Virus record (IMG/VR): IMGVR_UViG_2974506819_000001
Coordinates: 98,789-162,788 of that record
Origin: a virus
Lineage: Duplodnaviria > Heunggongvirae > Uroviricota > Caudoviricetes
Reading direction: 5' to 3' (one strand)
DNA length: 64,000 bases
The notes below the pieces were generated by a model. It made no database searches, was not told the DNA's origin, and saw nothing but the letters and a program-made list of their open reading frames with translations. Shown here piece by piece: positions 1 through 64,000 of the stretch; positions within the stretch are counted from its first letter, which is position 1, and every line of letters starts with the position of its first letter. The position numbers and the translations under genes are program-made.

Positions 1-322
1 AGCTAAACCACCGGTATTGAATGTCTTCACAGGTAACATACCGGTATTCATTACCTGGAAGGGTATTACTGGTTTTCAGGGGGACGTTAGCTTTGGTGTC
101 TAACCACGCCTGAATGGTAAGTTCATTACTAATCAGCTCGTTACGGTAATCGTTCAGCAAATCGATGCTGACCTGCTGATTGTAAACCCCATCCAGCACC
201 ACAATAATGAGTTGGCGGAAGTGAATGGGAATGTTCTTTAGTGCGATGCGACTGATGTCCAGTAGCTGTTGTCCCTCGGGACCAGTGGAGTAGACTCCGA
301 CTGCGCGCTGGTAAGTGTACAT
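1..322 (-). CDS. Hypothetical protein, 5' part only (start codon at 322-320, ORF runs off the window at position 1); N-term MYTYQRAVGVYSTGPEGQQLLDISRIALKNIP...
   Basis: Open minus-strand frame from ATG (cat at 320-322) to window edge; divergent from the + strand fibre operon; not in ORF track because truncated. Confidence 0.45.
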   Translation of the reverse strand, partial: MYTYQRAVGVYSTGPEGQQLLDISRIALKNIPIHFRQLIIVVLDGVYNQQVSIDLLNDYRNELISNELTIQAWLDTKANVPLKTSNTLPGNEYRYVTCEDIQYRWFS

Positions 323-418
323 ACTAGACCCTCTGTTGAATTTTATAGAGTTCTAAACTCAAGCTATAACATCTCTGGCCAGAGCTGTTTTTCCACTTCA
401 AAGATATAGGTAAATGCC

Positions 419-1156
419 ATGGCACAACCAGCCTATCCCTGGAACCCGTTTCAGGATTTGATCGATTCAAACATTGCCGGGGAAATTATCAAGCCCGCCA
501 CTGAAAATAACCGCATGGAATTTGTGCCTCGTGCGGCACCGTTCTTTGCCAAAGACTTTAAGCTCTACAAACAGGGCAGCAACACCCCGCTGGTGTTTGG
601 GCAGGACTACGTGTTTGCTCATCCGTTTGACGCCTTCATTGATACCTACAAGCGCAACGTGTTTGGCTCGGTGGTCTTGCTGAAGAAAGTCACCGGGGCA
701 CTGTACGCCGACTACGGCACCATCGGTACGCCGTTTGTGCTGGATGACGTGGCGTTTGCAACCCTGGTTGCCAACATCATGAACAGTCCGCGTCAGGTAG
801 ATTGGTCTAACCTGTCCAATGTCCCGACGGAATTCCCGTCTGACCCCCATCCCCATCCGATGATGCAAACCTACGATTACTACGACATGATGGTCATGCT
901 GCGTAGCTTAATCAATGCCATCTCCTACACCAGTAATGGCCAGACCATTCAGGGTCTGTTGGAAGAGCATATCGGTAAGCGCCTGATTGAAGCCCACAAG
1001 GCAGACAACAGCGATCTGGGTATGGACCTGGTAGAGAACGCCGGGTTAGCATCGTCGGCTGATCTTAATGGCAACAGTGCCAACAGCATCATGACCGTGG
1101 CGACCTTTAAAGAAGGGCTGCGTAAGTTCTCTGCGGGTCAGTTGAATATCGACTAA
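419..1156 (+). CDS. 245-aa protein sharing the N-terminal domain of the two large tail fibres (putative fibre-related/adaptor protein)
   Basis: ATG with SD aggtaaa; motif FVPRAAPFFAKDFKLY parallels IVPVNGPFFVDTLVLT and VIPNGAPFFGTDVELY in the next two genes. Confidence 0.6.
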   Translation: MAQPAYPWNPFQDLIDSNIAGEIIKPATENNRMEFVPRAAPFFAKDFKLYKQGSNTPLVFGQDYVFAHPFDAFIDTYKRNVFGSVVLLKKVTGALYADYGTIGTPFVLDDVAFATLVANIMNSPRQVDWSNLSNVPTEFPSDPHPHPMMQTYDYYDMMVMLRSLINAISYTSNGQTIQGLLEEHIGKRLIEAHKADNSDLGMDLVENAGLASSADLNGNSANSIMTVATFKEGLRKFSAGQLNID

Positions 1157-1168
1157 TAGAGGTTGACC

Positions 1169-4100
1169 ATGAATTTCCCCATTGTACAACAATATAAGTT
1201 TGATATTGATGGGACCAACCCTGAGAACAAAATCACTGACGAACCCATCAAAACCCCAGCCGGTATTTGGAACCGCATTATTGTTCCGGTAAACGGTCCG
1301 TTCTTTGTTGACACCCTGGTGCTGACACTGCCTAACGGTAAACCGCTGGTCGAAGAGGTTGATTATCGCATCTTCCGTATGATGGGGAAACTGTCGGAGT
1401 TCTGTGCCAGGGATGTGGCCTGCATCATTGAACTGATTAAGCCGGAAATTACGGACGTCCTTGCTACCTACCATACCGTAGGGGAAACCACTCTGTTTGA
1501 CCGCAGCATGCTGCTGTTGATTATGGACGCCGTCAATGACGACCGTCCGGTGTGGTGGGAGAACGTCCTGAACAAACCGGTGGCTTTCCCGCCGACTCTG
1601 CACGGTCACAGTTTGATTTATGAAATGGTGGCCTTCCAGGACATGGTGTCGATGATCGACGAGTTGTTGGATTTCCTCAACGACGGTCACCGCGATTTGC
1701 TGGAACTCAAAATCGACCACCTGAGCACGCTGATTGATTGGTACATCAGTCTGTATACCCAAACCCTGACGAAGTATCTGGAGCGTCATGAGGCGTCGTA
1801 CAACGCCCATGGGTTAACAGCCGCACAGGCCGGTGCCGATTTAATCGATAACTTCCCAACGGCGACCTTAACCCAGTCGTTGCAGGGTGAACGATCTGAC
1901 CTGGTGATTAAGCCAGCGGGACTAAAAGCACTGATGCAGGAATACGGTTACAACAGTGACTTCTTCCTGGAAACCAACATCATTCCGCTTTCCCGTTACG
2001 GTGCGCGTAGCTTTATCCCACCTTCTATTGATGGTAACTTCGAAGGCCTGGGAGCAGAAGTTGAAACCACCGGTATCTGTATGGAATCCGACGGGTCGCT
2101 GAGTATTTTGAGCAACCACTGGGATGGACGTACCGAAGGCTTGTACTTCAGTACCTGTCCAAACTATCAGGTAAAGGTGGAACGTATCTTCACCGGCTTT
2201 AAATACACGCACCAGAAAATCATTGCCAACGGTCAGGAAGTCACCCGCGTTATTGGTGGCACTAACCATGAAGTAATTATGGTGGGGCGTCCAGGTACAC
2301 CGAACTGGTTTGTGGGGTTAAGTAAAGGCACGTTGAACCCGTCGAAACATATTCTCTCTAAAGTGAATATGAAGCCGATTAACGATGCCATCGGTAACCC
2401 CAACGGTCAGAACTACAACAGCCACGATAAGCTGTCTGTGCACCTCATGGGGAACTGGGTTTACTTTATCCAGACCTACAGTGGTCCGTTAGGTGAAAAC
2501 GGCAGCAAGCGGCTTTTCCGGGTTCCTCGTGCATCGGTAGAAGCAGGTCTTGATGTAACGCCTACATCGATTAAGATTACGTACAAGAACTGGGACGGTA
2601 AACAGTACAACAGCGTCGATGAGTTCATCTGGGGTTCTCCAACGTTCGACAGTAACAATGCCGCAACGCGTTACCTGTTTAACTTTAACCCGGCTGTTCC
2701 GACCGCCACTACCGGTGGACTGTACCGTGCTGCAGTTACCCTTTCCTGTGCCATTCCGAACAAAGCCAACGCCTATGTGCTGAAGTTCATGAGTCACTTC
2801 TGGATTCCGTACATCGCTGGCAACGTCTCCACCGCCATCGATTGCTCTCCAGAGCTGGTATACGAATTTAACCCAGACACCGGGGTAATGACGTTAATCA
2901 GTAAGAGCGATGAACCCGGTGTTGTGGACATGACGAAAGGCAACGTTTCAGTTAACACCCTTAACGAAAACTCCAACGGGTTAATCGTTGCTAACTGGTC
3001 TCGTCAGGCTGCAGTGGTGTTGCCCAATGGTGATGTGGTGTTTGGGGGGAGTTCACTTTATTCGTACCCGCACTACCTCTACATTTACAAAACCGGCCAA
3101 CGTACACCGTATGAAACCATGAAGCTATGGTGGTCACGTCGTAACTTCCCGGCATCGGGATATGCAAGTGCGACTGAAATACCGGTGTCACCTATTGTGA
3201 GCGGCATTCAGCAGATTGGGGTGACGTACGACAATGAAGGTGAGTTCTACACAGCCTATCCGCAAAACGCATTGAATACCAAGTACCTGTACCACCGTAC
3301 GGTTACCGGTGACTATGCCAAACGCGAAGGGGTCAACAACCTGATCTATCCGAACTATTACTCTCGTCCAGTGGGTGGTGTGGTTAAACGGATCATGGCG
3401 ATGTGTAACACTCCCCGTATCAATATCACTGGTACGGCTACCCAAATTTCCAAATACGGATTAAACCTGGGATGGACTGGATTTGGTATGGGTCCTGAGG
3501 AACGTTTCTGGCGCCGTACGCAGAACTCGAACTGGACACCGGGAACAAACGATAATGATATCATGCTGGTCACGGCACACAACAAGCGTGACAACGGCGA
3601 CGGTACCATATCGTTGATTCCAACCAAACAGGTGCTCTGGCCTGCGGCCATTGTCAATCAGTTAAAGAACCTGATTCCTGCAGCGTACCGCAGCTCTCCG
3701 GATATCGCAGTCAGTATCATTGACTTCAGTGATGGTCCGGAAGGTAAGTTCGGCAGCTTCCCGGCAATCGTCCAGATTTATTATGTGGACGTTTCTCGTG
3801 CTATGGCACGTCAGATGTTCTTAACCGTTCGTCCGACGTACAGTGCGCCGTCAGGGATTCGCCGTACGGTAACAGGTTACACCATTCTGGGGTCATTGGA
3901 CGTTGACGTCATGGGCAGCCAAACCGACGTCTCAACGTGGCAACCGTATTTTGTGGGTGGGGTAAACGGTAGTGTAGCGAAAGCCGATATCTACCTGAAT
4001 GATGACGGCACCATGGAAGTGGACATTTGTTCAGGGGTCGCGTCACAGCATGCTGGTAACAACAGTATGGCGTGTGCACGTTTCACCATTAACAAGTCCA

Positions 4101-4669
4101 CGGGTCAGTTGGTTGGCGGTATTCCGTATAACTATCAGGAAGCTATGCAGTCTGGTCGTCATGCGGTACCGAAGGTTGGGATTGGACAGAACGTGTTCTG
4201 GGGAACCGGCAGTGGCGGGTCTGCGTTGATTAACGGTGCAGGCGGTAACTACTACATGCTGGCATCATGTTATCCAGAATCCGGATGGGTGGTCTACTTC
4301 CAGAAAGCTCAGGAAGTGGTGTTTAACGGCACGTCGTATACTCTGCCGCAAGGTACCATTGACTTGCGTGATATTGAGCCGAGCCCTGGGAATAAAACTT
4401 TCTACCTTTACTGTGAGGTGAAAGAGAACAAGGCCGCGTATCAAATCAGTACGCAGAAGCTGGAAGACACACCGTTCCACATGTGGATTGGTATTATCCG
4501 TACCAACGAGAAACAAATCCTCACCATTGATCGTTTCAACGTCTTTACCTTGAACGGTCAGCGTGTGTCGGAGACACGTCGTGGTTCTGCACTGCCAGCC
4601 TCTTCTGGTGCAATTAACAGTCTGGGTCAGATTCCGTGGCTGAAACCTTCTGAGATTATTCAGGGTTAA
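1169..4669 (+). CDS. Tail fibre / receptor-binding protein (~1166 aa)
   Basis: Very long ORF; ATG 1169 with SD gagg (ORF-track start 1163 is TTG); shares N-terminal ~340 aa and C-terminal ~100 aa (LPQGTIDLRDIEPSPGNKTFYLYCEV) with the following paralogue; Gly/Ser/Thr/Asn-rich beta-rich centre. Confidence 0.7.
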   Translation: MNFPIVQQYKFDIDGTNPENKITDEPIKTPAGIWNRIIVPVNGPFFVDTLVLTLPNGKPLVEEVDYRIFRMMGKLSEFCARDVACIIELIKPEITDVLATYHTVGETTLFDRSMLLLIMDAVNDDRPVWWENVLNKPVAFPPTLHGHSLIYEMVAFQDMVSMIDELLDFLNDGHRDLLELKIDHLSTLIDWYISLYTQTLTKYLERHEASYNAHGLTAAQAGADLIDNFPTATLTQSLQGERSDLVIKPAGLKALMQEYGYNSDFFLETNIIPLSRYGARSFIPPSIDGNFEGLGAEVETTGICMESDGSLSILSNHWDGRTEGLYFSTCPNYQVKVERIFTGFKYTHQKIIANGQEVTRVIGGTNHEVIMVGRPGTPNWFVGLSKGTLNPSKHILSKVNMKPINDAIGNPNGQNYNSHDKLSVHLMGNWVYFIQTYSGPLGENGSKRLFRVPRASVEAGLDVTPTSIKITYKNWDGKQYNSVDEFIWGSPTFDSNNAATRYLFNFNPAVPTATTGGLYRAAVTLSCAIPNKANAYVLKFMSHFWIPYIAGNVSTAIDCSPELVYEFNPDTGVMTLISKSDEPGVVDMTKGNVSVNTLNENSNGLIVANWSRQAAVVLPNGDVVFGGSSLYSYPHYLYIYKTGQRTPYETMKLWWSRRNFPASGYASATEIPVSPIVSGIQQIGVTYDNEGEFYTAYPQNALNTKYLYHRTVTGDYAKREGVNNLIYPNYYSRPVGGVVKRIMAMCNTPRINITGTATQISKYGLNLGWTGFGMGPEERFWRRTQNSNWTPGTNDNDIMLVTAHNKRDNGDGTISLIPTKQVLWPAAIVNQLKNLIPAAYRSSPDIAVSIIDFSDGPEGKFGSFPAIVQIYYVDVSRAMARQMFLTVRPTYSAPSGIRRTVTGYTILGSLDVDVMGSQTDVSTWQPYFVGGVNGSVAKADIYLNDDGTMEVDICSGVASQHAGNNSMACARFTINKSTGQLVGGIPYNYQEAMQSGRHAVPKVGIGQNVFWGTGSGGSALINGAGGNYYMLASCYPESGWVVYFQKAQEVVFNGTSYTLPQGTIDLRDIEPSPGNKTFYLYCEVKENKAAYQISTQKLEDTPFHMWIGIIRTNEKQILTIDRFNVFTLNGQRVSETRRGSALPASSGAINSLGQIPWLKPSEIIQG

Positions 4670-4685
4670 TGTTCACTAATTAAAG

Positions 4686-4716
4686 TCCGGGGGAGGTCAC
4701 CCTCCCCTGGCTTTCT
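4686..4716 (+). terminator. Rho-independent terminator after tail fibre 1
   Basis: GC hairpin gggggagg-tcac-cctcccc followed by ctttct. Confidence 0.5.
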
Positions 4717-4732
4717 AAAAGAGAATAAAGAG

Positions 4733-7700
4733 ATGGATGATTTACGTGTCCTCGATTTCGACGTTTTGGGAACGAATCCTAAAAACTATATCCGAGACGA
4801 GACGATACCGTTAACGGACAAAACCTGCCCTTGGGTAATTCCTAACGGTGCGCCGTTCTTCGGAACTGATGTAGAGCTGTATGACGAACGTGGTGCTTTG
4901 ATCCCACCTCGTTTATACTCTTTTGTGGCTGACTTTATCCCGTTCTCTGAACTCACTGGCAAAGCCGTTTGGTCTTTTATTGAACTGGACGAATCGATTC
5001 GCGAGAAGAATGCCTTTATTACGGTAAACTACCGCAGCATCGGGGCGTACTTTGTTCCGCGTAACCAGTTGGAAGATTGGTTAGAGAAAATCAAAACGGG
5101 GATTATCCCGGTGGGTTGGGAGAAGGTCTACGGTCTGCCGTTAACCTATAACCCAAGCTGGCACATTCACAGCGCCATCACAGAAATCGGTGACTGGTAT
5201 GAGCTGACCTGGTTCTTTGAAGCATTAACCAACATCCGGTTAACTCGTGACCCACAGCTGGACATCAACATCAATTCGGTGGTGGACACAGCGTATAAGG
5301 ACATGTTGCGAATCAAGGACGCACAGCTTCAACGGCTGGTTGACCACGATCACAATTACCATGACCCGCACGGTACCGATAAGTCACACCTGCAACTGGG
5401 TAACCGTGACAACTATCGGGTGGCGACCGCAGCGGAAGAAGCCGAAGGTAAACGCAACGATGTGCTGAGTACCCCACGTGGTGCACGCCTCAAAATCCAA
5501 TCATTGATTCCGGATACTGAGAAGCTGATGCAGAACGGGGTATTGCCTATCAGTCTGCTGGGTGGGGGTGACTTTATCCCTCCAACGATTGACGGGTCCT
5601 TTGAGGGCATCGGAAGTGACAGCGAGTCCACTGGGTTCTGTTTAGAGAACAACGGCCGTCTGATGTTGTTAACACGCCATTTCGATGGTCGTAACGCCGG
5701 ACTGTTCTTCTCGTTCGTGGATAACTACAAAGCCAACCCTAACGCCAACACCATCATCTTTACCGGGTACAAATATGCTAACCAGTATATCTCGGCAGAT
5801 GGTGTGGAAGCCGACTGCATTATTGCGGGAAGTAACCACAAGGTCTTGATGGTCGGTAAAAAGGGAACAGCGAACTGGTATCTGTGCTTAACCAATGGCA
5901 CGTTTAACCCGGCATCGCATTCCTTTATTAAGGTTGACATGACCAACGTCAACCTGAAGGCGTTTAATTCCCCGAACAACCCGACTTATTATAACGATGC
6001 TTTGGCTAACGTTCACAGAATTGGGGATTGGATTTATCTGATTCAAAGCACAGGCATTAACGGGAACGGGCCGAGTGGGTCGCAGTACTTCTTCCGTATC
6101 CGTGTGTCGGATGTATTGGCGGGTAACAATGCCAGCTGGGAACACGTTAAGCTCACCTACATTGATTATGACGGTGTGCAGCGTGTGAGCTTTGATTATT
6201 ATCAGATGCTGACTCAGCAAACCAACGCCCAGGGAAAAATTACCAAAGCCGGGTATTACTACAACCCACCCATGGACACGTACAGCGGGTTCTACCGTAA
6301 GTTTGTGTCCTATAGTGGTGAACACCCCACGGACAAGAACCGCGCCAGTCTCCACATGATTGGCCACACCTACCTGACGGTGCGTCTGAATAACAATACC
6401 TACACCACGGGTCCGGATGTGGACATGGCGTATGACTTTAACCCGAATACCGGCAACATGGTACTTCAGGATAAAGCGCCGCTGTGCACCATTGACGAAA
6501 ACAACGTGGTGCGTGACATGAACGGTAAGGTCATGGGAAGTCCGTGTCCTTTCGGTTCCGACATGACCTTCAGCTCCGGTAACTCTGCGTCTGTGGTATT
6601 GCCAAATGGTGATTCACTGAACTCCAACGGTCCGGACTCGGCGAAAACGTACCCGCGTAACTTTGTGGTGATGACGTCGCCTACCCTTACCAATGAGTGG
6701 GAAATGACGCGGCGTTCGTTGTACGCAATTGGGAACTTGGCGGCGACCTTCCGTTATCGTCAGCATTCCGTTATTGCGGGTCCGTTAAAGAACAACGTTT
6801 ACCCAGGCTGTATTTGTTATGCTTCTGACGGTGAGGTCTTTACCGCCCTGAACCAGAACGATAACAGTCGTGGAATGTTCTTTAAGAAAGTCACGGGTCC
6901 GTATCAGCTGCGCGACGAAGTCAAGATGAAAAACTATCCGAACGCGGTTTCTCGTCCTCTGACCAACGAAGTGTATAAAGCAAACCTGCCGCCAATGCAG
7001 ACCAACATCAACATGACCGGCACGGCTGCTCAACTCAGTTCTGCGGGACGTGAGATGGGTGACCATGGGATGAGCGTGGCGAAGTTCATTAACGTAACGT
7101 TGCCAGGGAATGACGGGAAGTTTAACGGTAGCTTTGACGGCATTGAAATGTGTTGGCCGAAGACCTTTAGCCGTAAACTGAATCAGGACCTCACCGCAGA
7201 TTATGCCGTGACCCGCTATTACGGTATTCGTCCGGCAACCCTACAGTCGTTGTACAACAACAACACACCTGGGGCCATTGGTGACAAAGCGTGCAGTATC
7301 GCAATGTTCCCTGCCGAGAACGGTCCGATGTTTAATGGTATTGCCATTGGCATGATGGCGTTTGTGTACTACGTCGGTAACTCCACGCTTCGTGTTCGTT
7401 TGGTGACCTTTAAAGCCACCATTGAAGCTGCGAACGCTGCACATCCTAACGTTGACCTGATTACCAATTTCCAGGTACTGGCTACGCAGGACGGTATCGG
7501 TAAAGAGTCCGTTCTTGATAGCAGCTGGGGGATCGGTATCCAGTATGGTACCATGGTTCCTACGTTACAGTGTTATCGTAATGGTAACTCAATGGACTTC
7601 TACTGGTATATTGGTTTCCAGTTTCTGGTTGCAGGTAATACCAACATTGCATGTTGTTCAGGGACAGTTAACCTGACGTCGGGTGCTATCAGCAATTACG

Positions 7701-8251
7701 AGCCGGCTACCGCTAACTGGTTACCGGACGGCAGTACCCAACAGGCCGTACCAAACGTTGGATTGTGTTTAAACGTATTTGTAGGAAACGGCAGCAGCCC
7801 AAGCGCACAGGTAGCACAAACTGTGGATGGAAGTCGCACCTTCGTATTGGCCTCGACCTATCCGTCTCCGTTGTGGTCGGTGTTTTTTAAAGAAGGGACC
7901 CGCGCACTGATTAACGGCACGAAGTACATGTTGCCAATTGGGGTTGTGGACCTGCGAGACATTGACCCATCACCTGCCAACAAAACGTTCTACATTTATG
8001 TGGGGGTAGATGAGAACGGAGCGAAATACTTGATTACCAAAAACCGCCTACGCCACAACAACTTCTTGTTGCCGGCTGCTACCGTGGTGTGTGGTGAGAA
8101 ACAGGTGATTCGTATTGATACCCGTCAGCCGTTCTTGATTGGGGATTACATCCTGACGTCAGACCGTGAAGGCGGAACCATTCCTGTGTCTACTGGTCTG
8201 CCAATGGATGAAGGTAGCTTCCGTTATATCTACAACTCGGACCTGATTTAA
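4733..8251 (+). CDS. Tail fibre / receptor-binding protein paralogue (1172 aa)
   Basis: ATG with SD aaagag; conserved N-term (IPPTIDGSFEGIGSDSESTGFCLENNGRLMLL) and C-term (LPIGVVDLRDIDPSPANKTFYIYVGV) match the previous gene, central region divergent. Confidence 0.7.
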   Translation: MDDLRVLDFDVLGTNPKNYIRDETIPLTDKTCPWVIPNGAPFFGTDVELYDERGALIPPRLYSFVADFIPFSELTGKAVWSFIELDESIREKNAFITVNYRSIGAYFVPRNQLEDWLEKIKTGIIPVGWEKVYGLPLTYNPSWHIHSAITEIGDWYELTWFFEALTNIRLTRDPQLDININSVVDTAYKDMLRIKDAQLQRLVDHDHNYHDPHGTDKSHLQLGNRDNYRVATAAEEAEGKRNDVLSTPRGARLKIQSLIPDTEKLMQNGVLPISLLGGGDFIPPTIDGSFEGIGSDSESTGFCLENNGRLMLLTRHFDGRNAGLFFSFVDNYKANPNANTIIFTGYKYANQYISADGVEADCIIAGSNHKVLMVGKKGTANWYLCLTNGTFNPASHSFIKVDMTNVNLKAFNSPNNPTYYNDALANVHRIGDWIYLIQSTGINGNGPSGSQYFFRIRVSDVLAGNNASWEHVKLTYIDYDGVQRVSFDYYQMLTQQTNAQGKITKAGYYYNPPMDTYSGFYRKFVSYSGEHPTDKNRASLHMIGHTYLTVRLNNNTYTTGPDVDMAYDFNPNTGNMVLQDKAPLCTIDENNVVRDMNGKVMGSPCPFGSDMTFSSGNSASVVLPNGDSLNSNGPDSAKTYPRNFVVMTSPTLTNEWEMTRRSLYAIGNLAATFRYRQHSVIAGPLKNNVYPGCICYASDGEVFTALNQNDNSRGMFFKKVTGPYQLRDEVKMKNYPNAVSRPLTNEVYKANLPPMQTNINMTGTAAQLSSAGREMGDHGMSVAKFINVTLPGNDGKFNGSFDGIEMCWPKTFSRKLNQDLTADYAVTRYYGIRPATLQSLYNNNTPGAIGDKACSIAMFPAENGPMFNGIAIGMMAFVYYVGNSTLRVRLVTFKATIEAANAAHPNVDLITNFQVLATQDGIGKESVLDSSWGIGIQYGTMVPTLQCYRNGNSMDFYWYIGFQFLVAGNTNIACCSGTVNLTSGAISNYEPATANWLPDGSTQQAVPNVGLCLNVFVGNGSSPSAQVAQTVDGSRTFVLASTYPSPLWSVFFKEGTRALINGTKYMLPIGVVDLRDIDPSPANKTFYIYVGVDENGAKYLITKNRLRHNNFLLPAATVVCGEKQVIRIDTRQPFLIGDYILTSDREGGTIPVSTGLPMDEGSFRYIYNSDLI

Positions 8252-8258
8252 CTTTTAT

Positions 8259-8285
8259 GGCCCACGCAGTCAGTGGGCCTGTTTC
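8259..8285 (+). terminator. Weak terminator/attenuator hairpin between fibre 2 and fibre 3 genes
   Basis: ggcccac-gcagtca-gtgggcc then tgtttc. Confidence 0.35.
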
Positions 8286-8299
8286 ATGAGGAGTTACGC

Positions 8300-11200
8300 G
8301 TGATTATTATCGAGCGTTGGAAAGAACCTCCCGTTCTCGACACCCCCGAGCCGAAGTTTGGTGAGGTGATACGCAGCCTTAACGATTTGTTGTTTTTAGC
8401 CGAACAGCAAACCCAACAGTTTAATGCCAGCACCACCGCTAAGCTCGACACCATTAAAACCAAACTGACCCGTTTCAGTGTGGACCTGCCTGCACGTATT
8501 GATGTTCACTTGAACGGTAAAGGTGCGATGCACGGTGAAACCAGAAACACCATCGGGTTAAGTAAAGTCGACAACTTCCGTACGGCGACGCTGACAGAAC
8601 AACGTGACATGGTCGATGTGGATGCCCTGTGTACTCCAGCCGGTGTGCAGGCCGCTGTAGACAAGAACAACTCGTTCCGTCAAGAAGACTACCAAAAGAA
8701 CGACCTGTTCCCATTTGGCAGTATTCATACCCCTGACCTGTACCCGCGTGTTTCCACCAACTGGAAGAACGTACCTTACTTCCAAAACGATTACTGTACG
8801 TTGGGTTATCAAAACGACCGTGTCATTGTTTCCCCTAAACAAGACGCCAGCAAATACAGTGGGTTCACTGGCTTTGTATCGGACTCCTTGCAAGCAGCCT
8901 CGATGATGTTGCTGAACGAGCAGTCGGATATGGCGATGAGTTACCTGGGTGAAGGATGGGGGATGCGTGGAGCTCAGACGTCGGATAACAAGGTTGCTGT
9001 GTTTCGTCCGCTGGCTAACCTGAAAAAATTCAACTACCCCAGCCAGATGAACCTGCCGGGCAGTAAAGCCTACATCCTGTGGGATGAATACATCACCGAT
9101 TTGGTGCAAGGCTTTGCGGTGAGTGTGGATGTGTCCGGTAGCACGATCTCTGTGTACCATGACGTGTTTAAAGCACTCAACCCTACCACTGACCCTACGT
9201 TAACTTCCGCGGTCTCCTTGGGGGTCTTAACGTCCTTAACGTGGATTGGTGGGTTGGACTTGGTGCCGGTACGCGGTAGCCACGCCTACAACCTGTACAA
9301 CTTCATTGATGCGGACCCAGGTGTTACCATTGCGGTAAACCCAGCGGCACGTATTAAAGTCAGCCCGACCTTAATCTGGGCAGTGCAGGACAAAGAGATT
9401 TACGTCCATATTGCCGTGCCGGTTATTGTCGCAGCTAACGGTAAATCCAAAGAGTATGTTCTGCGGTTTACGGAAAGCTGGAACGTGGCAGGGATTAACA
9501 ACGGGTCGCAAATCTCGACTACACAGTTAGGGGTCTTAACCAAAGACTACGTTAACGCCAATCTGGAAATCCGTGACACGCCCAAATGGATGATGCCCTG
9601 CGACTGGACTGACGCACTTAACCCTGTAGGGTTACCGGGTGTCTTCCTGAAGTCCGGGTACGTTATTCAGGCGCGTTCAACGAAGTACGGGATTAAGGTC
9701 AAGTACTCGACCACGCCACTGAAATCCAGTCTGGAGTGGATTAACGGTTACAAGACCGCGAAGAAACCGTCGTCTGCAGTAACCCGTACCTTCTCTCCGG
9801 GTCGTTACCTGTCCTTTGGGGAAATCCCAGAACGTATCCTGCCAATGGATGTGTCTAACGGGGTTACTCGTTACCTGTCCTATCAGGACATTAACAAGAA
9901 GCATGGTTACGGTTGGACAGAACACACCTGGTTCAACGACAAGGTGATGAAAGCAGGCAGTCCGGTGAACACCCACAGTGCGTTGTCTCCGGATAACTCC
10001 ATTGTGTACGAGTTCAGTAATGACTTCAACAAATCCCTGGTAATCAAAGCCGGTAAAAATGGCGGGATTGCGACCAGTGGCATGGCCTTTACCTTCGCCA
10101 ATGATTTTGTTGGCAAAGACGGGTTCAGCTACCAGAGCGGGATTGTGAAACCAGGAGTTGACGTGGCATTGGGTAAACCCATTATCGCGGCAATGCAGAC
10201 CCATGGCCTGAAGATACTGAAACGCGCTGCAGCGCAATACGGTACCGGTTACGATGCGCGTAAATCTGAGCTGACTAACCAGGTCTACTGTTTCGACAAC
10301 AGCAAAATCCTCGTGATTATCAGCGACGGTCTTGCTTACGCCGAAGCCGGCCTCTTTACCTACCGTATTGAAAACGGGGTATTGAACGCAGAGATTCCAT
10401 TAACGGATGACCAGTTCTTCCGTATTACCGACAGCACCAAGCGACCGAGTTTGTTAAGTCGTACCAGTGCTACCGGTGATGGGGTCAACCACCTGTTTGC
10501 GGACCTGCTCATTTATCAGGAAGATGATGACACGTTCCATGTCGGTGTACCGCGTGCCTTCGGTCATGTGTTTGGTGACCTGACGTTCTCTATCACCAAC
10601 TACCGTACCAAACCGGCCTTCACACCTCGTATCACGAACCCAGCGCGTCTGTACAGCAATGATTCGCCGATTGATGTGGTGGAAGAGCTCTATCCTCAAG
10701 TACTGGCTACGACCTTTGGTCTGTTTGCTTTCCAACCGAGCATCACGTCAGCAGTACAAACGCGTCTGCAGCAAGCGGGTGGGTCGTTTACTATGGATCC
10801 TTATCTGCCTCCAGATGCGTATTACTGTATCGTGCCGAGCGGGACCCGTTGTATCCTGGGGGGTCGTTCAGTCACTCTGGAACGCAGCTACTACCTGCCG
10901 TTTGATGGTACCGACAACACGCACTTCTATCTGACCCGTAACGGTGACGATGTGCTGTTGGAGAAATCCATTGGACTCATGGAACCGAGTAACAGTTCGG
11001 TGTTGTACGCTTACTACCATCCTGGTGAGCTGACCATTGTACCGTCGTATATCGTGTTGGATGACCATGTGCTAAGTTATGCTCGTCGTGGTTCGGCTAT
11101 CCCGGTAACGTTGGATACCGGCACGGCAATCGGTAGCAACGTGTTCTTCCGTCGTGGTGATGTTAACTACGTGGATGTCCCGGTTGCACAGTTCGAGCTG

Positions 11201-11602
11201 TTAGCGGACTACCATTACCGAGGCGAAGTGTCGTTGTTGAACGGTAACATGACATTACGCTTGAGCTCAACGGTAGATAACGGTACGGGAACTGAGATTG
11301 ATCTGATTACAGGTCAAACGTGGTCACCGGGTGTACGTTATACTGGACCGGGTGGTAGCGAAGCAGGATGGAACACACTGAATTCCTGGTCGAAGGTGAT
11401 GCCTGGATTGGCTATTCCGAACATCCAGAACGCGAAGTCCGCAACGGTACGTGTAGTGCCTGTTCGTGGTCGTCAAGGTGACGTAGCAGTATTGCAGCAA
11501 CCAACCGCAGCAAACAACTGGACGTTCATTACTGGCGGAACTGACTTACCGGGTGGAAGTGACAACTACATCTGGCAGGTTTATTTAACCGTTAACTGGT
11601 AA
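8300..11602 (+). CDS. Large fibre/spike-like structural protein (~1100 aa)
   Basis: Long ORF in the structural module; GTG 8300 preceded by SD gaggag (ORF-track GTG 8273 lies inside a terminator hairpin); no nearby in-frame ATG. Confidence 0.55.
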   Translation: MIIIERWKEPPVLDTPEPKFGEVIRSLNDLLFLAEQQTQQFNASTTAKLDTIKTKLTRFSVDLPARIDVHLNGKGAMHGETRNTIGLSKVDNFRTATLTEQRDMVDVDALCTPAGVQAAVDKNNSFRQEDYQKNDLFPFGSIHTPDLYPRVSTNWKNVPYFQNDYCTLGYQNDRVIVSPKQDASKYSGFTGFVSDSLQAASMMLLNEQSDMAMSYLGEGWGMRGAQTSDNKVAVFRPLANLKKFNYPSQMNLPGSKAYILWDEYITDLVQGFAVSVDVSGSTISVYHDVFKALNPTTDPTLTSAVSLGVLTSLTWIGGLDLVPVRGSHAYNLYNFIDADPGVTIAVNPAARIKVSPTLIWAVQDKEIYVHIAVPVIVAANGKSKEYVLRFTESWNVAGINNGSQISTTQLGVLTKDYVNANLEIRDTPKWMMPCDWTDALNPVGLPGVFLKSGYVIQARSTKYGIKVKYSTTPLKSSLEWINGYKTAKKPSSAVTRTFSPGRYLSFGEIPERILPMDVSNGVTRYLSYQDINKKHGYGWTEHTWFNDKVMKAGSPVNTHSALSPDNSIVYEFSNDFNKSLVIKAGKNGGIATSGMAFTFANDFVGKDGFSYQSGIVKPGVDVALGKPIIAAMQTHGLKILKRAAAQYGTGYDARKSELTNQVYCFDNSKILVIISDGLAYAEAGLFTYRIENGVLNAEIPLTDDQFFRITDSTKRPSLLSRTSATGDGVNHLFADLLIYQEDDDTFHVGVPRAFGHVFGDLTFSITNYRTKPAFTPRITNPARLYSNDSPIDVVEELYPQVLATTFGLFAFQPSITSAVQTRLQQAGGSFTMDPYLPPDAYYCIVPSGTRCILGGRSVTLERSYYLPFDGTDNTHFYLTRNGDDVLLEKSIGLMEPSNSSVLYAYYHPGELTIVPSYIVLDDHVLSYARRGSAIPVTLDTGTAIGSNVFFRRGDVNYVDVPVAQFELLADYHYRGEVSLLNGNMTLRLSSTVDNGTGTEIDLITGQTWSPGVRYTGPGGSEAGWNTLNSWSKVMPGLAIPNIQNAKSATVRVVPVRGRQGDVAVLQQPTAANNWTFITGGTDLPGGSDNYIWQVYLTVNW

Positions 11603-11608
11603 CAGACT

Positions 11609-11647
11609 CTACTACTCTCTCCTTGCGGAGAGAGTAGTAGTTTATTA
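11609..11647. terminator. Bidirectional terminator between converging fibre operon (+) and spike gene (-)
   Basis: Perfect 14-bp stem ctactactctctcc / ggagagagtagtag, loop ttgc, then tttatt. Confidence 0.8.
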
Positions 11648-11650
11648 ACG

Positions 11651-12634
11651 TTATTGAGGTCCGGCAGTTTTGTCGCCACCTTTTTCCACACCGCCGTGAA
11701 GGTGTTTATTAAGGCTGACGTTAGAACGCACATCCGAAGCAGAGTAAATCTCTTCTGTGGATTTAATCCCGCCTTTCTGGTCAATATTGCCGGTTAAATC
11801 AATATCGCCTTTCCAGGTTGTTTTCGGACAGTCGACATTCCAGGAGCTGGAAATTTGGAACTGGGTGTTCTTAGCCTGCACCTGCCACGTATCACACTGG
11901 ATGTTTAACTTCTTGGTCAACAGGTTAATCTCTTTATCAGCGTTGAGATTAATCTTGTCCTTAGTGTACGCAGTCAGTACTTGCTTGTTGATGTTGAACA
12001 CACTGCCGTCGGCGTTGGTATACGTCAGGCTACGTTCAATGTCATCCAGCACCAGATAACTCTTCTCTTTACCCCCCACCATAATTTTCCCGGCCATGGC
12101 ATCAATCATGACTTCAAAGACGGTCTTCTCCTGGTTCTTCTGCGAGGTACGGAACGAGACCTTACCGGTGTGGGTAGAAATCATGAAGGTGTAGAAGTTA
12201 TCAATGTTGAAATCTTCTTTATCCGGATCAGTGATGTTCTCATCGGTTGCTGGACTGGCACTCCACCCGTACATAACCGTTTCCAGACGCATGGTCTTGG
12301 CGTTCATCCCCCAGGTGGTCCAGTAATACTTCTTCTGACCGGTTACCTGGTAGATGCTTACCTCAGAGCCCTCACGCACATCGGGAGATGACAGGCGGTT
12401 CGAGTCACCCATGGACTTCCAGAAAGCCGGCACGGCGTTACTCATTAAAACTTTACTGTTAACTGTATTACCTTGAGCATCCAAACTTTGTTTTTCTTGT
12501 TGCTCTGCGGTGGCTTCAACTTTACCATCCGCCATCGGGAACTTGCTGGGCAGGTAGACCATGATTTGGTCAGTGTTGGTGTTTTTGTTAGCCGCCACTA
12601 TACCTGTCCCTAAGAATTGAATCATACTGCTCAT
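11651..12634 (-). CDS. Baseplate central spike-like protein (P2 gpV / T4 gp5-like), 327 aa
   Basis: Minus strand, converges on fibre operon at a bidirectional terminator; beta-rich; C-terminal SLNKHLHGG resembles the HxH apex motif of gpV-type spikes. Confidence 0.5.
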   Translation of the reverse strand: MSSMIQFLGTGIVAANKNTNTDQIMVYLPSKFPMADGKVEATAEQQEKQSLDAQGNTVNSKVLMSNAVPAFWKSMGDSNRLSSPDVREGSEVSIYQVTGQKKYYWTTWGMNAKTMRLETVMYGWSASPATDENITDPDKEDFNIDNFYTFMISTHTGKVSFRTSQKNQEKTVFEVMIDAMAGKIMVGGKEKSYLVLDDIERSLTYTNADGSVFNINKQVLTAYTKDKINLNADKEINLLTKKLNIQCDTWQVQAKNTQFQISSSWNVDCPKTTWKGDIDLTGNIDQKGGIKSTEEIYSASDVRSNVSLNKHLHGGVEKGGDKTAGPQ

Positions 12635-12712
12635 ACGAATATCCCTAGGAATAATAAAAATAAACTAGCAAGCCATCTTATCATGGGCCACTAAACTATA
12701 AGATTTCGTATC

Positions 12713-15172
12713 ATGATACTGAAACTCATCCTGGAAAACTACGTTCCATTAGCAACAAGCGGCATTAACAAAATCGAGCTTGACGTAAACCACATCGTCA
12801 ACTTGTTAATCAGTGTCAACGGCTCCGGTAAAACCAGTATTCTCAAAGAGATGAATCCACTGCCTCCGGACAACGCCAACTACAAAACAGGCGGCCGTAA
12901 ATACATCTCGATAATGCACAACCAAAAACACTTTGTGCTGGATTCATATACCCACAAAGGTAACGGTCACAGCTTCAAGGTTGATAACAAAGAGATGAAC
13001 GAAGGCGGCACGCTCACCGTTCAAAAGAACCTGGTGTTACAGTTCTTTAATCTCGACAACAACCTGAACAAAGTGTTGAGTGGGTTAAAAGTACCTGACC
13101 AACTCAGTGCCATGTCAACGTTACGTCGTAAAGAAGTCTTTATGCGTATCTATCCCAACAACACGGACTATGCGGTTGGGGTGTACAACAAGTTAAAGGA
13201 TGAACGCAACAGCTTAAAGGGTGCGATTAAGAATCAGGTTACCCGCTACGCCGAAGAGAACCGGAAACTGGAAACCCTGAGCGGGATGACCATCGGGGAA
13301 CTCGAAGACCAGGTCAAGTACATCGAAGAAGAGCTCAAGCATGCGCTGCTGTTACGTGGTCAGTTAGAGAACGCTGAGATGGACCCGGAGATGCGTAGCA
13401 AGTATGACCAGTTCAGTCGCCTGGTTGATAGCTTAACGTTGAACGTGGCGAAAGCCACCTCCATGAGTCACGAAGAGCTGTTACGTGAAGCGGCTCGGTT
13501 AGAGAACATGTTGGACTTTAACCTCAAGCACGCTGAGAAGTACACCACGCTGATTAACGAGTATACCAAGAACTTGTCAGGGTTAAGTTTAGAAGAGCAA
13601 GACCCGAAGAAGTTCAAGGATCAGCTCGAAATCATCAGTGATGAATTGGTGCGGTTGAATGAGTCAGTTATTCAACACGGTGAGACGCTGAAAGCTTTCC
13701 CTATCTTTAATGACGGGGAAATGTACGAAGAGTTGACGGTGATTGCCGAAGACTTTACCAGCTACCTACACCGTATCACGTTAGCCAGCTCGCCCGAGTT
13801 AACCAGCGGTCAGTATAAGCAGTGGTTAGCAGAAATCGAACAGATGAGTAACACCATTCGGTTACGTAAACAAGAACGTCAGCAGATTGCGCATCAGTTA
13901 AAGCACATGCAGCAGGCCGATGTGATTGAGTGCCCGGAGTGTACGCATAAGTTCAAACAAGGTATTACCCCGCAGGATATTGTTCGTGTAGAGCAGGGAT
14001 TGATAGCCGCCGATAAGTTCATCGAATCTCAGGAAGCCAAGTTAGTGAGTTTGCAAAAGCAGATTGACAACGACGCCGACTGGTATTACAGCATGAACCA
14101 ACTCGCTAGCTTTGTGCGGGAAAACCAGCACGTTCGTGTACTGTCTACGTTGATGCGTGAATACAACCTGGGTAAAGATCCAACCGAACGGTTGATTAAC
14201 GGCCTCAGGATGCATTGTAATCGCGTTAAACTTATCAAACGTAGAAACGCCTTGATGGAAGAGGAGAGCGTCTTAAAAGGGCGCATACAAATCCTCGAAA
14301 ACAATAATATGAGTCAGGCGCTGGAACAAATCCGGTGGGCCGAAGGGCAATTAGCTGACTTTAATCAGGGTATTCTGTTATACAGAGGGAAGTTGAAGGA
14401 CGTTAATCGCGAACTTGAACTGATTCGTCGCCACGAAATTGATTTGGAAACGCTGCTGTTCTTACGGGAAGAACTCTACTCAGGTTTTGTTAACCGAGCA
14501 CGGGCTGAACTCCGTAACACAGTAGACAACATCATTACCACGCTGGGTCCACGTAAAGACCGTCACCTGGCCGACATTATTCGCACACGTTCTTTGAGTT
14601 CTGTTGTGGCTTCTATTGATGAAGATATTCAACGCTTAAAGAAACGATTAGTTATCGTTGAAACAGCCATGGATGGGTTGTGTCCGAATAAAGGGTTAAT
14701 TGGTAAACTGATGTCCGATTTCATTCAGGCCGTCTGTGGTAACATGAACGCCATCATCAAAGACGTTTGGAACGAACGCCTGCTTATTAAACCTTGCACG
14801 AAGGAGAATGGAGATTTAACGTATAAGTTCCCGGTGATAAACGGTGAAGATTCGGTTAACTCGGACATTGTTGATTGTTCGGCTGGCGAAAGTGAAATCA
14901 TTAACTTTGCTTTCCGCTACGTCATGTTGCAATATCACGCTGACTATCCAATGTTCATGGATGAAGTCGGGGTATACTTCGACGAAATTAACCGCGGCCG
15001 TTTCTTTAACTTCATCAAGAACTATGCGTTGAGTGGCGACTGCACACAGATGTTTATGATCTCCCACTACGTTAACCAGTACGGCATATTCAAAGACGCA
15101 AACATCATTGCGCTGAAGTACGACGGGTTGACGATTAATGGGGAAGTGAACAAGCATTCTGTCATACACTAA
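12713..15172 (+). CDS. Rad50/SbcC-like SMC-family ATPase (819 aa)
   Basis: Walker A NGSGKTS at N-term; long central coiled coil with CPEC (zinc-hook-like CxxC); C-terminal signature-like SAGES, Walker B MFMDE, H-loop-like MISH. Confidence 0.7.
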   Translation: MILKLILENYVPLATSGINKIELDVNHIVNLLISVNGSGKTSILKEMNPLPPDNANYKTGGRKYISIMHNQKHFVLDSYTHKGNGHSFKVDNKEMNEGGTLTVQKNLVLQFFNLDNNLNKVLSGLKVPDQLSAMSTLRRKEVFMRIYPNNTDYAVGVYNKLKDERNSLKGAIKNQVTRYAEENRKLETLSGMTIGELEDQVKYIEEELKHALLLRGQLENAEMDPEMRSKYDQFSRLVDSLTLNVAKATSMSHEELLREAARLENMLDFNLKHAEKYTTLINEYTKNLSGLSLEEQDPKKFKDQLEIISDELVRLNESVIQHGETLKAFPIFNDGEMYEELTVIAEDFTSYLHRITLASSPELTSGQYKQWLAEIEQMSNTIRLRKQERQQIAHQLKHMQQADVIECPECTHKFKQGITPQDIVRVEQGLIAADKFIESQEAKLVSLQKQIDNDADWYYSMNQLASFVRENQHVRVLSTLMREYNLGKDPTERLINGLRMHCNRVKLIKRRNALMEEESVLKGRIQILENNNMSQALEQIRWAEGQLADFNQGILLYRGKLKDVNRELELIRRHEIDLETLLFLREELYSGFVNRARAELRNTVDNIITTLGPRKDRHLADIIRTRSLSSVVASIDEDIQRLKKRLVIVETAMDGLCPNKGLIGKLMSDFIQAVCGNMNAIIKDVWNERLLIKPCTKENGDLTYKFPVINGEDSVNSDIVDCSAGESEIINFAFRYVMLQYHADYPMFMDEVGVYFDEINRGRFFNFIKNYALSGDCTQMFMISHYVNQYGIFKDANIIALKYDGLTINGEVNKHSVIH

Positions 15173-15186
15173 CAATAGTTTTTCAG

Positions 15187-15210
15187 ACCTACATTATTAG
15201 GCTGATAGAG
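15187..15210 (+). promoter_or_regulatory. Degenerate promoter-like motif copy (GACCTACATTATTAGGCTGATAG) upstream of the SLT gene, overlapping a 10-bp-stem 5'UTR hairpin
   Basis: First half matches CTACATTATTA; second half diverges. Confidence 0.3.
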
Positions 15211-15277
15211 GCAAGATTTAAGTGCAATATCCGAAGCAGTCTTGCCTCTAAAAACAAAATAGAGGAAACACCGTATC

Positions 15278-15976
15278 ATGTTCAAGTCAATTCTTATCAC
15301 TTTAGGGGTCGTTTTCAGCTTGATGGGCGCGCCAGCACTGGCTAGCACAAGCACGGCACACCCAGCCGAAATTAAAGGGTTCAATAAACTCAAGGACTAC
15401 ATATTCGAGGCAGAACAAAAAACGGGGACGTCAGCCGAGTTGCTTACGGCCTTGTTAAGTGTCGAATCCACCATGGGACACAATACTGTTAACCGTCACA
15501 GCAGTGCGCGTGGGGTGATGCAGTATACCAGTAAAACCTGGCGGGCGGATTTAAAGAAGTACCATAAACAGTTGGGGTTATCAGCCAATGCCTCTGTCAC
15601 TAATCCACGTGCCGCTATTCTGGTCACGGCAGCAGCATTAGCCGATAATAAAGTTTACCTACAACGTAAAACAGGCAGAACCATCTCTAACGGTGATTTA
15701 TACATGACCCATTTTGTTGGCCTAGGCGGTGCGGAGAAAATCCTACGAGGAGAATCTACCACTCGCGTGTCCAAACTGGTTACTGTACACAGTAAGAATG
15801 GAAAGCGTTACCACGTCAAAGGTAAGGTTGCCACGGTCGCTCAATTCCGGGCAAAGATGAATACCTTAATTAAGAACGAGACACGTAAATACGCCGTGGC
15901 TCTGGATCAAAGTCGAATGGATAACTTGATGACTGCTTTGAGTAACAACAAATCTTACGCAGTGGCTTCACTGTAA
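15278..15976 (+). CDS. Lytic transglycosylase (SLT domain) with N-terminal signal peptide
   Basis: Signal peptide MFKSILITLGVVFSLMGAPALA; SLT catalytic motifs LLSVES...SSARGVMQYT; SD agagga. Confidence 0.75.
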   Translation: MFKSILITLGVVFSLMGAPALASTSTAHPAEIKGFNKLKDYIFEAEQKTGTSAELLTALLSVESTMGHNTVNRHSSARGVMQYTSKTWRADLKKYHKQLGLSANASVTNPRAAILVTAAALADNKVYLQRKTGRTISNGDLYMTHFVGLGGAEKILRGESTTRVSKLVTVHSKNGKRYHVKGKVATVAQFRAKMNTLIKNETRKYAVALDQSRMDNLMTALSNNKSYAVASL

Positions 15977-16094
15977 TTTGTTACCACGCGGTTTCATAGT
16001 TATGAGGATAATGTACTTGAAATAACTAACTGTAGTAGACGATAAAATCAGGGGTCGATTCTACATGAGTTGTTCTAGTCGAATGAGGTTAATT

Positions 16095-16352
16095 ATGACT
16101 AAGCAAATTGTTAAAGCAACTGTAGTGGATGACGTTCTGGTTCCCAACCCCAATGGTGAAACTGAAGTCATCGTAGATATTGAACAAAACGCCGGTGATT
16201 GCAAGACTGCTACCCTGTCTTTCTGGGGTAACATCCAAGGGGTCGTCAGCTATGACGAAACCGGTGAACGTGTGGTTAGCCATATGGCACTGGGAATGGG
16301 CGACACTGCGAATATTGCATCGTCCATTGAAAACATTGCCAATGTAATTTAA
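16095..16352 (+). CDS. Hypothetical protein (85 aa)
   Basis: ATG 16095 with SD gagg 6 nt upstream (ORF-track start 16065 also ATG); followed by terminator hairpin 16374-16400. Confidence 0.4.
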   Translation: MTKQIVKATVVDDVLVPNPNGETEVIVDIEQNAGDCKTATLSFWGNIQGVVSYDETGERVVSHMALGMGDTANIASSIENIANVI

Positions 16353-16373
16353 TCACGTCAGGTACTCTCTAGG

Positions 16374-16405
16374 GCTTGTCCCTAGAGAGTAACCTTTATT
16401 ATGCT
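16374..16405 (+). terminator. Rho-independent terminator
   Basis: 11-bp stem actctctaggg / ccctagagagt, then tttatt. Confidence 0.6.
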
Positions 16406-16424
16406 TTTTTGAAGGATTGCTTTT

Positions 16425-16916
16425 ATGCTGTTACTTAAAGATATCCGCGAATTAGATGAAGTACGTTTCCCGTCGAGCATTAACCACTCGTATAAATGGT
16501 GTCTTTTACCTTATCAAAGCGGTAACGACAGCAACGACCTGCTGTTGATGTTAATCCGTGAACCGATTCGTTTACCTTTGCCGCCGAAGTTTGGCTACTA
16601 CAATAACTGGGATATGCCAGAAGTTGAAACGGAAACCATTGAGTGTATCAGCCTCAGTCGTGCCGGTCAGCTCTGGAGTGCAGAAGTCGGGACCGACGGT
16701 ACCAAGACCGTGGCGGACTTCGTGACCTGGATTATTGCCATCATGGTGGTGAAGATCAAGAACATGCTGTTGGAAGTCGATATCGAAGACGAGAAGGTTT
16801 ATCCGTTTGCTCGAGGGTTTGTGGATGCGCATTCACAAGACCAGGGACTCCACGCTATTGCTAACGTGCTGACCAACAACTTTAGTCAGCTGTACTATTT
16901 TTCTAATACACACTGA
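16425..16916 (+). CDS. Hypothetical protein (163 aa)
   Basis: ATG start, codon usage consistent with neighbours. Confidence 0.5.
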   Translation: MLLLKDIRELDEVRFPSSINHSYKWCLLPYQSGNDSNDLLLMLIREPIRLPLPPKFGYYNNWDMPEVETETIECISLSRAGQLWSAEVGTDGTKTVADFVTWIIAIMVVKIKNMLLEVDIEDEKVYPFARGFVDAHSQDQGLHAIANVLTNNFSQLYYFSNTH

Positions 16917-16926
16917 GATTACCGTA

Positions 16927-17604
16927 ATGAGCTTTGTATTAAACTTAGACATGGACGACGTTGTTACCGACACCAACACTTTAATGGTGAGCGACTTAAT
17001 CACCATTCTCAAAGACTACGATCATCCTGCAGCGGAATACTTATTGCACCATTTAATTATTCACGACGACCTCCATACTCTAGCGTTTCAAGAAAGGTTG
17101 CGTAAGCACGCGCCAGAGTTGGGGACGTTGTTGGATACCGTTATCAAAACGGCTATCATGGACAAAGGGTGTTACATGACCCGTGTCAAACCCAACTACG
17201 CCGTGGTGGACTACATCCGGACCACTTTAGCCAAAGCGGTAGAGAGTGGTCGCATTGAACTGGCGGTGACAACACACCGTGGGTTCCATGTGGATGCCAC
17301 GGACCTGACCAAGGCGTGGTTACGGGAACAGAAGGTTGAACATCTGATTAACGATTTCAACGTCCTGGATTACCGCACCATTCCCAACAAGCTGGTTTAC
17401 CTGCGCGAGCGCTACGGCGATAACTTCCTGCTGGTTGACGACAACCCTATCGCAGGAACAGAACTGCTGCCGCACCACAAAGAGTTGGTGATTTACACCA
17501 ATGGGCGGAAACACCTCAGTCGGTACACCAATCAAGCCATTGTCAATAACGTTGCTGAACTCCATGCGCACCTTATTGAACTGGGTGTGATTGGTTACTA
17601 TTAA
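16927..17604 (+). CDS. HAD-superfamily 5'(3')-deoxyribonucleotidase-like protein (225 aa)
   Basis: N-terminal HAD motif I LNLDMDDVVTD (DxDxV), motif IV LLVDDNP; pattern resembles NT5C-type nucleotidases common in phages. Confidence 0.5.
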   Translation: MSFVLNLDMDDVVTDTNTLMVSDLITILKDYDHPAAEYLLHHLIIHDDLHTLAFQERLRKHAPELGTLLDTVIKTAIMDKGCYMTRVKPNYAVVDYIRTTLAKAVESGRIELAVTTHRGFHVDATDLTKAWLREQKVEHLINDFNVLDYRTIPNKLVYLRERYGDNFLLVDDNPIAGTELLPHHKELVIYTNGRKHLSRYTNQAIVNNVAELHAHLIELGVIGYY

Positions 17605-17612
17605 GGAAACCC

Positions 17613-19544
17613 ATGAAAGCCATTAACCAAGACATACTCGAACAAATGCAAACGTTGCATGAGCAGATTGCTCATTATAACCACCTGCATTTCGTTGAGA
17701 ACAAGTCCGAAATCAGCGATGAAGAGTTTGATGCGTTAATGCGAGAACTCAACACCCTGAAGGCAACCAACCCCAAAGAAGCCCGGGAGCTGGAAAAGAA
17801 GTCGGCGGTGATTCCGTTGTCCGGTGGCGGGACGGAATTAGAACTGGCACGGCTGGAAGAAAAGATGTTGTCACTCAATAAGGTGTATAACCAAGGTGAG
17901 TTAGACATCTTCATGAAACAGCAGCCTGAAGGTGCAACGTTTAGCTACGAGTACAAGCTGGACGGCTTGGCATTGGAACTCAACTACGTGAACGGAGTGT
18001 TAAAGGAAATCCTGACGCGCTATGACGGTTCTAACGGTGAGTTGGTTACTCATGCGTTGCCGTTGTTCAACAACATCCCGCTGGAAGTACCAGAATGGCG
18101 TGATATCCCCACCCGTCGGGTACGGGGAGAAGGATACATCACGTATGCCAACTTTGCCCGTTACAATGAAGTGTCAACGCTGCCGGCAAAGAATACCCGT
18201 AACTCGGTAGCCGGTTGGGTTCGTGCTTTACCACAGAACCAGAATCCCCTGGCAAAAGGATTGCTGAGCTTTAACACGTATTGGTGTGACGCTGACTTCG
18301 GTAAAACCACGTACGATGAAGTCATGGACGAACTGGTTAAGCTGGGCTTTGAGCGTGCGCCAAAGATTACCGAACTCTACATTGAAAACAATGTACGTAG
18401 TACGGTTGTGCCGGTGGATGGAGTGGTCATCAAAGTCAATGAGTTAGCGCTGCAGAAGAAGCAAGGTAACCGAAGCAACAGTCCGCGTTGGGCCATTGCG
18501 TATAAGTTCCCTGCTGAAACCGCTGAAACCCGTTTGACCGATGTGGTATGGCAAGTGGGTCGTACCGGAGCCGTAACCCCGGTGATTCAATATTCACCAA
18601 TCATGCTGATGGGGGCAGAGTGTTCACGTGCTACGATCCATAATTATCGCCGTTTTATTAACCACGGTCTGCGTATCGGTAGCCGTGTGCTTATCTCTCG
18701 CAATGGTGACGTGATTCCTCACTTAGCCAAGGTGATTGATAACGGCAACGGGAAAATCATCCATGCCCCTAAAGCCTGTCCGAGTTGCGGAGCCTTACTC
18801 TCTTACGAAGGAGAGAATGACGAAGCGATTCACCTGCGCTGTAATAACGTCGCCAGCTGTCCTGCACAGTTAGCCCAGCGTTGTTATAACCTGGTAGATA
18901 AGGATGGATTGGATATCGATGGGATTGGCCTGGTAACGATCACCAAATGGATTGAAGAGGGGTTAGTGAAAAACCCGGCTGATATCTTCCGGTTACCGGA
19001 GTCCGCTACTAACCCCGGTATCTATGCCCGTATCCATGCCGCCCGCCAGGTGCCGCTGAATAAGTTCATTAAAGCACTGAGTTTGCCGAGCGTGGGTGTA
19101 GTGACTGCAATGAACATTGCCAAGGCGGTAGGGGATTATGAATTACCCTACTTTCTGACGCAGGTCGAACTGTTAGCGGCTATCCCTGACATTGGTCCGG
19201 GTACGGCTATGGAAATCGCCAACGCTGCCCAAGACCCAGAGTTCGTGAAGCTGCTGACTCGGTTATTGGAAGAGGTGTCGCTGATTCCACCTAAGGTTGA
19301 AGTTTACACCTGTAAGGCTGCCATCAGTGGGTCAACGTCGATGCCGCGGTCTGAACTGGAGGATATCTTCCGGGAAAGCGGTATTGAGATTACCAACAAG
19401 GTAACCAAGGATTGTAAGGTCATGTTGGTGGGACAACGACCCAGTAATCCGAAAGTTGCCAAAGCCAACAAGTTTGGTTTACCTGTTATCGATGTGGTAT
19501 CGGTTCCTGATATCCAGGCATTAATTGAGAGGATTTTAGCATGA
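17613..19544 (+). CDS. ligA: NAD+-dependent DNA ligase (LigA family), 643 aa
   Basis: Adenylation motif KLDGLA (KxDG); N-terminal Ia domain; Cys4 zinc finger CPSCG...CNNVASCPAQ; C-terminal BRCT-like segment; SD aaggaaa. Confidence 0.9.
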   Translation: MKAINQDILEQMQTLHEQIAHYNHLHFVENKSEISDEEFDALMRELNTLKATNPKEARELEKKSAVIPLSGGGTELELARLEEKMLSLNKVYNQGELDIFMKQQPEGATFSYEYKLDGLALELNYVNGVLKEILTRYDGSNGELVTHALPLFNNIPLEVPEWRDIPTRRVRGEGYITYANFARYNEVSTLPAKNTRNSVAGWVRALPQNQNPLAKGLLSFNTYWCDADFGKTTYDEVMDELVKLGFERAPKITELYIENNVRSTVVPVDGVVIKVNELALQKKQGNRSNSPRWAIAYKFPAETAETRLTDVVWQVGRTGAVTPVIQYSPIMLMGAECSRATIHNYRRFINHGLRIGSRVLISRNGDVIPHLAKVIDNGNGKIIHAPKACPSCGALLSYEGENDEAIHLRCNNVASCPAQLAQRCYNLVDKDGLDIDGIGLVTITKWIEEGLVKNPADIFRLPESATNPGIYARIHAARQVPLNKFIKALSLPSVGVVTAMNIAKAVGDYELPYFLTQVELLAAIPDIGPGTAMEIANAAQDPEFVKLLTRLLEEVSLIPPKVEVYTCKAAISGSTSMPRSELEDIFRESGIEITNKVTKDCKVMLVGQRPSNPKVAKANKFGLPVIDVVSVPDIQALIERILA

Positions 19545-19864
19545 TAATTCGCAATGGTTATATCGTTCACCTGATTAACCAAAAGGGCAGTGCTGCTGAG
19601 CTGGAAAAGGTGTTGCCGGACAATGTGAAGGTTAACGTAATAGAGATTGGGGAACGCCGCCTGCAGCTGATGATTCCGGATAGCACTACGTTTACTGAAC
19701 AGTTGGGTAACAGTCTGGTGGCTACTGGTCCGTTCCTGGTGTCGCAGATGATCTCCGCAAAGGGTGAAATGTATGTCTACTACACCAAAGACGACTTCCG
19801 CAGTCAGGTGAAAGAAGATAACCAGCGTCTGGCCGGCGATCTGTTTAACCCTGGACGTCATTAA
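19541..19864 (+). CDS. Hypothetical protein (107 aa)
   Basis: ATG overlaps ligase stop (ATGA). Confidence 0.5.
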   Translation: MIIRNGYIVHLINQKGSAAELEKVLPDNVKVNVIEIGERRLQLMIPDSTTFTEQLGNSLVATGPFLVSQMISAKGEMYVYYTKDDFRSQVKEDNQRLAGDLFNPGRH

Positions 19865-20070
19865 TGGAAAAGACCAATGTGAAGCATGTTGCATTGGTCG
19901 GTCCTCCTTTGACCACTACCCTCGTGAGTATGGCACTGGGAGGACAATCCAGTCCGGCGAATTTTGTCTATCAAGCACTGCCCGAAAACCCACCACGTTT
20001 TCAAGGGCGGGAAGTTATCATCTCAGCAAAGGGTAACCTGTACCCGGCCGCTAAAACTCGACGCAAATAA
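19864..20070 (+). CDS. Hypothetical small protein (68 aa)
   Basis: ATG overlapping upstream stop (TAATG); short, uncertain. Confidence 0.3.
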   Translation: MEKTNVKHVALVGPPLTTTLVSMALGGQSSPANFVYQALPENPPRFQGREVIISAKGNLYPAAKTRRK

Positions 20071-20079
20071 GGATAGAAA

Positions 20080-21600
20080 ATGGCAGATAAGAAAAAGAAA
20101 CTTGCTCCGGTCACCAGTAATTTGAAAGAGGACGTGGATGCAGCAATCAATGAAGCTGCTGCAGAGATCGTCGCCGAGTCGATTACCCAGAAAGCCATCG
20201 CGGCGGTAATGGACAAATCTGACAAAGTCATTGCCAACACCGTGACCGACGTACTTGAAATCGTGGAAGAAGATGAAACCACGGGTTCTGTTCGTGGGCG
20301 TCTTAAGAAAAAGTACAGTGAACCGAAAGGGCTGGCAAACGGTCGCCTGCAGTTAGACACCGGTTCAGGTGAACTCAGCGTGCAGCGCGACAAAGTAAAA
20401 GACGTGCTGGAAACCTACCCGCTGGTATCTATCTACGGTATTGAGCTGAAACCGGTAGGCGAGAAGCTGTCGTTTGGTGAAGTCATTGGTTATGACTCTG
20501 TCCTCGGCAACTATACTCGCAACCAGCATCGCATGGTGCGTTATCTCCCAGTAGGTAACGGAAGCGAGTTTCACCATTTCGCCTTTGTGCTGAACGGTAC
20601 TACCACTCACCTGTTCATTACTGATGGTTCCTCCTACGTCGTTAATGACAAAAACAACACCTACTATTACGCCCGCAATAAGGGTACCATCGCGGCGGCC
20701 ATCATCGTTAACAGCAAACTCACCAACGTATTGCTGGAAGGCGGTAGCATGACCTACAACGCTATCATTGACGAAACCACACTGAACGACTCTATTGTGG
20801 TAACGCTCGATAAAGAAGAGATGGCCCGCAATCACGTGGCCGGCAACGATGGCATGTACCGCCGTGGACATCAGTATTTCGACATCCACGGCACCGACAA
20901 TCAAATGACCACGGTTGATGAGTGTCACCTGACGCGTACAGATGTGGTTAACTGCCAGATTACTAAGGTGAACGCCACTCAGACCAATATGGCCAACACG
21001 GTAATCCGCAATAACAAGCAAACCTGCCTGATCGACACCACCATCGGTAACAGCGTAATTGACGGCGCGTTCTATTTTGAAGCACGTCGTTCGTCGCTGG
21101 CCGTTAGCATCAACGCAACCCATCGCGTTGAACTCAGCAATGTGCGTCTCTACGGTGGTAACTTCCACCATATACCGTATGAAATACAGGTTGAGTCGCC
21201 GTTTGGTATCACGAAGATCTCCTGGATGGACGATACCAAAGTTCGCATGTTGACCAGCAAAGACGGTGTCGTGCTGGAGATTCCACAGAACAACGTGGAG
21301 AGCTACGCCGATCGCTTCCTGTTCATTCCTTACGACCAACCGGAACAACCTGCTATTCATTTACGTGGTTGGCAGCCACCGCATGTTGAGCAGATGATCA
21401 CTGATCACATGCGCTTCTACCGTAACGGTAAACGTTTGCCGAAACCAGACCTGATTCAGCAAAGCTTCTTAACGTATCTGATCGATACCGTTAACAGTCG
21501 CCTTAAAGTGCTGAGCCTGCTGGAAGCGGTGAAACAAAACCGCCACACGGTTGCCCCAGGGTTAAACCGAGGTGACCACGACGACTATCTGCCGTTCTAA
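20080..21600 (+). CDS. Hypothetical protein (506 aa) with Lys-rich/acidic N-terminus and beta-helix-like repeats
   Basis: Good SD aaggatag; the antisense 331-aa ORF (20365-21360) has an implausible composition; followed by terminator 21612-21650. Confidence 0.55.
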   Translation: MADKKKKLAPVTSNLKEDVDAAINEAAAEIVAESITQKAIAAVMDKSDKVIANTVTDVLEIVEEDETTGSVRGRLKKKYSEPKGLANGRLQLDTGSGELSVQRDKVKDVLETYPLVSIYGIELKPVGEKLSFGEVIGYDSVLGNYTRNQHRMVRYLPVGNGSEFHHFAFVLNGTTTHLFITDGSSYVVNDKNNTYYYARNKGTIAAAIIVNSKLTNVLLEGGSMTYNAIIDETTLNDSIVVTLDKEEMARNHVAGNDGMYRRGHQYFDIHGTDNQMTTVDECHLTRTDVVNCQITKVNATQTNMANTVIRNNKQTCLIDTTIGNSVIDGAFYFEARRSSLAVSINATHRVELSNVRLYGGNFHHIPYEIQVESPFGITKISWMDDTKVRMLTSKDGVVLEIPQNNVESYADRFLFIPYDQPEQPAIHLRGWQPPHVEQMITDHMRFYRNGKRLPKPDLIQQSFLTYLIDTVNSRLKVLSLLEAVKQNRHTVAPGLNRGDHDDYLPF

Positions 21601-21611
21601 ACTGCGCTGAC

Positions 21612-21650
21612 CCAGTGGGGGTAATTCCCCACTGGTGAGGTTATCTTTAT
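21612..21650 (+). terminator. Rho-independent terminator after 506-aa gene
   Basis: 9-bp stem ccagtgggg / ccccactgg, loop gtaatt, U-rich tail. Confidence 0.5.
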
Positions 21651-21672
21651 GATAACCAAGAAGGAATGATTC

Positions 21673-22221
21673 ATGACCTGGCATAAAGGTAAAAACAAGA
21701 AACACTGGCACAAGAAACGAAAGCCCTCTCCCAAGCCGGAGTACCCACCGCCTAAACCGGGCGAAGTGTGGTACAACGTACATACGGACGGCAGTTCGTT
21801 AGGTAACCCCGGGCCAGGCGGTTACGGTTGTGTTGTGCGACTGGGAGACACCAAGCTCACGTTATCCAAAGGTTACCACCTGACTACCAACAACCGCATG
21901 GAAATCATGGCCGTGATAGCAACGTTGGAAGAGTTCGGGCCTAATAAACGGTTTAATATCTTTCTCGATTCTCAATACACAATGGATGGTGCGACAGGGT
22001 GGATATTCGGCTGGAAGAAACGTAACTGGATGACTGGACAAGGTGAACCGGTTAAGAACAAGGACTTGTGGGAACAGCTGTATGACCTGCTCAAAGAGAA
22101 CGAGGTCCGCTGGCACAAAGTCCCTGCTCACTCCGGGGTTCCTGATAACGAAGAAGCTGACCAATTGGCCAAAGCAGCTGCAGGCAGCGCGACGGATACC
22201 GATTACGGATACTTAAAGTAA
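21673..22221 (+). CDS. rnhA: Ribonuclease HI with 35-aa Lys/His-rich N-terminal extension
   Basis: Near-canonical RnhA motifs TDGSSLGNPGPGGYG, TTNNRMEIMA, DSQY, WKKR, PVKNKDLW, HSGVPDNEEADQLA. Confidence 0.9.
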   Translation: MTWHKGKNKKHWHKKRKPSPKPEYPPPKPGEVWYNVHTDGSSLGNPGPGGYGCVVRLGDTKLTLSKGYHLTTNNRMEIMAVIATLEEFGPNKRFNIFLDSQYTMDGATGWIFGWKKRNWMTGQGEPVKNKDLWEQLYDLLKENEVRWHKVPAHSGVPDNEEADQLAKAAAGSATDTDYGYLK

Positions 22222-22314
22222 TCACCGTCGATACATTCTACAGGGGATATATTCCAATAAAGTCCCCTTTTATTTTTGATTGTACACTTCAATTGTTTTC
22301 ACAAAGGAAATACC

Positions 22315-22866
22315 ATGCAAACTCCTTCAATGTCTCTCGAGGGGAAAGAACTTGTTTTCAATTGGGAGCATGACGAGAAACCTGTGAGCTTCCGTGTCGA
22401 ACAGGCTAAGTTCATTCAGCTCGTATGCAAAGCTTGCCGTACGCCGCTGCCGTTGGTGGATGTCTCTAAAGCGTATCAGTGCCAGTGTGGTGCTGAAATC
22501 CAACCGGACGGATTGAATCACCGTGCTGAAGATTATGGCCGGTGGGTAAGCTACCTTGGGACATGGCGTTGTAAAGACAACTATCAGATTCTGCTGAAAG
22601 ACGGACGGGTTATTGACTACGTCTACCCTAACGGCGGAAGTTGGTACCCTAAAACCAAGGCAGCACAAATCGCGTCACAACCTGAAGGCCGTTACCTCGA
22701 CGAAGACGTCCTGGCGGTTCGCCTGGTACTGGACAATGAACTCGAGTCGCGTTATGAGTTCACCGGTAAACAACGTCTTGAGCGTAATGTTGATTACTTC
22801 GGTGACGCATTCCCTACACAAGACCGGGTTATTAACCTGAATGGACAATACGGAATTTTAGTGTGA
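22315..22866 (+). CDS. Hypothetical Cys-rich protein (183 aa)
   Basis: ATG 22315 with SD aaaggaaa (ORF-track start 22276 is TTG); CKACRT...CQCGAE suggests metal binding. Confidence 0.5.
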   Translation: MQTPSMSLEGKELVFNWEHDEKPVSFRVEQAKFIQLVCKACRTPLPLVDVSKAYQCQCGAEIQPDGLNHRAEDYGRWVSYLGTWRCKDNYQILLKDGRVIDYVYPNGGSWYPKTKAAQIASQPEGRYLDEDVLAVRLVLDNELESRYEFTGKQRLERNVDYFGDAFPTQDRVINLNGQYGILV

Positions 22867-23045
22867 CGCTAGAGCTCGACGTACTCGTCTTTATCTGGGT
22901 GTACGGGTGCTTGGGTGCAGCATTGATTAAGAAAGTCAAATACGACCCGGGAACACCGTACTGGAAAATCTTTCTGATGTACGTGTCGTTACCGTTAACC
23001 TGCGTAGTGTGGGTTGGGGTACGATTGGTGCGTTGGATATTTTAA
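22863..23045 (+). CDS. Small two-TM membrane protein (60 aa)
   Basis: GTG overlapping upstream stop (GTGA); two hydrophobic helices; speculative. Confidence 0.3.
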   Translation: MTLELDVLVFIWVYGCLGAALIKKVKYDPGTPYWKIFLMYVSLPLTCVVWVGVRLVRWIF

Positions 23046-23054
23046 GAGGTAGCA

Positions 23055-23429
23055 GTGGAAAAGTATAAATACCTTTTGGGACAGACCTCGTCCCTGAATC
23101 AGGTGTTCGTGGTGTTGTCCTCAGCATCCACGTTCACGCACGCAGAACTGGCGTTTAAGTTGGGCATTACTGACATTGTGTCTCAGGGCGAGTTGCTCTC
23201 TACTGATCCAGCGTTTACGCTGCCGGCCAGTGAAGCAGCACACCAGGGCGCAGTTGACGCATTGCCGGACGATCGTTTCTTTACCGCGGATGTTCCTCAT
23301 TTTAGTTTTGCTCACCACATCTATCTGAACGTGGCTGAAATCGACGAAGATGAGTTCCACTACCGTCTGAGAAACATGAGTTCGGCGACGCTTCCAGAAT
23401 CTGGCTTTACCTTTGCTTCACCTCTGTAA
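23055..23429 (+). CDS. Hypothetical protein (124 aa)
   Basis: GTG start with SD gaggtag; followed by G-rich hairpin element 23438-23462. Confidence 0.45.
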   Translation: MEKYKYLLGQTSSLNQVFVVLSSASTFTHAELAFKLGITDIVSQGELLSTDPAFTLPASEAAHQGAVDALPDDRFFTADVPHFSFAHHIYLNVAEIDEDEFHYRLRNMSSATLPESGFTFASPL

Positions 23430-23515
23430 TCTATTACCCTGCCTCCGTAAGGGGGTGGGGTAATGTAAAGTTTTACCTCCTTCTTTATATCTATGCGAAA
23501 AACAAGGAATACATC

Positions 23516-23782
23516 ATGAATAACGAAACCACCGCTGTAGACGTTCCTGCTCCATTAACCAAAGGTCAGCTGTTGGCTCGCCTTGACCGCTACGGACCGG
23601 AATACTCGTTCCACAAAGACCTGGTCGCAATCGCCGATTTGGCTGACACGCTGTATACCCGCATGGCCATTAGCCGTAGTCGTCAGCACAACATTCAGAT
23701 TCGTGCGGCGCTCTCAAAATTAAGCGTGGCTGTCGATTGGACAGTTACCGTGTTGAAACAAGATATCGTGAGCTACGAATAA
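23516..23782 (+). CDS. Hypothetical protein (88 aa)
   Basis: ATG with SD aaggaa. Confidence 0.5.
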   Translation: MNNETTAVDVPAPLTKGQLLARLDRYGPEYSFHKDLVAIADLADTLYTRMAISRSRQHNIQIRAALSKLSVAVDWTVTVLKQDIVSYE

Positions 23783-23791
23783 GGACACGTC

Positions 23792-24253
23792 ATGGAAAAC
23801 GTATACTTGCCTGGATTACGTAATGCCCTGATGCTGGCATTCATTGAAGAAGCCCGCAGTACCGGTAACCAGGTCTACCTGACGTTAAACGCCCGTCGTT
23901 TAACTGACCCTGCATTAGCACAGTACATCAAAGACGGCGTCCTGACCATGAACGTGGCCATTCGTGCTACGCCGGGTTATGACGTTGAACCTGAATTCCT
24001 GATTCTGCATTCTTCCTTTAATGGAAAGAAAGCCCAGGTCTTTGCGTATTACGATGACGTGATGATGATTGTGGCCTATGATGAAACCCGTCAACCACGC
24101 GCCATGTTCCACATCACTGACCATCATCAGGTTTCTATCCAGATGGAGAACATCAACGCCGCAGCCTTTACGGAAACCAATCCGTTAGAAGCTGTAAACG
24201 AAGAAACTCCACCGCCAGCTAAAGAGCGTCCCAAACTCTCTGTAGTTAAATAA
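23792..24253 (+). CDS. sspB: SspB-like ClpXP specificity-enhancing adaptor homologue (153 aa)
   Basis: Colinear with E. coli SspB: LRNALMLAFIEEA, YIKDGVLTMNVAIRAT and FNGKKAQVFAYYDDVMMIVAYDETRQPRAMF match the SspB substrate-binding domain; C-terminal ...RPKLSVVK matches the ClpX-binding tail ...RPALRVVK. Confidence 0.6.
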   Translation: MENVYLPGLRNALMLAFIEEARSTGNQVYLTLNARRLTDPALAQYIKDGVLTMNVAIRATPGYDVEPEFLILHSSFNGKKAQVFAYYDDVMMIVAYDETRQPRAMFHITDHHQVSIQMENINAAAFTETNPLEAVNEETPPPAKERPKLSVVK

Positions 24254-24262
24254 GGGTGCCGT

Positions 24263-24607
24263 ATGCGTAAATGGTTTTCGGTATTAGGGCGCTACACGGT
24301 TGCCCTATGCCAGCTTGGGTTAAAACGTATTCTTCTTGGTCACCATACGCGTCGCCTCATTAAGAAAGAGGACCGTATCATTCAAGAGTTCGAAAGGGCA
24401 CTGACGGCACAAGGCAAAGCTTTGCGTAACCGGGGGTATTTGTCCCGGCAAAGCCTGAAGCACCTTACACTCCATCTGGCAGACGAATTGCACATGCAGA
24501 AGTGTCAGATTCGGAAAGTGACAGTAGAACTCATTGACGGTGATTTCTTTATTGATTTAGAAATCACTACCCATAACCGGACCGTGACCCGTTTGGTCGT
24601 TGTGTGA
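24263..24607 (+). CDS. Hypothetical protein (114 aa)
   Basis: ATG with SD aagggtg; stop overlaps the DHFR SD. Confidence 0.5.
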   Translation: MRKWFSVLGRYTVALCQLGLKRILLGHHTRRLIKKEDRIIQEFERALTAQGKALRNRGYLSRQSLKHLTLHLADELHMQKCQIRKVTVELIDGDFFIDLEITTHNRTVTRLVVV

Positions 24608-24614
24608 GGACAAC

Positions 24615-25193
24615 ATGAAAGTATCCATGATTCTGGCTATGGACCGCAACTGTTTAATCGGGAAAGGCGACCAACTTCCCTGGCGTCACCCGGAAGACCT
24701 GTTGTGGTTCAAACAGCAAACCATCGACAAACCGATTCTCATGGGACGTACGACCTATGAAGGATTAGGGCGTCCATTACCAAACCGCCCCAACATCGTG
24801 CTGAGTCGTGCTGACACTAACTTAGTGGGTGATGTAGCACGGGTGCAGTCGTATGAAGACGCACACTACCTGGCTAAGCAGTTGGGTTATGATGAGCTGA
24901 TGATTATCGGCGGCAAGCAGGTGTATGAGTCACTGATTGACCATGCTGACTGTATCTACGTCACGGTCATCGATCACGACTACAACGGTGACGTCCATAT
25001 GACCCATCCGTTGTTCGAAGCATTGGCTGGTCGGGACCTCTCTGAGAAGAACCCGGCCTTTACCAATCTCGGCTTTGATCGGTTGTTTACTCGCGACGGT
25101 GACGTGAGACATGTGTGGGATGTCGAGGTGTTGAACCGTGTCCTTAGCAATGATGTTATGCTCAATTTTGTGAAGCTAACACGTTGCCATTAA
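24615..25193 (+). CDS. frd: Dihydrofolate reductase
   Basis: Motifs MILAMDRNCLIGKGDQLPW, DLLWFKQQT, ILMGRTTYEGLGRPLPNRPNIVLSR; ATG 24615 with SD gagga (ORF-track 24600 is TTG). Confidence 0.85.
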   Translation: MKVSMILAMDRNCLIGKGDQLPWRHPEDLLWFKQQTIDKPILMGRTTYEGLGRPLPNRPNIVLSRADTNLVGDVARVQSYEDAHYLAKQLGYDELMIIGGKQVYESLIDHADCIYVTVIDHDYNGDVHMTHPLFEALAGRDLSEKNPAFTNLGFDRLFTRDGDVRHVWDVEVLNRVLSNDVMLNFVKLTRCH

Positions 25194-25202
25194 GGAAAGG
25201 AT

Positions 25203-25637
25203 ATGGGTCTGGGTTACATCGACGTTAAGCTCGATTCCAAGCAAGAAGATGACTTGATTCGGGACTTAACAACTTTAGGGATTAAAGCTCTACCAAAAGG
25301 GAAGTACCACTGTACTGTCATTTATGACAAACGTGAGGAACTTGATAAGCCGCTGTGCGACATCGACCCTGAGCAAGTCTTTGAAGCACACGTCGTGGAG
25401 GTTAAACCACTCGGAGATGCCCTGGTCTTTACTATGACGTCTAAAGATATCTATGATGAATTTAGACGATTGCAGGAAGCCGGATATCAGCACAGTTTCC
25501 CTGAGCTGTTGGTTCACATGTCAATTTGCTACGACTTCAGTGCGTACGACAAGTTGAAGGTGGAACAGTTCATGGGCCGATGGATAGGCCGCAACATTCA
25601 GTTCTCTCGCGAATCGTTACAACCCGTTAAGTATTGA
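25203..25637 (+). CDS. 2H phosphoesterase superfamily protein (LigT/Acb1-like), 144 aa
   Basis: Two H-x-[TS]-x motifs on hydrophobic strands ~70 aa apart: KYHCTVIY and LLVHMSICY; size typical of phage Acb1-type enzymes. Confidence 0.5.
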   Translation: MGLGYIDVKLDSKQEDDLIRDLTTLGIKALPKGKYHCTVIYDKREELDKPLCDIDPEQVFEAHVVEVKPLGDALVFTMTSKDIYDEFRRLQEAGYQHSFPELLVHMSICYDFSAYDKLKVEQFMGRWIGRNIQFSRESLQPVKY

Positions 25638-25760
25638 TGCTCCCCTGCCCTCGTCCTACGGGACGGGGGTGGGGTTAATCTATAAGAAATTTCATCTCTA
25701 AATTATTATCGTGTATGTAGACCACCTATATACACTTATCCAATCAAGAGGACACAAGTA

Positions 25761-26330
25761 ATGAAAAAGAAAGCGACACATAAATTCTTCCCTAACGGTA
25801 AACAAGTGGGTGAAGCCGTTTCTGCGTGTTTAAACAACATGGTGTGGGTTGCCGGGAGTCACGGTGTATTACCGCCGAACATGAATGTCACTGTGCCGTT
25901 CATGCTTACCGCCACTGACCGCATGATGGTGAAGAACTCCGTGTGCAATATCTTGATCGACAATGAAGCCAGCTGGCAGTTAATTCTGGTGGCCGCTTTC
26001 GACAATGCCAAATCCCGCTCTTACGTAACGGCGGATATCCATTTGAATCAATGGACCTTGGCTGAAGTTGGGCAGAAGATTATGGAAATCTGTGAAGTCA
26101 CGGTTCGCAAGATGGAAGAAGTGTTCTGTGGTGAAGGCGCAGTTAACCTAAACGATATTCACCACTACGGTTACATGCTGTCGCCTACGCAGGGTCTGAA
26201 CACTGACGTAATCGAAGAGCGGTTAATCGATGCCTTACAAACGGGTAGCTTCGATCACTACGACTGGCAGTCCCGTCCGGTTATTACTCCCAAAGACTTT
26301 ATTGACTCTATCGCGGCTGTGAAGATTTAA
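25761..26330 (+). CDS. Hypothetical protein (189 aa)
   Basis: ATG with SD aagagga. Confidence 0.55.
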   Translation: MKKKATHKFFPNGKQVGEAVSACLNNMVWVAGSHGVLPPNMNVTVPFMLTATDRMMVKNSVCNILIDNEASWQLILVAAFDNAKSRSYVTADIHLNQWTLAEVGQKIMEICEVTVRKMEEVFCGEGAVNLNDIHHYGYMLSPTQGLNTDVIEERLIDALQTGSFDHYDWQSRPVITPKDFIDSIAAVKI

Positions 26331-26347
26331 GATATAGAAATGTTCAC

Positions 26348-26394
26348 GTCTATATAGTTAGGGTGAATAAGTAATACATATTTATTCTTATAAT
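26348..26394 (+). promoter_or_regulatory. Conserved promoter-like motif copy (GTCTATATAGTTAGGGTGAATAA) followed 18 nt later by TATAAT
   Basis: Seen in sequence; near-identical copy at 43901-43923. Confidence 0.5.
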
Positions 26395-26431
26395 AACGAT
26401 ATTGACAGTTAATCTACTGGAGATAAAAATC

Positions 26432-27466
26432 ATGGCAAAACGTGATATTAATTACGCTGTAGAACGCATCACCAATTCCTTGTCGAATGCAATGAATGGC
26501 GGTACGTCGCAAGAACAACTTCTTGCTCTGTATAAGTCTCGACTGTTTGATGAAGAGCTGGTTGACAAAGATCGTCGCAATCAGGTTCTGATGGCAGTCA
26601 ATAAAGAACTCGGCATGGACATCAAGATGCGTGATGTTAAGCAAGCCGACAACACCTTACTTGAACAAGTTCTGGCTAACAGCGGTGAAACCGGGCCTGA
26701 AATTGTACAAGAGCCAAATGACCTTCCTGCTCCTACAGCAGAGTTCATTCTGGCAAACCGGGAAGAGTTCAGTGTGGCTGAAGTTACCAAAGCCGGCATC
26801 GACCTCCACTCCCATCAGGGTACTCAAGTAGCAGACGCTACAGGCCCAGTTTCTGAAGTTAAATCCGCAAACACCGTAAACACTAATTCCACTGAGGATA
26901 CCGACATGACTACCAACGCTTCTAACTCTTACAACACCACTACCTCTACTTCTGCTCAGGCTGACAACAACCACACCGCAGAAGAAGCGCTGAACAAAGG
27001 CGCTGAAACCGTTGACGAAACGCTGAAAGCTGGCGCTGAACAGGCGAAAGAAAAAGCGCAGGAAACGGTTGAGAATCTGGCCGATGAGTCCTTCATGGAT
27101 AAAGTCAATTCCATCCGTCCTGAATACCTGGCTGCAGGCGCTGCTGTAATCGGTGCAGGGGCAACTATCCTGAACGCTGATGCAGTAAACGCTTACAACC
27201 TGGCCGGCGGCGCAGCAGGCGTAGCAGCAAGCTACTTCGGTGCTAAACATTTCCTGGGTGGCCGTGAAAACAACATCGTGACCAAATCCATCGCAGTATC
27301 TGCGGGTCTGGTTGCTGGTGCTGCACTGGCTCGTGCTGGTGACATGGTGCGTGACTACGTTATCGCTGGCGATGCCAACCAGGCTGCTGATGGCGAAACC
27401 GTGGTTACCATCAAACCGGTTCCGGCTCCGGCACCTGTAGTAACTGTTGAACAGCCACTGTTCTAA
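26432..27466 (+). CDS. Highly expressed Ala/Gly-rich protein with glycine-zipper-like C-terminal hydrophobic segments (345 aa)
   Basis: ATG 26432 with SD ggag (ORF-track 26402 is TTG); strongly biased codons; promoter motif + TATAAT upstream; strong terminator downstream. Confidence 0.6.
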   Translation: MAKRDINYAVERITNSLSNAMNGGTSQEQLLALYKSRLFDEELVDKDRRNQVLMAVNKELGMDIKMRDVKQADNTLLEQVLANSGETGPEIVQEPNDLPAPTAEFILANREEFSVAEVTKAGIDLHSHQGTQVADATGPVSEVKSANTVNTNSTEDTDMTTNASNSYNTTTSTSAQADNNHTAEEALNKGAETVDETLKAGAEQAKEKAQETVENLADESFMDKVNSIRPEYLAAGAAVIGAGATILNADAVNAYNLAGGAAGVAASYFGAKHFLGGRENNIVTKSIAVSAGLVAGAALARAGDMVRDYVIAGDANQAADGETVVTIKPVPAPAPVVTVEQPLF

Positions 27467-27479
27467 CAGGCGAGGGGGA

Positions 27480-27510
27480 ACTTCGGTTCCCCCTTAGTTT
27501 TACCCCGACT
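27480..27510 (+). terminator. Rho-independent terminator after the highly expressed 345-aa gene
   Basis: 9-bp stem agggggaac / gttccccct with UUCG loop, then tagtttta. Confidence 0.7.
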
Positions 27511-27555
27511 ATTTAAAATTTATTAGATTGACGTTTTTCTTTAAAGGGTTGAATC

Positions 27556-27957
27556 ATGAAAAAGTTTATCGCTCCACTTGTTGCTGTTCTGCTGTCTGCT
27601 TGCGCTACCCAACCGAAGCCTGCGGTAGAAGTTACCTATGAGTGTTCCAACTTCACCATGGGTCGTATTACTTCCCTGACTGAAGCGCCGGCACCGTCAA
27701 AGATTATTCCGGTCAAGCAGGTTGTCGTTCAGAACGATGAAGGTTACTTCATTCCGAAAGGTGGTGCGTTCGAACGTGACCGCTACTACTTCTGGCTCAA
27801 TGAAGATGCCAGCACACAGAAAGCCGTCAGTGGCAAATTGGCCATGACTGAAAAAGATAGCAACTTTGTTATCTATGCTTTCCGTACTCCGTACAACGGC
27901 ACCAACCCGCAGGACGTTGTGGGTTACATGGCGCTGTTGGACTGCGTGAAGAAATAA
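27556..27957 (+). CDS. Lipoprotein (133 aa)
   Basis: Signal peptide with lipobox LLSAC. Confidence 0.6.
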   Translation: MKKFIAPLVAVLLSACATQPKPAVEVTYECSNFTMGRITSLTEAPAPSKIIPVKQVVVQNDEGYFIPKGGAFERDRYYFWLNEDASTQKAVSGKLAMTEKDSNFVIYAFRTPYNGTNPQDVVGYMALLDCVKK

Positions 27958-28241
27958 CGTAGCGGGCTGGGTATCCAGCCCCTATAGAAAAGTGAAAACC
28001 ATTGCCATGGTTTTAACCCAACCGGTAAGAGTCCTTTGGACCGCCTCCTGTTCGAGGCCATTTTTCTATAGTCACCTCGTTAATGCCAACACATCTGATA
28101 CGTAGATGCCTTAGGAATCCTTTCTGATTCCGGGAGAAAAAGGAATTTCTCCTTCTTTTTATTCCGTGGCCTTCCCGTAGTTATCTACGGGAGGGTCCAT
28201 ACTACAACAATCATTTTTATTTTTTGTAAGGAAACCGTTTC

Positions 28242-28877
28242 ATGTCTACTCCTGCCGTTACGTCCATTGCCGAAGCCATCAGTGACGTTCTGTGGCCGGA
28301 CAGTATTCTGATTGACTTTGAATCGTGCAGCCTCCAGCCTGACAGTGCACTACTCAGCTTTGGGGCATTGGCCTTTAACCGCCATCAGGTTGCCAGTGTG
28401 TCGCATTACGCCAACATCCCTGAGATGATGATTAACATCAACCTCGACCTTACTACCCAGTTCCTGCAAGGGTTTGATTTTGATAAAGACACCGCTAAAT
28501 GGTGGCGGGAAAAGAACGGACACAACATCAAAGGGTTGTACATTGATCGTGTGGAACTGATCGACATGGTGACCCAACTGAATACGCTGTTAGCGACGGT
28601 GAAGAAGAACTGCAAAGACGTGGCCTTCTTCTGTCGTCATCCGCATGCTGACTACGTGTGGTTACGTACCGTGTGTGAGCGCTTAGGGGTTCGCAATCCC
28701 ATCAGCTACAACCGCATCTATGATGTGGCGACCTATGTGTTCAGCCGTACTGATAACCTGCGTGGGGTTTATGAACTGGATACGCCGCGCAGCAGTTTCC
28801 ACCATGCGTTCAATGACTGCTACCGGGATGCATTACAGGTTGCTACTGTTAACGAAAGGAAGATACTCGATGTCTAA
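28242..28877 (+). CDS. DEDDh-family 3'-5' exonuclease-like protein (211 aa)
   Basis: Exo I ILIDFES (DxE), Exo II-like HPHADYVWL, Exo III FHHAFNDCYRDA (HxAxxD). Confidence 0.55.
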   Translation: MSTPAVTSIAEAISDVLWPDSILIDFESCSLQPDSALLSFGALAFNRHQVASVSHYANIPEMMININLDLTTQFLQGFDFDKDTAKWWREKNGHNIKGLYIDRVELIDMVTQLNTLLATVKKNCKDVAFFCRHPHADYVWLRTVCERLGVRNPISYNRIYDVATYVFSRTDNLRGVYELDTPRSSFHHAFNDCYRDALQVATVNERKILDV

Positions 28878-29328
28878 GATTGCATACATGACCTATCTGG
28901 TGAATGAGATACCGATTGTGTTTCATTCTGCGCTTATGTCGCTGGCTAAGGAGCTCGTAGCATATGAGCAACAGCTTACGATGGATGTGCTGGGAAAACA
29001 GCGTCACATGGTTCCTGTGGACTCTGTGAAGGACTTCTTTATTGAAGACAGCGTGGTTGTGGTGGCCTTTAATGAGCGGGAAGAGTTACCGGTGGGGTTC
29101 TGTAGCTATTGGGCAGAACCGACCCAGGGTCGGCTGATTATCGACACGGTTTACGTTGCTCCTGCTTACCGTCAACAAGGCATTGCCAGGGCCATGTTAG
29201 CAGGACCCCTGGACATGGGGTTCTCACTTATTGACATTCACGCCATGGCGAATAACCCCGCAGCGTTAAAACTGTATGCGTCATTAGGATTTAAACCCTA
29301 TATTACTACGATGACGAAAGTAAATTAA
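28870..29328 (+). CDS. GNAT-family N-acetyltransferase (152 aa)
   Basis: ATG 28870 with SD aaggaag, overlapping upstream stop by 8 nt (ATGTCTAA); motif A YRQQGIARAML; ORF-track N-terminal extension rejected. Confidence 0.65.
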   Translation: MSKIAYMTYLVNEIPIVFHSALMSLAKELVAYEQQLTMDVLGKQRHMVPVDSVKDFFIEDSVVVVAFNEREELPVGFCSYWAEPTQGRLIIDTVYVAPAYRQQGIARAMLAGPLDMGFSLIDIHAMANNPAALKLYASLGFKPYITTMTKVN

Positions 29329-29354
29329 TCTTTTCATTTAAGGAGACATTCCAC

Positions 29355-30356
29355 ATGTCAAGCTTAGAACAAATGTTTGATAAAGCCATGAACGAACATA
29401 CTGCTTCGTTTAATTCAAACCTAAAAACCATTAATGCCAAAGGGTGGGTAAACGATTGGGTTAACCGCCACAACGGCAAAGTTCCAATTAACTTTATCCC
29501 TTACGAAGAATTTCGTGCTCACCTAACTTCATTCTTTAAACCCGGCCACGGTCACGATGAAGCCGGTGCTGATGTTGTTGGGTTAACACTGTTTCAACAT
29601 TTGATGTACAACTTGACCAAAGTGGATATCCATGTCGAAGAAACCGTTATTGTGGAGTTAATGAATGACACCACCTTCGATAAAGATGAAGCAAAAATAC
29701 CCACAGAAGTATTAAAGCGGCTCCCCTACTGGTCGGTGCACATTCCTATCACCAGAAGCTTTAATGAAGAGGTAGACGATCCGAACGCCAATTATTATAA
29801 GTTTCTCGAGGTGTACGTCAGCCGCATTAACATCGATAATGACGACGCGTTATTAATTGACATCAATGCGATGTACAAAGATAAAATTCTGCAACACACC
29901 AGAGTGATATCATTAAATTCCCCTACTATACGGGAGGGGTTAGAACGTCACGCCGACATGAATGACCGGCTGGATATAAACAAACACGGTGATATTTTTG
30001 ACTTTACCTTACGTCAAGTGTTTCCGGTTATTTTGTATGTGTGTTCTCAGCAAAAACAAAAGGACATTGGTAGTTCCCCCCTGACCGGGTACAGTATCAA
30101 ACGAAAAGGGAAGAACTTTGTTTTAAAAGCAGCCCCTAAAGTCAAAGTGATTGAATATGGACAAGAGCTAAAAGAACAGCTTGAACGTTTCCATCAATTG
30201 CTAAAACAAGAGCGTGACTTTAAAGGCCGTATTCCCCATATTCGTAAAGCGCACTGGCACGGTTACTGGATAGGACCTCGTGTTGGTGAACGTGATTACA
30301 TCTATCATTGGATTCCGCCAGTCATTGTGTCGGGTTCTGAAGCAGAAATTAAGTAA
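29355..30356 (+). CDS. Hypothetical protein (333 aa)
   Basis: ATG with strong SD aaggagac. Confidence 0.55.
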   Translation: MSSLEQMFDKAMNEHTASFNSNLKTINAKGWVNDWVNRHNGKVPINFIPYEEFRAHLTSFFKPGHGHDEAGADVVGLTLFQHLMYNLTKVDIHVEETVIVELMNDTTFDKDEAKIPTEVLKRLPYWSVHIPITRSFNEEVDDPNANYYKFLEVYVSRINIDNDDALLIDINAMYKDKILQHTRVISLNSPTIREGLERHADMNDRLDINKHGDIFDFTLRQVFPVILYVCSQQKQKDIGSSPLTGYSIKRKGKNFVLKAAPKVKVIEYGQELKEQLERFHQLLKQERDFKGRIPHIRKAHWHGYWIGPRVGERDYIYHWIPPVIVSGSEAEIK

Positions 30357-30374
30357 CCTTATTTGGAGAGTGTT

Positions 30375-30746
30375 ATGGCAACACGTATTTTTGCAGGTAG
30401 CATTGATTTAGTCACGGTGTCGTTAAACGAACGTCTGCAGCCCATGTTAAAGGGTCAGGTTATTGACTGGTTTAGCTACACCAAAGAATCAGGCTCTCAA
30501 GTTGAGTACGTCTGGGATGGCCCGGCTGTGGTGACCATTTGGGATTTGATTGTTTCAGCCAAACCCAACATTGGTAGTGGTGACGATGATGACGGGTTTA
30601 TTCTCACCGAAGAAGAGGTAAAGGGATTCATTGCGGATGGTCTGGAGCAAACCACCGGGTTTGTTCGTAATAAGTTCATCAAGCTGGAATCGTTGGTGGG
30701 TCGCTTTGATTTTGACAAGCACTGCCTGGTCTTCTTCTTTTCTTAA
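30375..30746 (+). CDS. Hypothetical protein (123 aa)
   Basis: ATG 30375 with SD ggagag (ORF-track 30363 is TTG). Confidence 0.5.
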   Translation: MATRIFAGSIDLVTVSLNERLQPMLKGQVIDWFSYTKESGSQVEYVWDGPAVVTIWDLIVSAKPNIGSGDDDDGFILTEEEVKGFIADGLEQTTGFVRNKFIKLESLVGRFDFDKHCLVFFFS

Positions 30747-30760
30747 TAGTAGGTAACAAA

Positions 30761-30931
30761 ATGAAAACGAATGTTACAACAAACACCGACCCGTTTATTG
30801 GTCGTCAGGTCCCTGACAGTGAGCCGGTCGTGATGTCTAAAACTAAACTGCTGGTGATTGCCTTGGTGGCTTTCCTGACAGGGATGTGCTTTGGTGCAGC
30901 TTTCATGTTGGAATACATCCCATGGTTATGA
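30761..30931 (+). CDS. Small C-terminally membrane-anchored protein (56 aa)
   Basis: ATG with SD aggtaac; C-terminal TM LLVIALVAFLTGMCFGAAFML; below ORF-track size cutoff. Confidence 0.35.
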   Translation: MKTNVTTNTDPFIGRQVPDSEPVVMSKTKLLVIALVAFLTGMCFGAAFMLEYIPWL

Positions 30932-31161
30932 TGAAAAGCGCTCTGTCGATATCAGTGTCGTTACATCTGAGCGGAACATTGGGATTAAAACCCATCACGC
31001 ATAATCCTTACCTGTATGGTGGTTGGCGTTTGCTGCCCGACGTGGAAACCACAACGATATATCAGAAACCCGATTCGGTTTATGAAAACGTTGTGCATGC
31101 CCATCTAACAGCGAACATGACACCGAAGGAAAACATCCCTAGAGTGAGAATTGTGAAATAA
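30928..31161 (+). CDS. Hypothetical protein (77 aa)
   Basis: ATG overlaps upstream stop (ATGA); speculative. Confidence 0.3.
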   Translation: MMKSALSISVSLHLSGTLGLKPITHNPYLYGGWRLLPDVETTTIYQKPDSVYENVVHAHLTANMTPKENIPRVRIVK

Positions 31162-31227
31162 GTTATCCTGTTACTTTTTACAAAACAATATATACTTTGT
31201 TCACTTACAACTTTTTAGGGAATCCTT

Positions 31228-31578
31228 GTGGGAACTTTTTCTGTTTATTTTGCGGCCAGCCCAATTAAGTTTCTGATTGGGTTGGTGCTGTTGTTGATAT
31301 TCCTCATCTCCTTTATCCGGGGTAATCAAGTAGCTTGGAAAAGAATGGGGTTGAAGCGGGATACCCGTTTCTATATCTCAGCAGCACTGGTTCTACTGTA
31401 CTTTGCTTTGGGGTTTAACATCGGACACCGACAAACCGATTTACACCGCGAGCAATTTGACACACCGATGGCTACCACAGCACCGGAATTACCTGCAGAA
31501 AGGTCGATTGAAAAACCTGATGCAAAAGCACTCTTTAAAACTGAATTAGAAAACATTAAAAAGGAAAACGCACAGTGA
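31228..31578 (+). CDS. Two-TM membrane protein (116 aa), partner of SPFH gene
   Basis: GTG start; two hydrophobic helices then charged tail; stop overlaps the SPFH gene start (GTGA). Confidence 0.45.
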   Translation: MGTFSVYFAASPIKFLIGLVLLLIFLISFIRGNQVAWKRMGLKRDTRFYISAALVLLYFALGFNIGHRQTDLHREQFDTPMATTAPELPAERSIEKPDAKALFKTELENIKKENAQ

Positions 31579-32444
31579 AACGTGTTATCGCACTTATTGG
31601 TTTAATCTTCGCTTCTATTCTTCTCTCTGGCTGCGGTGAGGTTGTTGAACCCGGCTTCAAAGCCAAGTTCCTCAGCCGCGACGGGTATTCTCCGGAAATC
31701 AAAGAGTCCGGTCGTTACAACGTCTTCTGGTGGGAAGAGCTGGTCTTCCTGGAAACGTCCACCAAAACTGTTTCTGTTCCGCTGAAAGTGAAAATGGCCG
31801 ACGGCCTTGATCTGAAGTTCAATATCAACTTCCGTACCCGCATCGGTGGGAACGACAAAGTTCTGAACGCCATGTTCAACGATGTTAAAGTTGATGTCGA
31901 TGAACAAGATCGTAAGGTCATCACGCTGGACAAAGTATTTAACATCTACGGCAGTGACGTGGTCAGTAACGTTGGCCGGTCGGTGCTGGGCAAATACAAA
32001 GTGGAAGAGGTCGCCAAGAAGTACGACGACATCAACAAACAGCTTCAGGTTAAGCTTAGTGAAGCCATGAAGAACAACCCGCTGGAAGTTTCTAACGTCA
32101 CCCTGGCTGATGTAGACTGGCCGAAAGTTATCACCGACGCGATTGAGAAACAATCCGAACGCGAACTGGCGATTAAGACCGAAGAGAACCAGCAGGCAAT
32201 CGAAATGGTGAAACGCACCAATGAGCTGGCACTGGCTCAAGCGGACCGCGAAATTGAACTGACCAAAGCCCGTACGTTGCGTGATCAAAACGCCATTACC
32301 AACGAAGGCTTGAGCGACAAACTCCTGGCTTACAAAGCACTGGACGTTCAAGCGAAAATGGCAGAAAACAAAGCCGCCATCTTTGTTCCGTACGAAGCGT
32401 TGAATGCCCCAGGGTTATCCAACCGCGTCTTTAACAACAAGTAA
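31575..32444 (+). CDS. SPFH/band-7 (HflC/prohibitin-like) domain lipoprotein (289 aa)
   Basis: Lipobox LLSGC; SPFH-like core and C-terminal coiled coil (ELAIKTEENQQAIEMVKRTNELALAQADREIELTKAR); terminator 32451-32484 follows. Confidence 0.65.
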   Translation: MKRVIALIGLIFASILLSGCGEVVEPGFKAKFLSRDGYSPEIKESGRYNVFWWEELVFLETSTKTVSVPLKVKMADGLDLKFNINFRTRIGGNDKVLNAMFNDVKVDVDEQDRKVITLDKVFNIYGSDVVSNVGRSVLGKYKVEEVAKKYDDINKQLQVKLSEAMKNNPLEVSNVTLADVDWPKVITDAIEKQSERELAIKTEENQQAIEMVKRTNELALAQADREIELTKARTLRDQNAITNEGLSDKLLAYKALDVQAKMAENKAAIFVPYEALNAPGLSNRVFNNK

Positions 32445-32450
32445 TTCGGT

Positions 32451-32484
32451 GTCCTCCTGTTTCGGCAGGAGGATTCTTTTCTTT
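32451..32484 (+). terminator. Rho-independent terminator after SPFH operon
   Basis: 8-bp stem tcctcctg / caggagga then ttcttttcttt. Confidence 0.7.
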
Positions 32485-32540
32485 GAGGTTGAATAATCGA
32501 AAACAAAGAAAAGCATAACCGCACTTATTAAGGATAAGCA

Positions 32541-32870
32541 ATGCACCACATCACTGACTTATTAACACAACACCAACTCAACACTATTTGCGACAACAAC
32601 GTATTGTTCGCAGAACTTGCACGACTGACTCAGGAAGACCCGGTGTTTATCGCCTGTCAGGGTTATCCTGGCGGTACCGTAATTGCCAACAAGAAAGGCA
32701 GTGTGCGTCTGGACGGTATTCATATCCGTTTAGGTGAGCGTTTTCTGACGGCAACCAAAGTCTCTGCACCGGCGGCAGTTTCTTCAGTAACCGTGCAACA
32801 AAAAGAAGCGGCTGTAGCGAAAAAGAAAAAACCACTGGTTCGCAAAGCCAAAAAGGGAAAACGTAAATGA
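32541..32870 (+). CDS. Hypothetical protein with poly-basic C-terminal tail (109 aa)
   Basis: ATG with SD aaggataag; C-term KKKKPLVRKAKKGKRK suggests nucleic-acid binding. Confidence 0.55.
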   Translation: MHHITDLLTQHQLNTICDNNVLFAELARLTQEDPVFIACQGYPGGTVIANKKGSVRLDGIHIRLGERFLTATKVSAPAAVSSVTVQQKEAAVAKKKKPLVRKAKKGKRK

Positions 32871-32899
32871 AACCAATCTTTAATCGTAAGGGTTAATCC

Positions 32900-33547
32900 A
32901 TGAGCCACTCGCTTTCTATTTCTACTGACGGAACAGTCATTACGCTGACCCGCAACGGTCAGAAGTTCGAACTCATCCTCGAAAAACAAAAAATCATGAT
33001 CGCCGATAAACCGGTGCGTGCTACGCTTACTCATAACGACAAAATCATGTGTCGTATGCCGTGCGTAACCGAAGACCCGATTAAAACGCTGGTCATGGCC
33101 TACCGTATGATGAAGTGCGGCGTTATCGGTTATGACCGTAACGGTTCCTGGGATCCGCTGGCCGATTTCCGGATGGCTGTTAATCAATTCACCAAACACG
33201 ATATTCAAATGAGTGCGTGGATTGAAGACGAAGACGAAAACTCCAACCGTAACTTCTACAAGCTGCCGTTCTCTAATGGCCTGCTGGCAGTAGAAACCGT
33301 GCTGGATGGTCGTAAGTACAGCGTTCGCCAGGAATGTTCACCCACATCTAACCAGATGTACTGTGTGAAGCTGGTGTTCTGCCCGCACAGCGTTTATCCG
33401 TTACAACCGGGTTATGTTGAGCAAACCATTGAAGCGCGCATGTGGTACTCTGACAGTCGTATTCTGCCGGACGCAGAAGCTATGATTGCCCAGTACGTCA
33501 AAGCCCGTAAATACCCTCACCCTGAATACGAAGCAGAACCCGCATAA
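32900..33547 (+). CDS. Hypothetical protein (215 aa)
   Basis: ATG with SD aaggg. Confidence 0.55.
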   Translation: MSHSLSISTDGTVITLTRNGQKFELILEKQKIMIADKPVRATLTHNDKIMCRMPCVTEDPIKTLVMAYRMMKCGVIGYDRNGSWDPLADFRMAVNQFTKHDIQMSAWIEDEDENSNRNFYKLPFSNGLLAVETVLDGRKYSVRQECSPTSNQMYCVKLVFCPHSVYPLQPGYVEQTIEARMWYSDSRILPDAEAMIAQYVKARKYPHPEYEAEPA

Positions 33548-33555
33548 GGCCCACC

Positions 33556-33819
33556 ATGAGCATCTTTTGGATTGTTGTTCTCTATACTGTTTTGGTAATG
33601 ATTCTTTGTGCGCTGGAGTATAAGGCGTATATCCGTAACGGTAAGTTCAAGAAGCGGGCCTTCGCTAAAGACTTCGTGCGGTTGTGGACGGTGGGGATGT
33701 GTATCATCCTGGCGGCCATTTGGGAAGCCTTGAAGTTTATCTTCGTCTGGGCAGGTAAAATCATTGACTGGGTCTGGGCGTTGATGAAGTTCATCGTTGC
33801 CAAAGCTCGACAAGACTAA
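33556..33819 (+). CDS. Small membrane protein, holin-like topology (87 aa)
   Basis: Two-three hydrophobic helices and charged C-term KARQD; terminator-like hairpin 33826-33851 follows. Confidence 0.45.
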   Translation: MSIFWIVVLYTVLVMILCALEYKAYIRNGKFKKRAFAKDFVRLWTVGMCIILAAIWEALKFIFVWAGKIIDWVWALMKFIVAKARQD

Positions 33820-33878
33820 TCTCCTATTCCTCTGCCTCACAGCAGAGGAATATCCTTAAGCTAATTTAAGAGGTAATT

Positions 33879-34370
33879 ATGCAACCTATTCATGTGTTAT
33901 ACCAAGAGTTCATTGAGAAGCTGCGGGCACTGATTGATTCACAAAGCAACTTCGCCAAGGTGGAATTCAAAACCGACAGCCGTTGGTTAACCGTGTGGTG
34001 TATGGTGGGTCAAAACGAAAACCTGGAACGTGAATGTGTGTACCGGGTAGAGTACGGTCACCTCGACCGCAGTAACAAGGTCAGAATGCACTTTAAAGAG
34101 ATTGCAGACCTGCATGCATTCATTCGTACCGCCATCTGGAAAAATCCTCGCTACGCGACGCTGAGGGCGGATTTCAAGCACAAGGATTTCTTTCGCCAAG
34201 GCACCTTGCGTATGTTGCGGGCAATGAAAGCCATGCACGAACCCAAAACGGCGACCACCACCGATTTCTTTAAGGGATGTAAAGGCACGGAAGATAACGG
34301 CCCGACAACGGAGTTAGTGTTGCACGTAAAGAAGGATCACGGCGGTAACGTTTTTGTTGTAGAACACTAA
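33879..34370 (+). CDS. Hypothetical protein (163 aa)
   Basis: ATG with SD aagaggt; strong terminator 34366-34416 downstream. Confidence 0.55.
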   Translation: MQPIHVLYQEFIEKLRALIDSQSNFAKVEFKTDSRWLTVWCMVGQNENLERECVYRVEYGHLDRSNKVRMHFKEIADLHAFIRTAIWKNPRYATLRADFKHKDFFRQGTLRMLRAMKAMHEPKTATTTDFFKGCKGTEDNGPTTELVLHVKKDHGGNVFVVEH

Positions 34371-34416
34371 TTTACTCTGAGAGGTCCCCTGCGGGCCTCT
34401 CAGGGATATTCTTATT
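34366..34416 (+). terminator. Rho-independent terminator
   Basis: Stem ctgagagg / cctctcag followed by a T11 run. Confidence 0.7.
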
Positions 34417-34456
34417 TTTTTTTTGATGCTATGGACTCAACCAAAAGGAACTTAAA

Positions 34457-35938
34457 ATGGAAACCAGCATCAAGTTTAGTGAAATGCCGAAACTCGACTC
34501 TATCACTGCGGATACCCTTATCCCAGTTGTAGGAACAGGGGAAGATGGCCAGCCTGCTAACTTCAGTATTAAGGGGTCAACCCTGTTGGCGTTTGTGGGA
34601 GAACTCGCGACGCCTGTTGGGTCAGCTAATCAACGTCCTTTCCAGGAGTGGCTGTCTCAGCTAGAACGTCGTACTACCTATGACTTCCGTCCCGTTCCAG
34701 TAATGACCAATCCTCCAGTGACGTCTCTGGTGAAATCCCAAGGGGTATCGGGTGTGTCAGTCGTTAACGGTGGCGCGGGTTATAAAGTCGGCGACAACTT
34801 GACCGTGGATGGCGGTGAGTTCGGCGTAGCTGCACGTCTGCGTGTAACGTCTGTGGATGGCGACGGTAAGATTTTGGCAGTCGCGGTACAGCTGACCGGC
34901 ACGTATATTACCAAACCTGTTAACCCAGTTTCAACAACGGATGATTCTACCGGCACAGGGGCAACCTTTAACCTGACGTGGAACCCAGGCGTAGGGTCTA
35001 CTATCTATAACGGTAAGACCTGGAACCGTACTGATGAAACCCTGTTTAAGTATCTGGGTTACAACATCAAGGACACCTCTTCAGGTTATCGCGGTAACGG
35101 TATCGGTAATGGTACGCAGTGTGTAATTGAATTCTTCTGTGATGCCGACGCCATTGACTTCCGCTTCATTGGCGGTAATGCTCAGTACGACCTTTACGTC
35201 GACGGACAGCGTATCAGTGATAAACCAATTCAAACGGATTCATCCGGTGCGCCCTACATCTATAATGTCACTTGGCCGACTTCTGTGCCACGTCATTATA
35301 AACTGATGGGTATTAACACCGGGTTTGGTGGTATCATCACTGCCCAACAGTATACTGTATGGCATCCAGGTCCACGTCGTCGTCCATTAATTTGGCAGAT
35401 GGGTGACTCTTACACCTACGGTACTGGTGCAACCCAAATCTCATTCAACGATCTCAAAGTGATGGCAGACATTCTGGGGTTTGATTCCATTGCGGACGGG
35501 ATTGGAGGTAAGGGGTGGACGTCAACCGATTCCACTATTCCTCAACAGCGTGTGGCTGACAAGCTCGCTATCCTCAACGATACGCCAGAGTATGTCTTCC
35601 TCTCCCTGGGCTATAACGACGCCGCAGCGGGCCGTTTAGAAGTACTGGAGACCAACTTCCGGGCAACGATTGCGAAGCTCAATGAAGTGGTGCCTAATGC
35701 CAAGGTTGTGGTAATTGGTCCGGCAACTCCAATGGGATCAACCAGCAAGATTACCGACATCCGTGCATCCCTTATCAAACTCAGTGCTGAATTCAACCTG
35801 ATGTTTGTGGATGTGGATAACTGGGTTAGTGCGGCGAATGCCAAGCTGTATACCCTGAGTGATAACACCCACCCTAACGACGCCGGGTATATCTACCGTG
35901 GTGTACGTTTAGCTCAAGCATTGGCGAGTCGTATCTAG
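34457..35938 (+). CDS. SGNH/GDSL-family hydrolase (esterase) with N-terminal beta-rich region (493 aa)
   Basis: Block I IWQMGDSYTYG (GDS), block III LSLGYNDAAAG, block V DNTHPNDAGY (DxxH). Confidence 0.65.
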   Translation: METSIKFSEMPKLDSITADTLIPVVGTGEDGQPANFSIKGSTLLAFVGELATPVGSANQRPFQEWLSQLERRTTYDFRPVPVMTNPPVTSLVKSQGVSGVSVVNGGAGYKVGDNLTVDGGEFGVAARLRVTSVDGDGKILAVAVQLTGTYITKPVNPVSTTDDSTGTGATFNLTWNPGVGSTIYNGKTWNRTDETLFKYLGYNIKDTSSGYRGNGIGNGTQCVIEFFCDADAIDFRFIGGNAQYDLYVDGQRISDKPIQTDSSGAPYIYNVTWPTSVPRHYKLMGINTGFGGIITAQQYTVWHPGPRRRPLIWQMGDSYTYGTGATQISFNDLKVMADILGFDSIADGIGGKGWTSTDSTIPQQRVADKLAILNDTPEYVFLSLGYNDAAAGRLEVLETNFRATIAKLNEVVPNAKVVVIGPATPMGSTSKITDIRASLIKLSAEFNLMFVDVDNWVSAANAKLYTLSDNTHPNDAGYIYRGVRLAQALASRI

Positions 35939-35943
35939 CGTAC

Positions 35944-36858
35944 ATGCTATGCTCTATACAACCTCACTCTGGTGTCACTATGGATAATACGTTTTCGGTC
36001 GAGTCTCGTGACATTGATTGTCAGCTTGACCACGCGTCACGCATCGCACAAGGAATGTGCGATACTGTCAATGGCAGTGAAGGGCTCACGGATGCCCAAC
36101 TGTACCTGCACGGTATTCTGTTTGCTCATGGCATTTTACCGAACCGGGTAGAGGGCAACGAAAGTTTAATCGTGGGCTCTCTGCTCAATGAGTTCAGTAA
36201 GTTCTTTGACATGATCTCCGATATCTCTAACGGGCTGGGCAAGTTCTTCTCAGGCGATGCGTTAACCAATGAGTTGCTGAAATCATCAAAAGCCATTGAA
36301 AGCGCCGTGACCGGTATCAAGAAGTTAGAAGGTCAACAGCAACTTAAGTCTTCGCATCAAAGTGATTTGAATAAACTGTTTCGTCGTTTCATTAATGACA
36401 TGGAAGGCAACATCAAGAAACAGGCGAAGATTTGTGTGTCCATGGAAAAGGTCGATAAAAACGTCACGGGTAACTGGAAGTACCACGCGATGGTCATGAA
36501 GCAAAGTTCCTACCATGAAGAACTGTTGGATTGGGCAGAGAACCTGGGAACGGTATCGTCAGTGTCCGAAGCCAGTCGTATCCTTAGCAGACTCCAGTCG
36601 GTTATTAAAAACATGACGGGACAAATTCGGGATGCAAATAAAGCGGCACAAGACCTGGAACATAACCGTCGTCTCTTTCTGCAAGGGAAGCGGATTGAGA
36701 ACAACAAAGAGAACAAAAAGAACTTAGCACTGGCTCACACCATGACCGTTTACATGATTGACTTAATCAAGTTAACGAAGCAGGACATTGAGCTTAAGAT
36801 GAAATTCATCAGTGCTTGTACCTCGCACTTAAAACCAGGTTGCTTCCAGAAGGCATAA
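35944..36858 (+). CDS. Hypothetical alpha-helical protein (304 aa)
   Basis: ATG 5 nt after upstream stop; alternative in-frame ATG at 35980. Confidence 0.5.
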   Translation: MLCSIQPHSGVTMDNTFSVESRDIDCQLDHASRIAQGMCDTVNGSEGLTDAQLYLHGILFAHGILPNRVEGNESLIVGSLLNEFSKFFDMISDISNGLGKFFSGDALTNELLKSSKAIESAVTGIKKLEGQQQLKSSHQSDLNKLFRRFINDMEGNIKKQAKICVSMEKVDKNVTGNWKYHAMVMKQSSYHEELLDWAENLGTVSSVSEASRILSRLQSVIKNMTGQIRDANKAAQDLEHNRRLFLQGKRIENNKENKKNLALAHTMTVYMIDLIKLTKQDIELKMKFISACTSHLKPGCFQKA

Positions 36859-36920
36859 CGGATATATGTTATGCTTTATAACAAAGTAGCTTGACTTCTT
36901 ATTTTGCAAAAGGAACTCAC

Positions 36921-37517
36921 ATGTTTGGACTCAACTCCCTCTGGGTCTTCCTGGTGCTGGCTGCTGTGATGGTGGTAGGTTACTACCGTTTCAGCGCTAA
37001 GGCCAAGAAGCCTTTCGAGATCATTACCGGGATTACCGGTTTCTTCGATGACATTCACCGTAAAGTCGAAGAAGTAATCGCTTATATTAAAACCCTGTCC
37101 AAGTACCACCTCGACCTGCATGAGCGAATATCCGGCATTCTGGATTTGTTCAGCAGTGCGCAAACCGAAAGGGCTGCCGTTGAGCAACGCTTGAAACAAC
37201 ACCTTACTGATCTGGTCGACCAGCGCTTCGCCGAACTTAAGGAGGGGCTGGATAAACAGACGGAACGAATATTCCACGGTCTGGACATGCATCGCAAGGT
37301 TCTGGTTACTGAAGTGACAAGTGCGCTTACCCCGCCGGAACCCGTGGTGCAACAGCTGACTCCTGAGCCGTCGAAAGACACCGAAGCGACGCCGTTTAAA
37401 GCGGCAACTGAGCTGGCGGAAGCTCCGAAAGTTGATCTGACCCAAAGCGGTCAAGCCGGGTTTGTACCCGAACCGGAAGTAAAAGCGGTGAAAGGCCGTG
37501 GGCGTAGCAAAAAGTAA
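36921..37517 (+). CDS. N-terminally membrane-anchored coiled-coil protein (198 aa)
   Basis: ATG 36921 with SD aaaggaa (ORF-track 36891 is TTG); TM LWVFLVLAAVMVVGYY; basic C-term. Confidence 0.5.
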   Translation: MFGLNSLWVFLVLAAVMVVGYYRFSAKAKKPFEIITGITGFFDDIHRKVEEVIAYIKTLSKYHLDLHERISGILDLFSSAQTERAAVEQRLKQHLTDLVDQRFAELKEGLDKQTERIFHGLDMHRKVLVTEVTSALTPPEPVVQQLTPEPSKDTEATPFKAATELAEAPKVDLTQSGQAGFVPEPEVKAVKGRGRSKK

Positions 37518-37528
37518 GTGATCCCCTG

Positions 37529-37580
37529 TACTACTCCCCGCAATGCGGGGAGTAGTAGTTCCTGTAGTTATTTTTTATTC
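37529..37580 (+). terminator. Rho-independent terminator before phoH
   Basis: 13-bp stem tactactccccgc / gcggggagtagta, loop aat, then U-run; sequence-related to the 11609 terminator. Confidence 0.75.
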
Positions 37581-37644
37581 TTCGTACAAATGTTATGCAC
37601 AGCAACCCCGTCCATCATTTTGATGTTTAATAAGGAAGTATCGC

Positions 37645-38409
37645 ATGACTAAACGTATTAATGCGAAACGTATCGCTCGCCAGTCACGTCGTGAAGATAA
37701 ACGCGCTAAACTCCAACTGGTGTCCGACCAAACGCAACAAGAGCGTGTACACGAGCCTGCACCGGCGAAGCGTCTCAATGCTCCTCTGGCTGCTCGTAAT
37801 CCTAATCAGGAACTGTACATCAATGCGCTGCAATCCAAGCGTTTGATTTTCAGCACGGGCAGTGCCGGGGTAGGTAAAACGTATCTGGCCACTTCTCACG
37901 CTTGCCGTGAACTGCTGGCAAAAGATATCGACCGCATCATTGTAACCCGTCCGGTGTTACAAGCAGACGAAGACCTGGGCTTCCTTCCGGGTGACGTCAA
38001 TGAAAAGTTTGCACCGTATTTCCGTCCGGTATACGACGTGCTGCTGGAGCAGCTCGGTGGCTCATTCCTGGAGTACTGCTTGAAACCAGGCATCGAGAAA
38101 GTTGAAATTGCACCCTTTGCGTTTATGCGTGGCCGTACCTTCAAGAACGCCGTGGTGATTCTTGACGAAGCGCAAAACGTGACGGTAAACCAGATGAAGC
38201 TTTTCCTGACACGTATCGGGGAAAACTGCACGGTGATTGTGAACGGCGATATCACCCAGTGTGACCTGCCGCATCACAAACAAAGCGGGTTGCAGGATGC
38301 ACTTAACCGCTTCCAGGACAACGAGCTGGTTGGCGTTGTTCACTTTACTGACGACGATTGTGTTCGTTCAGACATTTGTGCGCTCGCATTAGACGCATAC
38401 AGCAAATAA
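37645..38409 (+). CDS. phoH: PhoH-family ATPase
   Basis: Walker A GSAGVGKTYLA; Walker B VVILDEAQN; PhoH pattern IVNGDITQCDLP. Confidence 0.85.
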   Translation: MTKRINAKRIARQSRREDKRAKLQLVSDQTQQERVHEPAPAKRLNAPLAARNPNQELYINALQSKRLIFSTGSAGVGKTYLATSHACRELLAKDIDRIIVTRPVLQADEDLGFLPGDVNEKFAPYFRPVYDVLLEQLGGSFLEYCLKPGIEKVEIAPFAFMRGRTFKNAVVILDEAQNVTVNQMKLFLTRIGENCTVIVNGDITQCDLPHHKQSGLQDALNRFQDNELVGVVHFTDDDCVRSDICALALDAYSK

Positions 38410-38465
38410 AAAAAGCAATACCATAACCGCACGGGGGAAACCCTGTGCGGTTAAATGGAACTCAG

Positions 38466-38488
38466 TCCTATATTACTAAGGTGAATAT
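38466..38488 (+). promoter_or_regulatory. Conserved promoter-like motif copy (TCCTATATTACTAAGGTGAATAT)
   Basis: 21 nt upstream of ATG 38509. Confidence 0.45.
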
Positions 38489-38508
38489 AACTGAAGAAAG
38501 GCTGTATC

Positions 38509-39027
38509 ATGAGCGACATCTTTAAGCAAGATAGCCAAGGTCGTTTAATCGGTTATCACGTTGAATGTATTTCTGAGTGCAAGGAAGATGCCCGACCCCA
38601 ACTGTCGACGTCAACCCTGCAGGATGATAAGCCGTTGTTCTTGTGTGCACGCAAGAATGATTGGTATCCGTTTCATTTAAAGGAAGCCGATAACTACCGT
38701 ATCCTGAAAGTAACGTTTTGGTCACCCGGTCAGTCGGTCACCTTTAATGAGGAGAAAGATTATAAGCAACTGTTTAACATGTTGCGTGATAAAGACAATC
38801 CCGACAAGTACCACTTCATGCTAACCCCGTTCGGTAAGACCTATATCGAAAAGGGGTATCACCTCATCAACCTTCACACCAAACATGAGCTGCAGGAATC
38901 CTTCCTTTGGACGCCGTCAACCTATGTGGATGAGATTGAAGAGATTGAAGTCAAACCCATGCCGTTGAAGATTGCTGGCATGCCGGATATCGTTAACGTT
39001 GTTTATCAAGAGGAACCCCCTGAATGA
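38509..39027 (+). CDS. Hypothetical protein (172 aa)
   Basis: ATG with SD gaaagg; promoter motif copy 38466-38488 upstream. Confidence 0.55.
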   Translation: MSDIFKQDSQGRLIGYHVECISECKEDARPQLSTSTLQDDKPLFLCARKNDWYPFHLKEADNYRILKVTFWSPGQSVTFNEEKDYKQLFNMLRDKDNPDKYHFMLTPFGKTYIEKGYHLINLHTKHELQESFLWTPSTYVDEIEEIEVKPMPLKIAGMPDIVNVVYQEEPPE

Positions 39028-39377
39028 GTAATAGTCTAACCCAAGTTTGGAAGTCCCTGAAAGCAGAACATGGCGTACCGGTGGCGTCTGAATTGTTGGT
39101 GGGGTATTACGAAGAGCAAGGCGTGAAGTTTGCAGAGAACTGGGACATGATGCAAAAGAGTCAAGTCATCGCTACGTTCTTTGAAAGCATCCGCACTGTG
39201 AAAGGTGGGGTGGTGTTTGATGTCAAGGTGGGTGGTGAGACATTAAAGGAAACCGTGGACGCAGTATTCCATGCGTTAGCGCAATCCCAACCGGTTACCG
39301 TACCCGAAGATTTCCTGGTGTACCCGTTCAGCAAACAAGAAAAGAAACAACTCCGCAAAGACCGTTACCGTCGCTAA
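39024..39377 (+). CDS. Hypothetical protein (117 aa)
   Basis: ATG overlapping upstream stop (ATGA). Confidence 0.5.
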   Translation: MSNSLTQVWKSLKAEHGVPVASELLVGYYEEQGVKFAENWDMMQKSQVIATFFESIRTVKGGVVFDVKVGGETLKETVDAVFHALAQSQPVTVPEDFLVYPFSKQEKKQLRKDRYRR

Positions 39378-39500
39378 CTCTCTACCCTGGGCTCACGCCT
39401 GGGGTAGGTAGTCTGCTTTATTTTTAAGTGTTTTTTCACGGTGCGTTTAATCTATTGTATTAACTGTTCTGATGAGGATAACTTATAATTATTTTCATCC

Positions 39501-39520
39501 CTACATCATTAAGGTGAGTA
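39501..39520 (+). promoter_or_regulatory. Conserved promoter-like motif copy (CTACATCATTAAGGTGAGTA)
   Basis: 45 nt upstream of ATG 39566. Confidence 0.4.
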
Positions 39521-39565
39521 GGACACCTGATCTGGGCAGTTTAATACGTAGGGATTCGACACAAG

Positions 39566-39943
39566 ATGAACCATGTTAAAGTAATAACGGCACTGCCCCA
39601 AACCAACGAAGCAATTCGTCAGTTGAAGGAGCTAGTGAATGAGTTAATCGCTTTGATTTTGAGAACTAAGGATAGAGAATTACAAGAACAGCTTGACCGT
39701 CGCATATTGCAACTTCGGTTGTATATTGCTGAGCTTGAATCTGACGTCGACGTAGGTAGGGATAGATTCGATACTGTGCGGTTTAACCAAGCAGTAAAGG
39801 AACAATTTGTACTCAAGCGTAAAGTGAAAAACGCTATCCACGAACAGCGGGAGCTAGAGCAGATGAGAATACCCGCCGGTATACTGTTCTTGATTTTCTT
39901 ACTCCTCGTACTGTCAGCTGCAGTCGCAGGATTTGTTATTTAA
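39566..39943 (+). CDS. C-tail-anchored membrane protein with coiled coil (125 aa)
   Basis: C-terminal TM IPAGILFLIFLLLVLSAAVAGFVI; promoter motif copy 39501-39520 upstream. Confidence 0.5.
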   Translation: MNHVKVITALPQTNEAIRQLKELVNELIALILRTKDRELQEQLDRRILQLRLYIAELESDVDVGRDRFDTVRFNQAVKEQFVLKRKVKNAIHEQRELEQMRIPAGILFLIFLLLVLSAAVAGFVI

Positions 39944-40006
39944 CTTACCGGACAAATCGTAAAACAATTTGCCCTTAACCCCAGTAACCCGTAAAAAGGA
40001 AGCGAC

Positions 40007-41038
40007 ATGTCTACACAAACTGTATTAAATAAGTTCGGCACCACCACCATTCATGACCGCATTGTTAAGCTCACCTCTATGCAACCCATGGTTATCATGG
40101 AGATGCGTTTCAGTGAAACGGTCTATGACGACGGGGGCGTCTTCCGTGGCAATAGCCTGATGTTTATTTGTCCTGAGCTGAAAACCTCGCTCTACATTCA
40201 ACCTAGCGGTTACGGTGCGCTAATTAAGGCACTGGGAAATGTGGTGTCGGAGGGTCATCAGAAGTTCAAGGATAACCAAATCCCTAACCGGTTTAGCAAT
40301 ACGGTGGGTGAGGTTACGGTCAGTGTCACCCAACGGGGTGTCAGTGTCTCTTATAAAGGCCAGGCAAACATGATGGTGTATCGCAGTCCACACGCCAAGG
40401 TTACCAGCGAATTTGGAGGACTCAGCAGTCAGAAATTGCTGTCCCGTCATATCCAATGTGCTGACGATATCTTGACCGCGTTGATACCTACCGTCGCTGC
40501 GGGTGATGCCTGGATTACTAAACGGGCGTTGCCAGAGAACAACGACCACGGTGAGATTGTTCAACCTCACATGTTGTACCGTCAAGTTCCAAGCAGTGAA
40601 GCAGGACGTGGGTTAACCACCATGTCTATCCTGGTTCACAAATGCCTGAACTTCACGGAGTCAGTTTACCGTGTTCAGCTTTCTACCTCGAACACCATCC
40701 TGAGTTTGTATGATGAGCCCAGTGACCATAACCCGCGTCCAAAGTGGGTATTGATTCAGCTGCGGAAAGCCCTCATCACGCTGAAACACCTGATGGAAGA
40801 TAATCCTGACGTTCCCCAGCGCGTTGACCTGTTTGACTGTACTGCGCAGTATGACATGTTCAAAGTGTACAACGGGTACGTGGCGTCGGTTCCCTCTAAA
40901 CGGGGAATGCGCATTGTCATTAACTACGACTACGTTCCGGCGTATTCTAAGTTAAGCTGGTTGGACAGTGAGATAGATATGGACGATGTCCTTGCAGCAT
41001 TTGACCACATCATTGAACACTATCCTGTCGATAATTGA
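40007..41038 (+). CDS. Hypothetical protein, paralogue A (343 aa)
   Basis: SD aaaaaggaag; shares RGMRIVINYDY...SKLSWL with next gene (HRRVVINFDQ...SKAHWV). Confidence 0.55.
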   Translation: MSTQTVLNKFGTTTIHDRIVKLTSMQPMVIMEMRFSETVYDDGGVFRGNSLMFICPELKTSLYIQPSGYGALIKALGNVVSEGHQKFKDNQIPNRFSNTVGEVTVSVTQRGVSVSYKGQANMMVYRSPHAKVTSEFGGLSSQKLLSRHIQCADDILTALIPTVAAGDAWITKRALPENNDHGEIVQPHMLYRQVPSSEAGRGLTTMSILVHKCLNFTESVYRVQLSTSNTILSLYDEPSDHNPRPKWVLIQLRKALITLKHLMEDNPDVPQRVDLFDCTAQYDMFKVYNGYVASVPSKRGMRIVINYDYVPAYSKLSWLDSEIDMDDVLAAFDHIIEHYPVDN

Positions 41039-41108
41039 GACTCAGTCTCTTGTGGCAGCAAGGGTAACAGCTTGCTGCTTTTTTCAATCCCAATAGAAGG
41101 ATTTTAAT

Positions 41109-42023
41109 ATGTTTACTAAAGTTGATATGCATCGTGTCGAACGTGTCGTCTGTGATAACCCACTGGTGACCTGTTCATTCGTTATGTCTGTAGCGGACGA
41201 TAATGGAAAATTGAACAACGTTTCTCGTTTTGAATTCCACAACTACAACACCGGTCAGGTTCTACGAATCATTGGCGGTAAAAAGAAAGACCTGGTGAAA
41301 GATTTGAAAACCATGTTGGAAAACAGAAACACTAATCAACAGGTTGGCGATACCAACAAACGGTTGTTGATTAATGCGTTGGGTGAACGCAAGACGGAAA
41401 TCAGTTACTCGTTCCGGGGGTATCGTCATGTGTTGACTCATGGCACCACGGAATACGTCACCACTGAGCATCTGAAACGGTTGATCGCGATTCTGGACTG
41501 GTACATGGAGATGCGTCTTCCATGGATTCACGACGGGTTCTTTGACAACCGGGTTAAGGTTTCTCCGGACCAAACAGCCGAAGACCTTACCGTACGTATT
41601 ATCCGTAAGAAAGATTCCAAGAACCCACCGATGGCCATTGCATTAGAGAATGACATCAACAACGGTCAACGCACGGTTCGGTTCTTAAACGGAATGTCGT
41701 CACTGGTGCTGGTTGATTATACTGCTGGGCTGAAAGACACCACCATTAAGAAAGTGCTGGAAAAAATAAGTAATACTTTACTGCACGTTCTAAACTATGA
41801 CCAGAAATGCCACAACATCGATTTGTTTCATCATTCCGATGACATCTCTCCGGAGATTTTAACCTACAAAGGTTATGTGGCACTTTCTCAGGATGCCAAG
41901 CATCGCCGTGTGGTGATTAATTTCGACCAGAATATAATGTGTTCAAAAGCACACTGGGTTCACGAACGTTTCTTTACCAAAGCAGTACAAGAAGCTCTAT
42001 CTGATATTATCGCGGTTTATTAA
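41109..42023 (+). CDS. Hypothetical protein, paralogue B (304 aa)
   Basis: SD gaagga; paralogous to 40007-41038; hairpin 42031-42057 follows. Confidence 0.55.
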   Translation: MFTKVDMHRVERVVCDNPLVTCSFVMSVADDNGKLNNVSRFEFHNYNTGQVLRIIGGKKKDLVKDLKTMLENRNTNQQVGDTNKRLLINALGERKTEISYSFRGYRHVLTHGTTEYVTTEHLKRLIAILDWYMEMRLPWIHDGFFDNRVKVSPDQTAEDLTVRIIRKKDSKNPPMAIALENDINNGQRTVRFLNGMSSLVLVDYTAGLKDTTIKKVLEKISNTLLHVLNYDQKCHNIDLFHHSDDISPEILTYKGYVALSQDAKHRRVVINFDQNIMCSKAHWVHERFFTKAVQEALSDIIAVY

Positions 42024-42118
42024 GCAGGACCTGGAGCCTCCGCAAGGGGGCTCCAGTAGTAGTACGTAGTACCTATAACTAAAATCAAAAATATTTTCAT
42101 TTACAAAGGAGAATTATA

Positions 42119-42529
42119 ATGAAAAAGAAAGACACAATTACTACCATAGAAGCAGAAGTATTACACAGCATGGCAAACAAATTAATTGCACGTTGTCACG
42201 TACAGAATCAAAAACAGTATTCCGCAGAATTAAACGGTATCTGTATCGACCTGAGTGCACGTTCCAGTAACTACCTGGCGATTTCACAGGGTCGCATGTC
42301 TTCCCCGATTTATAACAACGACGCGTTAGAAGTCGAGTTAGAGGTTTTGAACAGTTACGAAGTTATCATCAAAGGGTTTGAAGTTCCTAGACCCCGTGTA
42401 TTATCCGGCATTTATGACGTGGAAGATACCGGTGATGAAGATGCACCGTGGAACAGTAAGTCAGAATGGATTGTGTTTGGTGGTCTGCTGGTACTGACCG
42501 CAATATCCTTCTGCTGGGTCTACTTCTAA
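42119..42529 (+). CDS. C-tail-anchored membrane protein (136 aa)
   Basis: SD aaaggag; C-terminal TM WIVFGGLLVLTAISFCWVYF; terminator 42545-42578 follows. Confidence 0.5.
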   Translation: MKKKDTITTIEAEVLHSMANKLIARCHVQNQKQYSAELNGICIDLSARSSNYLAISQGRMSSPIYNNDALEVELEVLNSYEVIIKGFEVPRPRVLSGIYDVEDTGDEDAPWNSKSEWIVFGGLLVLTAISFCWVYF

Positions 42530-42544
42530 AAACAATAGGTGACC

Positions 42545-42578
42545 TCGTGTCACCTATTTTATTTTTTATGTGAGGGCG
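42545..42578 (+). terminator. Rho-independent terminator
   Basis: 9-bp stem ataggtgac / gtcacctat then attttattttttat. Confidence 0.75.
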
Positions 42579-42584
42579 TAATTT

Positions 42585-42971
42585 ATGACGCAACAAGAAG
42601 TCTTACAGGCGATTTACGTCAGAGCAGAACTGATTCATAAACTGATGGTGTTTGCTAACCTGGCCGTACAACGCTTTCCAAAACCCATGATAATTCGGTT
42701 ATCGCCGTTCATGGAAAACTGTACCGAATGGGTGGAGTATTTTACTCGGCTCATTCATTCTGTTCAACACGACTGGGATGACTCAGTAGATATGTCTGCT
42801 GAGTTTCATTCCCTGTTCGGTAAAGCCGACCTGTTCCTGCAACGGTCAGCGGAAGAATTGTTGGCGGTGGTAGAGGTTGCTTATAAATGGCGACGCAAGA
42901 TACTTACGCGATTCTACCTGACCATCGTATTGTTTATCGTGGCGATTGCTTTCGCCGTTATCACCACTTAA
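42585..42971 (+). CDS. C-tail-anchored membrane protein (128 aa)
   Basis: C-terminal TM FYLTIVLFIVAIAFAVITT. Confidence 0.5.
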   Translation: MTQQEVLQAIYVRAELIHKLMVFANLAVQRFPKPMIIRLSPFMENCTEWVEYFTRLIHSVQHDWDDSVDMSAEFHSLFGKADLFLQRSAEELLAVVEVAYKWRRKILTRFYLTIVLFIVAIAFAVITT

Positions 42972-42983
42972 TAAGGATAACCC

Positions 42984-43496
42984 ATGCCACATTTCTTAGG
43001 GGCGGATTTTCATCTGTGTGACCCCAGTTCCCTCAAATACCGAAAACAGTTTCCCTCTCTGGGGTATCACGACGAATACGTCTGCGATGTGGTCTTGGCC
43101 AAACTTCGCCCTAATGACCTGCTCACCATGGTAGGAGACTGCCTGGTGGGAAAGGGAGCCATTGAGCTGATTAAAAAGTTTCCCTGCCGTAAGCGCCTGA
43201 TTGCAGGCAACCATGAATTTGAGAAAGGCATTAACTTCGCCGATTTAGTAGGAGTCGTGGATGAGATTCACTCATCGTACAAATGGCGAGGCCGTTTCAA
43301 TATTGTCCATATTCCGCCGCATCCTGCCCATCTTCGTGGTAAGACTATTATTCATGGGCATCTTCACGAAGTCATTATACCTGATCCTCGTTTCATTAAC
43401 GTCTCGTTAGAAGCGACAGGGTATCGTCTGGTACAGGCCGAAGAGATTATTACCGGCGAGTATCGTTCTTATCGTATTCCGGAGGTTTGCACGTGA
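42984..43496 (+). CDS. Small calcineurin-like metallophosphoesterase (170 aa)
   Basis: MPP motifs DFH (I), GDCLVGKG (II), GNHEF (III), GHLHE (VI); SD aaggataa. Confidence 0.6.
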   Translation: MPHFLGADFHLCDPSSLKYRKQFPSLGYHDEYVCDVVLAKLRPNDLLTMVGDCLVGKGAIELIKKFPCRKRLIAGNHEFEKGINFADLVGVVDEIHSSYKWRGRFNIVHIPPHPAHLRGKTIIHGHLHEVIIPDPRFINVSLEATGYRLVQAEEIITGEYRSYRIPEVCT

Positions 43497-43876
43497 TCTT
43501 TGTTAATGGATATGCTAAAACCCACATCAACATCGCTAAGCCTGATGAACTGGTAGAGCGCATCGAAGTGATGCCCGTCACGGGATTACAAGTTAAAGCC
43601 GATATCCGCAAGCAAGTGGATGATTTGGTGCGTGACCAAAAGCTGTGGGTGCTAACGAGCGACCCCGCCAGCTTGAATCCCATTGACCCGAGCAGTCGTT
43701 GGTGTCGTGGCTACGTGACACACATCGATTGGATTGATGACACCGAGGTCAAGGTCACCATGCAGGTCATGAAGCACACCCGTGGTGCCGAGTTTAACCG
43801 GTGGCAGCTTACTGCTAAACAAACCCGGAGTCGGGAAGACGGGCTTTATATTGAGCCCTACGTTCTACTGTTCTAA
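43493..43876 (+). CDS. Hypothetical protein (127 aa) translationally coupled to the phosphoesterase
   Basis: GTG 43493 with SD ggagg 7 nt upstream, overlapping upstream stop (GTGA); ORF-track start 43487 is TTG. Confidence 0.4.
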   Translation: MIFVNGYAKTHINIAKPDELVERIEVMPVTGLQVKADIRKQVDDLVRDQKLWVLTSDPASLNPIDPSSRWCRGYVTHIDWIDDTEVKVTMQVMKHTRGAEFNRWQLTAKQTRSREDGLYIEPYVLLF

Positions 43877-43900
43877 AAATTAATCTGGAGTTGTTCTCAG

Positions 43901-43923
43901 GTCTATATAGTTAAGGTGAATAA
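43901..43923 (+). promoter_or_regulatory. Conserved promoter-like motif copy (GTCTATATAGTTAAGGTGAATAA)
   Basis: 47 nt upstream of ATG 43970; 22/23 identical to the 26348 copy. Confidence 0.5.
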
Positions 43924-43969
43924 ACAACATAGTTTATCACTTTAATTCACCTGCCTGAGGATAACCCAA

Positions 43970-44263
43970 ATGAAACGTCGCATCTATAGCAACCCTGAAA
44001 AACTGTTTTCTGCTCTTACAAAACGTCACGCTGTGAAAGGTGACTGGTTAGGTCGTATGGCTGTCAAATTCGAAGAACTGGGCGTCGCCTTCCCTACTAC
44101 GTGGTCTAAAGAAAAACGTGATGACTTCATCATGACTTTCCTGAACACTGCAACAGTAGAAGATTGTGGCACCAAACTGTCTTTAATGACAGCGAAAGAA
44201 ATTGGCAACGACGAGGCTCTGACCATTTTGTACGATATCATAAAAGCAGTATCAATAACCTAG
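43970..44263 (+). CDS. Hypothetical protein (97 aa)
   Basis: Preceded by promoter motif 43901-43923; SD tgagga; strong terminator 44261-44305. Confidence 0.5.
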   Translation: MKRRIYSNPEKLFSALTKRHAVKGDWLGRMAVKFEELGVAFPTTWSKEKRDDFIMTFLNTATVEDCGTKLSLMTAKEIGNDEALTILYDIIKAVSIT

Positions 44264-44305
44264 CGGAGGAGCCTATGCTCGCTCCGCTAGAGTTTATTTT
44301 TTTTT
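44261..44305 (+). terminator. Rho-independent terminator (stop codon inside stem)
   Basis: Long hairpin tagcggag-gagc-ctat-gctc-g-ctccgcta followed by T10. Confidence 0.8.
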
Positions 44306-44364
44306 TGTCTCTTTTTTTTTTCGTGTAATTTTATGACCCGTCACTTTACATAAGGAATCGGTAA

Positions 44365-45048
44365 ATGAAAATCGGCATTGAGCAGACCCTTATCAATGCG
44401 CTTGTTAGGACACACACGCCTTTGGTTACTCCAGAGTTGGCTACGCGTTTATTCACTGATTTAGCCACATCTGAAATAATCGTAGTGCCGACTGCCGGGG
44501 ATGTGACTTCCATGAAGTTTACTGCAGACATCACCTGTGAACGTCGACGATTCCGAGCACCGGACCAAACGTGGCAAGGATCCCCACTACAGGACATCAT
44601 TAAGCCAGAGCTGCTCTATTCAGGAACACTGGATGAATTCTTGGCTGAAGGTGATAATGCATTGATATTGGTAGACGACGGTAAGCTGTATGTCCCGTAT
44701 TCTCCCGACGACACCTACATGACCGAAGCAGAAGCTCTTGAGTTATTAAGCTTCGCCACGGGATTTGATTTTGGTGACATCGGTGAGATTAAAGGCATTC
44801 ACGCCACCAACTTCTTTACCAAAGAAACGATTACCACTCCCCCTGCAAATCTAACGAACAGATTAGAGGCTGTTTGGACCATCACAGGCGGGATTATCAG
44901 TGGTACCGTGTTTTTCATTAATGATGGTTATTTCTCGTTTGCGGAAGACGTTGACCTTGGAACATTGCCTACTCAGTTAAACGGTGTTCTGGCGGAAAAC
45001 GGTAACAGCTTCGTAACGGAACAAGGAACTTCTATTGTTACGGAGTAG
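44365..45048 (+). CDS. Paralogue family member 1 (227 aa), function unknown
   Basis: SD aaggaa; shares LSFATGFDFGDIG and FFINDGYFSFAEDVDLGTLP with next gene. Confidence 0.55.
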   Translation: MKIGIEQTLINALVRTHTPLVTPELATRLFTDLATSEIIVVPTAGDVTSMKFTADITCERRRFRAPDQTWQGSPLQDIIKPELLYSGTLDEFLAEGDNALILVDDGKLYVPYSPDDTYMTEAEALELLSFATGFDFGDIGEIKGIHATNFFTKETITTPPANLTNRLEAVWTITGGIISGTVFFINDGYFSFAEDVDLGTLPTQLNGVLAENGNSFVTEQGTSIVTE

Positions 45049-45080
45049 CAAACCCATACGCTATTATAAGGAAAGTTGCA

Positions 45081-45746
45081 ATGAAGATAGAACAAAGTTT
45101 GCTCGATCGTTTTATTGCCGTGCGTAGTTCGGAGTTAACGGCCGAACAGATAACCCAGTATTTTGACGGTCTTACCCTCGAAGACCTTCAGCTTACCGCC
45201 ATCAAGTGGGACGGTAATAACAACCGAGCCGTTCGTGGCGTAATGGTGTGTAAGAGCCGTAAATGGCGAGCGATTCGTGTAGCATGGACCAACACCGCCA
45301 TGTCCAGCATGATCAAACCGGATTTCCTGGATGACCGTACGTTGGCAGAATTCTTGACAGAGGTTGTACCGGGTAAGTTGCATGTCATCCCCAGTGACAA
45401 CCGCGGTCAGATGGGTCATATCTGTATCCCGTCTGCTGCTGGACAGAGTTACGATCAAGAAACCCTGATGTCCTTGCTGGGTGCATTAACCGGGTATGAC
45501 TTCACTGACATGGGGACATTGAAAGATGAGTACGGTAAACCGTGCCACGTTATTGAAACGTTCCCTAACCCAACGATAGAAGACAGTGTCATACCGGACA
45601 TCAGCATGAATGGGCGTGTTGATTACGCGTACCGCATCTCTGGTCCGATTGCCGAAGGTATCGTGCTGTTTGTGAATGACGGTTACCACCAGTTCCAGAA
45701 TGACGTGGACATTGGTGTACTGCCGGGTGAGTTACCTACCACGTAA
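45081..45746 (+). CDS. Paralogue family member 2 (221 aa)
   Basis: SD aaggaaag; LGALTGYDFTDMG, LFVNDGYHQFQNDVDIGVLP; terminator 45752-45797 follows. Confidence 0.55.
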   Translation: MKIEQSLLDRFIAVRSSELTAEQITQYFDGLTLEDLQLTAIKWDGNNNRAVRGVMVCKSRKWRAIRVAWTNTAMSSMIKPDFLDDRTLAEFLTEVVPGKLHVIPSDNRGQMGHICIPSAAGQSYDQETLMSLLGALTGYDFTDMGTLKDEYGKPCHVIETFPNPTIEDSVIPDISMNGRVDYAYRISGPIAEGIVLFVNDGYHQFQNDVDIGVLPGELPTT

Positions 45747-45751
45747 TAATA

Positions 45752-45797
45752 AACTCCTGGGGCTTCGGTCCTGGGAGTTATTGTCATTATTTTTTCA
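45752..45797 (+). terminator. Rho-independent terminator
   Basis: Hairpin aactcctgggg-cttcgg-tcctgggagtt then attattttttc. Confidence 0.6.
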
Positions 45798-45860
45798 CAC
45801 CTACATTATCTATATGTAAGACAACCGGTTTCTTACTCATTTAACTCAAAAGGATAGATC

Positions 45861-46121
45861 ATGTCTAAGAGCATCAAAATCGCAGAATCGCAGCTGGGCT
45901 TTGTTGGAGAAACCAAAGAGTTCGTAGTCACCGGTGTGAAAGCTGGTTCTTTCACCATCGCCAAAGACGAGCAGGTGCTGTCTGTGGAAGGTAGCCTCGA
46001 CGGCCTGAAGGTTGCCGATCTGGTTGTGGTGAAAGACGGTTCGCTGTGGAAGAAAGGCACCGAAACCAGTCAGAAAAAGCACAACCCGTCGCCGGCCACC
46101 ATGGCTGAATACGGTTTCTAA
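45861..46121 (+). CDS. Small highly expressed protein (86 aa), possibly virion-associated
   Basis: SD aaaaggatag; strongly biased codons; strong terminator 46142-46165. Confidence 0.5.
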   Translation: MSKSIKIAESQLGFVGETKEFVVTGVKAGSFTIAKDEQVLSVEGSLDGLKVADLVVVKDGSLWKKGTETSQKKHNPSPATMAEYGF

Positions 46122-46141
46122 TCTTCGATCATGCTGGCGCG

Positions 46142-46165
46142 CTCCGTACCCTTCGGGGTACGGAG
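46142..46165 (+). terminator. Rho-independent terminator (tail overlaps the next gene's promoter-like motif)
   Basis: 10-bp stem ctccgtaccc / gggtacggag with UUCG loop. Confidence 0.6.
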
Positions 46166-46167
46166 TT

Positions 46168-46183
46168 CAATAACTACAATATC
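46168..46183 (+). promoter_or_regulatory. Second conserved motif CAATAACTACAATATC (contains -10-like TACAAT)
   Basis: 18 nt upstream of ATG 46201; near-identical copy at 60285-60302. Confidence 0.4.
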
Positions 46184-46200
46184 AGAGTTTTTCGTGAACC

Positions 46201-46770
46201 ATGAAAAGAACAAAAAACATTAACCGAGCACGGTTTCGTAAGAAGTTAGTTGTGACTCACGCTTCTTTGTTTTACGGCGGGATATTAGGTGCTGCACTTT
46301 TCTTAACGGGGTGTGATGATACCACGACCCGAACTGAATACCTCAACCGTCCTTATACTGATGCGGTTGATTGTTACAAACACAGTGACTTAAGTTATGA
46401 TGACTGTGTGCGTGGGCAGAAACAGGCCGTTGAAGAGGCCATGGCGACGAAACGCTTTTCCTCCAGAGAAGAGTGTCTTCGGGACAACCCCAATAACGAT
46501 TGTCAACAGAACGGTAGCGGGTCCCATGCAACGTACTACCCCTATCCCCACTATTACGGTTACAACACCGCCACGGGAACGGGACAAGCCTTTTACCAGG
46601 GAAGAAGCAGCAACAGTTTTTCCTCCTCTCAAGGTAAATCGTTTAACGCCAAAACGTCCAGTGTACCCAGAACGTACACAACCACACGTGGTGGTTTCGG
46701 TTCGTCTTTCGGATCTTCGTCTCATTCATCTTTCTCGTCTTCTTCCTCCCGGAGCAGTTTTGGGGGATAA
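46201..46770 (+). CDS. Lipoprotein with Ser/Gly-rich low-complexity C-terminus (189 aa)
   Basis: Lipobox FLTGC after long basic n-region; C-term SSFGSSSHSSFSSSSSRSSFGG. Confidence 0.5.
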   Translation: MKRTKNINRARFRKKLVVTHASLFYGGILGAALFLTGCDDTTTRTEYLNRPYTDAVDCYKHSDLSYDDCVRGQKQAVEEAMATKRFSSREECLRDNPNNDCQQNGSGSHATYYPYPHYYGYNTATGTGQAFYQGRSSNSFSSSQGKSFNAKTSSVPRTYTTTRGGFGSSFGSSSHSSFSSSSSRSSFGG

Positions 46771-46787
46771 CCATTAAGGTAACAATT

Positions 46788-47339
46788 ATGAGCATCATTG
46801 TTTACTCACCGTCTGAGATGTGTATTATTGCAGATACCTTTACTCTGCATACGGATGATTTCAACGGGGCTATCAGTCAGGCATCGTTTCGTAACGAAAG
46901 CAAGATTGTTACCACAGACGATCAACATTTCGCCTACTGCTTTGAAGAGACCCAGGCTCCGGCATTTATTCCGGTACTGACGGCGTACCTTAAACGGTAT
47001 GAACTTGGGTTGCTGAAGAAAGACGACAAGCTTCCCCTCTATGAACCCATTCAGTTCTCGCTGGGTATCATGAGTAAACGTTACATGTACCGGGTCATCA
47101 ACCGGAAAGACAAGATCACCATCAGTCGTCGAGTGATGACGTTCTGTAATCATTGTGACAATGCGTCGTTAATGTATGCGGCTAAATTGCCAGCAATGGA
47201 AGTGTGGGAAGAGCTAACGAAGATGGATGATGTCTATCATGGGTTAGTGCCAGACGTGGTCACCAACAAGCATCTCAAGCTGATTAAGAAGCAAAAGAAA
47301 ACCACCGTCCAGCCTGACCAGATTACGACCGAGGTGTAA
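46788..47339 (+). CDS. Hypothetical protein (183 aa)
   Basis: ATG; good coding character. Confidence 0.5.
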   Translation: MSIIVYSPSEMCIIADTFTLHTDDFNGAISQASFRNESKIVTTDDQHFAYCFEETQAPAFIPVLTAYLKRYELGLLKKDDKLPLYEPIQFSLGIMSKRYMYRVINRKDKITISRRVMTFCNHCDNASLMYAAKLPAMEVWEELTKMDDVYHGLVPDVVTNKHLKLIKKQKKTTVQPDQITTEV

Positions 47340-47342
47340 CCC

Positions 47343-47819
47343 ATGTTTATTACCGACAATAAGTATGCTGCCTTCAGCGATTGCAAAGACGACATGAAAT
47401 GTGGTCCGTATGAAGTTATGCCGTATGTGGTAGAGTATAAAGAACAACACTACCTGTTGTGGCAGGGCGAGATTAAAAACGCAAAAGGTACCGACCGTTA
47501 TACACTGGGTTTGTTAATGAACAAGCACGGTGTGTTCTTCCATTGCCAAATCGATCAGGTCACCCTGTCCGTAATGCAAACTGTACCGGCGATTAAGAAC
47601 CGTGTACTGAGCCTCTGTAGTGTGGACTCCGAGAACGGGCGTTTCCAGGTGGGAATTATGGAACGGGCTATGCGTTATCACGGTTGGTCGGTGAAAGAGC
47701 TGTTTGATAACTTCCGCAACTGCGGGACCTCTTACCTGACGCAGTGTGTCAGCATTGATGATTTGAAGAAACGCCTGGAGAAAGTAAATGAAAGTGACAT
47801 CAACTACCACCTCAATTAA
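47343..47819 (+). CDS. Hypothetical protein (158 aa)
   Basis: ATG 4 nt after upstream stop. Confidence 0.5.
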   Translation: MFITDNKYAAFSDCKDDMKCGPYEVMPYVVEYKEQHYLLWQGEIKNAKGTDRYTLGLLMNKHGVFFHCQIDQVTLSVMQTVPAIKNRVLSLCSVDSENGRFQVGIMERAMRYHGWSVKELFDNFRNCGTSYLTQCVSIDDLKKRLEKVNESDINYHLN

Positions 47820-48159
47820 GAGCGTGGAGATTACTGGCACCATGATTGCAGGACCACACAAGTTAACCCGCAGTGTGCGTCGTGAATTGTTGGAAAGCAT
47901 TAAGCGGGAAGAACTGAAAGTATACCAGCGCATCTTAAGCTACGGAGCCAAGACCTATGCCGAACTTGAGTTGGCACAGTGCGGTGAAGTTACCTCCCTG
48001 CATTTCCACGACAAAAAGAAAACCAACAAGGTTACCGTTGTCCTGGATAAAGCCACCTGGGAAAACCGCAGCTGGGCCAGTTCGTTTGACTTGGTACGTT
48101 TATACGTGGTCGATAAAGTCCTCGGCCCTCACTACATTTATGGTTTACGTTTCCTGTAA
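47788..48159 (+). CDS. Hypothetical protein (123 aa)
   Basis: ATG with SD ggag; overlaps upstream gene by 32 nt. Confidence 0.4.
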   Translation: MKVTSTTTSIKSVEITGTMIAGPHKLTRSVRRELLESIKREELKVYQRILSYGAKTYAELELAQCGEVTSLHFHDKKKTNKVTVVLDKATWENRSWASSFDLVRLYVVDKVLGPHYIYGLRFL

Positions 48160-48169
48160 GGATAGAACA

Positions 48170-48754
48170 ATGTCTGATTCCGTTAAGCACACACCGCACA
48201 ACCGTCATCCTGAAGGTGACGATCCGTTTGAAAAATACATTCGCTTAGAGCGCCACCAGTTGGCCATGGGCGATTTAACCGACGATGCATTAGCCAATGC
48301 CGTTTACCTGCACGGTAACGTAACACCGAAGATTGAAGACGTGTTAAGCGGTGAAGCAAAAATGCCGATCATTTATCTTACCGCGGCCAAAGAACGTATT
48401 CGTTGGTTAAGCCGTCGCAACATGAAGCTGGAGCAACAGCTGGCAGAAGCGCAGGCTGCCTTGGCGGAGAAGAACCGTTATGTTCAAATTGACGGGGCGG
48501 TCAGTGAACACGGTTCGGCAAACGGCGAACTTAAGAACATCATATTGAAACAGCTTTCCCACACTCCGGCCAAAGAGATCTCTATCTCCAAGCCATTACA
48601 AGACGCTATCAAGAACGGCGGTGGAATTCCTCGCGGAAGTTTTTATATGATTGCTGCAATTACTCCGCCTGAAAAGTCACGCCTTCTGATTATAGAAGGT
48701 TCCTATGACACTACTGAAAAAGCTCCCGATGGGGGAGAAGGCCAGGGAAGTTGA
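48170..48754 (+). CDS. Hypothetical protein (194 aa)
   Basis: ATG 48170 with SD aagga (ORF-track 47957 start runs through the upstream gene in another frame). Confidence 0.45.
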   Translation: MSDSVKHTPHNRHPEGDDPFEKYIRLERHQLAMGDLTDDALANAVYLHGNVTPKIEDVLSGEAKMPIIYLTAAKERIRWLSRRNMKLEQQLAEAQAALAEKNRYVQIDGAVSEHGSANGELKNIILKQLSHTPAKEISISKPLQDAIKNGGGIPRGSFYMIAAITPPEKSRLLIIEGSYDTTEKAPDGGEGQGS

Positions 48755-49067
48755 TACCCTGGCTTTAAGTGAACTCATTGAAGATGGCCTGCACGAAACT
48801 GAAACGTCAGGCTACTTCAAATCCAAACGCGGTGGTTACGTTTATTTAAGTGCTGCCGCGGCGGCTGTTATCCGGCTTTTTGTTGCTGACATTAAGGCCC
48901 ACGCTAAAGAACACAAATACGAGTTCGCAAATGCAACCAAACAAGGTTGCTTTATGTTGTGGAAGCATTCCAACGAGAAAGCCCGCAACCGTGAACTTTA
49001 TTATCGTTATGCGTTTCATCCACCGGTTGAAAGACACATCCCGGTGGTGGACCTGCAAATTCCGTAG
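48705..49067 (+). CDS. Hypothetical protein (120 aa)
   Basis: ATG with SD aagg; 50-nt overlap with upstream gene; alternative ATG at 48729. Confidence 0.4.
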   Translation: MTLLKKLPMGEKAREVDTLALSELIEDGLHETETSGYFKSKRGGYVYLSAAAAAVIRLFVADIKAHAKEHKYEFANATKQGCFMLWKHSNEKARNRELYYRYAFHPPVERHIPVVDLQIP

Positions 49068-49076
49068 GGAACCCCC

Positions 49077-49466
49077 ATGAAAAACCATGGCATTATCCGT
49101 CGTACTCCTGAAAACAGTCTCCATACGTTCCTGGTGAAGTTGGACGCGGACTGTGTCCCTGAAGGTGATAACCGTCAAATCTTTGCGGTAATCGACCGTC
49201 AGTTTCAAACGCTTGGGACAGCGCGTATTAAAGAACGTCGACACGGTCAATATGTGTTTGAGATGGTTATCCCCAATAAAGCCACAGCCGCCGCGTTGTA
49301 TTCGTTAACCGATAAAGAAAACCAATCTGCGGGGAACATTTGGGGGCACAGCAACCGACGTTGCCAGGATATCTTCTGTATTGAATTGGGTATCATGAGC
49401 CAGGCTAACAATCCGGAAAGTTTTGGTTATCGGGAGTATAATCCGATTTACCGTAACCTGCACTAA
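49077..49466 (+). CDS. Hypothetical protein (129 aa)
   Basis: ATG with SD taggga; hairpin 49480-49507 downstream. Confidence 0.5.
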   Translation: MKNHGIIRRTPENSLHTFLVKLDADCVPEGDNRQIFAVIDRQFQTLGTARIKERRHGQYVFEMVIPNKATAAALYSLTDKENQSAGNIWGHSNRRCQDIFCIELGIMSQANNPESFGYREYNPIYRNLH

Positions 49467-49531
49467 GTAAAGTTTCTCTGGTGGTTTATTATATTACGTA
49501 AACCACCTCACTCCCTTTAAAAGGAAACCTC

Positions 49532-50146
49532 ATGTTTAACGTCACCATTTTTGATAAAATCATCAGCTGGTCTAAAGCCCGCAACATTATTGGTGCTGGC
49601 ACTACCATCGGTCAGGTTGGTAAATTCAACGAAGAAGTTGGGGAAATCCAAACCGGTCTGGTACGGACTAACGTTGCTGATATCAAAGATGCGGTTGGGG
49701 ATGCGCTGGTTATTATGACCAACGTGCTGACAATGGAGCAGTACGCGGTGAAGCAAACCATCAACCTGTTGGTGGAGCCGACGCCGCGTTTTAAAGACCT
49801 GCACGACAACCACATCATTTGTGGCATCAACTACAAGTGGTGTAAATACTTCTGGGAAGAAGGTTTCCTGGGGATGTGCATGACCGACCTGGATGACCTG
49901 GCAAGCGACGTGGTAGAGCTGCTGGCTGAGTTGGCGCGTCGTCACGGTTTCACCTTGACCGAAGCTATTGAACATTCCTACGCGCAGATTGAGCACCGCG
50001 TGGGTATCTTCTACAACAACGTCTTTATCAAGCAACAAGACTTCACCGTTGACCTGTTGCAGAACATCATCGCCGACAGTGAAATCACTGATGCTGTCCG
50101 TGTCTTTGCTGACGAACAACTTCACCTGCTGCGAGAGAAACTGTAA
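49532..50146 (+). CDS. mazG: MazG-like nucleoside triphosphate pyrophosphohydrolase (204 aa)
   Basis: MazG EEVGE motif FNEEVGEIQ and acidic DAVGDALV motif; SD aaaaggaaa. Confidence 0.65.
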   Translation: MFNVTIFDKIISWSKARNIIGAGTTIGQVGKFNEEVGEIQTGLVRTNVADIKDAVGDALVIMTNVLTMEQYAVKQTINLLVEPTPRFKDLHDNHIICGINYKWCKYFWEEGFLGMCMTDLDDLASDVVELLAELARRHGFTLTEAIEHSYAQIEHRVGIFYNNVFIKQQDFTVDLLQNIIADSEITDAVRVFADEQLHLLREKL

Positions 50147-50418
50147 TGTCCGAAATCAAAATTGAACAAAAGCTCAGCAAACAACACAGCGCGGATATGC
50201 AAGCCCAGTATAAAAACGGGGTGGTGTATATCCTGAGCAAGCGTCCAGACGACAACAAGTGTGCGGCAGACCTGATTGCCGGTAAAGCCAAACGCATCAT
50301 GTTCCTGCACTCTAAGTTGGTCGTTCACGCTGAGGTTCTGAACAATGCCGATATTGACCTGAAAGGCAAATTCAAGGTCAGTAAGCTCGACGACGGTTTC
50401 GCTATTCATCCACTGTAA
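50146..50418 (+). CDS. Hypothetical protein (90 aa)
   Basis: ATG overlaps MazG stop (TAATG); terminator follows. Confidence 0.5.
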   Translation: MSEIKIEQKLSKQHSADMQAQYKNGVVYILSKRPDDNKCAADLIAGKAKRIMFLHSKLVVHAEVLNNADIDLKGKFKVSKLDDGFAIHPL

Positions 50419-50424
50419 CAGTTG

Positions 50425-50460
50425 CCTCCTTACCCTAGGGTAAGGAGGTAGGAGTTTATT
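50425..50460 (+). terminator. Terminator whose 3' arm doubles as SD of the next gene
   Basis: 11-bp stem cctccttaccc / gggtaaggagg, then taggagtttatt-ATG. Confidence 0.6.
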
Positions 50461-50874
50461 ATGGGTCTCTTATTTATTCCCGGTTTCTTTTTCCTTTTGG
50501 GTGTCATGGTATTGTTCCCTAAGAAAGACCGCAGTAAGAACCGGGTGACTTTCTTTAAGGTAATGACGGGTATCGCTGTGTTCTTTACGGTACAAGTCCT
50601 TACCATGAATTACGTGTACAATCGCGTAGGGGACAAGTATTATGTCGAAGGCACCATAACCCATACCGGTCCCGCTAAAGAAGGCGGGTTCTTTGAACAG
50701 GCAGGATGTTATGCCAGTGTTCGCACCGAGAGTGGTAATATTGTCACTCCTTGGATACCCAACTGCGGGGTCGTGGGAATGAAAGTGTATAAAGCTTGCG
50801 AAGGCACTAGCTGTTATGGTTCATGGGTTAGTTATAATGAGTTGTCCCCAGGACATCGTCTCTCCCGCAGTTAA
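50461..50874 (+). CDS. Membrane protein with two N-terminal TM helices and Cys-containing periplasmic domain (137 aa)
   Basis: SD aggag formed by the 3' arm of the upstream terminator; bracketed by terminators. Confidence 0.5.
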   Translation: MGLLFIPGFFFLLGVMVLFPKKDRSKNRVTFFKVMTGIAVFFTVQVLTMNYVYNRVGDKYYVEGTITHTGPAKEGGFFEQAGCYASVRTESGNIVTPWIPNCGVVGMKVYKACEGTSCYGSWVSYNELSPGHRLSRS

Positions 50875-50875
50875 C

Positions 50876-50925
50876 CTACTCCTACTCCCTTCTGGGGAGT
50901 AGGAGTAAACCCTGGCTTATTTATT
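50876..50925 (+). terminator. Rho-independent terminator
   Basis: 13-bp stem tactcctactccc / gggagtaggagta, then U-rich tail. Confidence 0.7.
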
Positions 50926-51003
50926 GTTTGTTATCTTGGATGTCGTAATACTTCGTATTACTCCGCTATTAACTGTCGATCCCTGGACAGTATAGGTAGG
51001 ATG

Positions 51004-51021
51004 ATATTAATAAGTTAATAT
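51004..51021. promoter_or_regulatory. 18-bp AT-rich palindrome ATATTAATAAGTTAATAT overlapping a TATAAT element upstream of the highly expressed gene 51099
   Basis: Perfect inverted repeat atattaa / ttaatat around taag. Confidence 0.35.
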
Positions 51022-51098
51022 AATAGTACCAAAATAAAACTTTATGGGTTTAATGTTATGCAACACCCGAAGTCGTATTATTTGAAAAGGATACCATC

Positions 51099-51749
51099 AT
51101 GGCTCTTATTAATTTCGAAACCGCGTTTCTGGACAAGTTCAAAGCAGCTCACGTTGCCGAGCATGACCTGAGCGCCCTCCTGCCGCAGCACCTGTCTGTT
51201 GCCGCAGCAGCTATCGCCGACGTGGGTGGTACTGCTAAGTTCAAAGGCAACGTCGTGTCTGTTGTGGGTTCTCCGATCAAGTTCTCTGCTGTTGATCAGC
51301 TGTGGAACCCGACCAAGCTGTCTGCGCTGGTCATGGACGGTTACATCACTGAAACCGATCCGGCTGTGTTCACCTCGAACACCACCAAAGAAGTGTACAC
51401 CGAAGTAGGTACCATCGTTCTGCGTCTGGAAACCCTGACCGGTGACGGCGCGTCTGACCTCGACCTGATCAAAGATCGTCTGGGCGTCCTGACCAACTAT
51501 GACTTCGCCACTGCGGGTAAAATCGTAACGGCTGACGGCGTAACCGGTCTGGTGCAGGTAACAGCAACTGACGGTTCTACCGAACTGAACGGTTCTGACC
51601 TGAAGTCCGAAGATTTCGACCACGTGTACAAAATCGCCCTGGGCGGTAAACTGTTCGATAACGAACTGGTGTTCGTGGTTGGCGGTAACGGTACTGTTGA
51701 ACTGGCGTCGAAAGACCTCGGTGACGTAGCTACCCAGCAGACTGTTTAA
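51099..51749 (+). CDS. Paralogue family member 3 (216 aa), highly expressed, probable abundant structural protein
   Basis: SD aaaagga; biased codons; own AT-rich upstream region with 18-bp palindrome; strong bidirectional terminator; LGVLTNYDFATAGKIV matches family motif. Confidence 0.6.
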   Translation: MALINFETAFLDKFKAAHVAEHDLSALLPQHLSVAAAAIADVGGTAKFKGNVVSVVGSPIKFSAVDQLWNPTKLSALVMDGYITETDPAVFTSNTTKEVYTEVGTIVLRLETLTGDGASDLDLIKDRLGVLTNYDFATAGKIVTADGVTGLVQVTATDGSTELNGSDLKSEDFDHVYKIALGGKLFDNELVFVVGGNGTVELASKDLGDVATQQTV

Positions 51750-51772
51750 GTCTCTCGTTAAATAAGCAACCT

Positions 51773-51812
51773 TCTACCCTACCCCGCAAAGGGTAGGGTA
51801 GGGGTTTATACT
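51773..51812. terminator. Bidirectional terminator between family member 3 (+) and dam (-)
   Basis: 11-bp stem ctaccctaccc / gggtagggtag, loop cgcaaa, U-rich on both strands. Confidence 0.8.
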
Positions 51813-51814
51813 GT

Positions 51815-52609
51815 TTATTTGTACATCAGTAATTCCGTAACTGATTGGCGTGTGTCACCTTTACAACTGATGAGCCGCATAATGTCCAGCTCAACTAAAG
51901 AGAATTCGCTATAGAGTTCTTTTACAACATCATTGTTAGAGTTCGTGGCAATAACCTTTACACCTTTACTGGCTAATTCATTCAGGCGATATTTTAATTC
52001 TACCTGGTGAGTCATATTAAAGGGTTCTTTATTGTAGTTTGTAAAGTTGCTTGTGTAATTGAGGGGTACATAGGGTGGGTCGCAAAACACCACATCGTCT
52101 TTGTCTACCGATGCTAACGTCTCTTCAAAGGACTGATGGAGAAACACGGCATTCTGACTGCGTCTATGAAAATCCAGTAACTCTTCTTCCGGGAAGTACA
52201 CCGTTTTGTATTTTCCGTATGCGGCGTTAAACACCCCCTTCAGATTATACCGCACCAATCCATTAAAACTGTGGCGGTTTAAATACAACAGCAGCACGGC
52301 ACGTTCATAAGCGTCCTCAGAGTTGTTGTACTCGTCTCGGAACTTAAGGTACTGTTCTGGATTGTTGTGTTTAAACAACGCCTGTGTGTCCTTTATAACG
52401 CGTTTAACGTTATCCCTGACGGCAGTATGAAGACTGATTAAATCTTTGTTGTTATCTGAGAGAATATACTCGTCAAACTGGGTATTGAGAAAAACAGCAC
52501 CGCTTCCCACAAACGGTTCTATTAATCGCTTTCCAGAACCGACGTAGGGTAACAGTTGGTCGAGTACACGGGTTTTTCCGCCTACCCATTTCAAATACGG
52601 ACGTATCAT
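51815..52609 (-). CDS. dam: DNA adenine (N6) methyltransferase, Dam family (GATC-type)
   Basis: Colinear with E. coli Dam: YLKWVGGK, EPFVGSGAVFLN (FxGxG), YLNRHSFNGLVRYN, FCDPPYVPL (DPPY). Confidence 0.9.
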   Translation of the reverse strand: MIRPYLKWVGGKTRVLDQLLPYVGSGKRLIEPFVGSGAVFLNTQFDEYILSDNNKDLISLHTAVRDNVKRVIKDTQALFKHNNPEQYLKFRDEYNNSEDAYERAVLLLYLNRHSFNGLVRYNLKGVFNAAYGKYKTVYFPEEELLDFHRRSQNAVFLHQSFEETLASVDKDDVVFCDPPYVPLNYTSNFTNYNKEPFNMTHQVELKYRLNELASKGVKVIATNSNNDVVKELYSEFSLVELDIMRLISCKGDTRQSVTELLMYK

Positions 52610-52640
52610 GGAGTGCCCTTAACATACAGTAATTTTTACG

Positions 52641-52661
52641 TCTACATTATTAACATGAATA
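52641..52661 (+). promoter_or_regulatory. Conserved promoter-like motif copy (CTACATTATTAACATGAATAA)
   Basis: 33 nt upstream of ATG 52693. Confidence 0.4.
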
Positions 52662-52692
52662 ACGTATAGTATTTTTACTTGGAGTGTAACGA

Positions 52693-53121
52693 ATGAAAAA
52701 GGTAATTGCAGGTCTGGTTGCAGGTTTAGTTTTAGTATCCGGTTCAGCGTTCGCCGATACCGTGTTTTATTGTAAAAGTGATACTACTATGGTAACCGTC
52801 GTAGAGAAAAACAATATCTTTACGTTTAGCCAGTTTGAGAAAGGTCGTACCAAACCTGTGTTGTCTATTTCCAAACCCCGTGACAGCCTGGGGATGGACA
52901 TCAGTACCGAGAACGGCCGCGACTTTGCCATCTCGCTGATGTTCGTAGAAGGCGACATTGTTTATCAAGCTGCCAACGATAAACAAGGCGGTAAGAACTA
53001 CGGCAGCTTTGAAGTGCTGCGCATGGGAACGTCCGTGGGATTTGGCAAGTGTGAGCCTGACAGTTACATCCAGAAACTCACCGATGCGAAAACCATGAAA
53101 GACATCACGGTCGTTGATTAA
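52693..53121 (+). CDS. Secreted/periplasmic protein (142 aa)
   Basis: Signal peptide MKKVIAGLVAGLVLVSGSAFA; promoter motif copy 52641-52661 upstream. Confidence 0.55.
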   Translation: MKKVIAGLVAGLVLVSGSAFADTVFYCKSDTTMVTVVEKNNIFTFSQFEKGRTKPVLSISKPRDSLGMDISTENGRDFAISLMFVEGDIVYQAANDKQGGKNYGSFEVLRMGTSVGFGKCEPDSYIQKLTDAKTMKDITVVD

Positions 53122-53157
53122 CGTTATCAGTTATTCCACATAACAAAGGAAGGCAAT

Positions 53158-53997
53158 ATGTTTAGCAAGAACCTTGACTGGTTTACTCGGTCATCCTATT
53201 TTGGTACCTGGAGTCGTGTGTTGCTGCGAATGGGCGGTGACTACCCGAAGCAGGTTGAAATCTCGCTCAATACCCCCAACAATTGGGATTTGGAATGGCG
53301 GGATATGCTGCAGTGTCGGGTGCGTGTTCATCAGACACCGAAAGCAGAACGGGATGTGTATATTCATAACCTTCCCGACAGCGTGTACGACACCCTGGTA
53401 GATCATTTCGATACAGAGACGGCGGACTTCTTTGTTCATACCGACCTTTATAAAATGATTGACTGGGAAAACTTCGACGAAGTTGAAGCTGACTGGGTCG
53501 GCGGTGGCGGAGTACCTATCGCACTGGTGATTAAGTCCCAGGCGTGGTTACCAAACCAGATGCGGGACTACTGGGAAACCAACCGTGCTACCTTGTGTGA
53601 AAGCTTCTACATTCACCGTGATGCCCGCATGCAAGCCAAGCTGCGTTTACTGGCCAACAAGTTCAATCCTGAAGATGCCGGTGACTTCGGTAGGTTCATG
53701 AACTACGTGACCACGGCCGATAACGTGTGGAACCCTGAGAAGTATCAGAACTCACGGGTTATGTCTGGCAACAGCTTCGGTAAAGAATCCTGGTTCCGTT
53801 ACCAGTACGTGTTAGGTAACGCCTTTGCCGAAGGTTACATCGATACTTTCCAGTTCCGAATCTTTAAGAACCACTCGAACTTCCAGCTGTATATGAAGAC
53901 CCGCGACGGCAAGTGGCCTGAGAACTGTACCTACAGTGTCACGGTCGATAAGAAGAACGACATGATTGCGTTCATTGCTGACAAACTTAACCATTAA
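53158..53997 (+). CDS. Hypothetical protein (279 aa)
   Basis: ATG with SD aaaggaagg. Confidence 0.55.
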   Translation: MFSKNLDWFTRSSYFGTWSRVLLRMGGDYPKQVEISLNTPNNWDLEWRDMLQCRVRVHQTPKAERDVYIHNLPDSVYDTLVDHFDTETADFFVHTDLYKMIDWENFDEVEADWVGGGGVPIALVIKSQAWLPNQMRDYWETNRATLCESFYIHRDARMQAKLRLLANKFNPEDAGDFGRFMNYVTTADNVWNPEKYQNSRVMSGNSFGKESWFRYQYVLGNAFAEGYIDTFQFRIFKNHSNFQLYMKTRDGKWPENCTYSVTVDKKNDMIAFIADKLNH

Positions 53998-54037
53998 TCT
54001 ATTTGAAGGGGAGCCCATCTCCCCGTAAGGAAATAAC

Positions 54038-54478
54038 ATGACTCTGAACTTAGTAGAAACCCACGAAGAAAATACCACCCCGGCTTTCAGCATCATTACC
54101 GTTGACCGCTTTGGTGAAGAAACGCTGTGCTATGTTGACCAGGACGAATTCCTGGGTGAAGCACTGCTTTCCTTTGACGAGGATGGCAGCAGTCGTTTCG
54201 GTGTGCTGTACGACAACAATGAAACTCACTCTCAGATTATGATGGTGAACTATTTCAGCGGCGATCTGGAAATGCTGAAACTGGTTGCGTACCGTAATGA
54301 TTCCGAGCTGGTGCTGACCTGCTGTATCGAAAACGAAGACGGAGCCGATAAGCGTCTTAATGACGTTGTTGACTTCCTGAACAGTTCAGAGAAACTTCTG
54401 ATGATTAATGGCGATGTTTGGACGGAGATTCTGAGCGCATACGGGAACTGCATGGATCGCTTCCAACAGGAGGCGTGA
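54038..54478 (+). CDS. Acidic hypothetical protein (146 aa)
   Basis: ATG with SD aagg; strongly acidic composition. Confidence 0.5.
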   Translation: MTLNLVETHEENTTPAFSIITVDRFGEETLCYVDQDEFLGEALLSFDEDGSSRFGVLYDNNETHSQIMMVNYFSGDLEMLKLVAYRNDSELVLTCCIENEDGADKRLNDVVDFLNSSEKLLMINGDVWTEILSAYGNCMDRFQQEA

Positions 54479-54479
54479 T

Positions 54480-54953
54480 ATGGTTACTCGTCGCTTGACC
54501 TCACGGAACCGGGTTAACTCAGCACACTATGTGGTTAACCATGTTCATTATGCCCGTAACGGCATTTACGAAATTAAACTGGCAGAGTTTCCCGCTGACC
54601 GCATTCTTAACTCCGACGAATCATTAGAGCGTCTGGCCCGAGCAATGCAGCGCGAAGCCTTTATTGTGGAATACTATCCCAGCTTAGCCCACAACCCGAA
54701 CAAAGACAAGCAGTGTGCGAAAGTCCTCAAAGCTTGGTACGACGCCAAAGAACGTGTTATTCGCGGCATGGTTCAACTTGAGGGACATTATGCACGTCAC
54801 CTTGACCAACTGATTCGGTATTCGGGTGAATTGACGTTGGCCATTCGTGGGAAGTATCTGCCGGGTGGTCTCAACAAGAATGAATCTACTACCTTTACCT
54901 ACACGGAAATCACCGGTTTCCGTTTAATGATCCCTAACGTTCGCTCTTGGTAA
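54480..54953 (+). CDS. Hypothetical protein (157 aa)
   Basis: ATG with SD aggagg, 1 nt after upstream stop. Confidence 0.5.
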   Translation: MVTRRLTSRNRVNSAHYVVNHVHYARNGIYEIKLAEFPADRILNSDESLERLARAMQREAFIVEYYPSLAHNPNKDKQCAKVLKAWYDAKERVIRGMVQLEGHYARHLDQLIRYSGELTLAIRGKYLPGGLNKNESTTFTYTEITGFRLMIPNVRSW

Positions 54954-54979
54954 TCCAATTACTTAATAAGGACAGTACA

Positions 54980-55612
54980 ATGAACAAGCATTCTTTCTTC
55001 TCCTCACTCGCTTCTTTCCGTAACCCTGAGTTCAAACAAATCGCCTTTCAAAGAAAATGTGTTACCGCTATTCGCGAGCACCTGAAATGGTTGGTAACGG
55101 ATTTTGAACTCACTGACGATCTTTATCAGGAAGGCCGTCCTATTTTGCTGGAGCCCAGCAAAACCAAAGTGGACGATAATCTGGAACTGGTGATTGCAAC
55201 AGAGATTGATTTACGCGGTCACATTCTGACATACATTGCTTTCCACAGCTATAAAGAGAAACAACCTAAAGCCAAAGAAGGCAAAGTGGATGACACGTCT
55301 AAAGTGAACCAACCCACTGGATTTGGTTTCAGTCGCCAGTCATCTGATCGTGACTCTCGTACTCCGTGGCCGACTTCAATGGATCCGAAAGACACAGAAA
55401 CCCACACTGTTTCAATTAAGCGTCTCAGTGATCACATCTCAACTTTCTCAGTGCCGCGTTCTCAGGTACGACATGAAACTGTTCGTGGGCCGGAACTGTC
55501 GTTGATCGATACATTGACACAAGACCACCAATTACGTGAAGCGCTGTGGAAAGCTGAGTTCCGTATGTTCTATTCTGAAGAAGAAGCCATCTTTACTGTT
55601 GCGATAATCTAA
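54980..55612 (+). CDS. Hypothetical protein (210 aa)
   Basis: ATG 54980 with SD aagga (ORF-track 54947 extension rejected). Confidence 0.5.
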   Translation: MNKHSFFSSLASFRNPEFKQIAFQRKCVTAIREHLKWLVTDFELTDDLYQEGRPILLEPSKTKVDDNLELVIATEIDLRGHILTYIAFHSYKEKQPKAKEGKVDDTSKVNQPTGFGFSRQSSDRDSRTPWPTSMDPKDTETHTVSIKRLSDHISTFSVPRSQVRHETVRGPELSLIDTLTQDHQLREALWKAEFRMFYSEEEAIFTVAII

Positions 55613-55845
55613 TGATACGCGAGCTGGAAAACGGCAAGCGGTACTTAAGTTACTCCGGTCGACCCTTTCAGGTCACCGGGGTAATGCAGTATGCGCTGAA
55701 CTGTTCAGTCAGGGCAGTTCGATATATCAACCTTCTTCCAACCGACGATGCCGCAGCAGGTACTGAGTGGTATCTGGAAGAGTCTGTGTTTTTAAGAACG
55801 TTCCGGTACGACGATACCGAGACGTATGTCACGAGGGTAGAATAA
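55612..55845 (+). CDS. Hypothetical protein (77 aa)
   Basis: ATG overlapping upstream stop (TAATG). Confidence 0.45.
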   Translation: MIRELENGKRYLSYSGRPFQVTGVMQYALNCSVRAVRYINLLPTDDAAAGTEWYLEESVFLRTFRYDDTETYVTRVE

Positions 55846-56501
55846 TGGAACCAATTGTCAACAACCGTGTAGTAGAACCGTCACATACTGTCAGTGAAGA
55901 CATCTACCTGTTATCGATGTCTGCGGTCGGTGATATCGCAAAAGCGATTTACGTCAGTATCTTTGCGTTGGTGAATGAACCCCACCAGGTAAAGAACGTT
56001 AAAGTTCACCGTGCCCGTATCGTTACCGATGATCGTCGTCGCTCTATGCAAAAAGACTTTATCGGTAAAGTTCGTTTCCTGGAAGCCCGCTGCGGGAATC
56101 ACCTGTTGGAAAACTACTGCACGGATAAAGTAACGGGTATCAATAACTTCGTGTTTTACCCCACCGCCTTTATCAACGAATATTGTGCAAACAAAGTCAA
56201 CAGCGCGAAAGCGTTAGCTGAAACCTTTGAACAGCATGGTGTTGCTACGTCCTACATGGAACTGGGAATGGCGCTTAACTTGATTGCACATCAATACCAA
56301 TCCAGCGCCATGGCCGGTGAGTTCCACCAACATCGCATGGAACTGTTGGACAACATCAAACAACAGGTACAAGACAATTTCCCGGAGTTAATGATTGAAG
56401 AACATCGGATGATTGTTGACGGTCCGATTTTCTACAAGCTGCGTAAATGCCCCGGCAATGTGGAGAAAGACAATGTCTCAGTTGAAGACGAGGATGAATG
56501 A
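55845..56501 (+). CDS. Hypothetical protein (218 aa)
   Basis: ATG 55845 overlapping upstream stop (TAATG); ORF-track 55767 extension rejected. Confidence 0.5.
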   Translation: MEPIVNNRVVEPSHTVSEDIYLLSMSAVGDIAKAIYVSIFALVNEPHQVKNVKVHRARIVTDDRRRSMQKDFIGKVRFLEARCGNHLLENYCTDKVTGINNFVFYPTAFINEYCANKVNSAKALAETFEQHGVATSYMELGMALNLIAHQYQSSAMAGEFHQHRMELLDNIKQQVQDNFPELMIEEHRMIVDGPIFYKLRKCPGNVEKDNVSVEDEDE

Positions 56502-56640
56502 TGCCTTCCTCGACCACCTGCTCAAAACCTCGGCCCCAGCTACCGCGCCGAAAGCTAAACCCGATTTTACTCCGCCGCAACCCGCAACGTTTCGGCAAAT
56601 CTTTTCCACTACTTTAGAGAAAGCTAAAAATGAACGATAA
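56473..56640 (+). CDS. Possible small overlapping ORF (55 aa)
   Basis: ATG with SD ggagaaag; overlaps both neighbours; speculative. Confidence 0.2.
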   Translation: MSQLKTRMNDAFLDHLLKTSAPATAPKAKPDFTPPQPATFRQIFSTTLEKAKNER

Positions 56641-57328
56641 ACAGATTGATGCGATTATTGACGATATCATGAACCTGGACAAAAAAGCCGAGTTTCTTCC
56701 TATCGTCACGCCGGATGGAAAAGAAACCCTTGTCAGTGTCGACACGGTAATGAAGGCTATCGGCCTGGCTAAACTGCACGAAGGTGAAATCTCGCCGGTT
56801 ATTCTCGGAGAGCAGGTTATCTTCGATCACAAAGATCGCATCTCCGGTAACCGTTATGTGTTCTACACTCATGACCGGGTAGTAACGGCGTTCGACTTAA
56901 CGGTTTGTGTCATGAACAAAGACAACAAACTGATTAAGCGTGGGGTGGTTGCAGAGCTGTGCGGTGAGAGTTTCTTGTTTGCTCGCTTCATGGAAAACCT
57001 GTACCAGGAATTCAGCTTTGCGTTTGCGTACCCGGCAACCACTACCATTCTCAATATGGCCAAAGCTGGATTGGTCGGTAACGAAGTTGACGAAGGGAAC
57101 TGGGAACCGCTGTTGAACGGTAACAAAATTACTGATAACGGCGAAGTTATTCCTCCCGGCTTTAAACTGACCGAAGGTGACCAAAGTAAAGGGGTCATTG
57201 TTCAGGTTCTGGAAGACCACGATCTTCCGCACAATGAAAAGGGTGAGATTGCTGAAGTAGCACGATACACCACCCCCACTTTCCCAAACAAATCAAAAAT
57301 TGGCTTTGACCCAAAGGATAAGAACTAA
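56630..57328 (+). CDS. Hypothetical protein (232 aa)
   Basis: ATG start; good coding character. Confidence 0.5.
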   Translation: MNDKQIDAIIDDIMNLDKKAEFLPIVTPDGKETLVSVDTVMKAIGLAKLHEGEISPVILGEQVIFDHKDRISGNRYVFYTHDRVVTAFDLTVCVMNKDNKLIKRGVVAELCGESFLFARFMENLYQEFSFAFAYPATTTILNMAKAGLVGNEVDEGNWEPLLNGNKITDNGEVIPPGFKLTEGDQSKGVIVQVLEDHDLPHNEKGEIAEVARYTTPTFPNKSKIGFDPKDKN

Positions 57329-57329
57329 T

Positions 57330-57857
57330 ATGTTACACGTTAATTTAAGCATGCCCCAGCAGACTCGTTTCGGCCACGCTCTCCTGCACTTCTGGTACGG
57401 TTCTAAATCAGAAGAGATGCGTGGGTTGGTTATCTCCATGACCGGTTACCCTCATAACGGCGGCGAACATTCACTGACCATCGGCGCTAACCCGAAAGAT
57501 GTCATTGCCTGGGTGCAGCTGTTCCGTGATGAGTTCCCGTATGTGGACGAGGAAATCCAGCTGCTGCTCAAAGAGTTGGAAGGCAAGACCACGGGCAAGG
57601 TTAACTTGATTCAGGTAATTCGTGACAACAAAGAAAGCCTGTTATGGCAGTGGGTGCGTTGTCAGGACCGTTTCATTAACCCTGTTGATGGGAACGTGGA
57701 TAAGAAGCAATTCATTCGCAAACATGTTGCTGGTCAACAACAACCGTTTGTGGGTCGTCCGGTCCGTACCGAAGAAGCACCTGATGAAATCCACTGCCGT
57801 AAAGAAGACGCACCGGCAGTCATCGAACATATCAAACAACACGGGCGGGTACATTAA
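57330..57857 (+). CDS. Hypothetical protein (175 aa)
   Basis: ATG 57330 two nt after upstream stop (ORF-track 57300 is an overlapping upstream extension). Confidence 0.5.
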   Translation: MLHVNLSMPQQTRFGHALLHFWYGSKSEEMRGLVISMTGYPHNGGEHSLTIGANPKDVIAWVQLFRDEFPYVDEEIQLLLKELEGKTTGKVNLIQVIRDNKESLLWQWVRCQDRFINPVDGNVDKKQFIRKHVAGQQQPFVGRPVRTEEAPDEIHCRKEDAPAVIEHIKQHGRVH

Positions 57858-58165
57858 TGTCTCGACTGAAAGAGTTTGCGGTGGTCTCTGAAACCACCGG
57901 TAAGGTCCTGGGACGCTACTTAGAAGATAAAGTGACCGGATGTATCAAGAAGTTCCGTCACCTCTCCTACGGCGTTTTGAAGGACGGTGAAGTGGTATCC
58001 CACGATACCGTGATGCTCACGTCTACCCAAAAATACATCCACGCAGTAAAAGAAGTAGGTAACGACAAGTTCGTGGTGGATGGCAAAGCGTTTGGTCACG
58101 ATGTTGAAATTTTGATGGTGCTCCAAGACTGGGAAGTTGAACCGGTTCAAGCTGCTGTCATTTAA
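57857..58165 (+). CDS. Hypothetical protein (102 aa)
   Basis: ATG overlapping upstream stop (TAATG). Confidence 0.5.
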   Translation: MSRLKEFAVVSETTGKVLGRYLEDKVTGCIKKFRHLSYGVLKDGEVVSHDTVMLTSTQKYIHAVKEVGNDKFVVDGKAFGHDVEILMVLQDWEVEPVQAAVI

Positions 58166-58181
58166 TCTGCAGAAGTATTCG

Positions 58182-58205
58182 TCTCTACATCATTAACGTG
58201 AATCT
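58182..58205 (+). promoter_or_regulatory. Conserved promoter-like motif copy (TCTCTACATCATTAACGTGAATCT)
   Basis: about 18 nt upstream of ATG 58221. Confidence 0.4.
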
Positions 58206-58220
58206 AACCAGGGGGTAGTT

Positions 58221-58514
58221 ATGGAACCTAAAAATGAAGTAGTAAAAATTATTGTCGACACCTTGATTGAATTCGTTGAAGGCAAAGAAGGAGACGATAA
58301 GTTTACCATTAAAGAGTTAGTCCAAGGGTATTGTAAATCCGACTCCCCGACTCACATGAATATGGCAGCGGTTTATAAACAAACATATGAGCAATTGCTG
58401 ATTCGTGACCTGGCTTATGTTGGTGGAATGCCGGAAGGTGCGGGACTAGAAGATGTGGTATGGTATCGCAAGTTTGACAACGGTGTGTATGAACTTTATA
58501 AGGCATGTAAGTAA
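58221..58514 (+). CDS. Hypothetical protein (97 aa)
   Basis: Promoter motif copy 58182-58205 upstream; SD gggggtag. Confidence 0.5.
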   Translation: MEPKNEVVKIIVDTLIEFVEGKEGDDKFTIKELVQGYCKSDSPTHMNMAAVYKQTYEQLLIRDLAYVGGMPEGAGLEDVVWYRKFDNGVYELYKACK

Positions 58515-58696
58515 TGACTTCTAAAGATTTCAACAAACAGTGGGAACAACGTAATAAAGAACGTTGGCCTGGGTTGACGTGCCCTGTCATACACGTTACT
58601 GAAAATGTGGATGTTGACAAATTGCTTAAAGAAGCAAAGCAACCAATTATGGTTTGTCAGCTAACTATCAAAAACATGGGTTTTGTATCAAAGTAA
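58514..58696 (+). CDS. Hypothetical small protein (60 aa)
   Basis: ATG overlapping upstream stop (TAATG). Confidence 0.35.
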   Translation: MTSKDFNKQWEQRNKERWPGLTCPVIHVTENVDVDKLLKEAKQPIMVCQLTIKNMGFVSK

Positions 58697-58709
58697 AAGG
58701 AGAATGGCA

Positions 58710-59633
58710 ATGGGTATGTTTGACAGTATCAAAGTGGAAGAGAACAACGTTTGCAATATCGTTATCCCGGTAGACGAGTATCAAACCTACAGTCTGGATA
58801 ATCAGTGCTGGACGTACCGCATTACTCAAGATGGTAAGTTGGTTGTTGACAACAAACCCAGCGACTACGCAAAGCCTTACGACGAGCAATTCCGTCGTTG
58901 CTTGAGTGACGGGGCGTTCGCTTTGGGCAGAATTAACGCCGGTCTGTTTGAAGGTGTTATTCAAATGGGTGGGGACGTCAAAGAGACTGGCGAATGGAAA
59001 GATTACACACTGTTAATTCACGGTAGTGAAATCCAGTTTGTCACCGCTTACGACGAAGTCATTTACAGTCGCGATCCTGAAAGCAACGATAGCTTTAAAG
59101 AAGCCATTGAGCGAGAATGGAATCAGTCACCGACTTCAGCAACACAAAATATCATGTTTCAGCAGATGATGTCGACTAAGCATCTTCTCATGAAGCCGGC
59201 CACAACGGAAGGTGTGCGTGCAGCCAATGGCATACTTACAGAAACCATGGCAAAGATGGGGTTCAATATAGACGGCACCCCTAAAGAAGACGCTGTTGTT
59301 GATCCCGAGCAAAAAGAGTTTGTGGAAAGGTTAGCGGCACAACTTCCTGGAGTCATTCGTCCCGATGGCAGTATTGATATCTATCAACTCATCCGGGGCC
59401 AAACAGGTGATCTGAATGTTGAGATGATTAAGCAACTCAACGAAGCACCTTTCATGGACCATTATGCTGATGGGATTGTTAACCTGGGTTCAAACCTGGA
59501 ATCTCGTTGTGCGTCTCGTTCTTTGCTAACCAAAGAAGAAGCAGAGAAAGGGTTTAAGCTCGAAACAGAAGCTCGCAGAGAAAAACTGATAGAAGCAATA
59601 AAGAAAGGAGGGGATGATGGAAGTAAAATTTGA
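58710..59633 (+). CDS. Hypothetical protein (~307 aa)
   Basis: SD aaggag at 58696-58701; ATG 58710 gives the best spacing (ATGs also at 58704 and 58716; ORF-track 58683 is TTG). Confidence 0.5.
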   Translation: MGMFDSIKVEENNVCNIVIPVDEYQTYSLDNQCWTYRITQDGKLVVDNKPSDYAKPYDEQFRRCLSDGAFALGRINAGLFEGVIQMGGDVKETGEWKDYTLLIHGSEIQFVTAYDEVIYSRDPESNDSFKEAIEREWNQSPTSATQNIMFQQMMSTKHLLMKPATTEGVRAANGILTETMAKMGFNIDGTPKEDAVVDPEQKEFVERLAAQLPGVIRPDGSIDIYQLIRGQTGDLNVEMIKQLNEAPFMDHYADGIVNLGSNLESRCASRSLLTKEEAEKGFKLETEARREKLIEAIKKGGDDGSKI

Positions 59634-60060
59634 TGTTACTCCGGCGCAGCTTAAACGTTTAATGGGTAACAGCCAGACCGATAAAGAAGTGGTTGCTCGG
59701 CTTATCAGCGCGATAAACCAGTCGGAATTCTTTAAGTCGATTGATGATCTGGCTAGCGATATTGTTGCTCATATTTTGAACACCGTTACCGTTAAAGCCA
59801 ATGAACGTGGTTTCTCTATTGCCGGGACGGCAATGTTTTATATCACTAACGTTAACCCCCAGAAATTCGACAAAGAAGTATTTGATACGCTGGTAGAAAT
59901 GGTTAGAAATCGTTTATTGAAAATGGGACTAATCTACAAGCATCCTGAATGCGATAAAGTAACTGACGGTGACCTGTGGAAGTTCGGTGAGAATCAACCG
60001 GCCATATTCAGGGACTCTGCTGCGTTTCACTTCGCCCACACATTCTCTCAGTTTAAATAA
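59614..60060 (+). CDS. Hypothetical protein (148 aa)
   Basis: SD aggagggg immediately upstream; tandem ATGs at 59614/59617; overlaps upstream gene end. Confidence 0.5.
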   Translation: MMEVKFDVTPAQLKRLMGNSQTDKEVVARLISAINQSEFFKSIDDLASDIVAHILNTVTVKANERGFSIAGTAMFYITNVNPQKFDKEVFDTLVEMVRNRLLKMGLIYKHPECDKVTDGDLWKFGENQPAIFRDSAAFHFAHTFSQFK

Positions 60061-60068
60061 GGCACAAC

Positions 60069-60275
60069 ATGGAAAAGGTCAAACGTCTGTACGTCATGGT
60101 TAACAACACCCGTGTGGGTTCCGGTTATACAGACTATAACCGCGCAGTAAAGAAGTTCAATCAGGCAGTTAAAAGCAACAGCGGCAACAATAAAGTAAGC
60201 CTTGTTATTCTTACCGACAAGAATAACAAAGTTGAGCTGCTGTCTAACCAATCACAAGAGCAGTTCGCTGCTTAA
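60069..60275 (+). CDS. Hypothetical small basic protein (68 aa)
   Basis: ATG; short. Confidence 0.4.
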   Translation: MEKVKRLYVMVNNTRVGSGYTDYNRAVKKFNQAVKSNSGNNKVSLVILTDKNNKVELLSNQSQEQFAA

Positions 60276-60284
60276 TTAGTATTA

Positions 60285-60302
60285 CTCTATAACTACAATA
60301 TC
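60285..60302 (+). promoter_or_regulatory. Second conserved motif CTCTATAACTACAATATC
   Basis: 14 nt upstream of ATG 60316 (HTH regulator gene). Confidence 0.4.
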
Positions 60303-60315
60303 CTAAGGAACCATT

Positions 60316-60690
60316 ATGTCCCGTAAATTAAAATCCGTAGAGTCTGTAACTCGTTTCGCCTTAACCCGTCTGTCTTCTATGCTGTACCGTCTGCATAAAG
60401 AAAAGACCATGAAAGAAATTGCTGAACGTGCTGGCGTATCAGCGAGTGTTCTGTCGAGCATCAAAAACGACACTATTAAAAGCATTGCGCTCCCGCGTGT
60501 ACTTCGCATCATTGAGAACCTCAACGTTGAGTACACAATGAACATTAGCAACCGCGCCGGCATCAAATACTACTCCTTTGAAATGGAAGGCTACGGTCAC
60601 TTTGGGCGGTCTGATAAAGACACTGTCGAAGTTCGTGAGCCGGGTAAGAAATTGCCCAAACACATTCCGTCTACTGTCCGCTATAACTGA
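60316..60690 (+). CDS. XRE-family helix-turn-helix DNA-binding protein (124 aa)
   Basis: HTH-like TMKEIAERAGVSASVLSSIKN; SD aaggaa; ATAACTACAATATC motif upstream. Confidence 0.55.
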   Translation: MSRKLKSVESVTRFALTRLSSMLYRLHKEKTMKEIAERAGVSASVLSSIKNDTIKSIALPRVLRIIENLNVEYTMNISNRAGIKYYSFEMEGYGHFGRSDKDTVEVREPGKKLPKHIPSTVRYN

Positions 60691-60697
60691 GGTTACC

Positions 60698-60973
60698 ATG
60701 CGTAAATTTGGATCTCGTTTACTCAAGAACATCATCAGCGCCGTCATCCAACCTACCTTTGAGAAATCTCAGGCGTTGGAACCTATTCCTCCCCTCACTA
60801 GCGCGGACTTGTCTCTAAAGCACATGCCAGTAGAAGAGGTGGCAGAGTTCAGAGCGTTGAATGGTCGATACCCTGTGAGACATATACCTTTCGCGGTATT
60901 GTCAGTGCATCCGTGTGTTCGGGGTTTCCTCGCTATCTTTGAATCACAATCAACCAGGGCTCCTCATGCTTGA
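60698..60973 (+). CDS. Hypothetical protein (91 aa)
   Basis: ATG 60698 with SD tgaggt (ORF-track 60578 extension rejected). Confidence 0.4.
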   Translation: MRKFGSRLLKNIISAVIQPTFEKSQALEPIPPLTSADLSLKHMPVEEVAEFRALNGRYPVRHIPFAVLSVHPCVRGFLAIFESQSTRAPHA

Positions 60974-61223
60974 GAACTTACAGTACGTCGTATTCATCAA
61001 CCCACAAATGCAGATCATGCCACGCTTCTCTCCTAATACTCATGTTGAGGTAGGTGAAGATAAAAAGCGGGTTCCGGTGTTGTTTGATGAGGCTATCATT
61101 CGTGGTGTCTTACCGGCAAAGGTTATGGTGGTGGTACTCAACCCCAAAACCATGACGCCAGTAAAATCCACTGTGATTGAAAAGTGTGAAGTCTGGCCGC
61201 CGTTAATTGAAGAGATCGCGTAA
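60966..61223 (+). CDS. Hypothetical protein (85 aa)
   Basis: ATG 60966 overlapping upstream stop by 8 nt; terminator 61227-61258 follows. Confidence 0.4.
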   Translation: MLENLQYVVFINPQMQIMPRFSPNTHVEVGEDKKRVPVLFDEAIIRGVLPAKVMVVVLNPKTMTPVKSTVIEKCEVWPPLIEEIA

Positions 61224-61226
61224 CCT

Positions 61227-61260
61227 ACTACTCCTACCCAAAAGGTAGGAGTAGTTTTTC
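61227..61260 (+). terminator. Rho-independent terminator
   Basis: 11-bp stem ctactcctacc / ggtaggagtag, loop caaaa, then ttttt. Confidence 0.75.
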
Positions 61261-61342
61261 ACTGCCTTTTTATTTGTATGTTTGCTATTGGGTTTGAAAC
61301 CTATATTACTATTATGAGAAAAAGTGAAAAGGTTCTTTTATC

Positions 61343-61960
61343 ATGGCTAAATTTAATAAATTTGGACGGGAGTTTCTTTTAAATAAAGCAGCATGCCCAG
61401 ACATGGTTTACTGGGCTTTACGATTTAGTGATGAGGGATTTTGGAATGCCGACAAAGATTCATGGATGGGGGCGTTTAATATACGGATTGACAAAACCAC
61501 AATCCTCCTGCACACCAGTAATGAAAACGACGACACCAATTTCCAGAAGTTCTTGTGGAAGCTGCATAAGCTGGAAACAGCAATAAAGCAGTTCATGGAA
61601 ACAGCCAAGAAAGGTCCCAAAGGGTTTAAGAGCGTAAGGACCTGGCTTAACCCCGAAAACACCAAAGGCGAGCATTACTTTAACGGCTACGTGGTTCAGT
61701 CGTTTGAAGAATCGTCGTTCTCACGTATCTCTATTGCCGACTGCAACCGATCTATCATCATGTCGTTTGCTGATGAGACCATTGGCGGTCGGTGGGCAAA
61801 ACGGGAGAACAGAGACAACTACCGCCGACTCGAAAGCATAATCAAACAGATTGGCGCTATTCGAGAAGCAGCTAAACAAATCAATGAAAAAGTGGCAGCC
61901 CGTCCACCCGAAAAAGAAGATCGGGTTCCGGTGTCCACCATGAAAATTACAGTACGTTAA
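61343..61960 (+). CDS. Hypothetical protein (205 aa)
   Basis: AT-rich upstream region with half promoter motif (CCTATATTACTA at 61300); ATG start. Confidence 0.5.
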   Translation: MAKFNKFGREFLLNKAACPDMVYWALRFSDEGFWNADKDSWMGAFNIRIDKTTILLHTSNENDDTNFQKFLWKLHKLETAIKQFMETAKKGPKGFKSVRTWLNPENTKGEHYFNGYVVQSFEESSFSRISIADCNRSIIMSFADETIGGRWAKRENRDNYRRLESIIKQIGAIREAAKQINEKVAARPPEKEDRVPVSTMKITVR

Positions 61961-61975
61961 TAAGGATAGAACCCT

Positions 61976-62347
61976 ATGGGACGTTTTACCCGTAATGTGG
62001 GTTATCGTAGCAAGCACAACAAACGTTGCCAGGAACTCAAAGAAGCTATCCTGAGAACGGCGGCAAATTATCGACGAGTATGTGAACTGGGACGCAACAA
62101 GAAACAGTTGTTGAGTTACATGCTTCGTCAATACAGTCGCAATAAAGTGGCTGCGGATTTACACACCATCAAAACCCTGCGGATAACCTTGGCGAAGCTG
62201 GCAAGGGAATCCAGACTGTATGAGCTGCAGCTGACTGAATTAAAAGCGCAGTACCATACCGCATACCAAAACCTTTTAACACGTATTACCAACAATAGAG
62301 GAACGAAAGATGCCGAATCAATCTCAAGCTCCAGCAGTTGTTACTAA
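61976..62347 (+). CDS. Hypothetical basic protein (123 aa)
   Basis: SD aaggatag; Arg/Lys-rich, possible nucleic-acid binding. Confidence 0.45.
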   Translation: MGRFTRNVGYRSKHNKRCQELKEAILRTAANYRRVCELGRNKKQLLSYMLRQYSRNKVAADLHTIKTLRITLAKLARESRLYELQLTELKAQYHTAYQNLLTRITNNRGTKDAESISSSSSCY

Positions 62348-62690
62348 TCGTATCGCCCTGGTTTTAAAGGTCAATCACCTGGAAGCCATCGAAGGCGGGT
62401 TTGAATCCGGTGCGCCGTTTGTACTGGAGTACGAGAACAAGCAGGTCTTCCCGAATGAAGAAGCCCGCACGCTGTTCCTGAAGTCCATGCAGCTTATTCA
62501 AACCATCGAGTACGGCTGGGACTATGCGGTGTATCGTGTAATTCCAGAAAACCGTGAAGTTCTCGTTGGACCAGGCGACTACCTCGTGGTCTTTGAAGAC
62601 CGTAGTTTCGCTGCCTATGTAGGTGCCGGCGGTCTTAACATCATCAACCATCCAGAACTGGGTGACATCATTACGGTGAGCCGCGATTAA
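62310..62690 (+). CDS. Hypothetical protein (126 aa)
   Basis: SD agaggaacg; overlaps upstream gene by 38 nt. Confidence 0.45.
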   Translation: MPNQSQAPAVVTNRIALVLKVNHLEAIEGGFESGAPFVLEYENKQVFPNEEARTLFLKSMQLIQTIEYGWDYAVYRVIPENREVLVGPGDYLVVFEDRSFAAYVGAGGLNIINHPELGDIITVSRD

Positions 62691-62692
62691 TC

Positions 62693-63628
62693 ATGACCAC
62701 GGAGAAACCTAAAATGACCAGCACGCCCTTAGAGCTCTTCGAAGCTTTTGAAGAGTTACAGTCTGACATCTTTGCCAAACACGAAGGTGAGAGTATTACA
62801 CCTGAGTTATTAGGTCGGGTTGAAGCTGATTTCTTCGATGCAATTAACCTGTGGCGTTACCGTCCCTCGTTGATTCCTCGTACTAAGGGCCGTCTGTTGT
62901 CCGTAAAGGTAACAGTAAATGAAGCGGGTAATGGCCTTACTGTTACTCCCAGCGATGATCTGAAAACAATCCTGGAAGATCTCATTCGTGAGGCCCTCCG
63001 TGATAAGAACTCGTTTCACTCAAGGAATCACCCGATGCTTGAATCTGGACATTTCCGCTCACAGCTTAACCTGTTTGTAAAATACGACGGTCGACTGCTT
63101 AATCCGTTCTTGTCAACCATAGAACGGCCTGATGCAGAGAACCAGCACGTTGAACACCTGTTCATCGGATTCAGAAAATCTTTCGATCGGTTATTCCATA
63201 CCGATGGGTTTGAGAAAGAGTTCCCTGACCTCATCCGTCGGGCAGAACAATCCGGTAAAGCGACTCTGGCTAAATCCCATGTCGAGATTATCGTTATCAA
63301 GAGCGCGATGGGAATAAACCCTGAAACCTTGGTTAACGAACATAATCTGGGCGAGTACACCGGTCCTAAGCTGGTGTTAAGTGGGGGAGCGATAGATGTA
63401 CTGCACAAGCTGTTTTGGTTCGGCCCGCAAAACGTTGGCGACTTGCCTTCAAAAGCAGGTGAAAGCGAATTGCGAGAACTGGGCTATTGTCAGCGTATGC
63501 TTGTAAAGAACGCACCCAAAGACAGAGACCAGTGTGTCATCATGTTAACCGCCCCAGGGCTGCTGTACGCAATTAAGCAGTACCAAGCAGCCAAAAACTT
63601 ACCACCGTCTGATTCAGCAAAACTGTAA
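62693..63628 (+). CDS. Hypothetical protein (311 aa)
   Basis: ATG 3 nt after upstream stop (alternative ATG 62714 with SD ggag); strong terminator 63634-63671. Confidence 0.55.
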   Translation: MTTEKPKMTSTPLELFEAFEELQSDIFAKHEGESITPELLGRVEADFFDAINLWRYRPSLIPRTKGRLLSVKVTVNEAGNGLTVTPSDDLKTILEDLIREALRDKNSFHSRNHPMLESGHFRSQLNLFVKYDGRLLNPFLSTIERPDAENQHVEHLFIGFRKSFDRLFHTDGFEKEFPDLIRRAEQSGKATLAKSHVEIIVIKSAMGINPETLVNEHNLGEYTGPKLVLSGGAIDVLHKLFWFGPQNVGDLPSKAGESELRELGYCQRMLVKNAPKDRDQCVIMLTAPGLLYAIKQYQAAKNLPPSDSAKL

Positions 63629-63633
63629 CGTAT

Positions 63634-63671
63634 CAGGTGAGGGCTGATGCCCTCACCTGTGATTAGTTTTT
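63634..63671 (+). terminator. Rho-independent terminator before thyA
   Basis: 11-bp stem caggtgagggc / gccctcacctg, loop tgat, then tgattagttttt. Confidence 0.75.
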
Positions 63672-63734
63672 ACTGTCGGTATTATGGTATTAGTCAAGCA
63701 CATTTACTGACTTTACGGAATAGGATAATAAGCA

Positions 63735-64000
63735 ATGAAACAATATTTAGATATGGCGCGTCATGTACTGGAAACCGGCGTTGAAAAGAAAGACCGTACC
63801 GGCACAGGGACCCTGTCTGTATTTGGTTACCAAATGCGTTTTGACCTGGGTGAGGGTTTCCCGCTGGTGACCACGAAGAAGTGCCATATGCGTTCTATTA
63901 TCCATGAACTGCTGTGGTTCCTTAAAGGCGACACCAACATTCAATACCTCACTGACAACGGTGTCACCATTTGGGATGAGTGGGCGCTGAAAGAAGACGA
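63735..64000 (+). CDS. thyA: Thymidylate synthase (ThyA), N-terminal part; continues beyond window
   Basis: Near-canonical N-terminus [72 protein letters not shown]. Confidence 0.9.

What the first reader, a model, noticed from the sequence alone, without database searches (positions are those of the whole stretch)
28242..29328. DEDDh 3'-5' exonuclease translationally coupled to a GNAT acetyltransferase
The exonuclease gene carries Exo I DFE, Exo II-like HADYVWL and Exo III HHAFND motifs, an Orn/DnaQ/DexA-like arrangement. Its last 8 nt overlap the start of a GNAT acetyltransferase gene (ATGTCTAA; SD AAGGAAG lies inside the nuclease gene), implying co-expression in fixed stoichiometry. Small DEDDh nucleases can degrade short oligonucleotides and linear nucleotide second messengers (Orn degrades pGpG and nanoRNA). 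GNATs can acetylate proteins, aminoacyl-tRNAs or nucleotide-like small molecules. As a pair they could be a host-takeover or anti-signalling module rather than simple DNA metabolism. The unit sits just after a ~280-nt structured noncoding region.
Basis: partly seen in the sequence, partly recalled or inferred. Interest (0 to 1): 0.55.

Follow-up and report, generated by a model that had tools for sequence, protein, structure and literature searches.

The report
DexA-like exonuclease plus orphan acetyltransferase
In the jumbo Erwinia phage RisingSun, an ordinary T4 DexA-type DNA-trimming exonuclease gene overlaps by 8 bases a small acetyltransferase gene found only in this phage lineage; both genes are real and were already annotated, nothing shows that they work together, and the more unusual features are the conserved structured non-coding element just upstream and the swappable counter-defence gene slot just downstream.

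Summary
The window is Erwinia phage vB_EamM_RisingSun (235 kb, a relative of nucleus-forming jumbo phages). The finding is gp124 ("putative exonuclease") plus gp125 ("acetyltransferase").

**Observation: confirmed.** The three DEDDh motifs, the 8-nt ATGTCTAA overlap, the internal AAGGAAG Shine-Dalgarno and the 284-nt structured upstream gap are all present.

**gp124** belongs to the T4 DexA family (Pfam PF16473). A profile of its subfamily matches the T4 DexA structure 8KEL at E=1.6e-25, and D25/E27/D137/H187/D192 are invariant.

**gp125** is a genuine GNAT with no assignable subfamily. It is known from only seven protein clusters, all in this clade.

**The pair** keeps its 8-nt overlap in all six RisingSun-like lineages, although synonymous sites are saturated. 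Exonuclease homologues at 31-40% identity in other jumbo phages have no GNAT neighbour, and no fusions were found. The pair is therefore a lineage-specific juxtaposition, not a conserved module. Ten of 60 same-strand gene pairs in the window overlap.

**Anti-signalling role:** no direct evidence. The neighbourhood does carry an Acb1 homologue (gp120), an AcrVA2/FinQ homologue (gp126, annotated as "mycothiosynthase") and a hypervariable cassette slot directly after the GNAT.

**Upstream gap:** it holds a conserved, covarying ~110-nt structured element with no Rfam match.

The parts
28242..28877 (+). gp124, a DexA-family DEDDh 3'-5' exonuclease (211 aa). Exo I IDFES at 28311-28325, Exo II HADYVWL at 28644-28664, Exo III HHAFND at 28800-28817.
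   Evidence: PF16473, 3.9e-13; D25/E27/D137/H187/D192 invariant; T4 DexA 8KEL, E=1.6e-25; T4 DexA is itself PF16473; hhalign 99.4%; dN/dS 0.016-0.069.
28870..29328 (+). gp125, a small GNAT N-acetyltransferase (152 aa). The acetyl-CoA motif R101-Q-Q-G104-I-A106 is at 29170-29187; Y136 is invariant.
   Evidence: PF00583, 6e-13; invariant motif; AF2 pLDDT 82.5; only generic GNAT fold matches; family limited to 7 clusters in this clade; dN/dS 0.057-0.33.
28870..28877 (+). 8-nt overlap ATGTCTAA: the GNAT start codon lies inside the last codons of the exonuclease gene, whose stop is at 28875-28877.
   Evidence: The same 8-nt overlap (ATG[TC]CT + TAA/TAG/TGA) is present in six lineages.
28856..28862 (+). 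Shine-Dalgarno AAGGAAG for the GNAT, 7 nt upstream of the ATG and inside the exonuclease coding sequence.
   Evidence: The region is purine-rich in all relatives, and no conserved structure masks it.
27958..28241 (+). 284-nt structured intergenic region between gp123 and gp124.
   Evidence: largest gap; MFE -102 kcal/mol, z=-6.85; conserved in relatives.
27964..28071 (+). Conserved structured element: hairpin H0 (27964-27981) followed by a four-way junction closed by a 13-bp helix P1 (27982-27994 with 28059-28071). The junction encloses three hairpins with invariant stems and variable loops.
   Evidence: 99.6% of cells paired; 5 of 33 pairs with compensatory change; slid controls 31-55% paired; no Rfam family; single copy; absent from other phage records; 70-84% identity, against 10-45% in the adjacent linker.
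28132..28163 (+). Intrinsic-terminator-like hairpin (GGGAGAAA...TTTCTCCT) plus a T-run, preceded by hairpin 28114-28131.
   Evidence: compensatory changes in the stem across relatives (columns 206-228).
28169..28199 (+). Conserved hairpin (GGCCTTCCCGTAG/CTACGGGAGGGTCC) between the terminator and the gp124 ribosome-binding site.
   Evidence: columns 244-271, several compensatory pairs; also present in L017.
29355..30356 (+). Context: gp126, an AcrVA2/FinQ-family protein annotated as 'putative mycothiosynthase'. It occupies a variable cassette slot directly after the GNAT.
   Evidence: PDB 7CI1 AcrVA2, E=8.3e-12; PF26125 in relatives; PHIRKAH matches the H286/R288/H291 spacing reported in bioRxiv 10.1101/2022.11.29.518452; slot content differs between lineages.
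25203..25637 (+). Context: gp120, an Acb1 (anti-CBASS 2H-phosphoesterase) family protein annotated as 'RNA ligase'.
   Evidence: PF23474, 2.4e-13, full length; PDB Acb1, 0.0025; HCT and HMS motifs.
27556..27957 (+). Context: gp123, a Cor-like lipoprotein (signal peptide plus lipobox LLSAC).
   Evidence: phrog_1119, 9.4e-12.

Best explanation
gp124 is a metal-dependent DEDDh 3'-5' exonuclease of the T4 DexA family. It most likely removes nucleotides from free 3'-OH ends of single-stranded or broken DNA. In infection that would mean turning cut host DNA into mononucleotides and/or resecting ends during recombination and homing, as DexA does in T4. It looks like an inherited gene of this group of jumbo phages. 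gp125 is an acetyl-CoA-dependent GNAT that was added next to it at the base of the RisingSun-like lineage. It is transcribed on the same message, and its ATG lies 5 nt before the exonuclease stop, so terminating ribosomes can re-initiate; it also has its own accessible SD. Its acceptor is unknown. Because it evolves fast, exists only in this clade and borders a counter-defence cassette slot, my guess is that it acetylates a host protein or small amine as an accessory host-takeover function, independently of the exonuclease. Shown here: family membership of both proteins, intact catalytic and cofactor motifs, purifying selection, and conservation of the overlap within the clade but not beyond it. 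Inferred: DNA as substrate, a salvage/recombination role, coupling, and independence of the two activities.
For: gp124 is in PF16473. T4 DexA falls in the same Pfam family. The gp124 subfamily profile matches DexA structure 8KEL over its full length at E=1.6e-25, with hhalign probability 99.4% (8KEL is T4 DexA per PMC12153337). The catalytic D-E-D-H-D residues are invariant. [quoted passage not shown] The closest exonuclease homologues (31-40% identity) are all in 231-257 kb jumbo phages, and one lies three genes from a thymidylate-synthase-like ORF (by eye, not tested). RisingSun has ligase, RNase H, DHFR and a DSB-repair gene in the same gene run. GNAT: Pfam match, R-x-x-G-x-A motif and a confident fold. 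Only 7 clusters exist, all in this clade. It has diverged to 42-50% amino-acid identity between the deeper lineages, where the exonuclease keeps 68-80%. There is no GNAT beside distant exonuclease homologues and no fusions. Overlaps are common in this genome, 10 of 60 pairs.
Against: There is no biochemical or expression data for either protein. Neither was seen in the published lysate proteome (PMC6034870), which is uninformative for non-virion proteins. gp124 shares only ~22% identity with DexA, and the Pfam family also contains an exoribonuclease (Rv2179c), so an RNA substrate is not excluded. The AF2 model of gp124 failed (pLDDT 42.9), so the fold was not checked. The strict retention of the pair and of the 8-nt overlap in six lineages with saturated synonymous sites would also fit a functional link. 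The surrounding genes (Acb1, AcrVA2-like, variable slot) are counter-defence rather than DNA-metabolism genes.
Confidence: 0.6

Rival explanations
1. The pair is a counter-defence or anti-signalling module. The exonuclease would destroy linear oligonucleotide signals or nucleic-acid components of a defence system, and the GNAT would inactivate a host immune protein by acetylation. Both would be expressed from one message together with the downstream anti-defence cassette.
For: The pair sits in an accessory block. An Acb1 homologue lies four genes upstream. An AcrVA2/FinQ homologue lies immediately downstream, in a slot whose content changes between near-identical phages. The GNAT is clade-restricted and fast-evolving. 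No terminator is predicted between gp124 and 32451. A GNAT anti-CRISPR (AcrVA5) is a known precedent (own knowledge). The pair and its overlap are retained in six lineages.
Against: Neither protein resembles a known anti-defence protein. No AcrVA5 appears among PDB sequence hits or the top 50 fold hits. The exonuclease is a DexA-type enzyme with homologues in other jumbo phages in unrelated contexts. DEDDh enzymes need a free 3'-OH and cannot open cyclic nucleotides. Acb1 products carry 3'-phosphates (own knowledge), so a relay from Acb1 to this exonuclease is unlikely. Guilt by association is the only support.
Confidence: 0.15
2. gp124 is an exoribonuclease, like Rv2179c or RNase T. It would trim 3' ends of RNA (tRNA, sRNA, mRNA fragments, nanoRNA) rather than DNA.
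For: The Pfam family is named after the M. tuberculosis exoribonuclease Rv2179c. Homologues in Klebsiella phages are annotated 'RNase T-like'. Weak profile matches to RNase T were seen (E ~2e-3).
Against: The subfamily profile matches T4 DexA about 20 orders of magnitude better than RNase T. It does not retrieve any chain labelled Rv2179c at E<=0.1; whether such a chain is in the PDB copy was not checked. DexA is characterised on DNA (PMC12153337).
Confidence: 0.15
3. The GNAT controls the exonuclease, for example by acetylating it or a shared nucleic-acid-binding partner to restrain a potentially toxic nuclease. That would explain why the two are kept translationally linked.
For: The overlap is strictly retained. 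T4 DexA is toxic when overexpressed (PMC12153337).
Against: Distant exonuclease homologues do without a GNAT. There are no fusions. The GNAT evolves much faster than its supposed partner. No interaction data exist.
Confidence: 0.05

Closest known systems
Bacteriophage T4 DexA (exonuclease A; PDB 8KEL; Pfam PF16473)
   Same: Same Pfam family. Full-length profile match (E=1.6e-25; hhalign 99.4%). Same DEDDh residues, including H-x4-D. Similar size (211 vs 227 aa). Encoded by a large lytic myovirus.
   Different: Only ~22% identity. gp124 lacks the DexA insertion between Exo II and Exo III (gaps). Quaternary structure and any base-modification preference are unknown. T4 dexA has no GNAT neighbour (own knowledge).
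'RNase T-like' exonucleases of Klebsiella jumbo phages Miami and KPN8 and their relatives
   Same: These are the closest phage homologues outside the clade (31% identity over 87% of the protein), in phages that share many genes with RisingSun.
   Different: They are not followed by a GNAT, and they lack both the long structured leader and the AcrVA2-like neighbour.
Generic small GNATs (RimI, AAC(3)-I, NatD-type) and GNATs of other Erwinia jumbo phages (PhiEaH1, RAY, ChrisDB)
   Same: GNAT fold, acetyl-CoA motif and ~150 aa size.
   Different: All NCBIfam equivalog scores are far below cut-off (RimI 22.5 vs 86.4 bits). TM-scores are only 0.4-0.6 to PDB entries and <=0.72 to viral models. There is a long single N-terminal helix. 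None of those phage GNATs sits next to an exonuclease.
AcrVA5 (GNAT anti-CRISPR that acetylates Cas12a)
   Same: A small phage/MGE GNAT found in an anti-defence neighbourhood. Here the GNAT lies next to an AcrVA2 homologue.
   Different: No specific sequence or fold similarity was detected. I am not aware of Cas12a in Erwinia (own knowledge). The resemblance is contextual only.
Oligoribonuclease Orn / NrnC
   Same: DEDDh chemistry.
   Different: No Orn or PF00929 match for gp124. It belongs to a different family within the superfamily.

Membership tests
DEDDh (DnaQ-like) 3'-5' exonuclease superfamily | Exo I D-x-E, Exo II D, and Exo III H-x4-D, all present | tested here: met
   D25/E27, D137 and H187/D192 are invariant in 20 homologues.
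DexA / Rv2179c-like family (Pfam PF16473) | Score above the Pfam gathering threshold over the whole domain | tested here: met
   49.9 bits against a cut-off of 27, profile positions 2-174 of 177. T4 DexA itself scores 79.5 bits in the same family.
DexA / Rv2179c-like family (Pfam PF16473) | Full-length homology to the characterised member T4 DexA | tested here: met
   hmmsearch of the subfamily profile against PDB 8KEL gives E=1.6e-25. hhalign gives 99.4% probability over 175 columns.
DexA / Rv2179c-like family (Pfam PF16473) | RNase H-like DEDD fold in three dimensions | tested here: inconclusive
   The AF2 model from a 5-sequence alignment failed (mean pLDDT 42.9), so no fold search was run.
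DexA / Rv2179c-like family (Pfam PF16473) | 3'-5' exonuclease activity on ssDNA; dimer/tetramer assembly | not testable with these tools
   Needs purified protein.
Oligoribonuclease (Orn) / RNase T family (PF00929) | Sequence membership | tested here: not met
   No PF00929 hit at E<=1. RNase T is matched only at E ~2e-3 by the profile, and no Orn chain appears.
GNAT superfamily | Pfam Acetyltransf_1 above threshold, plus the R/Q-x-x-G-x-G/A acetyl-CoA motif | tested here: met
   49.5 bits against a cut-off of 20.7. R101-Q-Q-G104-I-A106 is invariant.
GNAT superfamily | GNAT fold | tested here: met
   AF2 pLDDT 82.5. Foldseek probability 1.00 to many GNAT structures, although TM-scores are only 0.4-0.6.
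Named GNAT subfamilies (RimI, AAC(3)-I, MshD mycothiol synthase, EctA) | NCBIfam equivalog cut-off | tested here: not met
   RimI 22.5 vs 86.4 bits; MshD 15 vs 163; AAC(3)-I 13.7 vs 200.
Translationally coupled gene pair | Stop/start overlap with an upstream SD, conserved among relatives | tested here: met
   An 8-nt overlap in six lineages.
Translationally coupled gene pair | Downstream initiation depends on upstream translation (SD masked by structure, or measured coupling) | tested here: not met
   No conserved structure over the SD/ATG. Actual coupling needs reporter assays.
Conserved two-gene functional module | Co-occurrence or fusion beyond one narrow clade | tested here: not met
   Distant exonuclease homologues lack a GNAT neighbour. 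None of the 10 longest homologues is fused to a GNAT. The GNAT family is confined to the clade.
Anti-defence gene neighbourhood | Known anti-defence families adjacent, with variable gene content between close relatives | tested here: met
   Acb1, an AcrVA2 homologue, and a cassette slot that differs among RisingSun, Joad, L006, L008, L010 and L011. This describes the context, not the function of the pair.
Any described RNA family (Rfam 15), for the upstream element | Covariance-model match | tested here: not met
   No hit at gathering score in the window. Only E>3 noise in 27900-28300. No tRNA or tmRNA.

The most novel reading that the evidence does not exclude
The structured leader, the exonuclease-GNAT pair and the swappable downstream cassette together form one regulated counter-defence operon of RisingSun-like nucleus-forming phages. 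In this reading the ~110-nt four-way-junction RNA followed by a terminator is a new cis-regulatory element (riboswitch- or attenuator-like). The GNAT disables a host immune protein by acetylation, and the DexA-like nuclease removes a DNA- or oligonucleotide-based immune component.
Probability: 0.1. Interest if true: 0.7.

Novelty: new member of a known kind. Interest (0 to 1): 0.3.

Why it matters
The pair itself matters little. It is a divergent DexA-type exonuclease beside an unassignable GNAT, both already annotated as such in GenBank, with no evidence that they act together.

The neighbourhood matters more. It corrects two public annotations: "RNA ligase" is an Acb1 homologue, and "mycothiosynthase" is an AcrVA2/FinQ homologue. 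It defines a precise cassette slot where near-identical jumbo phages swap accessory genes, which is a good place to look for new counter-defence genes. It also reveals a single-copy, strongly conserved, covarying structured element of unknown function that matches no Rfam family.

If the GNAT or the leader proves to be part of a counter-defence operon, this would be a tractable entry point for studying cytoplasmic counter-defence in a nucleus-forming phage.

Tried and rejected
- **GNAT fold searches.** Searches against PDB and BFVD gave only generic GNAT matches, so no substrate class can be assigned.
- **Searches for the pair or the exonuclease subfamily elsewhere.**
  - IMG/VR gave one distant locus without a GNAT.
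  - GTDB representative genomes gave nothing.
  - A first attempt with a 20-sequence alignment was too divergent for pattern design.
- **Pattern and blastn searches for the upstream RNA element.**
  - IMG/VR gave 0 hits.
  - Metagenomes gave one chance hit in a GC-rich coding region (by eye), plus one contig near-identical to RisingSun over the region read.
  - The 50,697 phage records returned only RisingSun and Joad.
- **ATAMTACA as a promoter motif.** This conserved block before the gp124 RBS is not enriched in the window.
- **Riboswitch reading of the leader.** A riboswitch-style anti-terminator pairing between the P1 3' strand and the terminator 5' arm exists in RisingSun. It is not conserved in L007, so I rejected it as a conserved mechanism (by eye).
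- **Minus-strand 45-aa ORF at 27924..28061.** I rejected it as coding because relatives carry indels that are not multiples of 3.
- **MITE-like reading of the 13-bp inverted repeat.** I rejected it because the element is single-copy, present in every lineage at the same site, and its arms covary.
- **Exonuclease-GNAT fusion check.** Negative.
Full report
**Source of the window.** Bases 27500-30500 are 100% identical to Erwinia phage vB_EamM_RisingSun (NC_042018.1, 235,108 bp; window position = record position - 98,788) and 96% identical to its sibling Joad. RisingSun is a distant relative of phiKZ-like jumbo phages and encodes a tubulin-like protein (PMC6034870). Enterobacter phages described as closely related to RisingSun fall in the Chimalliviridae and form a phage nucleus (bioRxiv 10.1101/2024.10.29.620934). 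The finding corresponds to gp124 ("putative exonuclease") and gp125 ("acetyltransferase") of the public annotation.

**Observation.**
- The exonuclease ORF is 28242..28877 (211 aa). The GNAT ORF runs from ATG 28870 to 29328 (152 aa).
- IDFES, HADYVWL and HHAFND supply D25/E27, D137 and H187-x4-D192. These five residues are the only fully invariant positions besides M1 and G77 in an alignment of 20 homologues down to 22% identity.
- Pfam places gp124 in PF16473 (E=3.9e-13) and gp125 in PF00583 (E=6e-13).
- The overlap ATGTCTAA is at 28870-28877 and the AAGGAAG at 28856-28862.
- RefSeq starts gp125 at TTG 28840. That codon is GTA or GTC in two relatives, while the ATG is invariant, so the ATG is the real start.
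- The upstream gap is 284 nt, the largest of 60 same-strand intergenic distances in the first 50 kb of the window. It is far more stable than shuffled sequence (z=-6.85).

**What the exonuclease is.**
- A single-sequence search of PDB only hinted at 8KEL (E=0.05).
- A profile of the gp124 subfamily matches 8KEL/8KEN over the full length at E=1.6e-25. The next hits (DnaQ, PolC exonuclease, RNase T, ExoX) are at E>=1e-6, and no chain labelled Rv2179c is retrieved.
- 8KEL is T4 DexA (PMC12153337). T4 DexA falls in PF16473, and hhalign gives 99.4% probability over 175 columns at 22% identity.
- DexA is a 3'-5' exonuclease that prefers ssDNA. Its documented roles are host-DNA scavenging and resection during intron homing (PMC12153337).
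- An exhaustive HMMER scan of 1.84 billion representative proteins found only 244 clusters at E<=1e-3 and 14 at E<=1e-10, so gp124 sits in a sparse branch.
- Its nearest relatives outside the clade (31-40% identity) are all in jumbo phages of 231-257 kb: Klebsiella phages Miami, KPN8, phiKp_32 and YC1, Stenotrophomonas phage BUCTxx100, Raoultella phage VB_ZK_P1, and one IMG/VR contig.
- The attempt to confirm the fold failed. AF2 from five close sequences gave pLDDT 42.9.

**What the acetyltransferase is.**
- gp125 has the R101-Q-Q-G104-I-A106 acetyl-CoA motif and an invariant Y136. Its model is reasonably confident (pLDDT 82.5).
- Structure matches are generic: AAC(3)-I, RimI, NatD and SSAT at TM 0.4-0.6. 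Among viral models the best are GNATs of other Erwinia jumbo phages (PhiEaH1, RAY) at TM <=0.72.
- All NCBIfam equivalogs are far below cut-off, so no acceptor substrate can be assigned.
- A profile search of 5.8 billion proteins found the family in only seven clusters, all in RisingSun-like contigs. The next hit is a generic GNAT at E=1.7e-5.

**Is the pair a unit?**
- Within the clade, yes, physically. Six lineages keep exonuclease then GNAT with exactly 8 nt of overlap (ATG[T/C]CT + TAA/TAG/TGA). They are RisingSun/Joad, a Salmonella-assembly contig, and four metagenomic lineages with exonuclease identity down to 62%.
- Synonymous sites between these lineages are saturated (pS 0.67-0.89). 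Both genes are under purifying selection: dN/dS 0.016-0.069 for the exonuclease and 0.057-0.33 for the GNAT. Between the deeper lineages the GNAT has diverged much further (42-50% against 68-80% amino-acid identity).
- Beyond the clade, no. In Miami, KPN8 and the IMG/VR contig the exonuclease is followed by unrelated small ORFs with no GNAT signal. None of the 10 longest family members is fused to a GNAT. GNATs of other Erwinia jumbo phages are not next to an exonuclease.
- Overlaps are routine in this genome (10 of 60 pairs), and no conserved RNA structure hides the GNAT SD.
- The overlap therefore supports co-transcription and allows termination-reinitiation. It does not establish obligatory coupling, fixed stoichiometry or a shared function.
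- The simplest history is an ancestral DexA-like gene with a GNAT inserted behind it once, at the base of the lineage.

**Neighbourhood.** The pair lies in a long plus-strand run that mixes DNA-metabolism genes with accessory genes. The DNA-metabolism genes are a DSB-repair protein, NAD-ligase, RNase H and DHFR. Three accessory genes are informative.
- gp120, annotated "RNA ligase", is an Acb1-family 2H phosphoesterase. It scores PF23474 at 2.4e-13 over the full length and carries HCT and HMS motifs.
- gp123 is a Cor-like lipoprotein.
- gp126, annotated "putative mycothiosynthase", is an AcrVA2/FinQ homologue (PDB 7CI1, E=8.3e-12). It keeps the H-x-R-x-x-H spacing that is functionally important in AcrVA2.

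The position of gp126 is a cassette slot, and its content differs between relatives.

| Lineage | Content of the slot after the GNAT |
|---|---|
| RisingSun, L007, L010 | AcrVA2-like gene |
| Joad | Unrelated 162-aa ORF behind the same leader and start context |
| L008 | 34-aa ORF |
| L006, L011 | Empty |

L010 and L011 encode identical exonuclease proteins yet differ in this slot. No terminator is predicted between gp124 and 32451, so the exonuclease, the GNAT and the cassette are probably one transcript. By established knowledge, DEDDh enzymes need a free 3'-OH and cannot open cyclic nucleotides.

**The upstream non-coding region.** All six lineages keep a gap of ~260-285 nt with the same architecture.
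- Directly after the gp123 stop comes hairpin H0 (27964-27981).
- Next is a four-way junction closed by a 13-bp helix (27982-27994 with 28059-28071). It encloses three hairpins whose stems are invariant and whose loops vary in length and sequence.
- A covariance model built from this element finds it in every lineage, at 75 bits in the most divergent one.
- On the eight-sequence alignment, 99.6% of cells are paired and 5 of 33 pairs show compensatory double changes, against 31-55% paired and no compensatory changes when the partners are slid. That alignment was fitted to the model, there are only six independent lineages, and covariation is confined to H0 and P1.
- The element keeps 70-84% identity where the adjacent linker keeps 10-45%.
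- After the element come a variable linker, a hairpin, an intrinsic-terminator-like stem with compensatory changes and a T-run (28132-28163), another covarying hairpin (28169-28199), and the gp124 RBS.
- Nothing in Rfam 15 matches, and there is no tRNA.
- The element is single-copy in RisingSun and absent from 50,697 other phage records, from IMG/VR and from the metagenome collection, apart from one contig near-identical to RisingSun over the region read.
- I cannot tell whether it is the 3' UTR of gp123, a small RNA or a leader for gp124. An anti-terminator pairing that looks plausible in RisingSun is not conserved in L007.

**Verdict.** The best reading (confidence 0.6) is a DexA-type DNA 3'-5' exonuclease, plus a lineage-specific co-expressed GNAT of unknown acceptor, whose adjacency reflects history and genome compaction rather than a demonstrated joint mechanism. 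Both are new members of known kinds and were already annotated. Interest is low to moderate (0.3). The more notable features lie next to the pair: the accessory-gene cassette slot, the two annotation corrections and the unexplained conserved structured element.

Noticed in passing
window 27964-28071 (also L002 4461-4576, L006 3737-3858, L007 3739-3858, L008 3108-3223, L010 3741-3863, L017 42-162): A single-copy, strongly conserved ~110-nt structured element: a hairpin plus a four-way junction closed by a 13-bp helix. Five compensatory pairs, no Rfam match, no counterpart outside RisingSun-like phages. Function unknown (3' UTR, sRNA or leader).
   Followed up: yes
window 28114-28199: Hairpin, then an intrinsic-terminator-like stem with T-run (28132-28163), then a further hairpin (28169-28199). 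All three are kept by compensatory changes in relatives. A terminator only ~80 nt before the gp124 start implies either a promoter in 28164-28241 or regulated read-through.
   Followed up: partly
window 29355-30356: gp126 is annotated 'putative mycothiosynthase' but is an AcrVA2/FinQ-family protein (PDB 7CI1, E=8.3e-12). It retains the H-x-R-x-x-H motif (PHIRKAH).
   Followed up: yes
window 29329-30374; L002 5829-6352; L008 4460-4602; L006 5088-5099; L011 4248-4256: The position right after the GNAT is a cassette slot. It holds an AcrVA2-like gene (RisingSun, L007, L010), an unrelated 162-aa ORF with no Pfam or PDB match (Joad, which carries the same product name in GenBank), a 34-aa ORF (L008), or nothing (L006, L011). 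L010 and L011 have identical exonuclease proteins yet differ here.
   Followed up: partly
window 25203-25637: gp120 is annotated 'RNA ligase' (and 'structural protein' in Joad) but is an Acb1 anti-CBASS family 2H phosphoesterase (PF23474, 2.4e-13) with both H-x-T/S motifs.
   Followed up: yes
window 27556-27957: gp123 is a lipoprotein with a Cor-like superinfection-exclusion domain (phrog_1119, 9.4e-12; lipobox LLSAC). This is unexpected in a lytic jumbo phage, and it is conserved in all relatives just upstream of the structured element.
   Followed up: no
window 28840 vs 28870: The RefSeq start of gp125 (TTG 28840, a 38-nt overlap) is probably wrong. The ATG at 28870 with its SD is conserved in all lineages; the TTG is not.
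   Followed up: yes
L002 1989-2921 (Joad): Joad carries an HNH endonuclease gene between the homologues of RisingSun gp121 and gp122; RisingSun lacks it. A homing endonuclease three genes from a DexA-like exonuclease recalls DexA's role in homing.
   Followed up: no
L011 5589-7799: One relative carries a NadR-like gene (AAA_28 / CTP_transf_like) and a PnuC-type NMN transporter gene a few genes downstream of the pair. This suggests NAD-salvage accessory genes in the same variable block.
   Followed up: no
window 27924-28061, minus strand: A 45-aa ORF overlaps the structured element. Relatives carry indels there that are not multiples of three, so it is not coding.
   Followed up: yes

What the first reader, a model, noticed from the sequence alone, without database searches (positions are those of the whole stretch)
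30761..32444. SPFH/band-7 lipoprotein operon with small membrane partners
Four tightly linked genes: a 56-aa C-terminally anchored membrane protein, a 77-aa ORF coupled by ATGA, a 116-aa two-TM protein, and a GTGA-coupled 289-aa SPFH (HflC/prohibitin/flotillin-like) protein with lipobox LLSGC and a C-terminal coiled coil. A terminator follows at 32451. In bacteria SPFH proteins scaffold membrane microdomains and regulate the FtsH protease (HflK/C) or pair with NfeD partners. The two-TM partner here does not look like NfeD. A phage-encoded SPFH complex could manipulate FtsH-dependent proteolysis, membrane organisation for phage assembly or lysis timing, or act in superinfection exclusion.
Basis: partly seen in the sequence, partly recalled or inferred. 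Interest (0 to 1): 0.55.

Follow-up and report, generated by a model that had tools for sequence, protein, structure and literature searches.

The report
Phage SPFH lipoprotein with two-TM partner
A giant Erwinia phage carries a two-gene unit, found in hundreds of other large phages, that encodes a lipid-anchored prohibitin/HflK-like (SPFH) scaffold protein secreted to the periplasm and a small inner-membrane partner; the scaffold gene was already annotated, the constant partner was not, and the function is untested.

Summary
The window is Erwinia jumbo phage RisingSun, and the four ORFs are gp128 to gp131. Coordinates, ATGA/GTGA overlaps, lipobox LLSGC, coiled coil and terminator are all confirmed.

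gp131 is a genuine SPFH protein. It scores 53 bits against Pfam Band_7. Its AlphaFold model matches the prohibitin, HflK/C, stomatin and QmcA cage subunits over the full length. GenBank already names it an SPFH protein, and the genome paper detected it by mass spectrometry.

The four-gene operon is not the functional unit. gp128 and gp129 occur only in RisingSun and Joad. A conserved 66-bp spacer with a promoter-like TATATAC separates them from gp130.

The real unit is gp130 plus gp131. A small two-TM gene lay next to the SPFH lipoprotein gene, upstream or downstream, in 15 of 15 hand-inspected loci and about 25 of 27 metagenomic viral loci. These span jumbo, PAK_P3-like, T4-like, T5-like and Vi01-like phages.

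The partner is not NfeD. It is predicted N-out/C-out with a periplasmic tail.

My best reading is a periplasmic SPFH cage on the inner membrane with a two-TM adaptor, made from early infection. In PAK_P3 the SPFH transcript is abundant at 3.5 min. Roles in FtsH control, exclusion or lysis are untested.

Verdict: a new variant of the SPFH-partner theme, of moderate interest.

The parts
30761..30931 (+). gp128: 56 aa with a single C-terminal TM. A Risingsunvirus-only ORFan, not part of the conserved module.
   Evidence: ORF and TM. Found only in RisingSun and Joad. pN/pS 0.36. PHROG 30745, function unknown.
30928..31161 (+). gp129: 77 aa, soluble, start overlaps the gp128 stop (ATGA). A Risingsunvirus-only ORFan, not part of the conserved module.
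   Evidence: Found only in RisingSun and Joad. pN/pS 0.12. Its only Pfam match, Phage_TTP_14 at 19.3 bits, is below the cut-off of 27.
31162..31227 (+). Conserved AT-rich spacer holding TATATAC (31189-31195) and a Shine-Dalgarno-like AGGGA. A candidate phage promoter for gp130-gp131.
   Evidence: 2 of 66 differences from Joad, against 11-44% at synonymous sites. TATAT(T)AC occurs 7 times on the + strand and never on the - strand; 6 of the 7 lie 25-50 nt upstream of a start codon. TATATTAC occurs 5 times against 1.38 expected. Promoter function is inferred, not shown.
31228..31578 (+). gp130: the 116-aa two-TM partner. TM1 is about aa 13-31 and TM2 about aa 48-66, with a K/R-rich cytoplasmic loop. 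The periplasmic tail of about 50 aa has a juxtamembrane motif (FNIGHRQTDLHREQFD) and a C-terminal helix (aa 99-115).
   Evidence: Two-TM genes sit next to the SPFH gene in 15 of 15 hand-inspected loci and about 25 of 27 IMG/VR loci. No Pfam family and no NfeD domain.
31575..31634 (+). gp131 lipoprotein signal peptide (aa 1-19) and the lipobox cysteine Cys20 (TGC, 31632-31634). The GTG start overlaps the gp130 stop (GTGA). A Shine-Dalgarno AAGGA lies at 31561-31565.
   Evidence: Sequence. C20 is invariant and G19 at least 90% conserved in 40 homologues. A lipobox is present in 116 of 120 close homologues and in 120-123 of 130 cluster representatives. Weak match to a lipoprotein-signal model. 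Lipidation has not been shown experimentally.
31641..32195 (+). gp131 SPFH/Band 7 domain (aa 23-207).
   Evidence: Pfam PF01145, E 5.2e-14, 53.1 bits. AlphaFold pLDDT is about 90-95 over this region. Foldseek against PDB finds prohibitin, HflK/C, stomatin, erlin, flotillin and QmcA.
32124..32441 (+). gp131 coiled-coil helices (aa 184-245 and 248-264) and the conserved C-terminal segment (AIFVPYEAL..G.SNR). This is the likely oligomerisation wall and cap of an SPFH cage.
   Evidence: Secondary structure of the model. Conservation of F270, P272, Y273 and G280. Full-length alignment to cage subunits. Oligomerisation is inferred by homology.
32451..32484 (+). Intrinsic terminator that closes the unit.
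   Evidence: dG -17.7 kcal/mol, z -3.0. Identical in Joad. A terminator is annotated at the same place after the Miami and pf16 homologues.

Best explanation
gp130-gp131 is a two-gene envelope module conserved in phages.

What the parts are (shown or directly predicted):
- gp131 is exported through a lipoprotein signal peptide and is predicted to be lipid-anchored at Cys20.
- Its SPFH domain starts immediately after the cysteine, so it sits flat against a membrane face in the periplasm.
- gp130 is a small inner-membrane hairpin. Its N-terminus and C-terminal tail are predicted to face the periplasm and its K/R-rich loop the cytoplasm.

How it probably works (inferred):
- By homology with HflK/C, prohibitin, stomatin and QmcA, the coiled-coil and C-terminal segments of gp131 should assemble many copies into a closed ring or cage that fences off a patch of membrane.
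- gp130 is probably the adaptor, nucleator or enclosed client of that cage. It would play the role NfeD or FtsH plays for cellular SPFH proteins, without being related to either.
- I judge the cage most likely to sit on the periplasmic face of the inner membrane.
- It is made from early infection onward, with the SPFH subunit in excess over the partner.
- Its most likely role is to compartmentalise or stabilise the infected cell's inner membrane, acting on a conserved target (lipid or a conserved host membrane protein) rather than serving in lysis or in the virion.

Status of each step:
- Shown: fold, signal sequence, gene pairing, purifying selection, expression.
- Inferred: lipidation, cage formation, gp130-gp131 contact, inner-membrane location, physiological role.
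For: SPFH identity:
- Pfam Band_7, 53 bits.
- AlphaFold model with mean pLDDT 83.8.
- Foldseek full-length matches to prohibitin 8rrh (E 4.5e-14), HflK/C 7vhq/9cz2/7wi3, stomatin 9z7u and QmcA 8z5g.

Lipoprotein anchor:
- The lipobox is invariant in close homologues.
- It is present in 120-123 of 130 cluster representatives.

Partnership:
- A two-TM gene is adjacent, often with overlapping stop and start, in RisingSun, Joad, Miami, PA1C, PAK_P3 and pf16 (upstream).
- It is adjacent downstream in 4L372XY, ACP17, ValKK3, D484, SYP and AhP_Mru1.
- It is also present in two MAG loci, in about 25 of 27 IMG/VR loci, and as an unannotated 69-72 aa ORF in PhiSH19.
- Two conserved short motifs lie in the partner's tail.

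Partner topology:
- The N-terminus has no K/R in 13 of 14 partners.
- The loop is net positive in 13 of 14 partners (+1 to +9; zero in ACP17), and the tail is roughly neutral.

Inner-membrane location:
- The PhiSH19 partner has almost no periplasmic residues, so any contact must occur at the inner membrane.
- Three to four family members replace the lipobox with an uncleaved TM anchor.
- There is no disordered tether after Cys20.

Expression:
- gp131 was detected by LC-MS/MS in a crude lysate (PMC6034870 Table 4).
- PAK_P3 gp041 has 65120/7411/49091 reads at 3.5 min, log2FC -0.51 (not significant) at 13 min, and 8-55 times (about 38-fold in the deepest replicate) the reads of the partner gp040 (PMC4933390 S5 Table).

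Conserved target:
- 57-72% identity across Erwinia, Klebsiella, Stenotrophomonas and Pseudomonas phages.
- pN/pS 0.08.

Context:
- The neighbours are replication or nucleotide-metabolism genes, never lysis cassettes.
Against: - There is no experimental evidence of lipidation, oligomerisation, gp130-gp131 binding or any phenotype.
- The residue after the lipid-modified Cys (+2) is Gly, and in the family it is mostly Ser, Gly or Thr; Asp is rare. Under the enterobacterial +2 rule (established knowledge) this predicts transfer to the outer membrane, not inner-membrane retention.
- The missing N-terminal linker is weak evidence, because only about half of E. coli outer-membrane lipoproteins have such a linker (bioRxiv 10.1101/2021.01.05.425367 abstract).
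- The partner model has low confidence (pLDDT 60).
- The partner families are so divergent that common ancestry of the upstream and downstream types is not demonstrated (alignment A2, 27% mean column identity and no invariant column).
- L039 has only a one-TM neighbour, and L028 has a partner fragment.
- Timing data come from one distant phage (PAK_P3), not from RisingSun.
Confidence: 0.45

Rival explanations
1. Outer-membrane version. gp131 is sorted by the Lol pathway to the inner leaflet of the outer membrane. Its cage hangs into the periplasm, and the periplasmic tail of inner-membrane gp130 reaches it, forming a trans-envelope tether. Such a tether could stiffen or seal the envelope or block incoming phages.
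For: - The +2 residue is Gly in RisingSun. Across the family it is Ser, Gly or Thr, with Asp in only 5 of 116 and 2 of 120. The enterobacterial +2 rule (established knowledge) then predicts the outer membrane.
- Most partners carry a periplasmic tail of 50-65 aa with conserved terminal motifs.
- A prophage-encoded HflK/C-like SPFH protein of Pasteurella multocida, PM0222, is found in outer-membrane vesicles (PMC9872710).
- SPFH proteins turn up in phage-lysate proteomes that may contain vesicles.
Against: - The PhiSH19 partner has no tail.
- Some family members carry an uncleaved inner-membrane TM anchor in place of the lipobox.
- There is no tether between Cys20 and the fold.
- The relation of PM0222 to this clade was not tested.
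Confidence: 0.25
2. HflK/C mimic. The phage cage captures or excludes the host FtsH protease, or another conserved inner-membrane protease or translocon. This would change turnover of host or phage membrane proteins such as LpxC, sigma-32 or SecY during infection.
For: - It has the same fold and the same periplasmic orientation as HflK/C, the cage that encloses FtsH (established knowledge of 7vhq, 7wi3 and 9cz2).
- High conservation across hosts fits a conserved host target.
- It is expressed early.
Against: - No NCBIfam HflK or HflC match.
- The profile of this clade retrieves only 906 clusters out of 1.84 billion, so it is well separated from cellular HflK/C.
- There is one SPFH gene, not an HflK/HflC pair.
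- The anchor is a lipid rather than the N-terminal TM and tail through which HflK contacts FtsH.
- No data on interaction exist.
Confidence: 0.2
3. Superinfection exclusion or protection of the infected cell. Early-made envelope proteins would block DNA entry or tail penetration by later phages, in the manner of T4 Imm/Sp or T5 Llp.
For: - Early and continuous transcription in PAK_P3.
- The combination of a lipoprotein and a small inner-membrane protein resembles known exclusion pairs (my own knowledge of T4 Imm/Sp and T5 Llp).
- The module occurs in virulent phages only.
- In PhiSH19 the next gene upstream belongs to Pfam GP17, 'superinfection exclusion gene product 17'.
Against: - Exclusion proteins are usually small, receptor-specific and fast-evolving. 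gp131 is 57-72% identical across phages of four host genera and has pN/pS 0.08.
- The partner has no hit to the Imm family.
- PADLOC finds nothing.
- The GP17 neighbour occurs in one lineage only.
Confidence: 0.15
4. Lysis component. The pair would be a spanin-like or antiholin pair: an inner-membrane protein plus a lipoprotein that controls envelope disruption or its timing.
For: - An inner-membrane protein and a lipoprotein encoded by overlapping genes is the spanin gene layout (established knowledge).
- The partner is a small two-TM protein with a charged tail, which is holin-like in outline.
Against: - The partner has two TMs and a mostly disordered tail, not one TM and a periplasmic coiled coil.
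- The lipoprotein is 270 aa with an SPFH fold, not a short proline-rich o-spanin.
- The transcript is abundant at 3.5 min in PAK_P3.
- The pair was next to an endolysin or holin gene in none of the loci inspected.
- T4-like and T5-like carriers are expected to have their own lysis genes (my own knowledge).
Confidence: 0.07

Closest known systems
E. coli HflK/HflC cage around FtsH (PDB 7vhq, 7wi3, 9cz2)
   Same: SPFH1/2 domains, a long coiled coil and a C-terminal segment (Foldseek E 3e-12 to 1e-11). The SPFH domain faces the periplasm and sits directly on a membrane.
   Different: One SPFH gene rather than a K/C pair. A lipid anchor replaces the N-terminal TM. No NCBIfam HflK/C match. The clade is separate at sequence level. 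The neighbour is a 116-aa two-TM protein. No link to FtsH is shown.
SPFH-NfeD operons (E. coli QmcA-YbbJ, PDB 8z5g; YqiK-YqiJ; archaeal stomatin-STOPP)
   Same: An SPFH gene paired, often with translational coupling, with a gene for a small multi-TM membrane protein. QmcA is a structural match (E 1.5e-9).
   Different: The partner lacks the NfeD OB-fold domain (no PF01957; the model is helices plus disorder). QmcA faces the cytoplasm, whereas gp131 is exported. Gene order varies in the phage module.
PHROG 200 'lipoprotein' (SPFH lipoproteins of phages such as PAK_P3 gp41, KPP10, Miami gp157 and Kuttervirus/Vi01-like phages)
   Same: gp131 is a member (E 1e-51), and PhiSH19 is also in PHROG 200. 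Genome papers repeatedly note these genes and call the function unknown (PMC7760394, PMC13239085).
   Different: No difference for gp131 itself. The adjacent two-TM genes are scattered over at least four unrelated-looking PHROGs (32239, 13586, 15523, 11680) or left unannotated, so the pairing has not been recorded.
PM0222, a prophage-encoded HflK/C-like SPFH protein of Pasteurella multocida (PMC9872710)
   Same: An SPFH protein encoded by a phage element in a Gram-negative host. It is found in outer-membrane vesicles and signals through TLR1/2.
   Different: It comes from a temperate lambda-like prophage and was studied as a virulence factor.
T4 Imm/Sp and T5 Llp envelope exclusion proteins
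   Same: Early-made small inner-membrane or lipoprotein products of virulent phages that act in the envelope (my own knowledge). This is a functional analogy only.
   Different: No sequence or fold relation. Those proteins are small and lineage-specific, whereas this module is large, widely shared and strongly conserved.

Membership tests
SPFH / Band 7 superfamily (Pfam PF01145) | Sequence match above the curated threshold | tested here: met
   53.1 bits against a cut-off of 23.6, E 5.2e-14, residues 23-207.
SPFH / Band 7 superfamily (Pfam PF01145) | Alpha/beta SPFH domain followed by a long coiled-coil helix and a C-terminal segment | tested here: met
   AlphaFold model with pLDDT 83.8. Full-length Foldseek matches to prohibitin, HflK/C, stomatin, erlin, flotillin and QmcA, E 4.5e-14 to 1e-8.
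SPFH / Band 7 superfamily (Pfam PF01145) | Assembly into a membrane-attached homo- or hetero-oligomeric ring or cage | not testable with these tools
   Only monomer prediction was available. Conservation of the C-terminal FVPYEAL..G.SNR segment is consistent with it.
Bacterial lipoprotein (Lgt/LspA/Lnt substrates) | Signal peptide ending in a lipobox [LVI][ASTVI][GAS]C | tested here: met
   MKRVIALIGLIFASILLSGC. C20 is invariant. Lipobox in 116 of 120 and in 120-123 of 130 relatives. Lipidation itself is not testable here.
HflK/HflC modulators of FtsH | Two paralogous SPFH subunits (HflK and HflC), each with an N-terminal TM anchor | tested here: not met
   A single SPFH gene, and the neighbour is not SPFH. 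A lipobox replaces the TM anchor. No NCBIfam HflK/HflC hit.
HflK/HflC modulators of FtsH | Physical enclosure or regulation of FtsH | not testable with these tools
   Needs co-purification or structural work.
SPFH-NfeD operon pair | An adjacent co-directional gene for a small membrane protein | tested here: met
   GTGA overlap in RisingSun. Adjacency in 15 of 15 hand-inspected loci and about 25 of 27 viral contigs.
SPFH-NfeD operon pair | Partner carries the NfeD C-terminal OB-fold domain (PF01957) | tested here: not met
   None of 19 partner-family members hits Pfam NfeD. The model shows only helices and a disordered stretch (low confidence).
Two-component spanin (i-spanin and o-spanin) | i-spanin with one N-terminal TM and a periplasmic coiled coil; a short o-spanin lipoprotein; placement in a late lysis cassette | tested here: not met
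   The partner has two TMs and a disordered tail. The lipoprotein is a 270-aa SPFH fold. Abundant at 3.5 min in PAK_P3. No lysis genes adjacent.
T4 Imm-type superinfection immunity protein (Pfam Imm_superinfect) | Sequence match of the two-TM partner to the family | tested here: not met
   No such hit among 19 partner sequences at E <= 0.05.
Known anti-phage defence proteins (PADLOC) | Match to any PADLOC model | tested here: not met
   No hit for any of the four proteins at E <= 0.1.

The most novel reading that the evidence does not exclude
Large virulent phages of Gram-negative bacteria share a dedicated envelope structure built from two proteins: a lipid-anchored periplasmic SPFH cage and a phage-specific two-TM adaptor unrelated to NfeD. 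Built early in infection, it would wall off patches of host membrane. It might trap a conserved host factor such as FtsH, or bridge the inner and outer membranes, and so keep the envelope of the infected cell intact and closed to competitors until lysis. That would be a widespread, previously unrecognised phage strategy and the first SPFH cage known to be anchored by a lipid.
Probability: 0.2. Interest if true: 0.7.

Novelty: new variant of a known kind. Interest (0 to 1): 0.45.

Why it matters
SPFH cages (HflK/C, prohibitin, stomatin, flotillin) have only recently been resolved, and how they choose their clients is still open. Phage SPFH genes are noted in many genome papers, but their function is described as unknown as late as 2026.

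This analysis shows that they form a compact clade found almost only in phages. Nearly all members are lipoproteins, and nearly all are paired with a small two-TM gene of very divergent sequence.

That gives a minimal two-protein system that can be expressed, purified and deleted in tractable phages such as PAK_P3, Kuttervirus and Schizotequatrovirus. It would allow tests of what an SPFH cage does to a bacterial envelope during infection.

It also corrects annotation. The partner is unannotated in PhiSH19, carries a flap endonuclease-1 domain note in the PAK_P3 RefSeq record, and is split over several PHROGs.

Tried and rejected
- NCBIfam and PADLOC scans of all four proteins gave nothing useful.
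- tblastn with gp130 alone found only the Miami-type relatives. The wider pairing appeared only when neighbours were inspected by hydropathy.
- The genome-contig scan found only two MAG loci, both in phage-like context, so no cellular operon could be used to infer function.
- The partner AlphaFold model is low confidence (pLDDT 60), so I ran no fold search on it.
- The afdb50 fold library was unavailable. The BFVD search only showed that SPFH folds are common in viruses.
- A literature search for the motif string TATATTAC returned irrelevant papers. The two giant-phage transcriptome papers do not print the early-promoter consensus in text. The resemblance to phiKZ-type early promoters therefore rests on my memory only.
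- The supplements of the PAK_P3 cappable-seq paper are not held, so a separate start site for gp41 could not be checked.
- Rfam and tRNA scans of the window found nothing.
- The terminator-like site at 31255-31286 lies inside the TM1 coding region of gp130, and I treat it as chance.
- The weak tail-tube match of gp129 is below threshold and I reject it.
- The PhiSH19 'superinfection exclusion protein' next to the module is a soluble P22 gp17-family protein, not the two-TM partner.
Full report
**Source and observation**

The window matches Erwinia phage vB_EamM_RisingSun at 100% identity (MF459646, 235 kb, genus Risingsunvirus). It is 93% identical to phage Joad. The four ORFs of the finding are GenBank gp128 to gp131.

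- 30761-30931, 56 aa, with one C-terminal hydrophobic segment.
- 30928-31161, 77 aa, with an ATGATGA overlap.
- 31228-31578, 116 aa, with two hydrophobic segments.
- 31575-32444, 289 aa, with a GTG start inside cAGTGA and the N-terminus MKRVIALIGLIFASILLSGC.

A hairpin terminator follows at 32451-32474. Its dG is -17.7 kcal/mol, its z-score is -3.0, and no shuffle folds as well.

All four ORFs are real genes by the RisingSun-Joad comparison, with pN/pS of 0.36, 0.12, 0.17 and 0.08. The genome paper detected gp131 by LC-MS/MS in a crude lysate and already called it an SPFH-domain protein (PMC6034870 Table 4). The SPFH annotation is not new.

**gp131 is an SPFH protein of the cage-forming type**

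- Pfam Band_7 scores 53.1 bits against a cut-off of 23.6.
- PHROG 200 'lipoprotein' matches at E 1e-51.
- An AlphaFold model built on 40 homologues has mean pLDDT 83.8. It shows a signal helix, an alpha/beta domain, a 62-residue helix (184-245), a second helix (248-264) and a less confident C-terminus.
- Foldseek against the PDB aligns the whole chain to prohibitin (8rrh, E 4.5e-14), HflK/C (7vhq, 9cz2, 7wi3), stomatin, erlin, flotillin and QmcA (8z5g).
- Sequence-only searches of the PDB reach only Pyrococcus stomatin and prohibitin weakly.

The clade is distinct from cellular SPFH families:
- A profile of this clade finds only 906 cluster representatives at E <= 1e-3 among 1.84 billion, and 153 at <= 1e-30.
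- A pattern-based scan of 185,579 species genomes found two loci, both in MAG contigs with phage-like neighbours.

**The lipid anchor is the rule in this clade**

- Cys20 is invariant in the 40-sequence alignment.
- 116 of 120 close homologues have a lipobox.
- 120 to 123 of 130 full-length representatives have a lipobox.
- The residue after the cysteine is mostly Ser, Gly or Thr, and rarely Asp.
- Three or four members instead have an uncleaved N-terminal TM segment (P0019, P0200, P0226, P0259).
- In the model the fold begins at the cysteine, with no disordered tether.

**The four-gene operon is not the functional unit**

- gp128 and gp129 have homologues only in RisingSun and Joad.
- gp129 has no TM segment.
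- The nearest relatives of the SPFH gene in other genera have different genes in those positions.

The 66-bp spacer before gp130 also separates the two halves:
- It differs from Joad at 2 of 66 positions, while synonymous sites differ by 11 to 44%.
- It contains TATATAC.
- TATAT(T)AC occurs seven times in the window, always on the coding strand. Six of the seven lie 25 to 50 nt upstream of a start codon.
- TATATTAC alone occurs 5 times against 1.38 expected.

I read the spacer as a candidate phage promoter. Its likeness to the AT-rich early promoters of phiKZ-like phages rests on my memory, because the papers I could read do not print the consensus. On the 5' side nothing delimits the unit. 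gp127 ends 14 nt before gp128, and the nearest upstream motif is at 29299, before gp126.

**The real unit is gp130 plus gp131**

tblastn with gp130 finds only RisingSun, Joad and the C-terminal half of the gene upstream of the SPFH gene in Miami, KPN8 and BUCTxx100. Inspection of neighbours by hydropathy shows a much wider pattern.

| SPFH identity to gp131 | Phages | Position of two-TM gene | Size |
|---|---|---|---|
| 50-95% | Joad, Miami, PA1C, PAK_P3, pf16 | directly upstream, overlapping or within 10 nt | 100-121 aa |
| 24-30% | Aeromonas 4L372XY and AhP_Mru1, Acidovorax ACP17, Vibrio ValKK3 and D484, Pseudomonas SYP | directly downstream | 105-130 aa |
| about 40% | two MAG loci | upstream | about 100 aa |

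- Of 27 IMG/VR loci with a complete SPFH gene, about 25 have a full two-TM upstream partner. One has a partner fragment behind an extra ORF (L028). One has a one-TM neighbour (L039).
- In the Vi01-like Salmonella phage PhiSH19, the SPFH lipoprotein also falls in PHROG 200. An unannotated 69-72 aa two-TM ORF ends exactly at the SPFH start codon. That SPFH gene is found in 182 phage records.
- The partners fall into at least four separate PHROGs of unknown function, or none. This explains why the pairing has not been noted.
- The SPFH gene of the RisingSun type is present in 126 phage records from Pseudomonas, Vibrio, Aeromonas, Klebsiella, Erwinia, Acidovorax, Stenotrophomonas and Variovorax phages.

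**What the partner looks like**

- In 13 of 14 partners the short N-terminus has no Lys or Arg. The loop between the TM segments is net positive in 13 of 14 (+1 to +9; zero in ACP17). The tail is about neutral.
- By the positive-inside rule the loop is cytoplasmic, and both the N-terminus and the tail face the periplasm, where the SPFH protein is.
- Within the closer subfamily, three short motifs are shared: Y[LF][SA]WS before TM1, F[ND][IV]G.RQ..L.R..F[DN] right after TM2, and a C-terminal helix with a conserved Phe.
- The AlphaFold model is of low confidence (pLDDT 60). It shows two TM helices, a disordered stretch (79-98) and one short helix (99-115).
- No member hits NfeD or any other Pfam family convincingly.

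**Expression and context**

- In PAK_P3, the published RNA-seq table gives the SPFH gene gp041 65120, 7411 and 49091 reads at 3.5 min. Its share of phage reads is unchanged at 13 min (log2FC -0.51, not significant). The partner gp040 has 8-55 times fewer reads, about 38-fold in the deepest replicate (PMC4933390 S5 Table).
- pf16 carries an annotated phage promoter inside the partner gene, just ahead of the SPFH gene.
- In every locus inspected the neighbours are replication, nucleotide-metabolism or unknown genes. In ValKK3 the pair lies on the strand opposite to the baseplate genes.
- No endolysin, holin or spanin gene is adjacent anywhere.
- The protein is strongly conserved across phages of different host genera (57-72% identity; pN/pS 0.08).

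**Most likely mechanism**

Shown or directly predicted from sequence:
- An exported SPFH protein of the cage-forming architecture with a lipobox.
- An obligatorily linked inner-membrane hairpin protein with a periplasmic tail.
- Early and sustained transcription in one family member.

Inferred:
- gp131 is lipidated and assembles through its coiled coil and C-terminal segment into a ring or cage on a membrane face in the periplasm.
- gp130 is its adaptor, nucleator or enclosed client. It fills the role NfeD or FtsH fills for cellular SPFH proteins.

Which membrane is not settled.
- For the outer membrane: the absence of Asp at +2 predicts Lol-dependent transfer in Enterobacterales. A prophage SPFH protein of Pasteurella is found in outer-membrane vesicles.
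- For the inner membrane: the tailless PhiSH19 partner, the members anchored by an uncleaved TM segment, and the lack of a tether after Cys20. The tether argument is weak, because only about half of E. coli outer-membrane lipoproteins have one.
- I put the inner-membrane version ahead, at roughly 60:40.

As to purpose, conservation and timing fit best with a general action on the membrane or on a conserved host membrane protein from early infection. They fit a receptor-specific exclusion protein, a lysis factor or a virion part less well. FtsH capture and superinfection exclusion remain open and are listed as rivals.

**Comparison with known systems**

The module works like an SPFH-partner operon and shares the periplasmic orientation of HflK/C.
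- It is not HflK/C. It has one subunit, a lipid anchor and no equivalog match.
- It is not an SPFH-NfeD pair, because the partner lacks the OB-fold domain.
- It is not a spanin pair.
- gp131 is a member of PHROG 200 and of Pfam Band_7.
- Genome papers on Eneladusvirus (2020) and on phage GIB1 (2026) state that the role of phage SPFH proteins is poorly understood or unclear.
- Searches of the held library for SPFH together with phage, lipoprotein, superinfection exclusion or jumbo phage found no functional study.

**Verdict**

The four-gene operon shrinks to a conserved two-gene module. The constant pairing of a lipid-anchored SPFH protein with a divergent non-NfeD two-TM protein, across many families of large virulent phages, is the new point.

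I rate it a new variant of a known kind, with moderate interest (0.45). No function is shown. The system is small, widespread and directly testable.

Noticed in passing
window 25727, 29299, 31189, 34904, 38469, 49490, 61302 (+ strand): The motif TATAT(T)AC occurs seven times, always on the coding strand. Six of the seven lie 25-50 nt upstream of a start codon. TATATTAC occurs 5 times against 1.38 expected. It is a candidate phage promoter element that the RisingSun genome paper's motif search did not report.
   Followed up: partly
L043 (Salmonella phage PhiSH19, JN126049) 1932-2150, minus strand: An unannotated 69-72 aa two-TM ORF (PHROG 11680) ends at the start codon of the SPFH lipoprotein gene. 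Several other Kuttervirus records do annotate a small ORF there.
   Followed up: yes
P0122: A protein 83% identical to gp130 is recorded from a 232,710-bp contig of a Salmonella enterica serovar Minnesota assembly. This suggests a RisingSun-like jumbo phage associated with Salmonella.
   Followed up: no
L005 (PAK_P3, NC_022970) 2102-2467: The RefSeq note for gp40 reads 'flap endonuclease-1; Provisional', but the protein is a 121-aa two-TM membrane protein.
   Followed up: partly
window 29355-30356 versus L002 2519-3007: RisingSun gp126 ('putative mycothiosynthase', 333 aa) corresponds to a much shorter gene in Joad (489 nt), and the megablast match to Joad begins only at window 30359. The two phages therefore differ just upstream of the finding.
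   Followed up: no
window 27958-28241 (between gp123 and gp124): An unusually long 284-bp non-coding stretch with several GC-rich inverted repeats. Rfam finds nothing in the window.
   Followed up: partly
L043 2138-2458, minus strand: In PhiSH19 the gene just upstream of the two-TM/SPFH pair belongs to Pfam GP17, 'superinfection exclusion gene product 17' (E 6e-50). It is a soluble acidic protein, and the adjacency is seen in this lineage only.
   Followed up: partly
L009 and L010 (Vibrio phages ValKK3 and D484): In T4-like Schizotequatrovirus genomes the SPFH/two-TM pair is inserted between baseplate wedge genes and the PAAR/gp5 hub genes, on the opposite strand.
   Followed up: no
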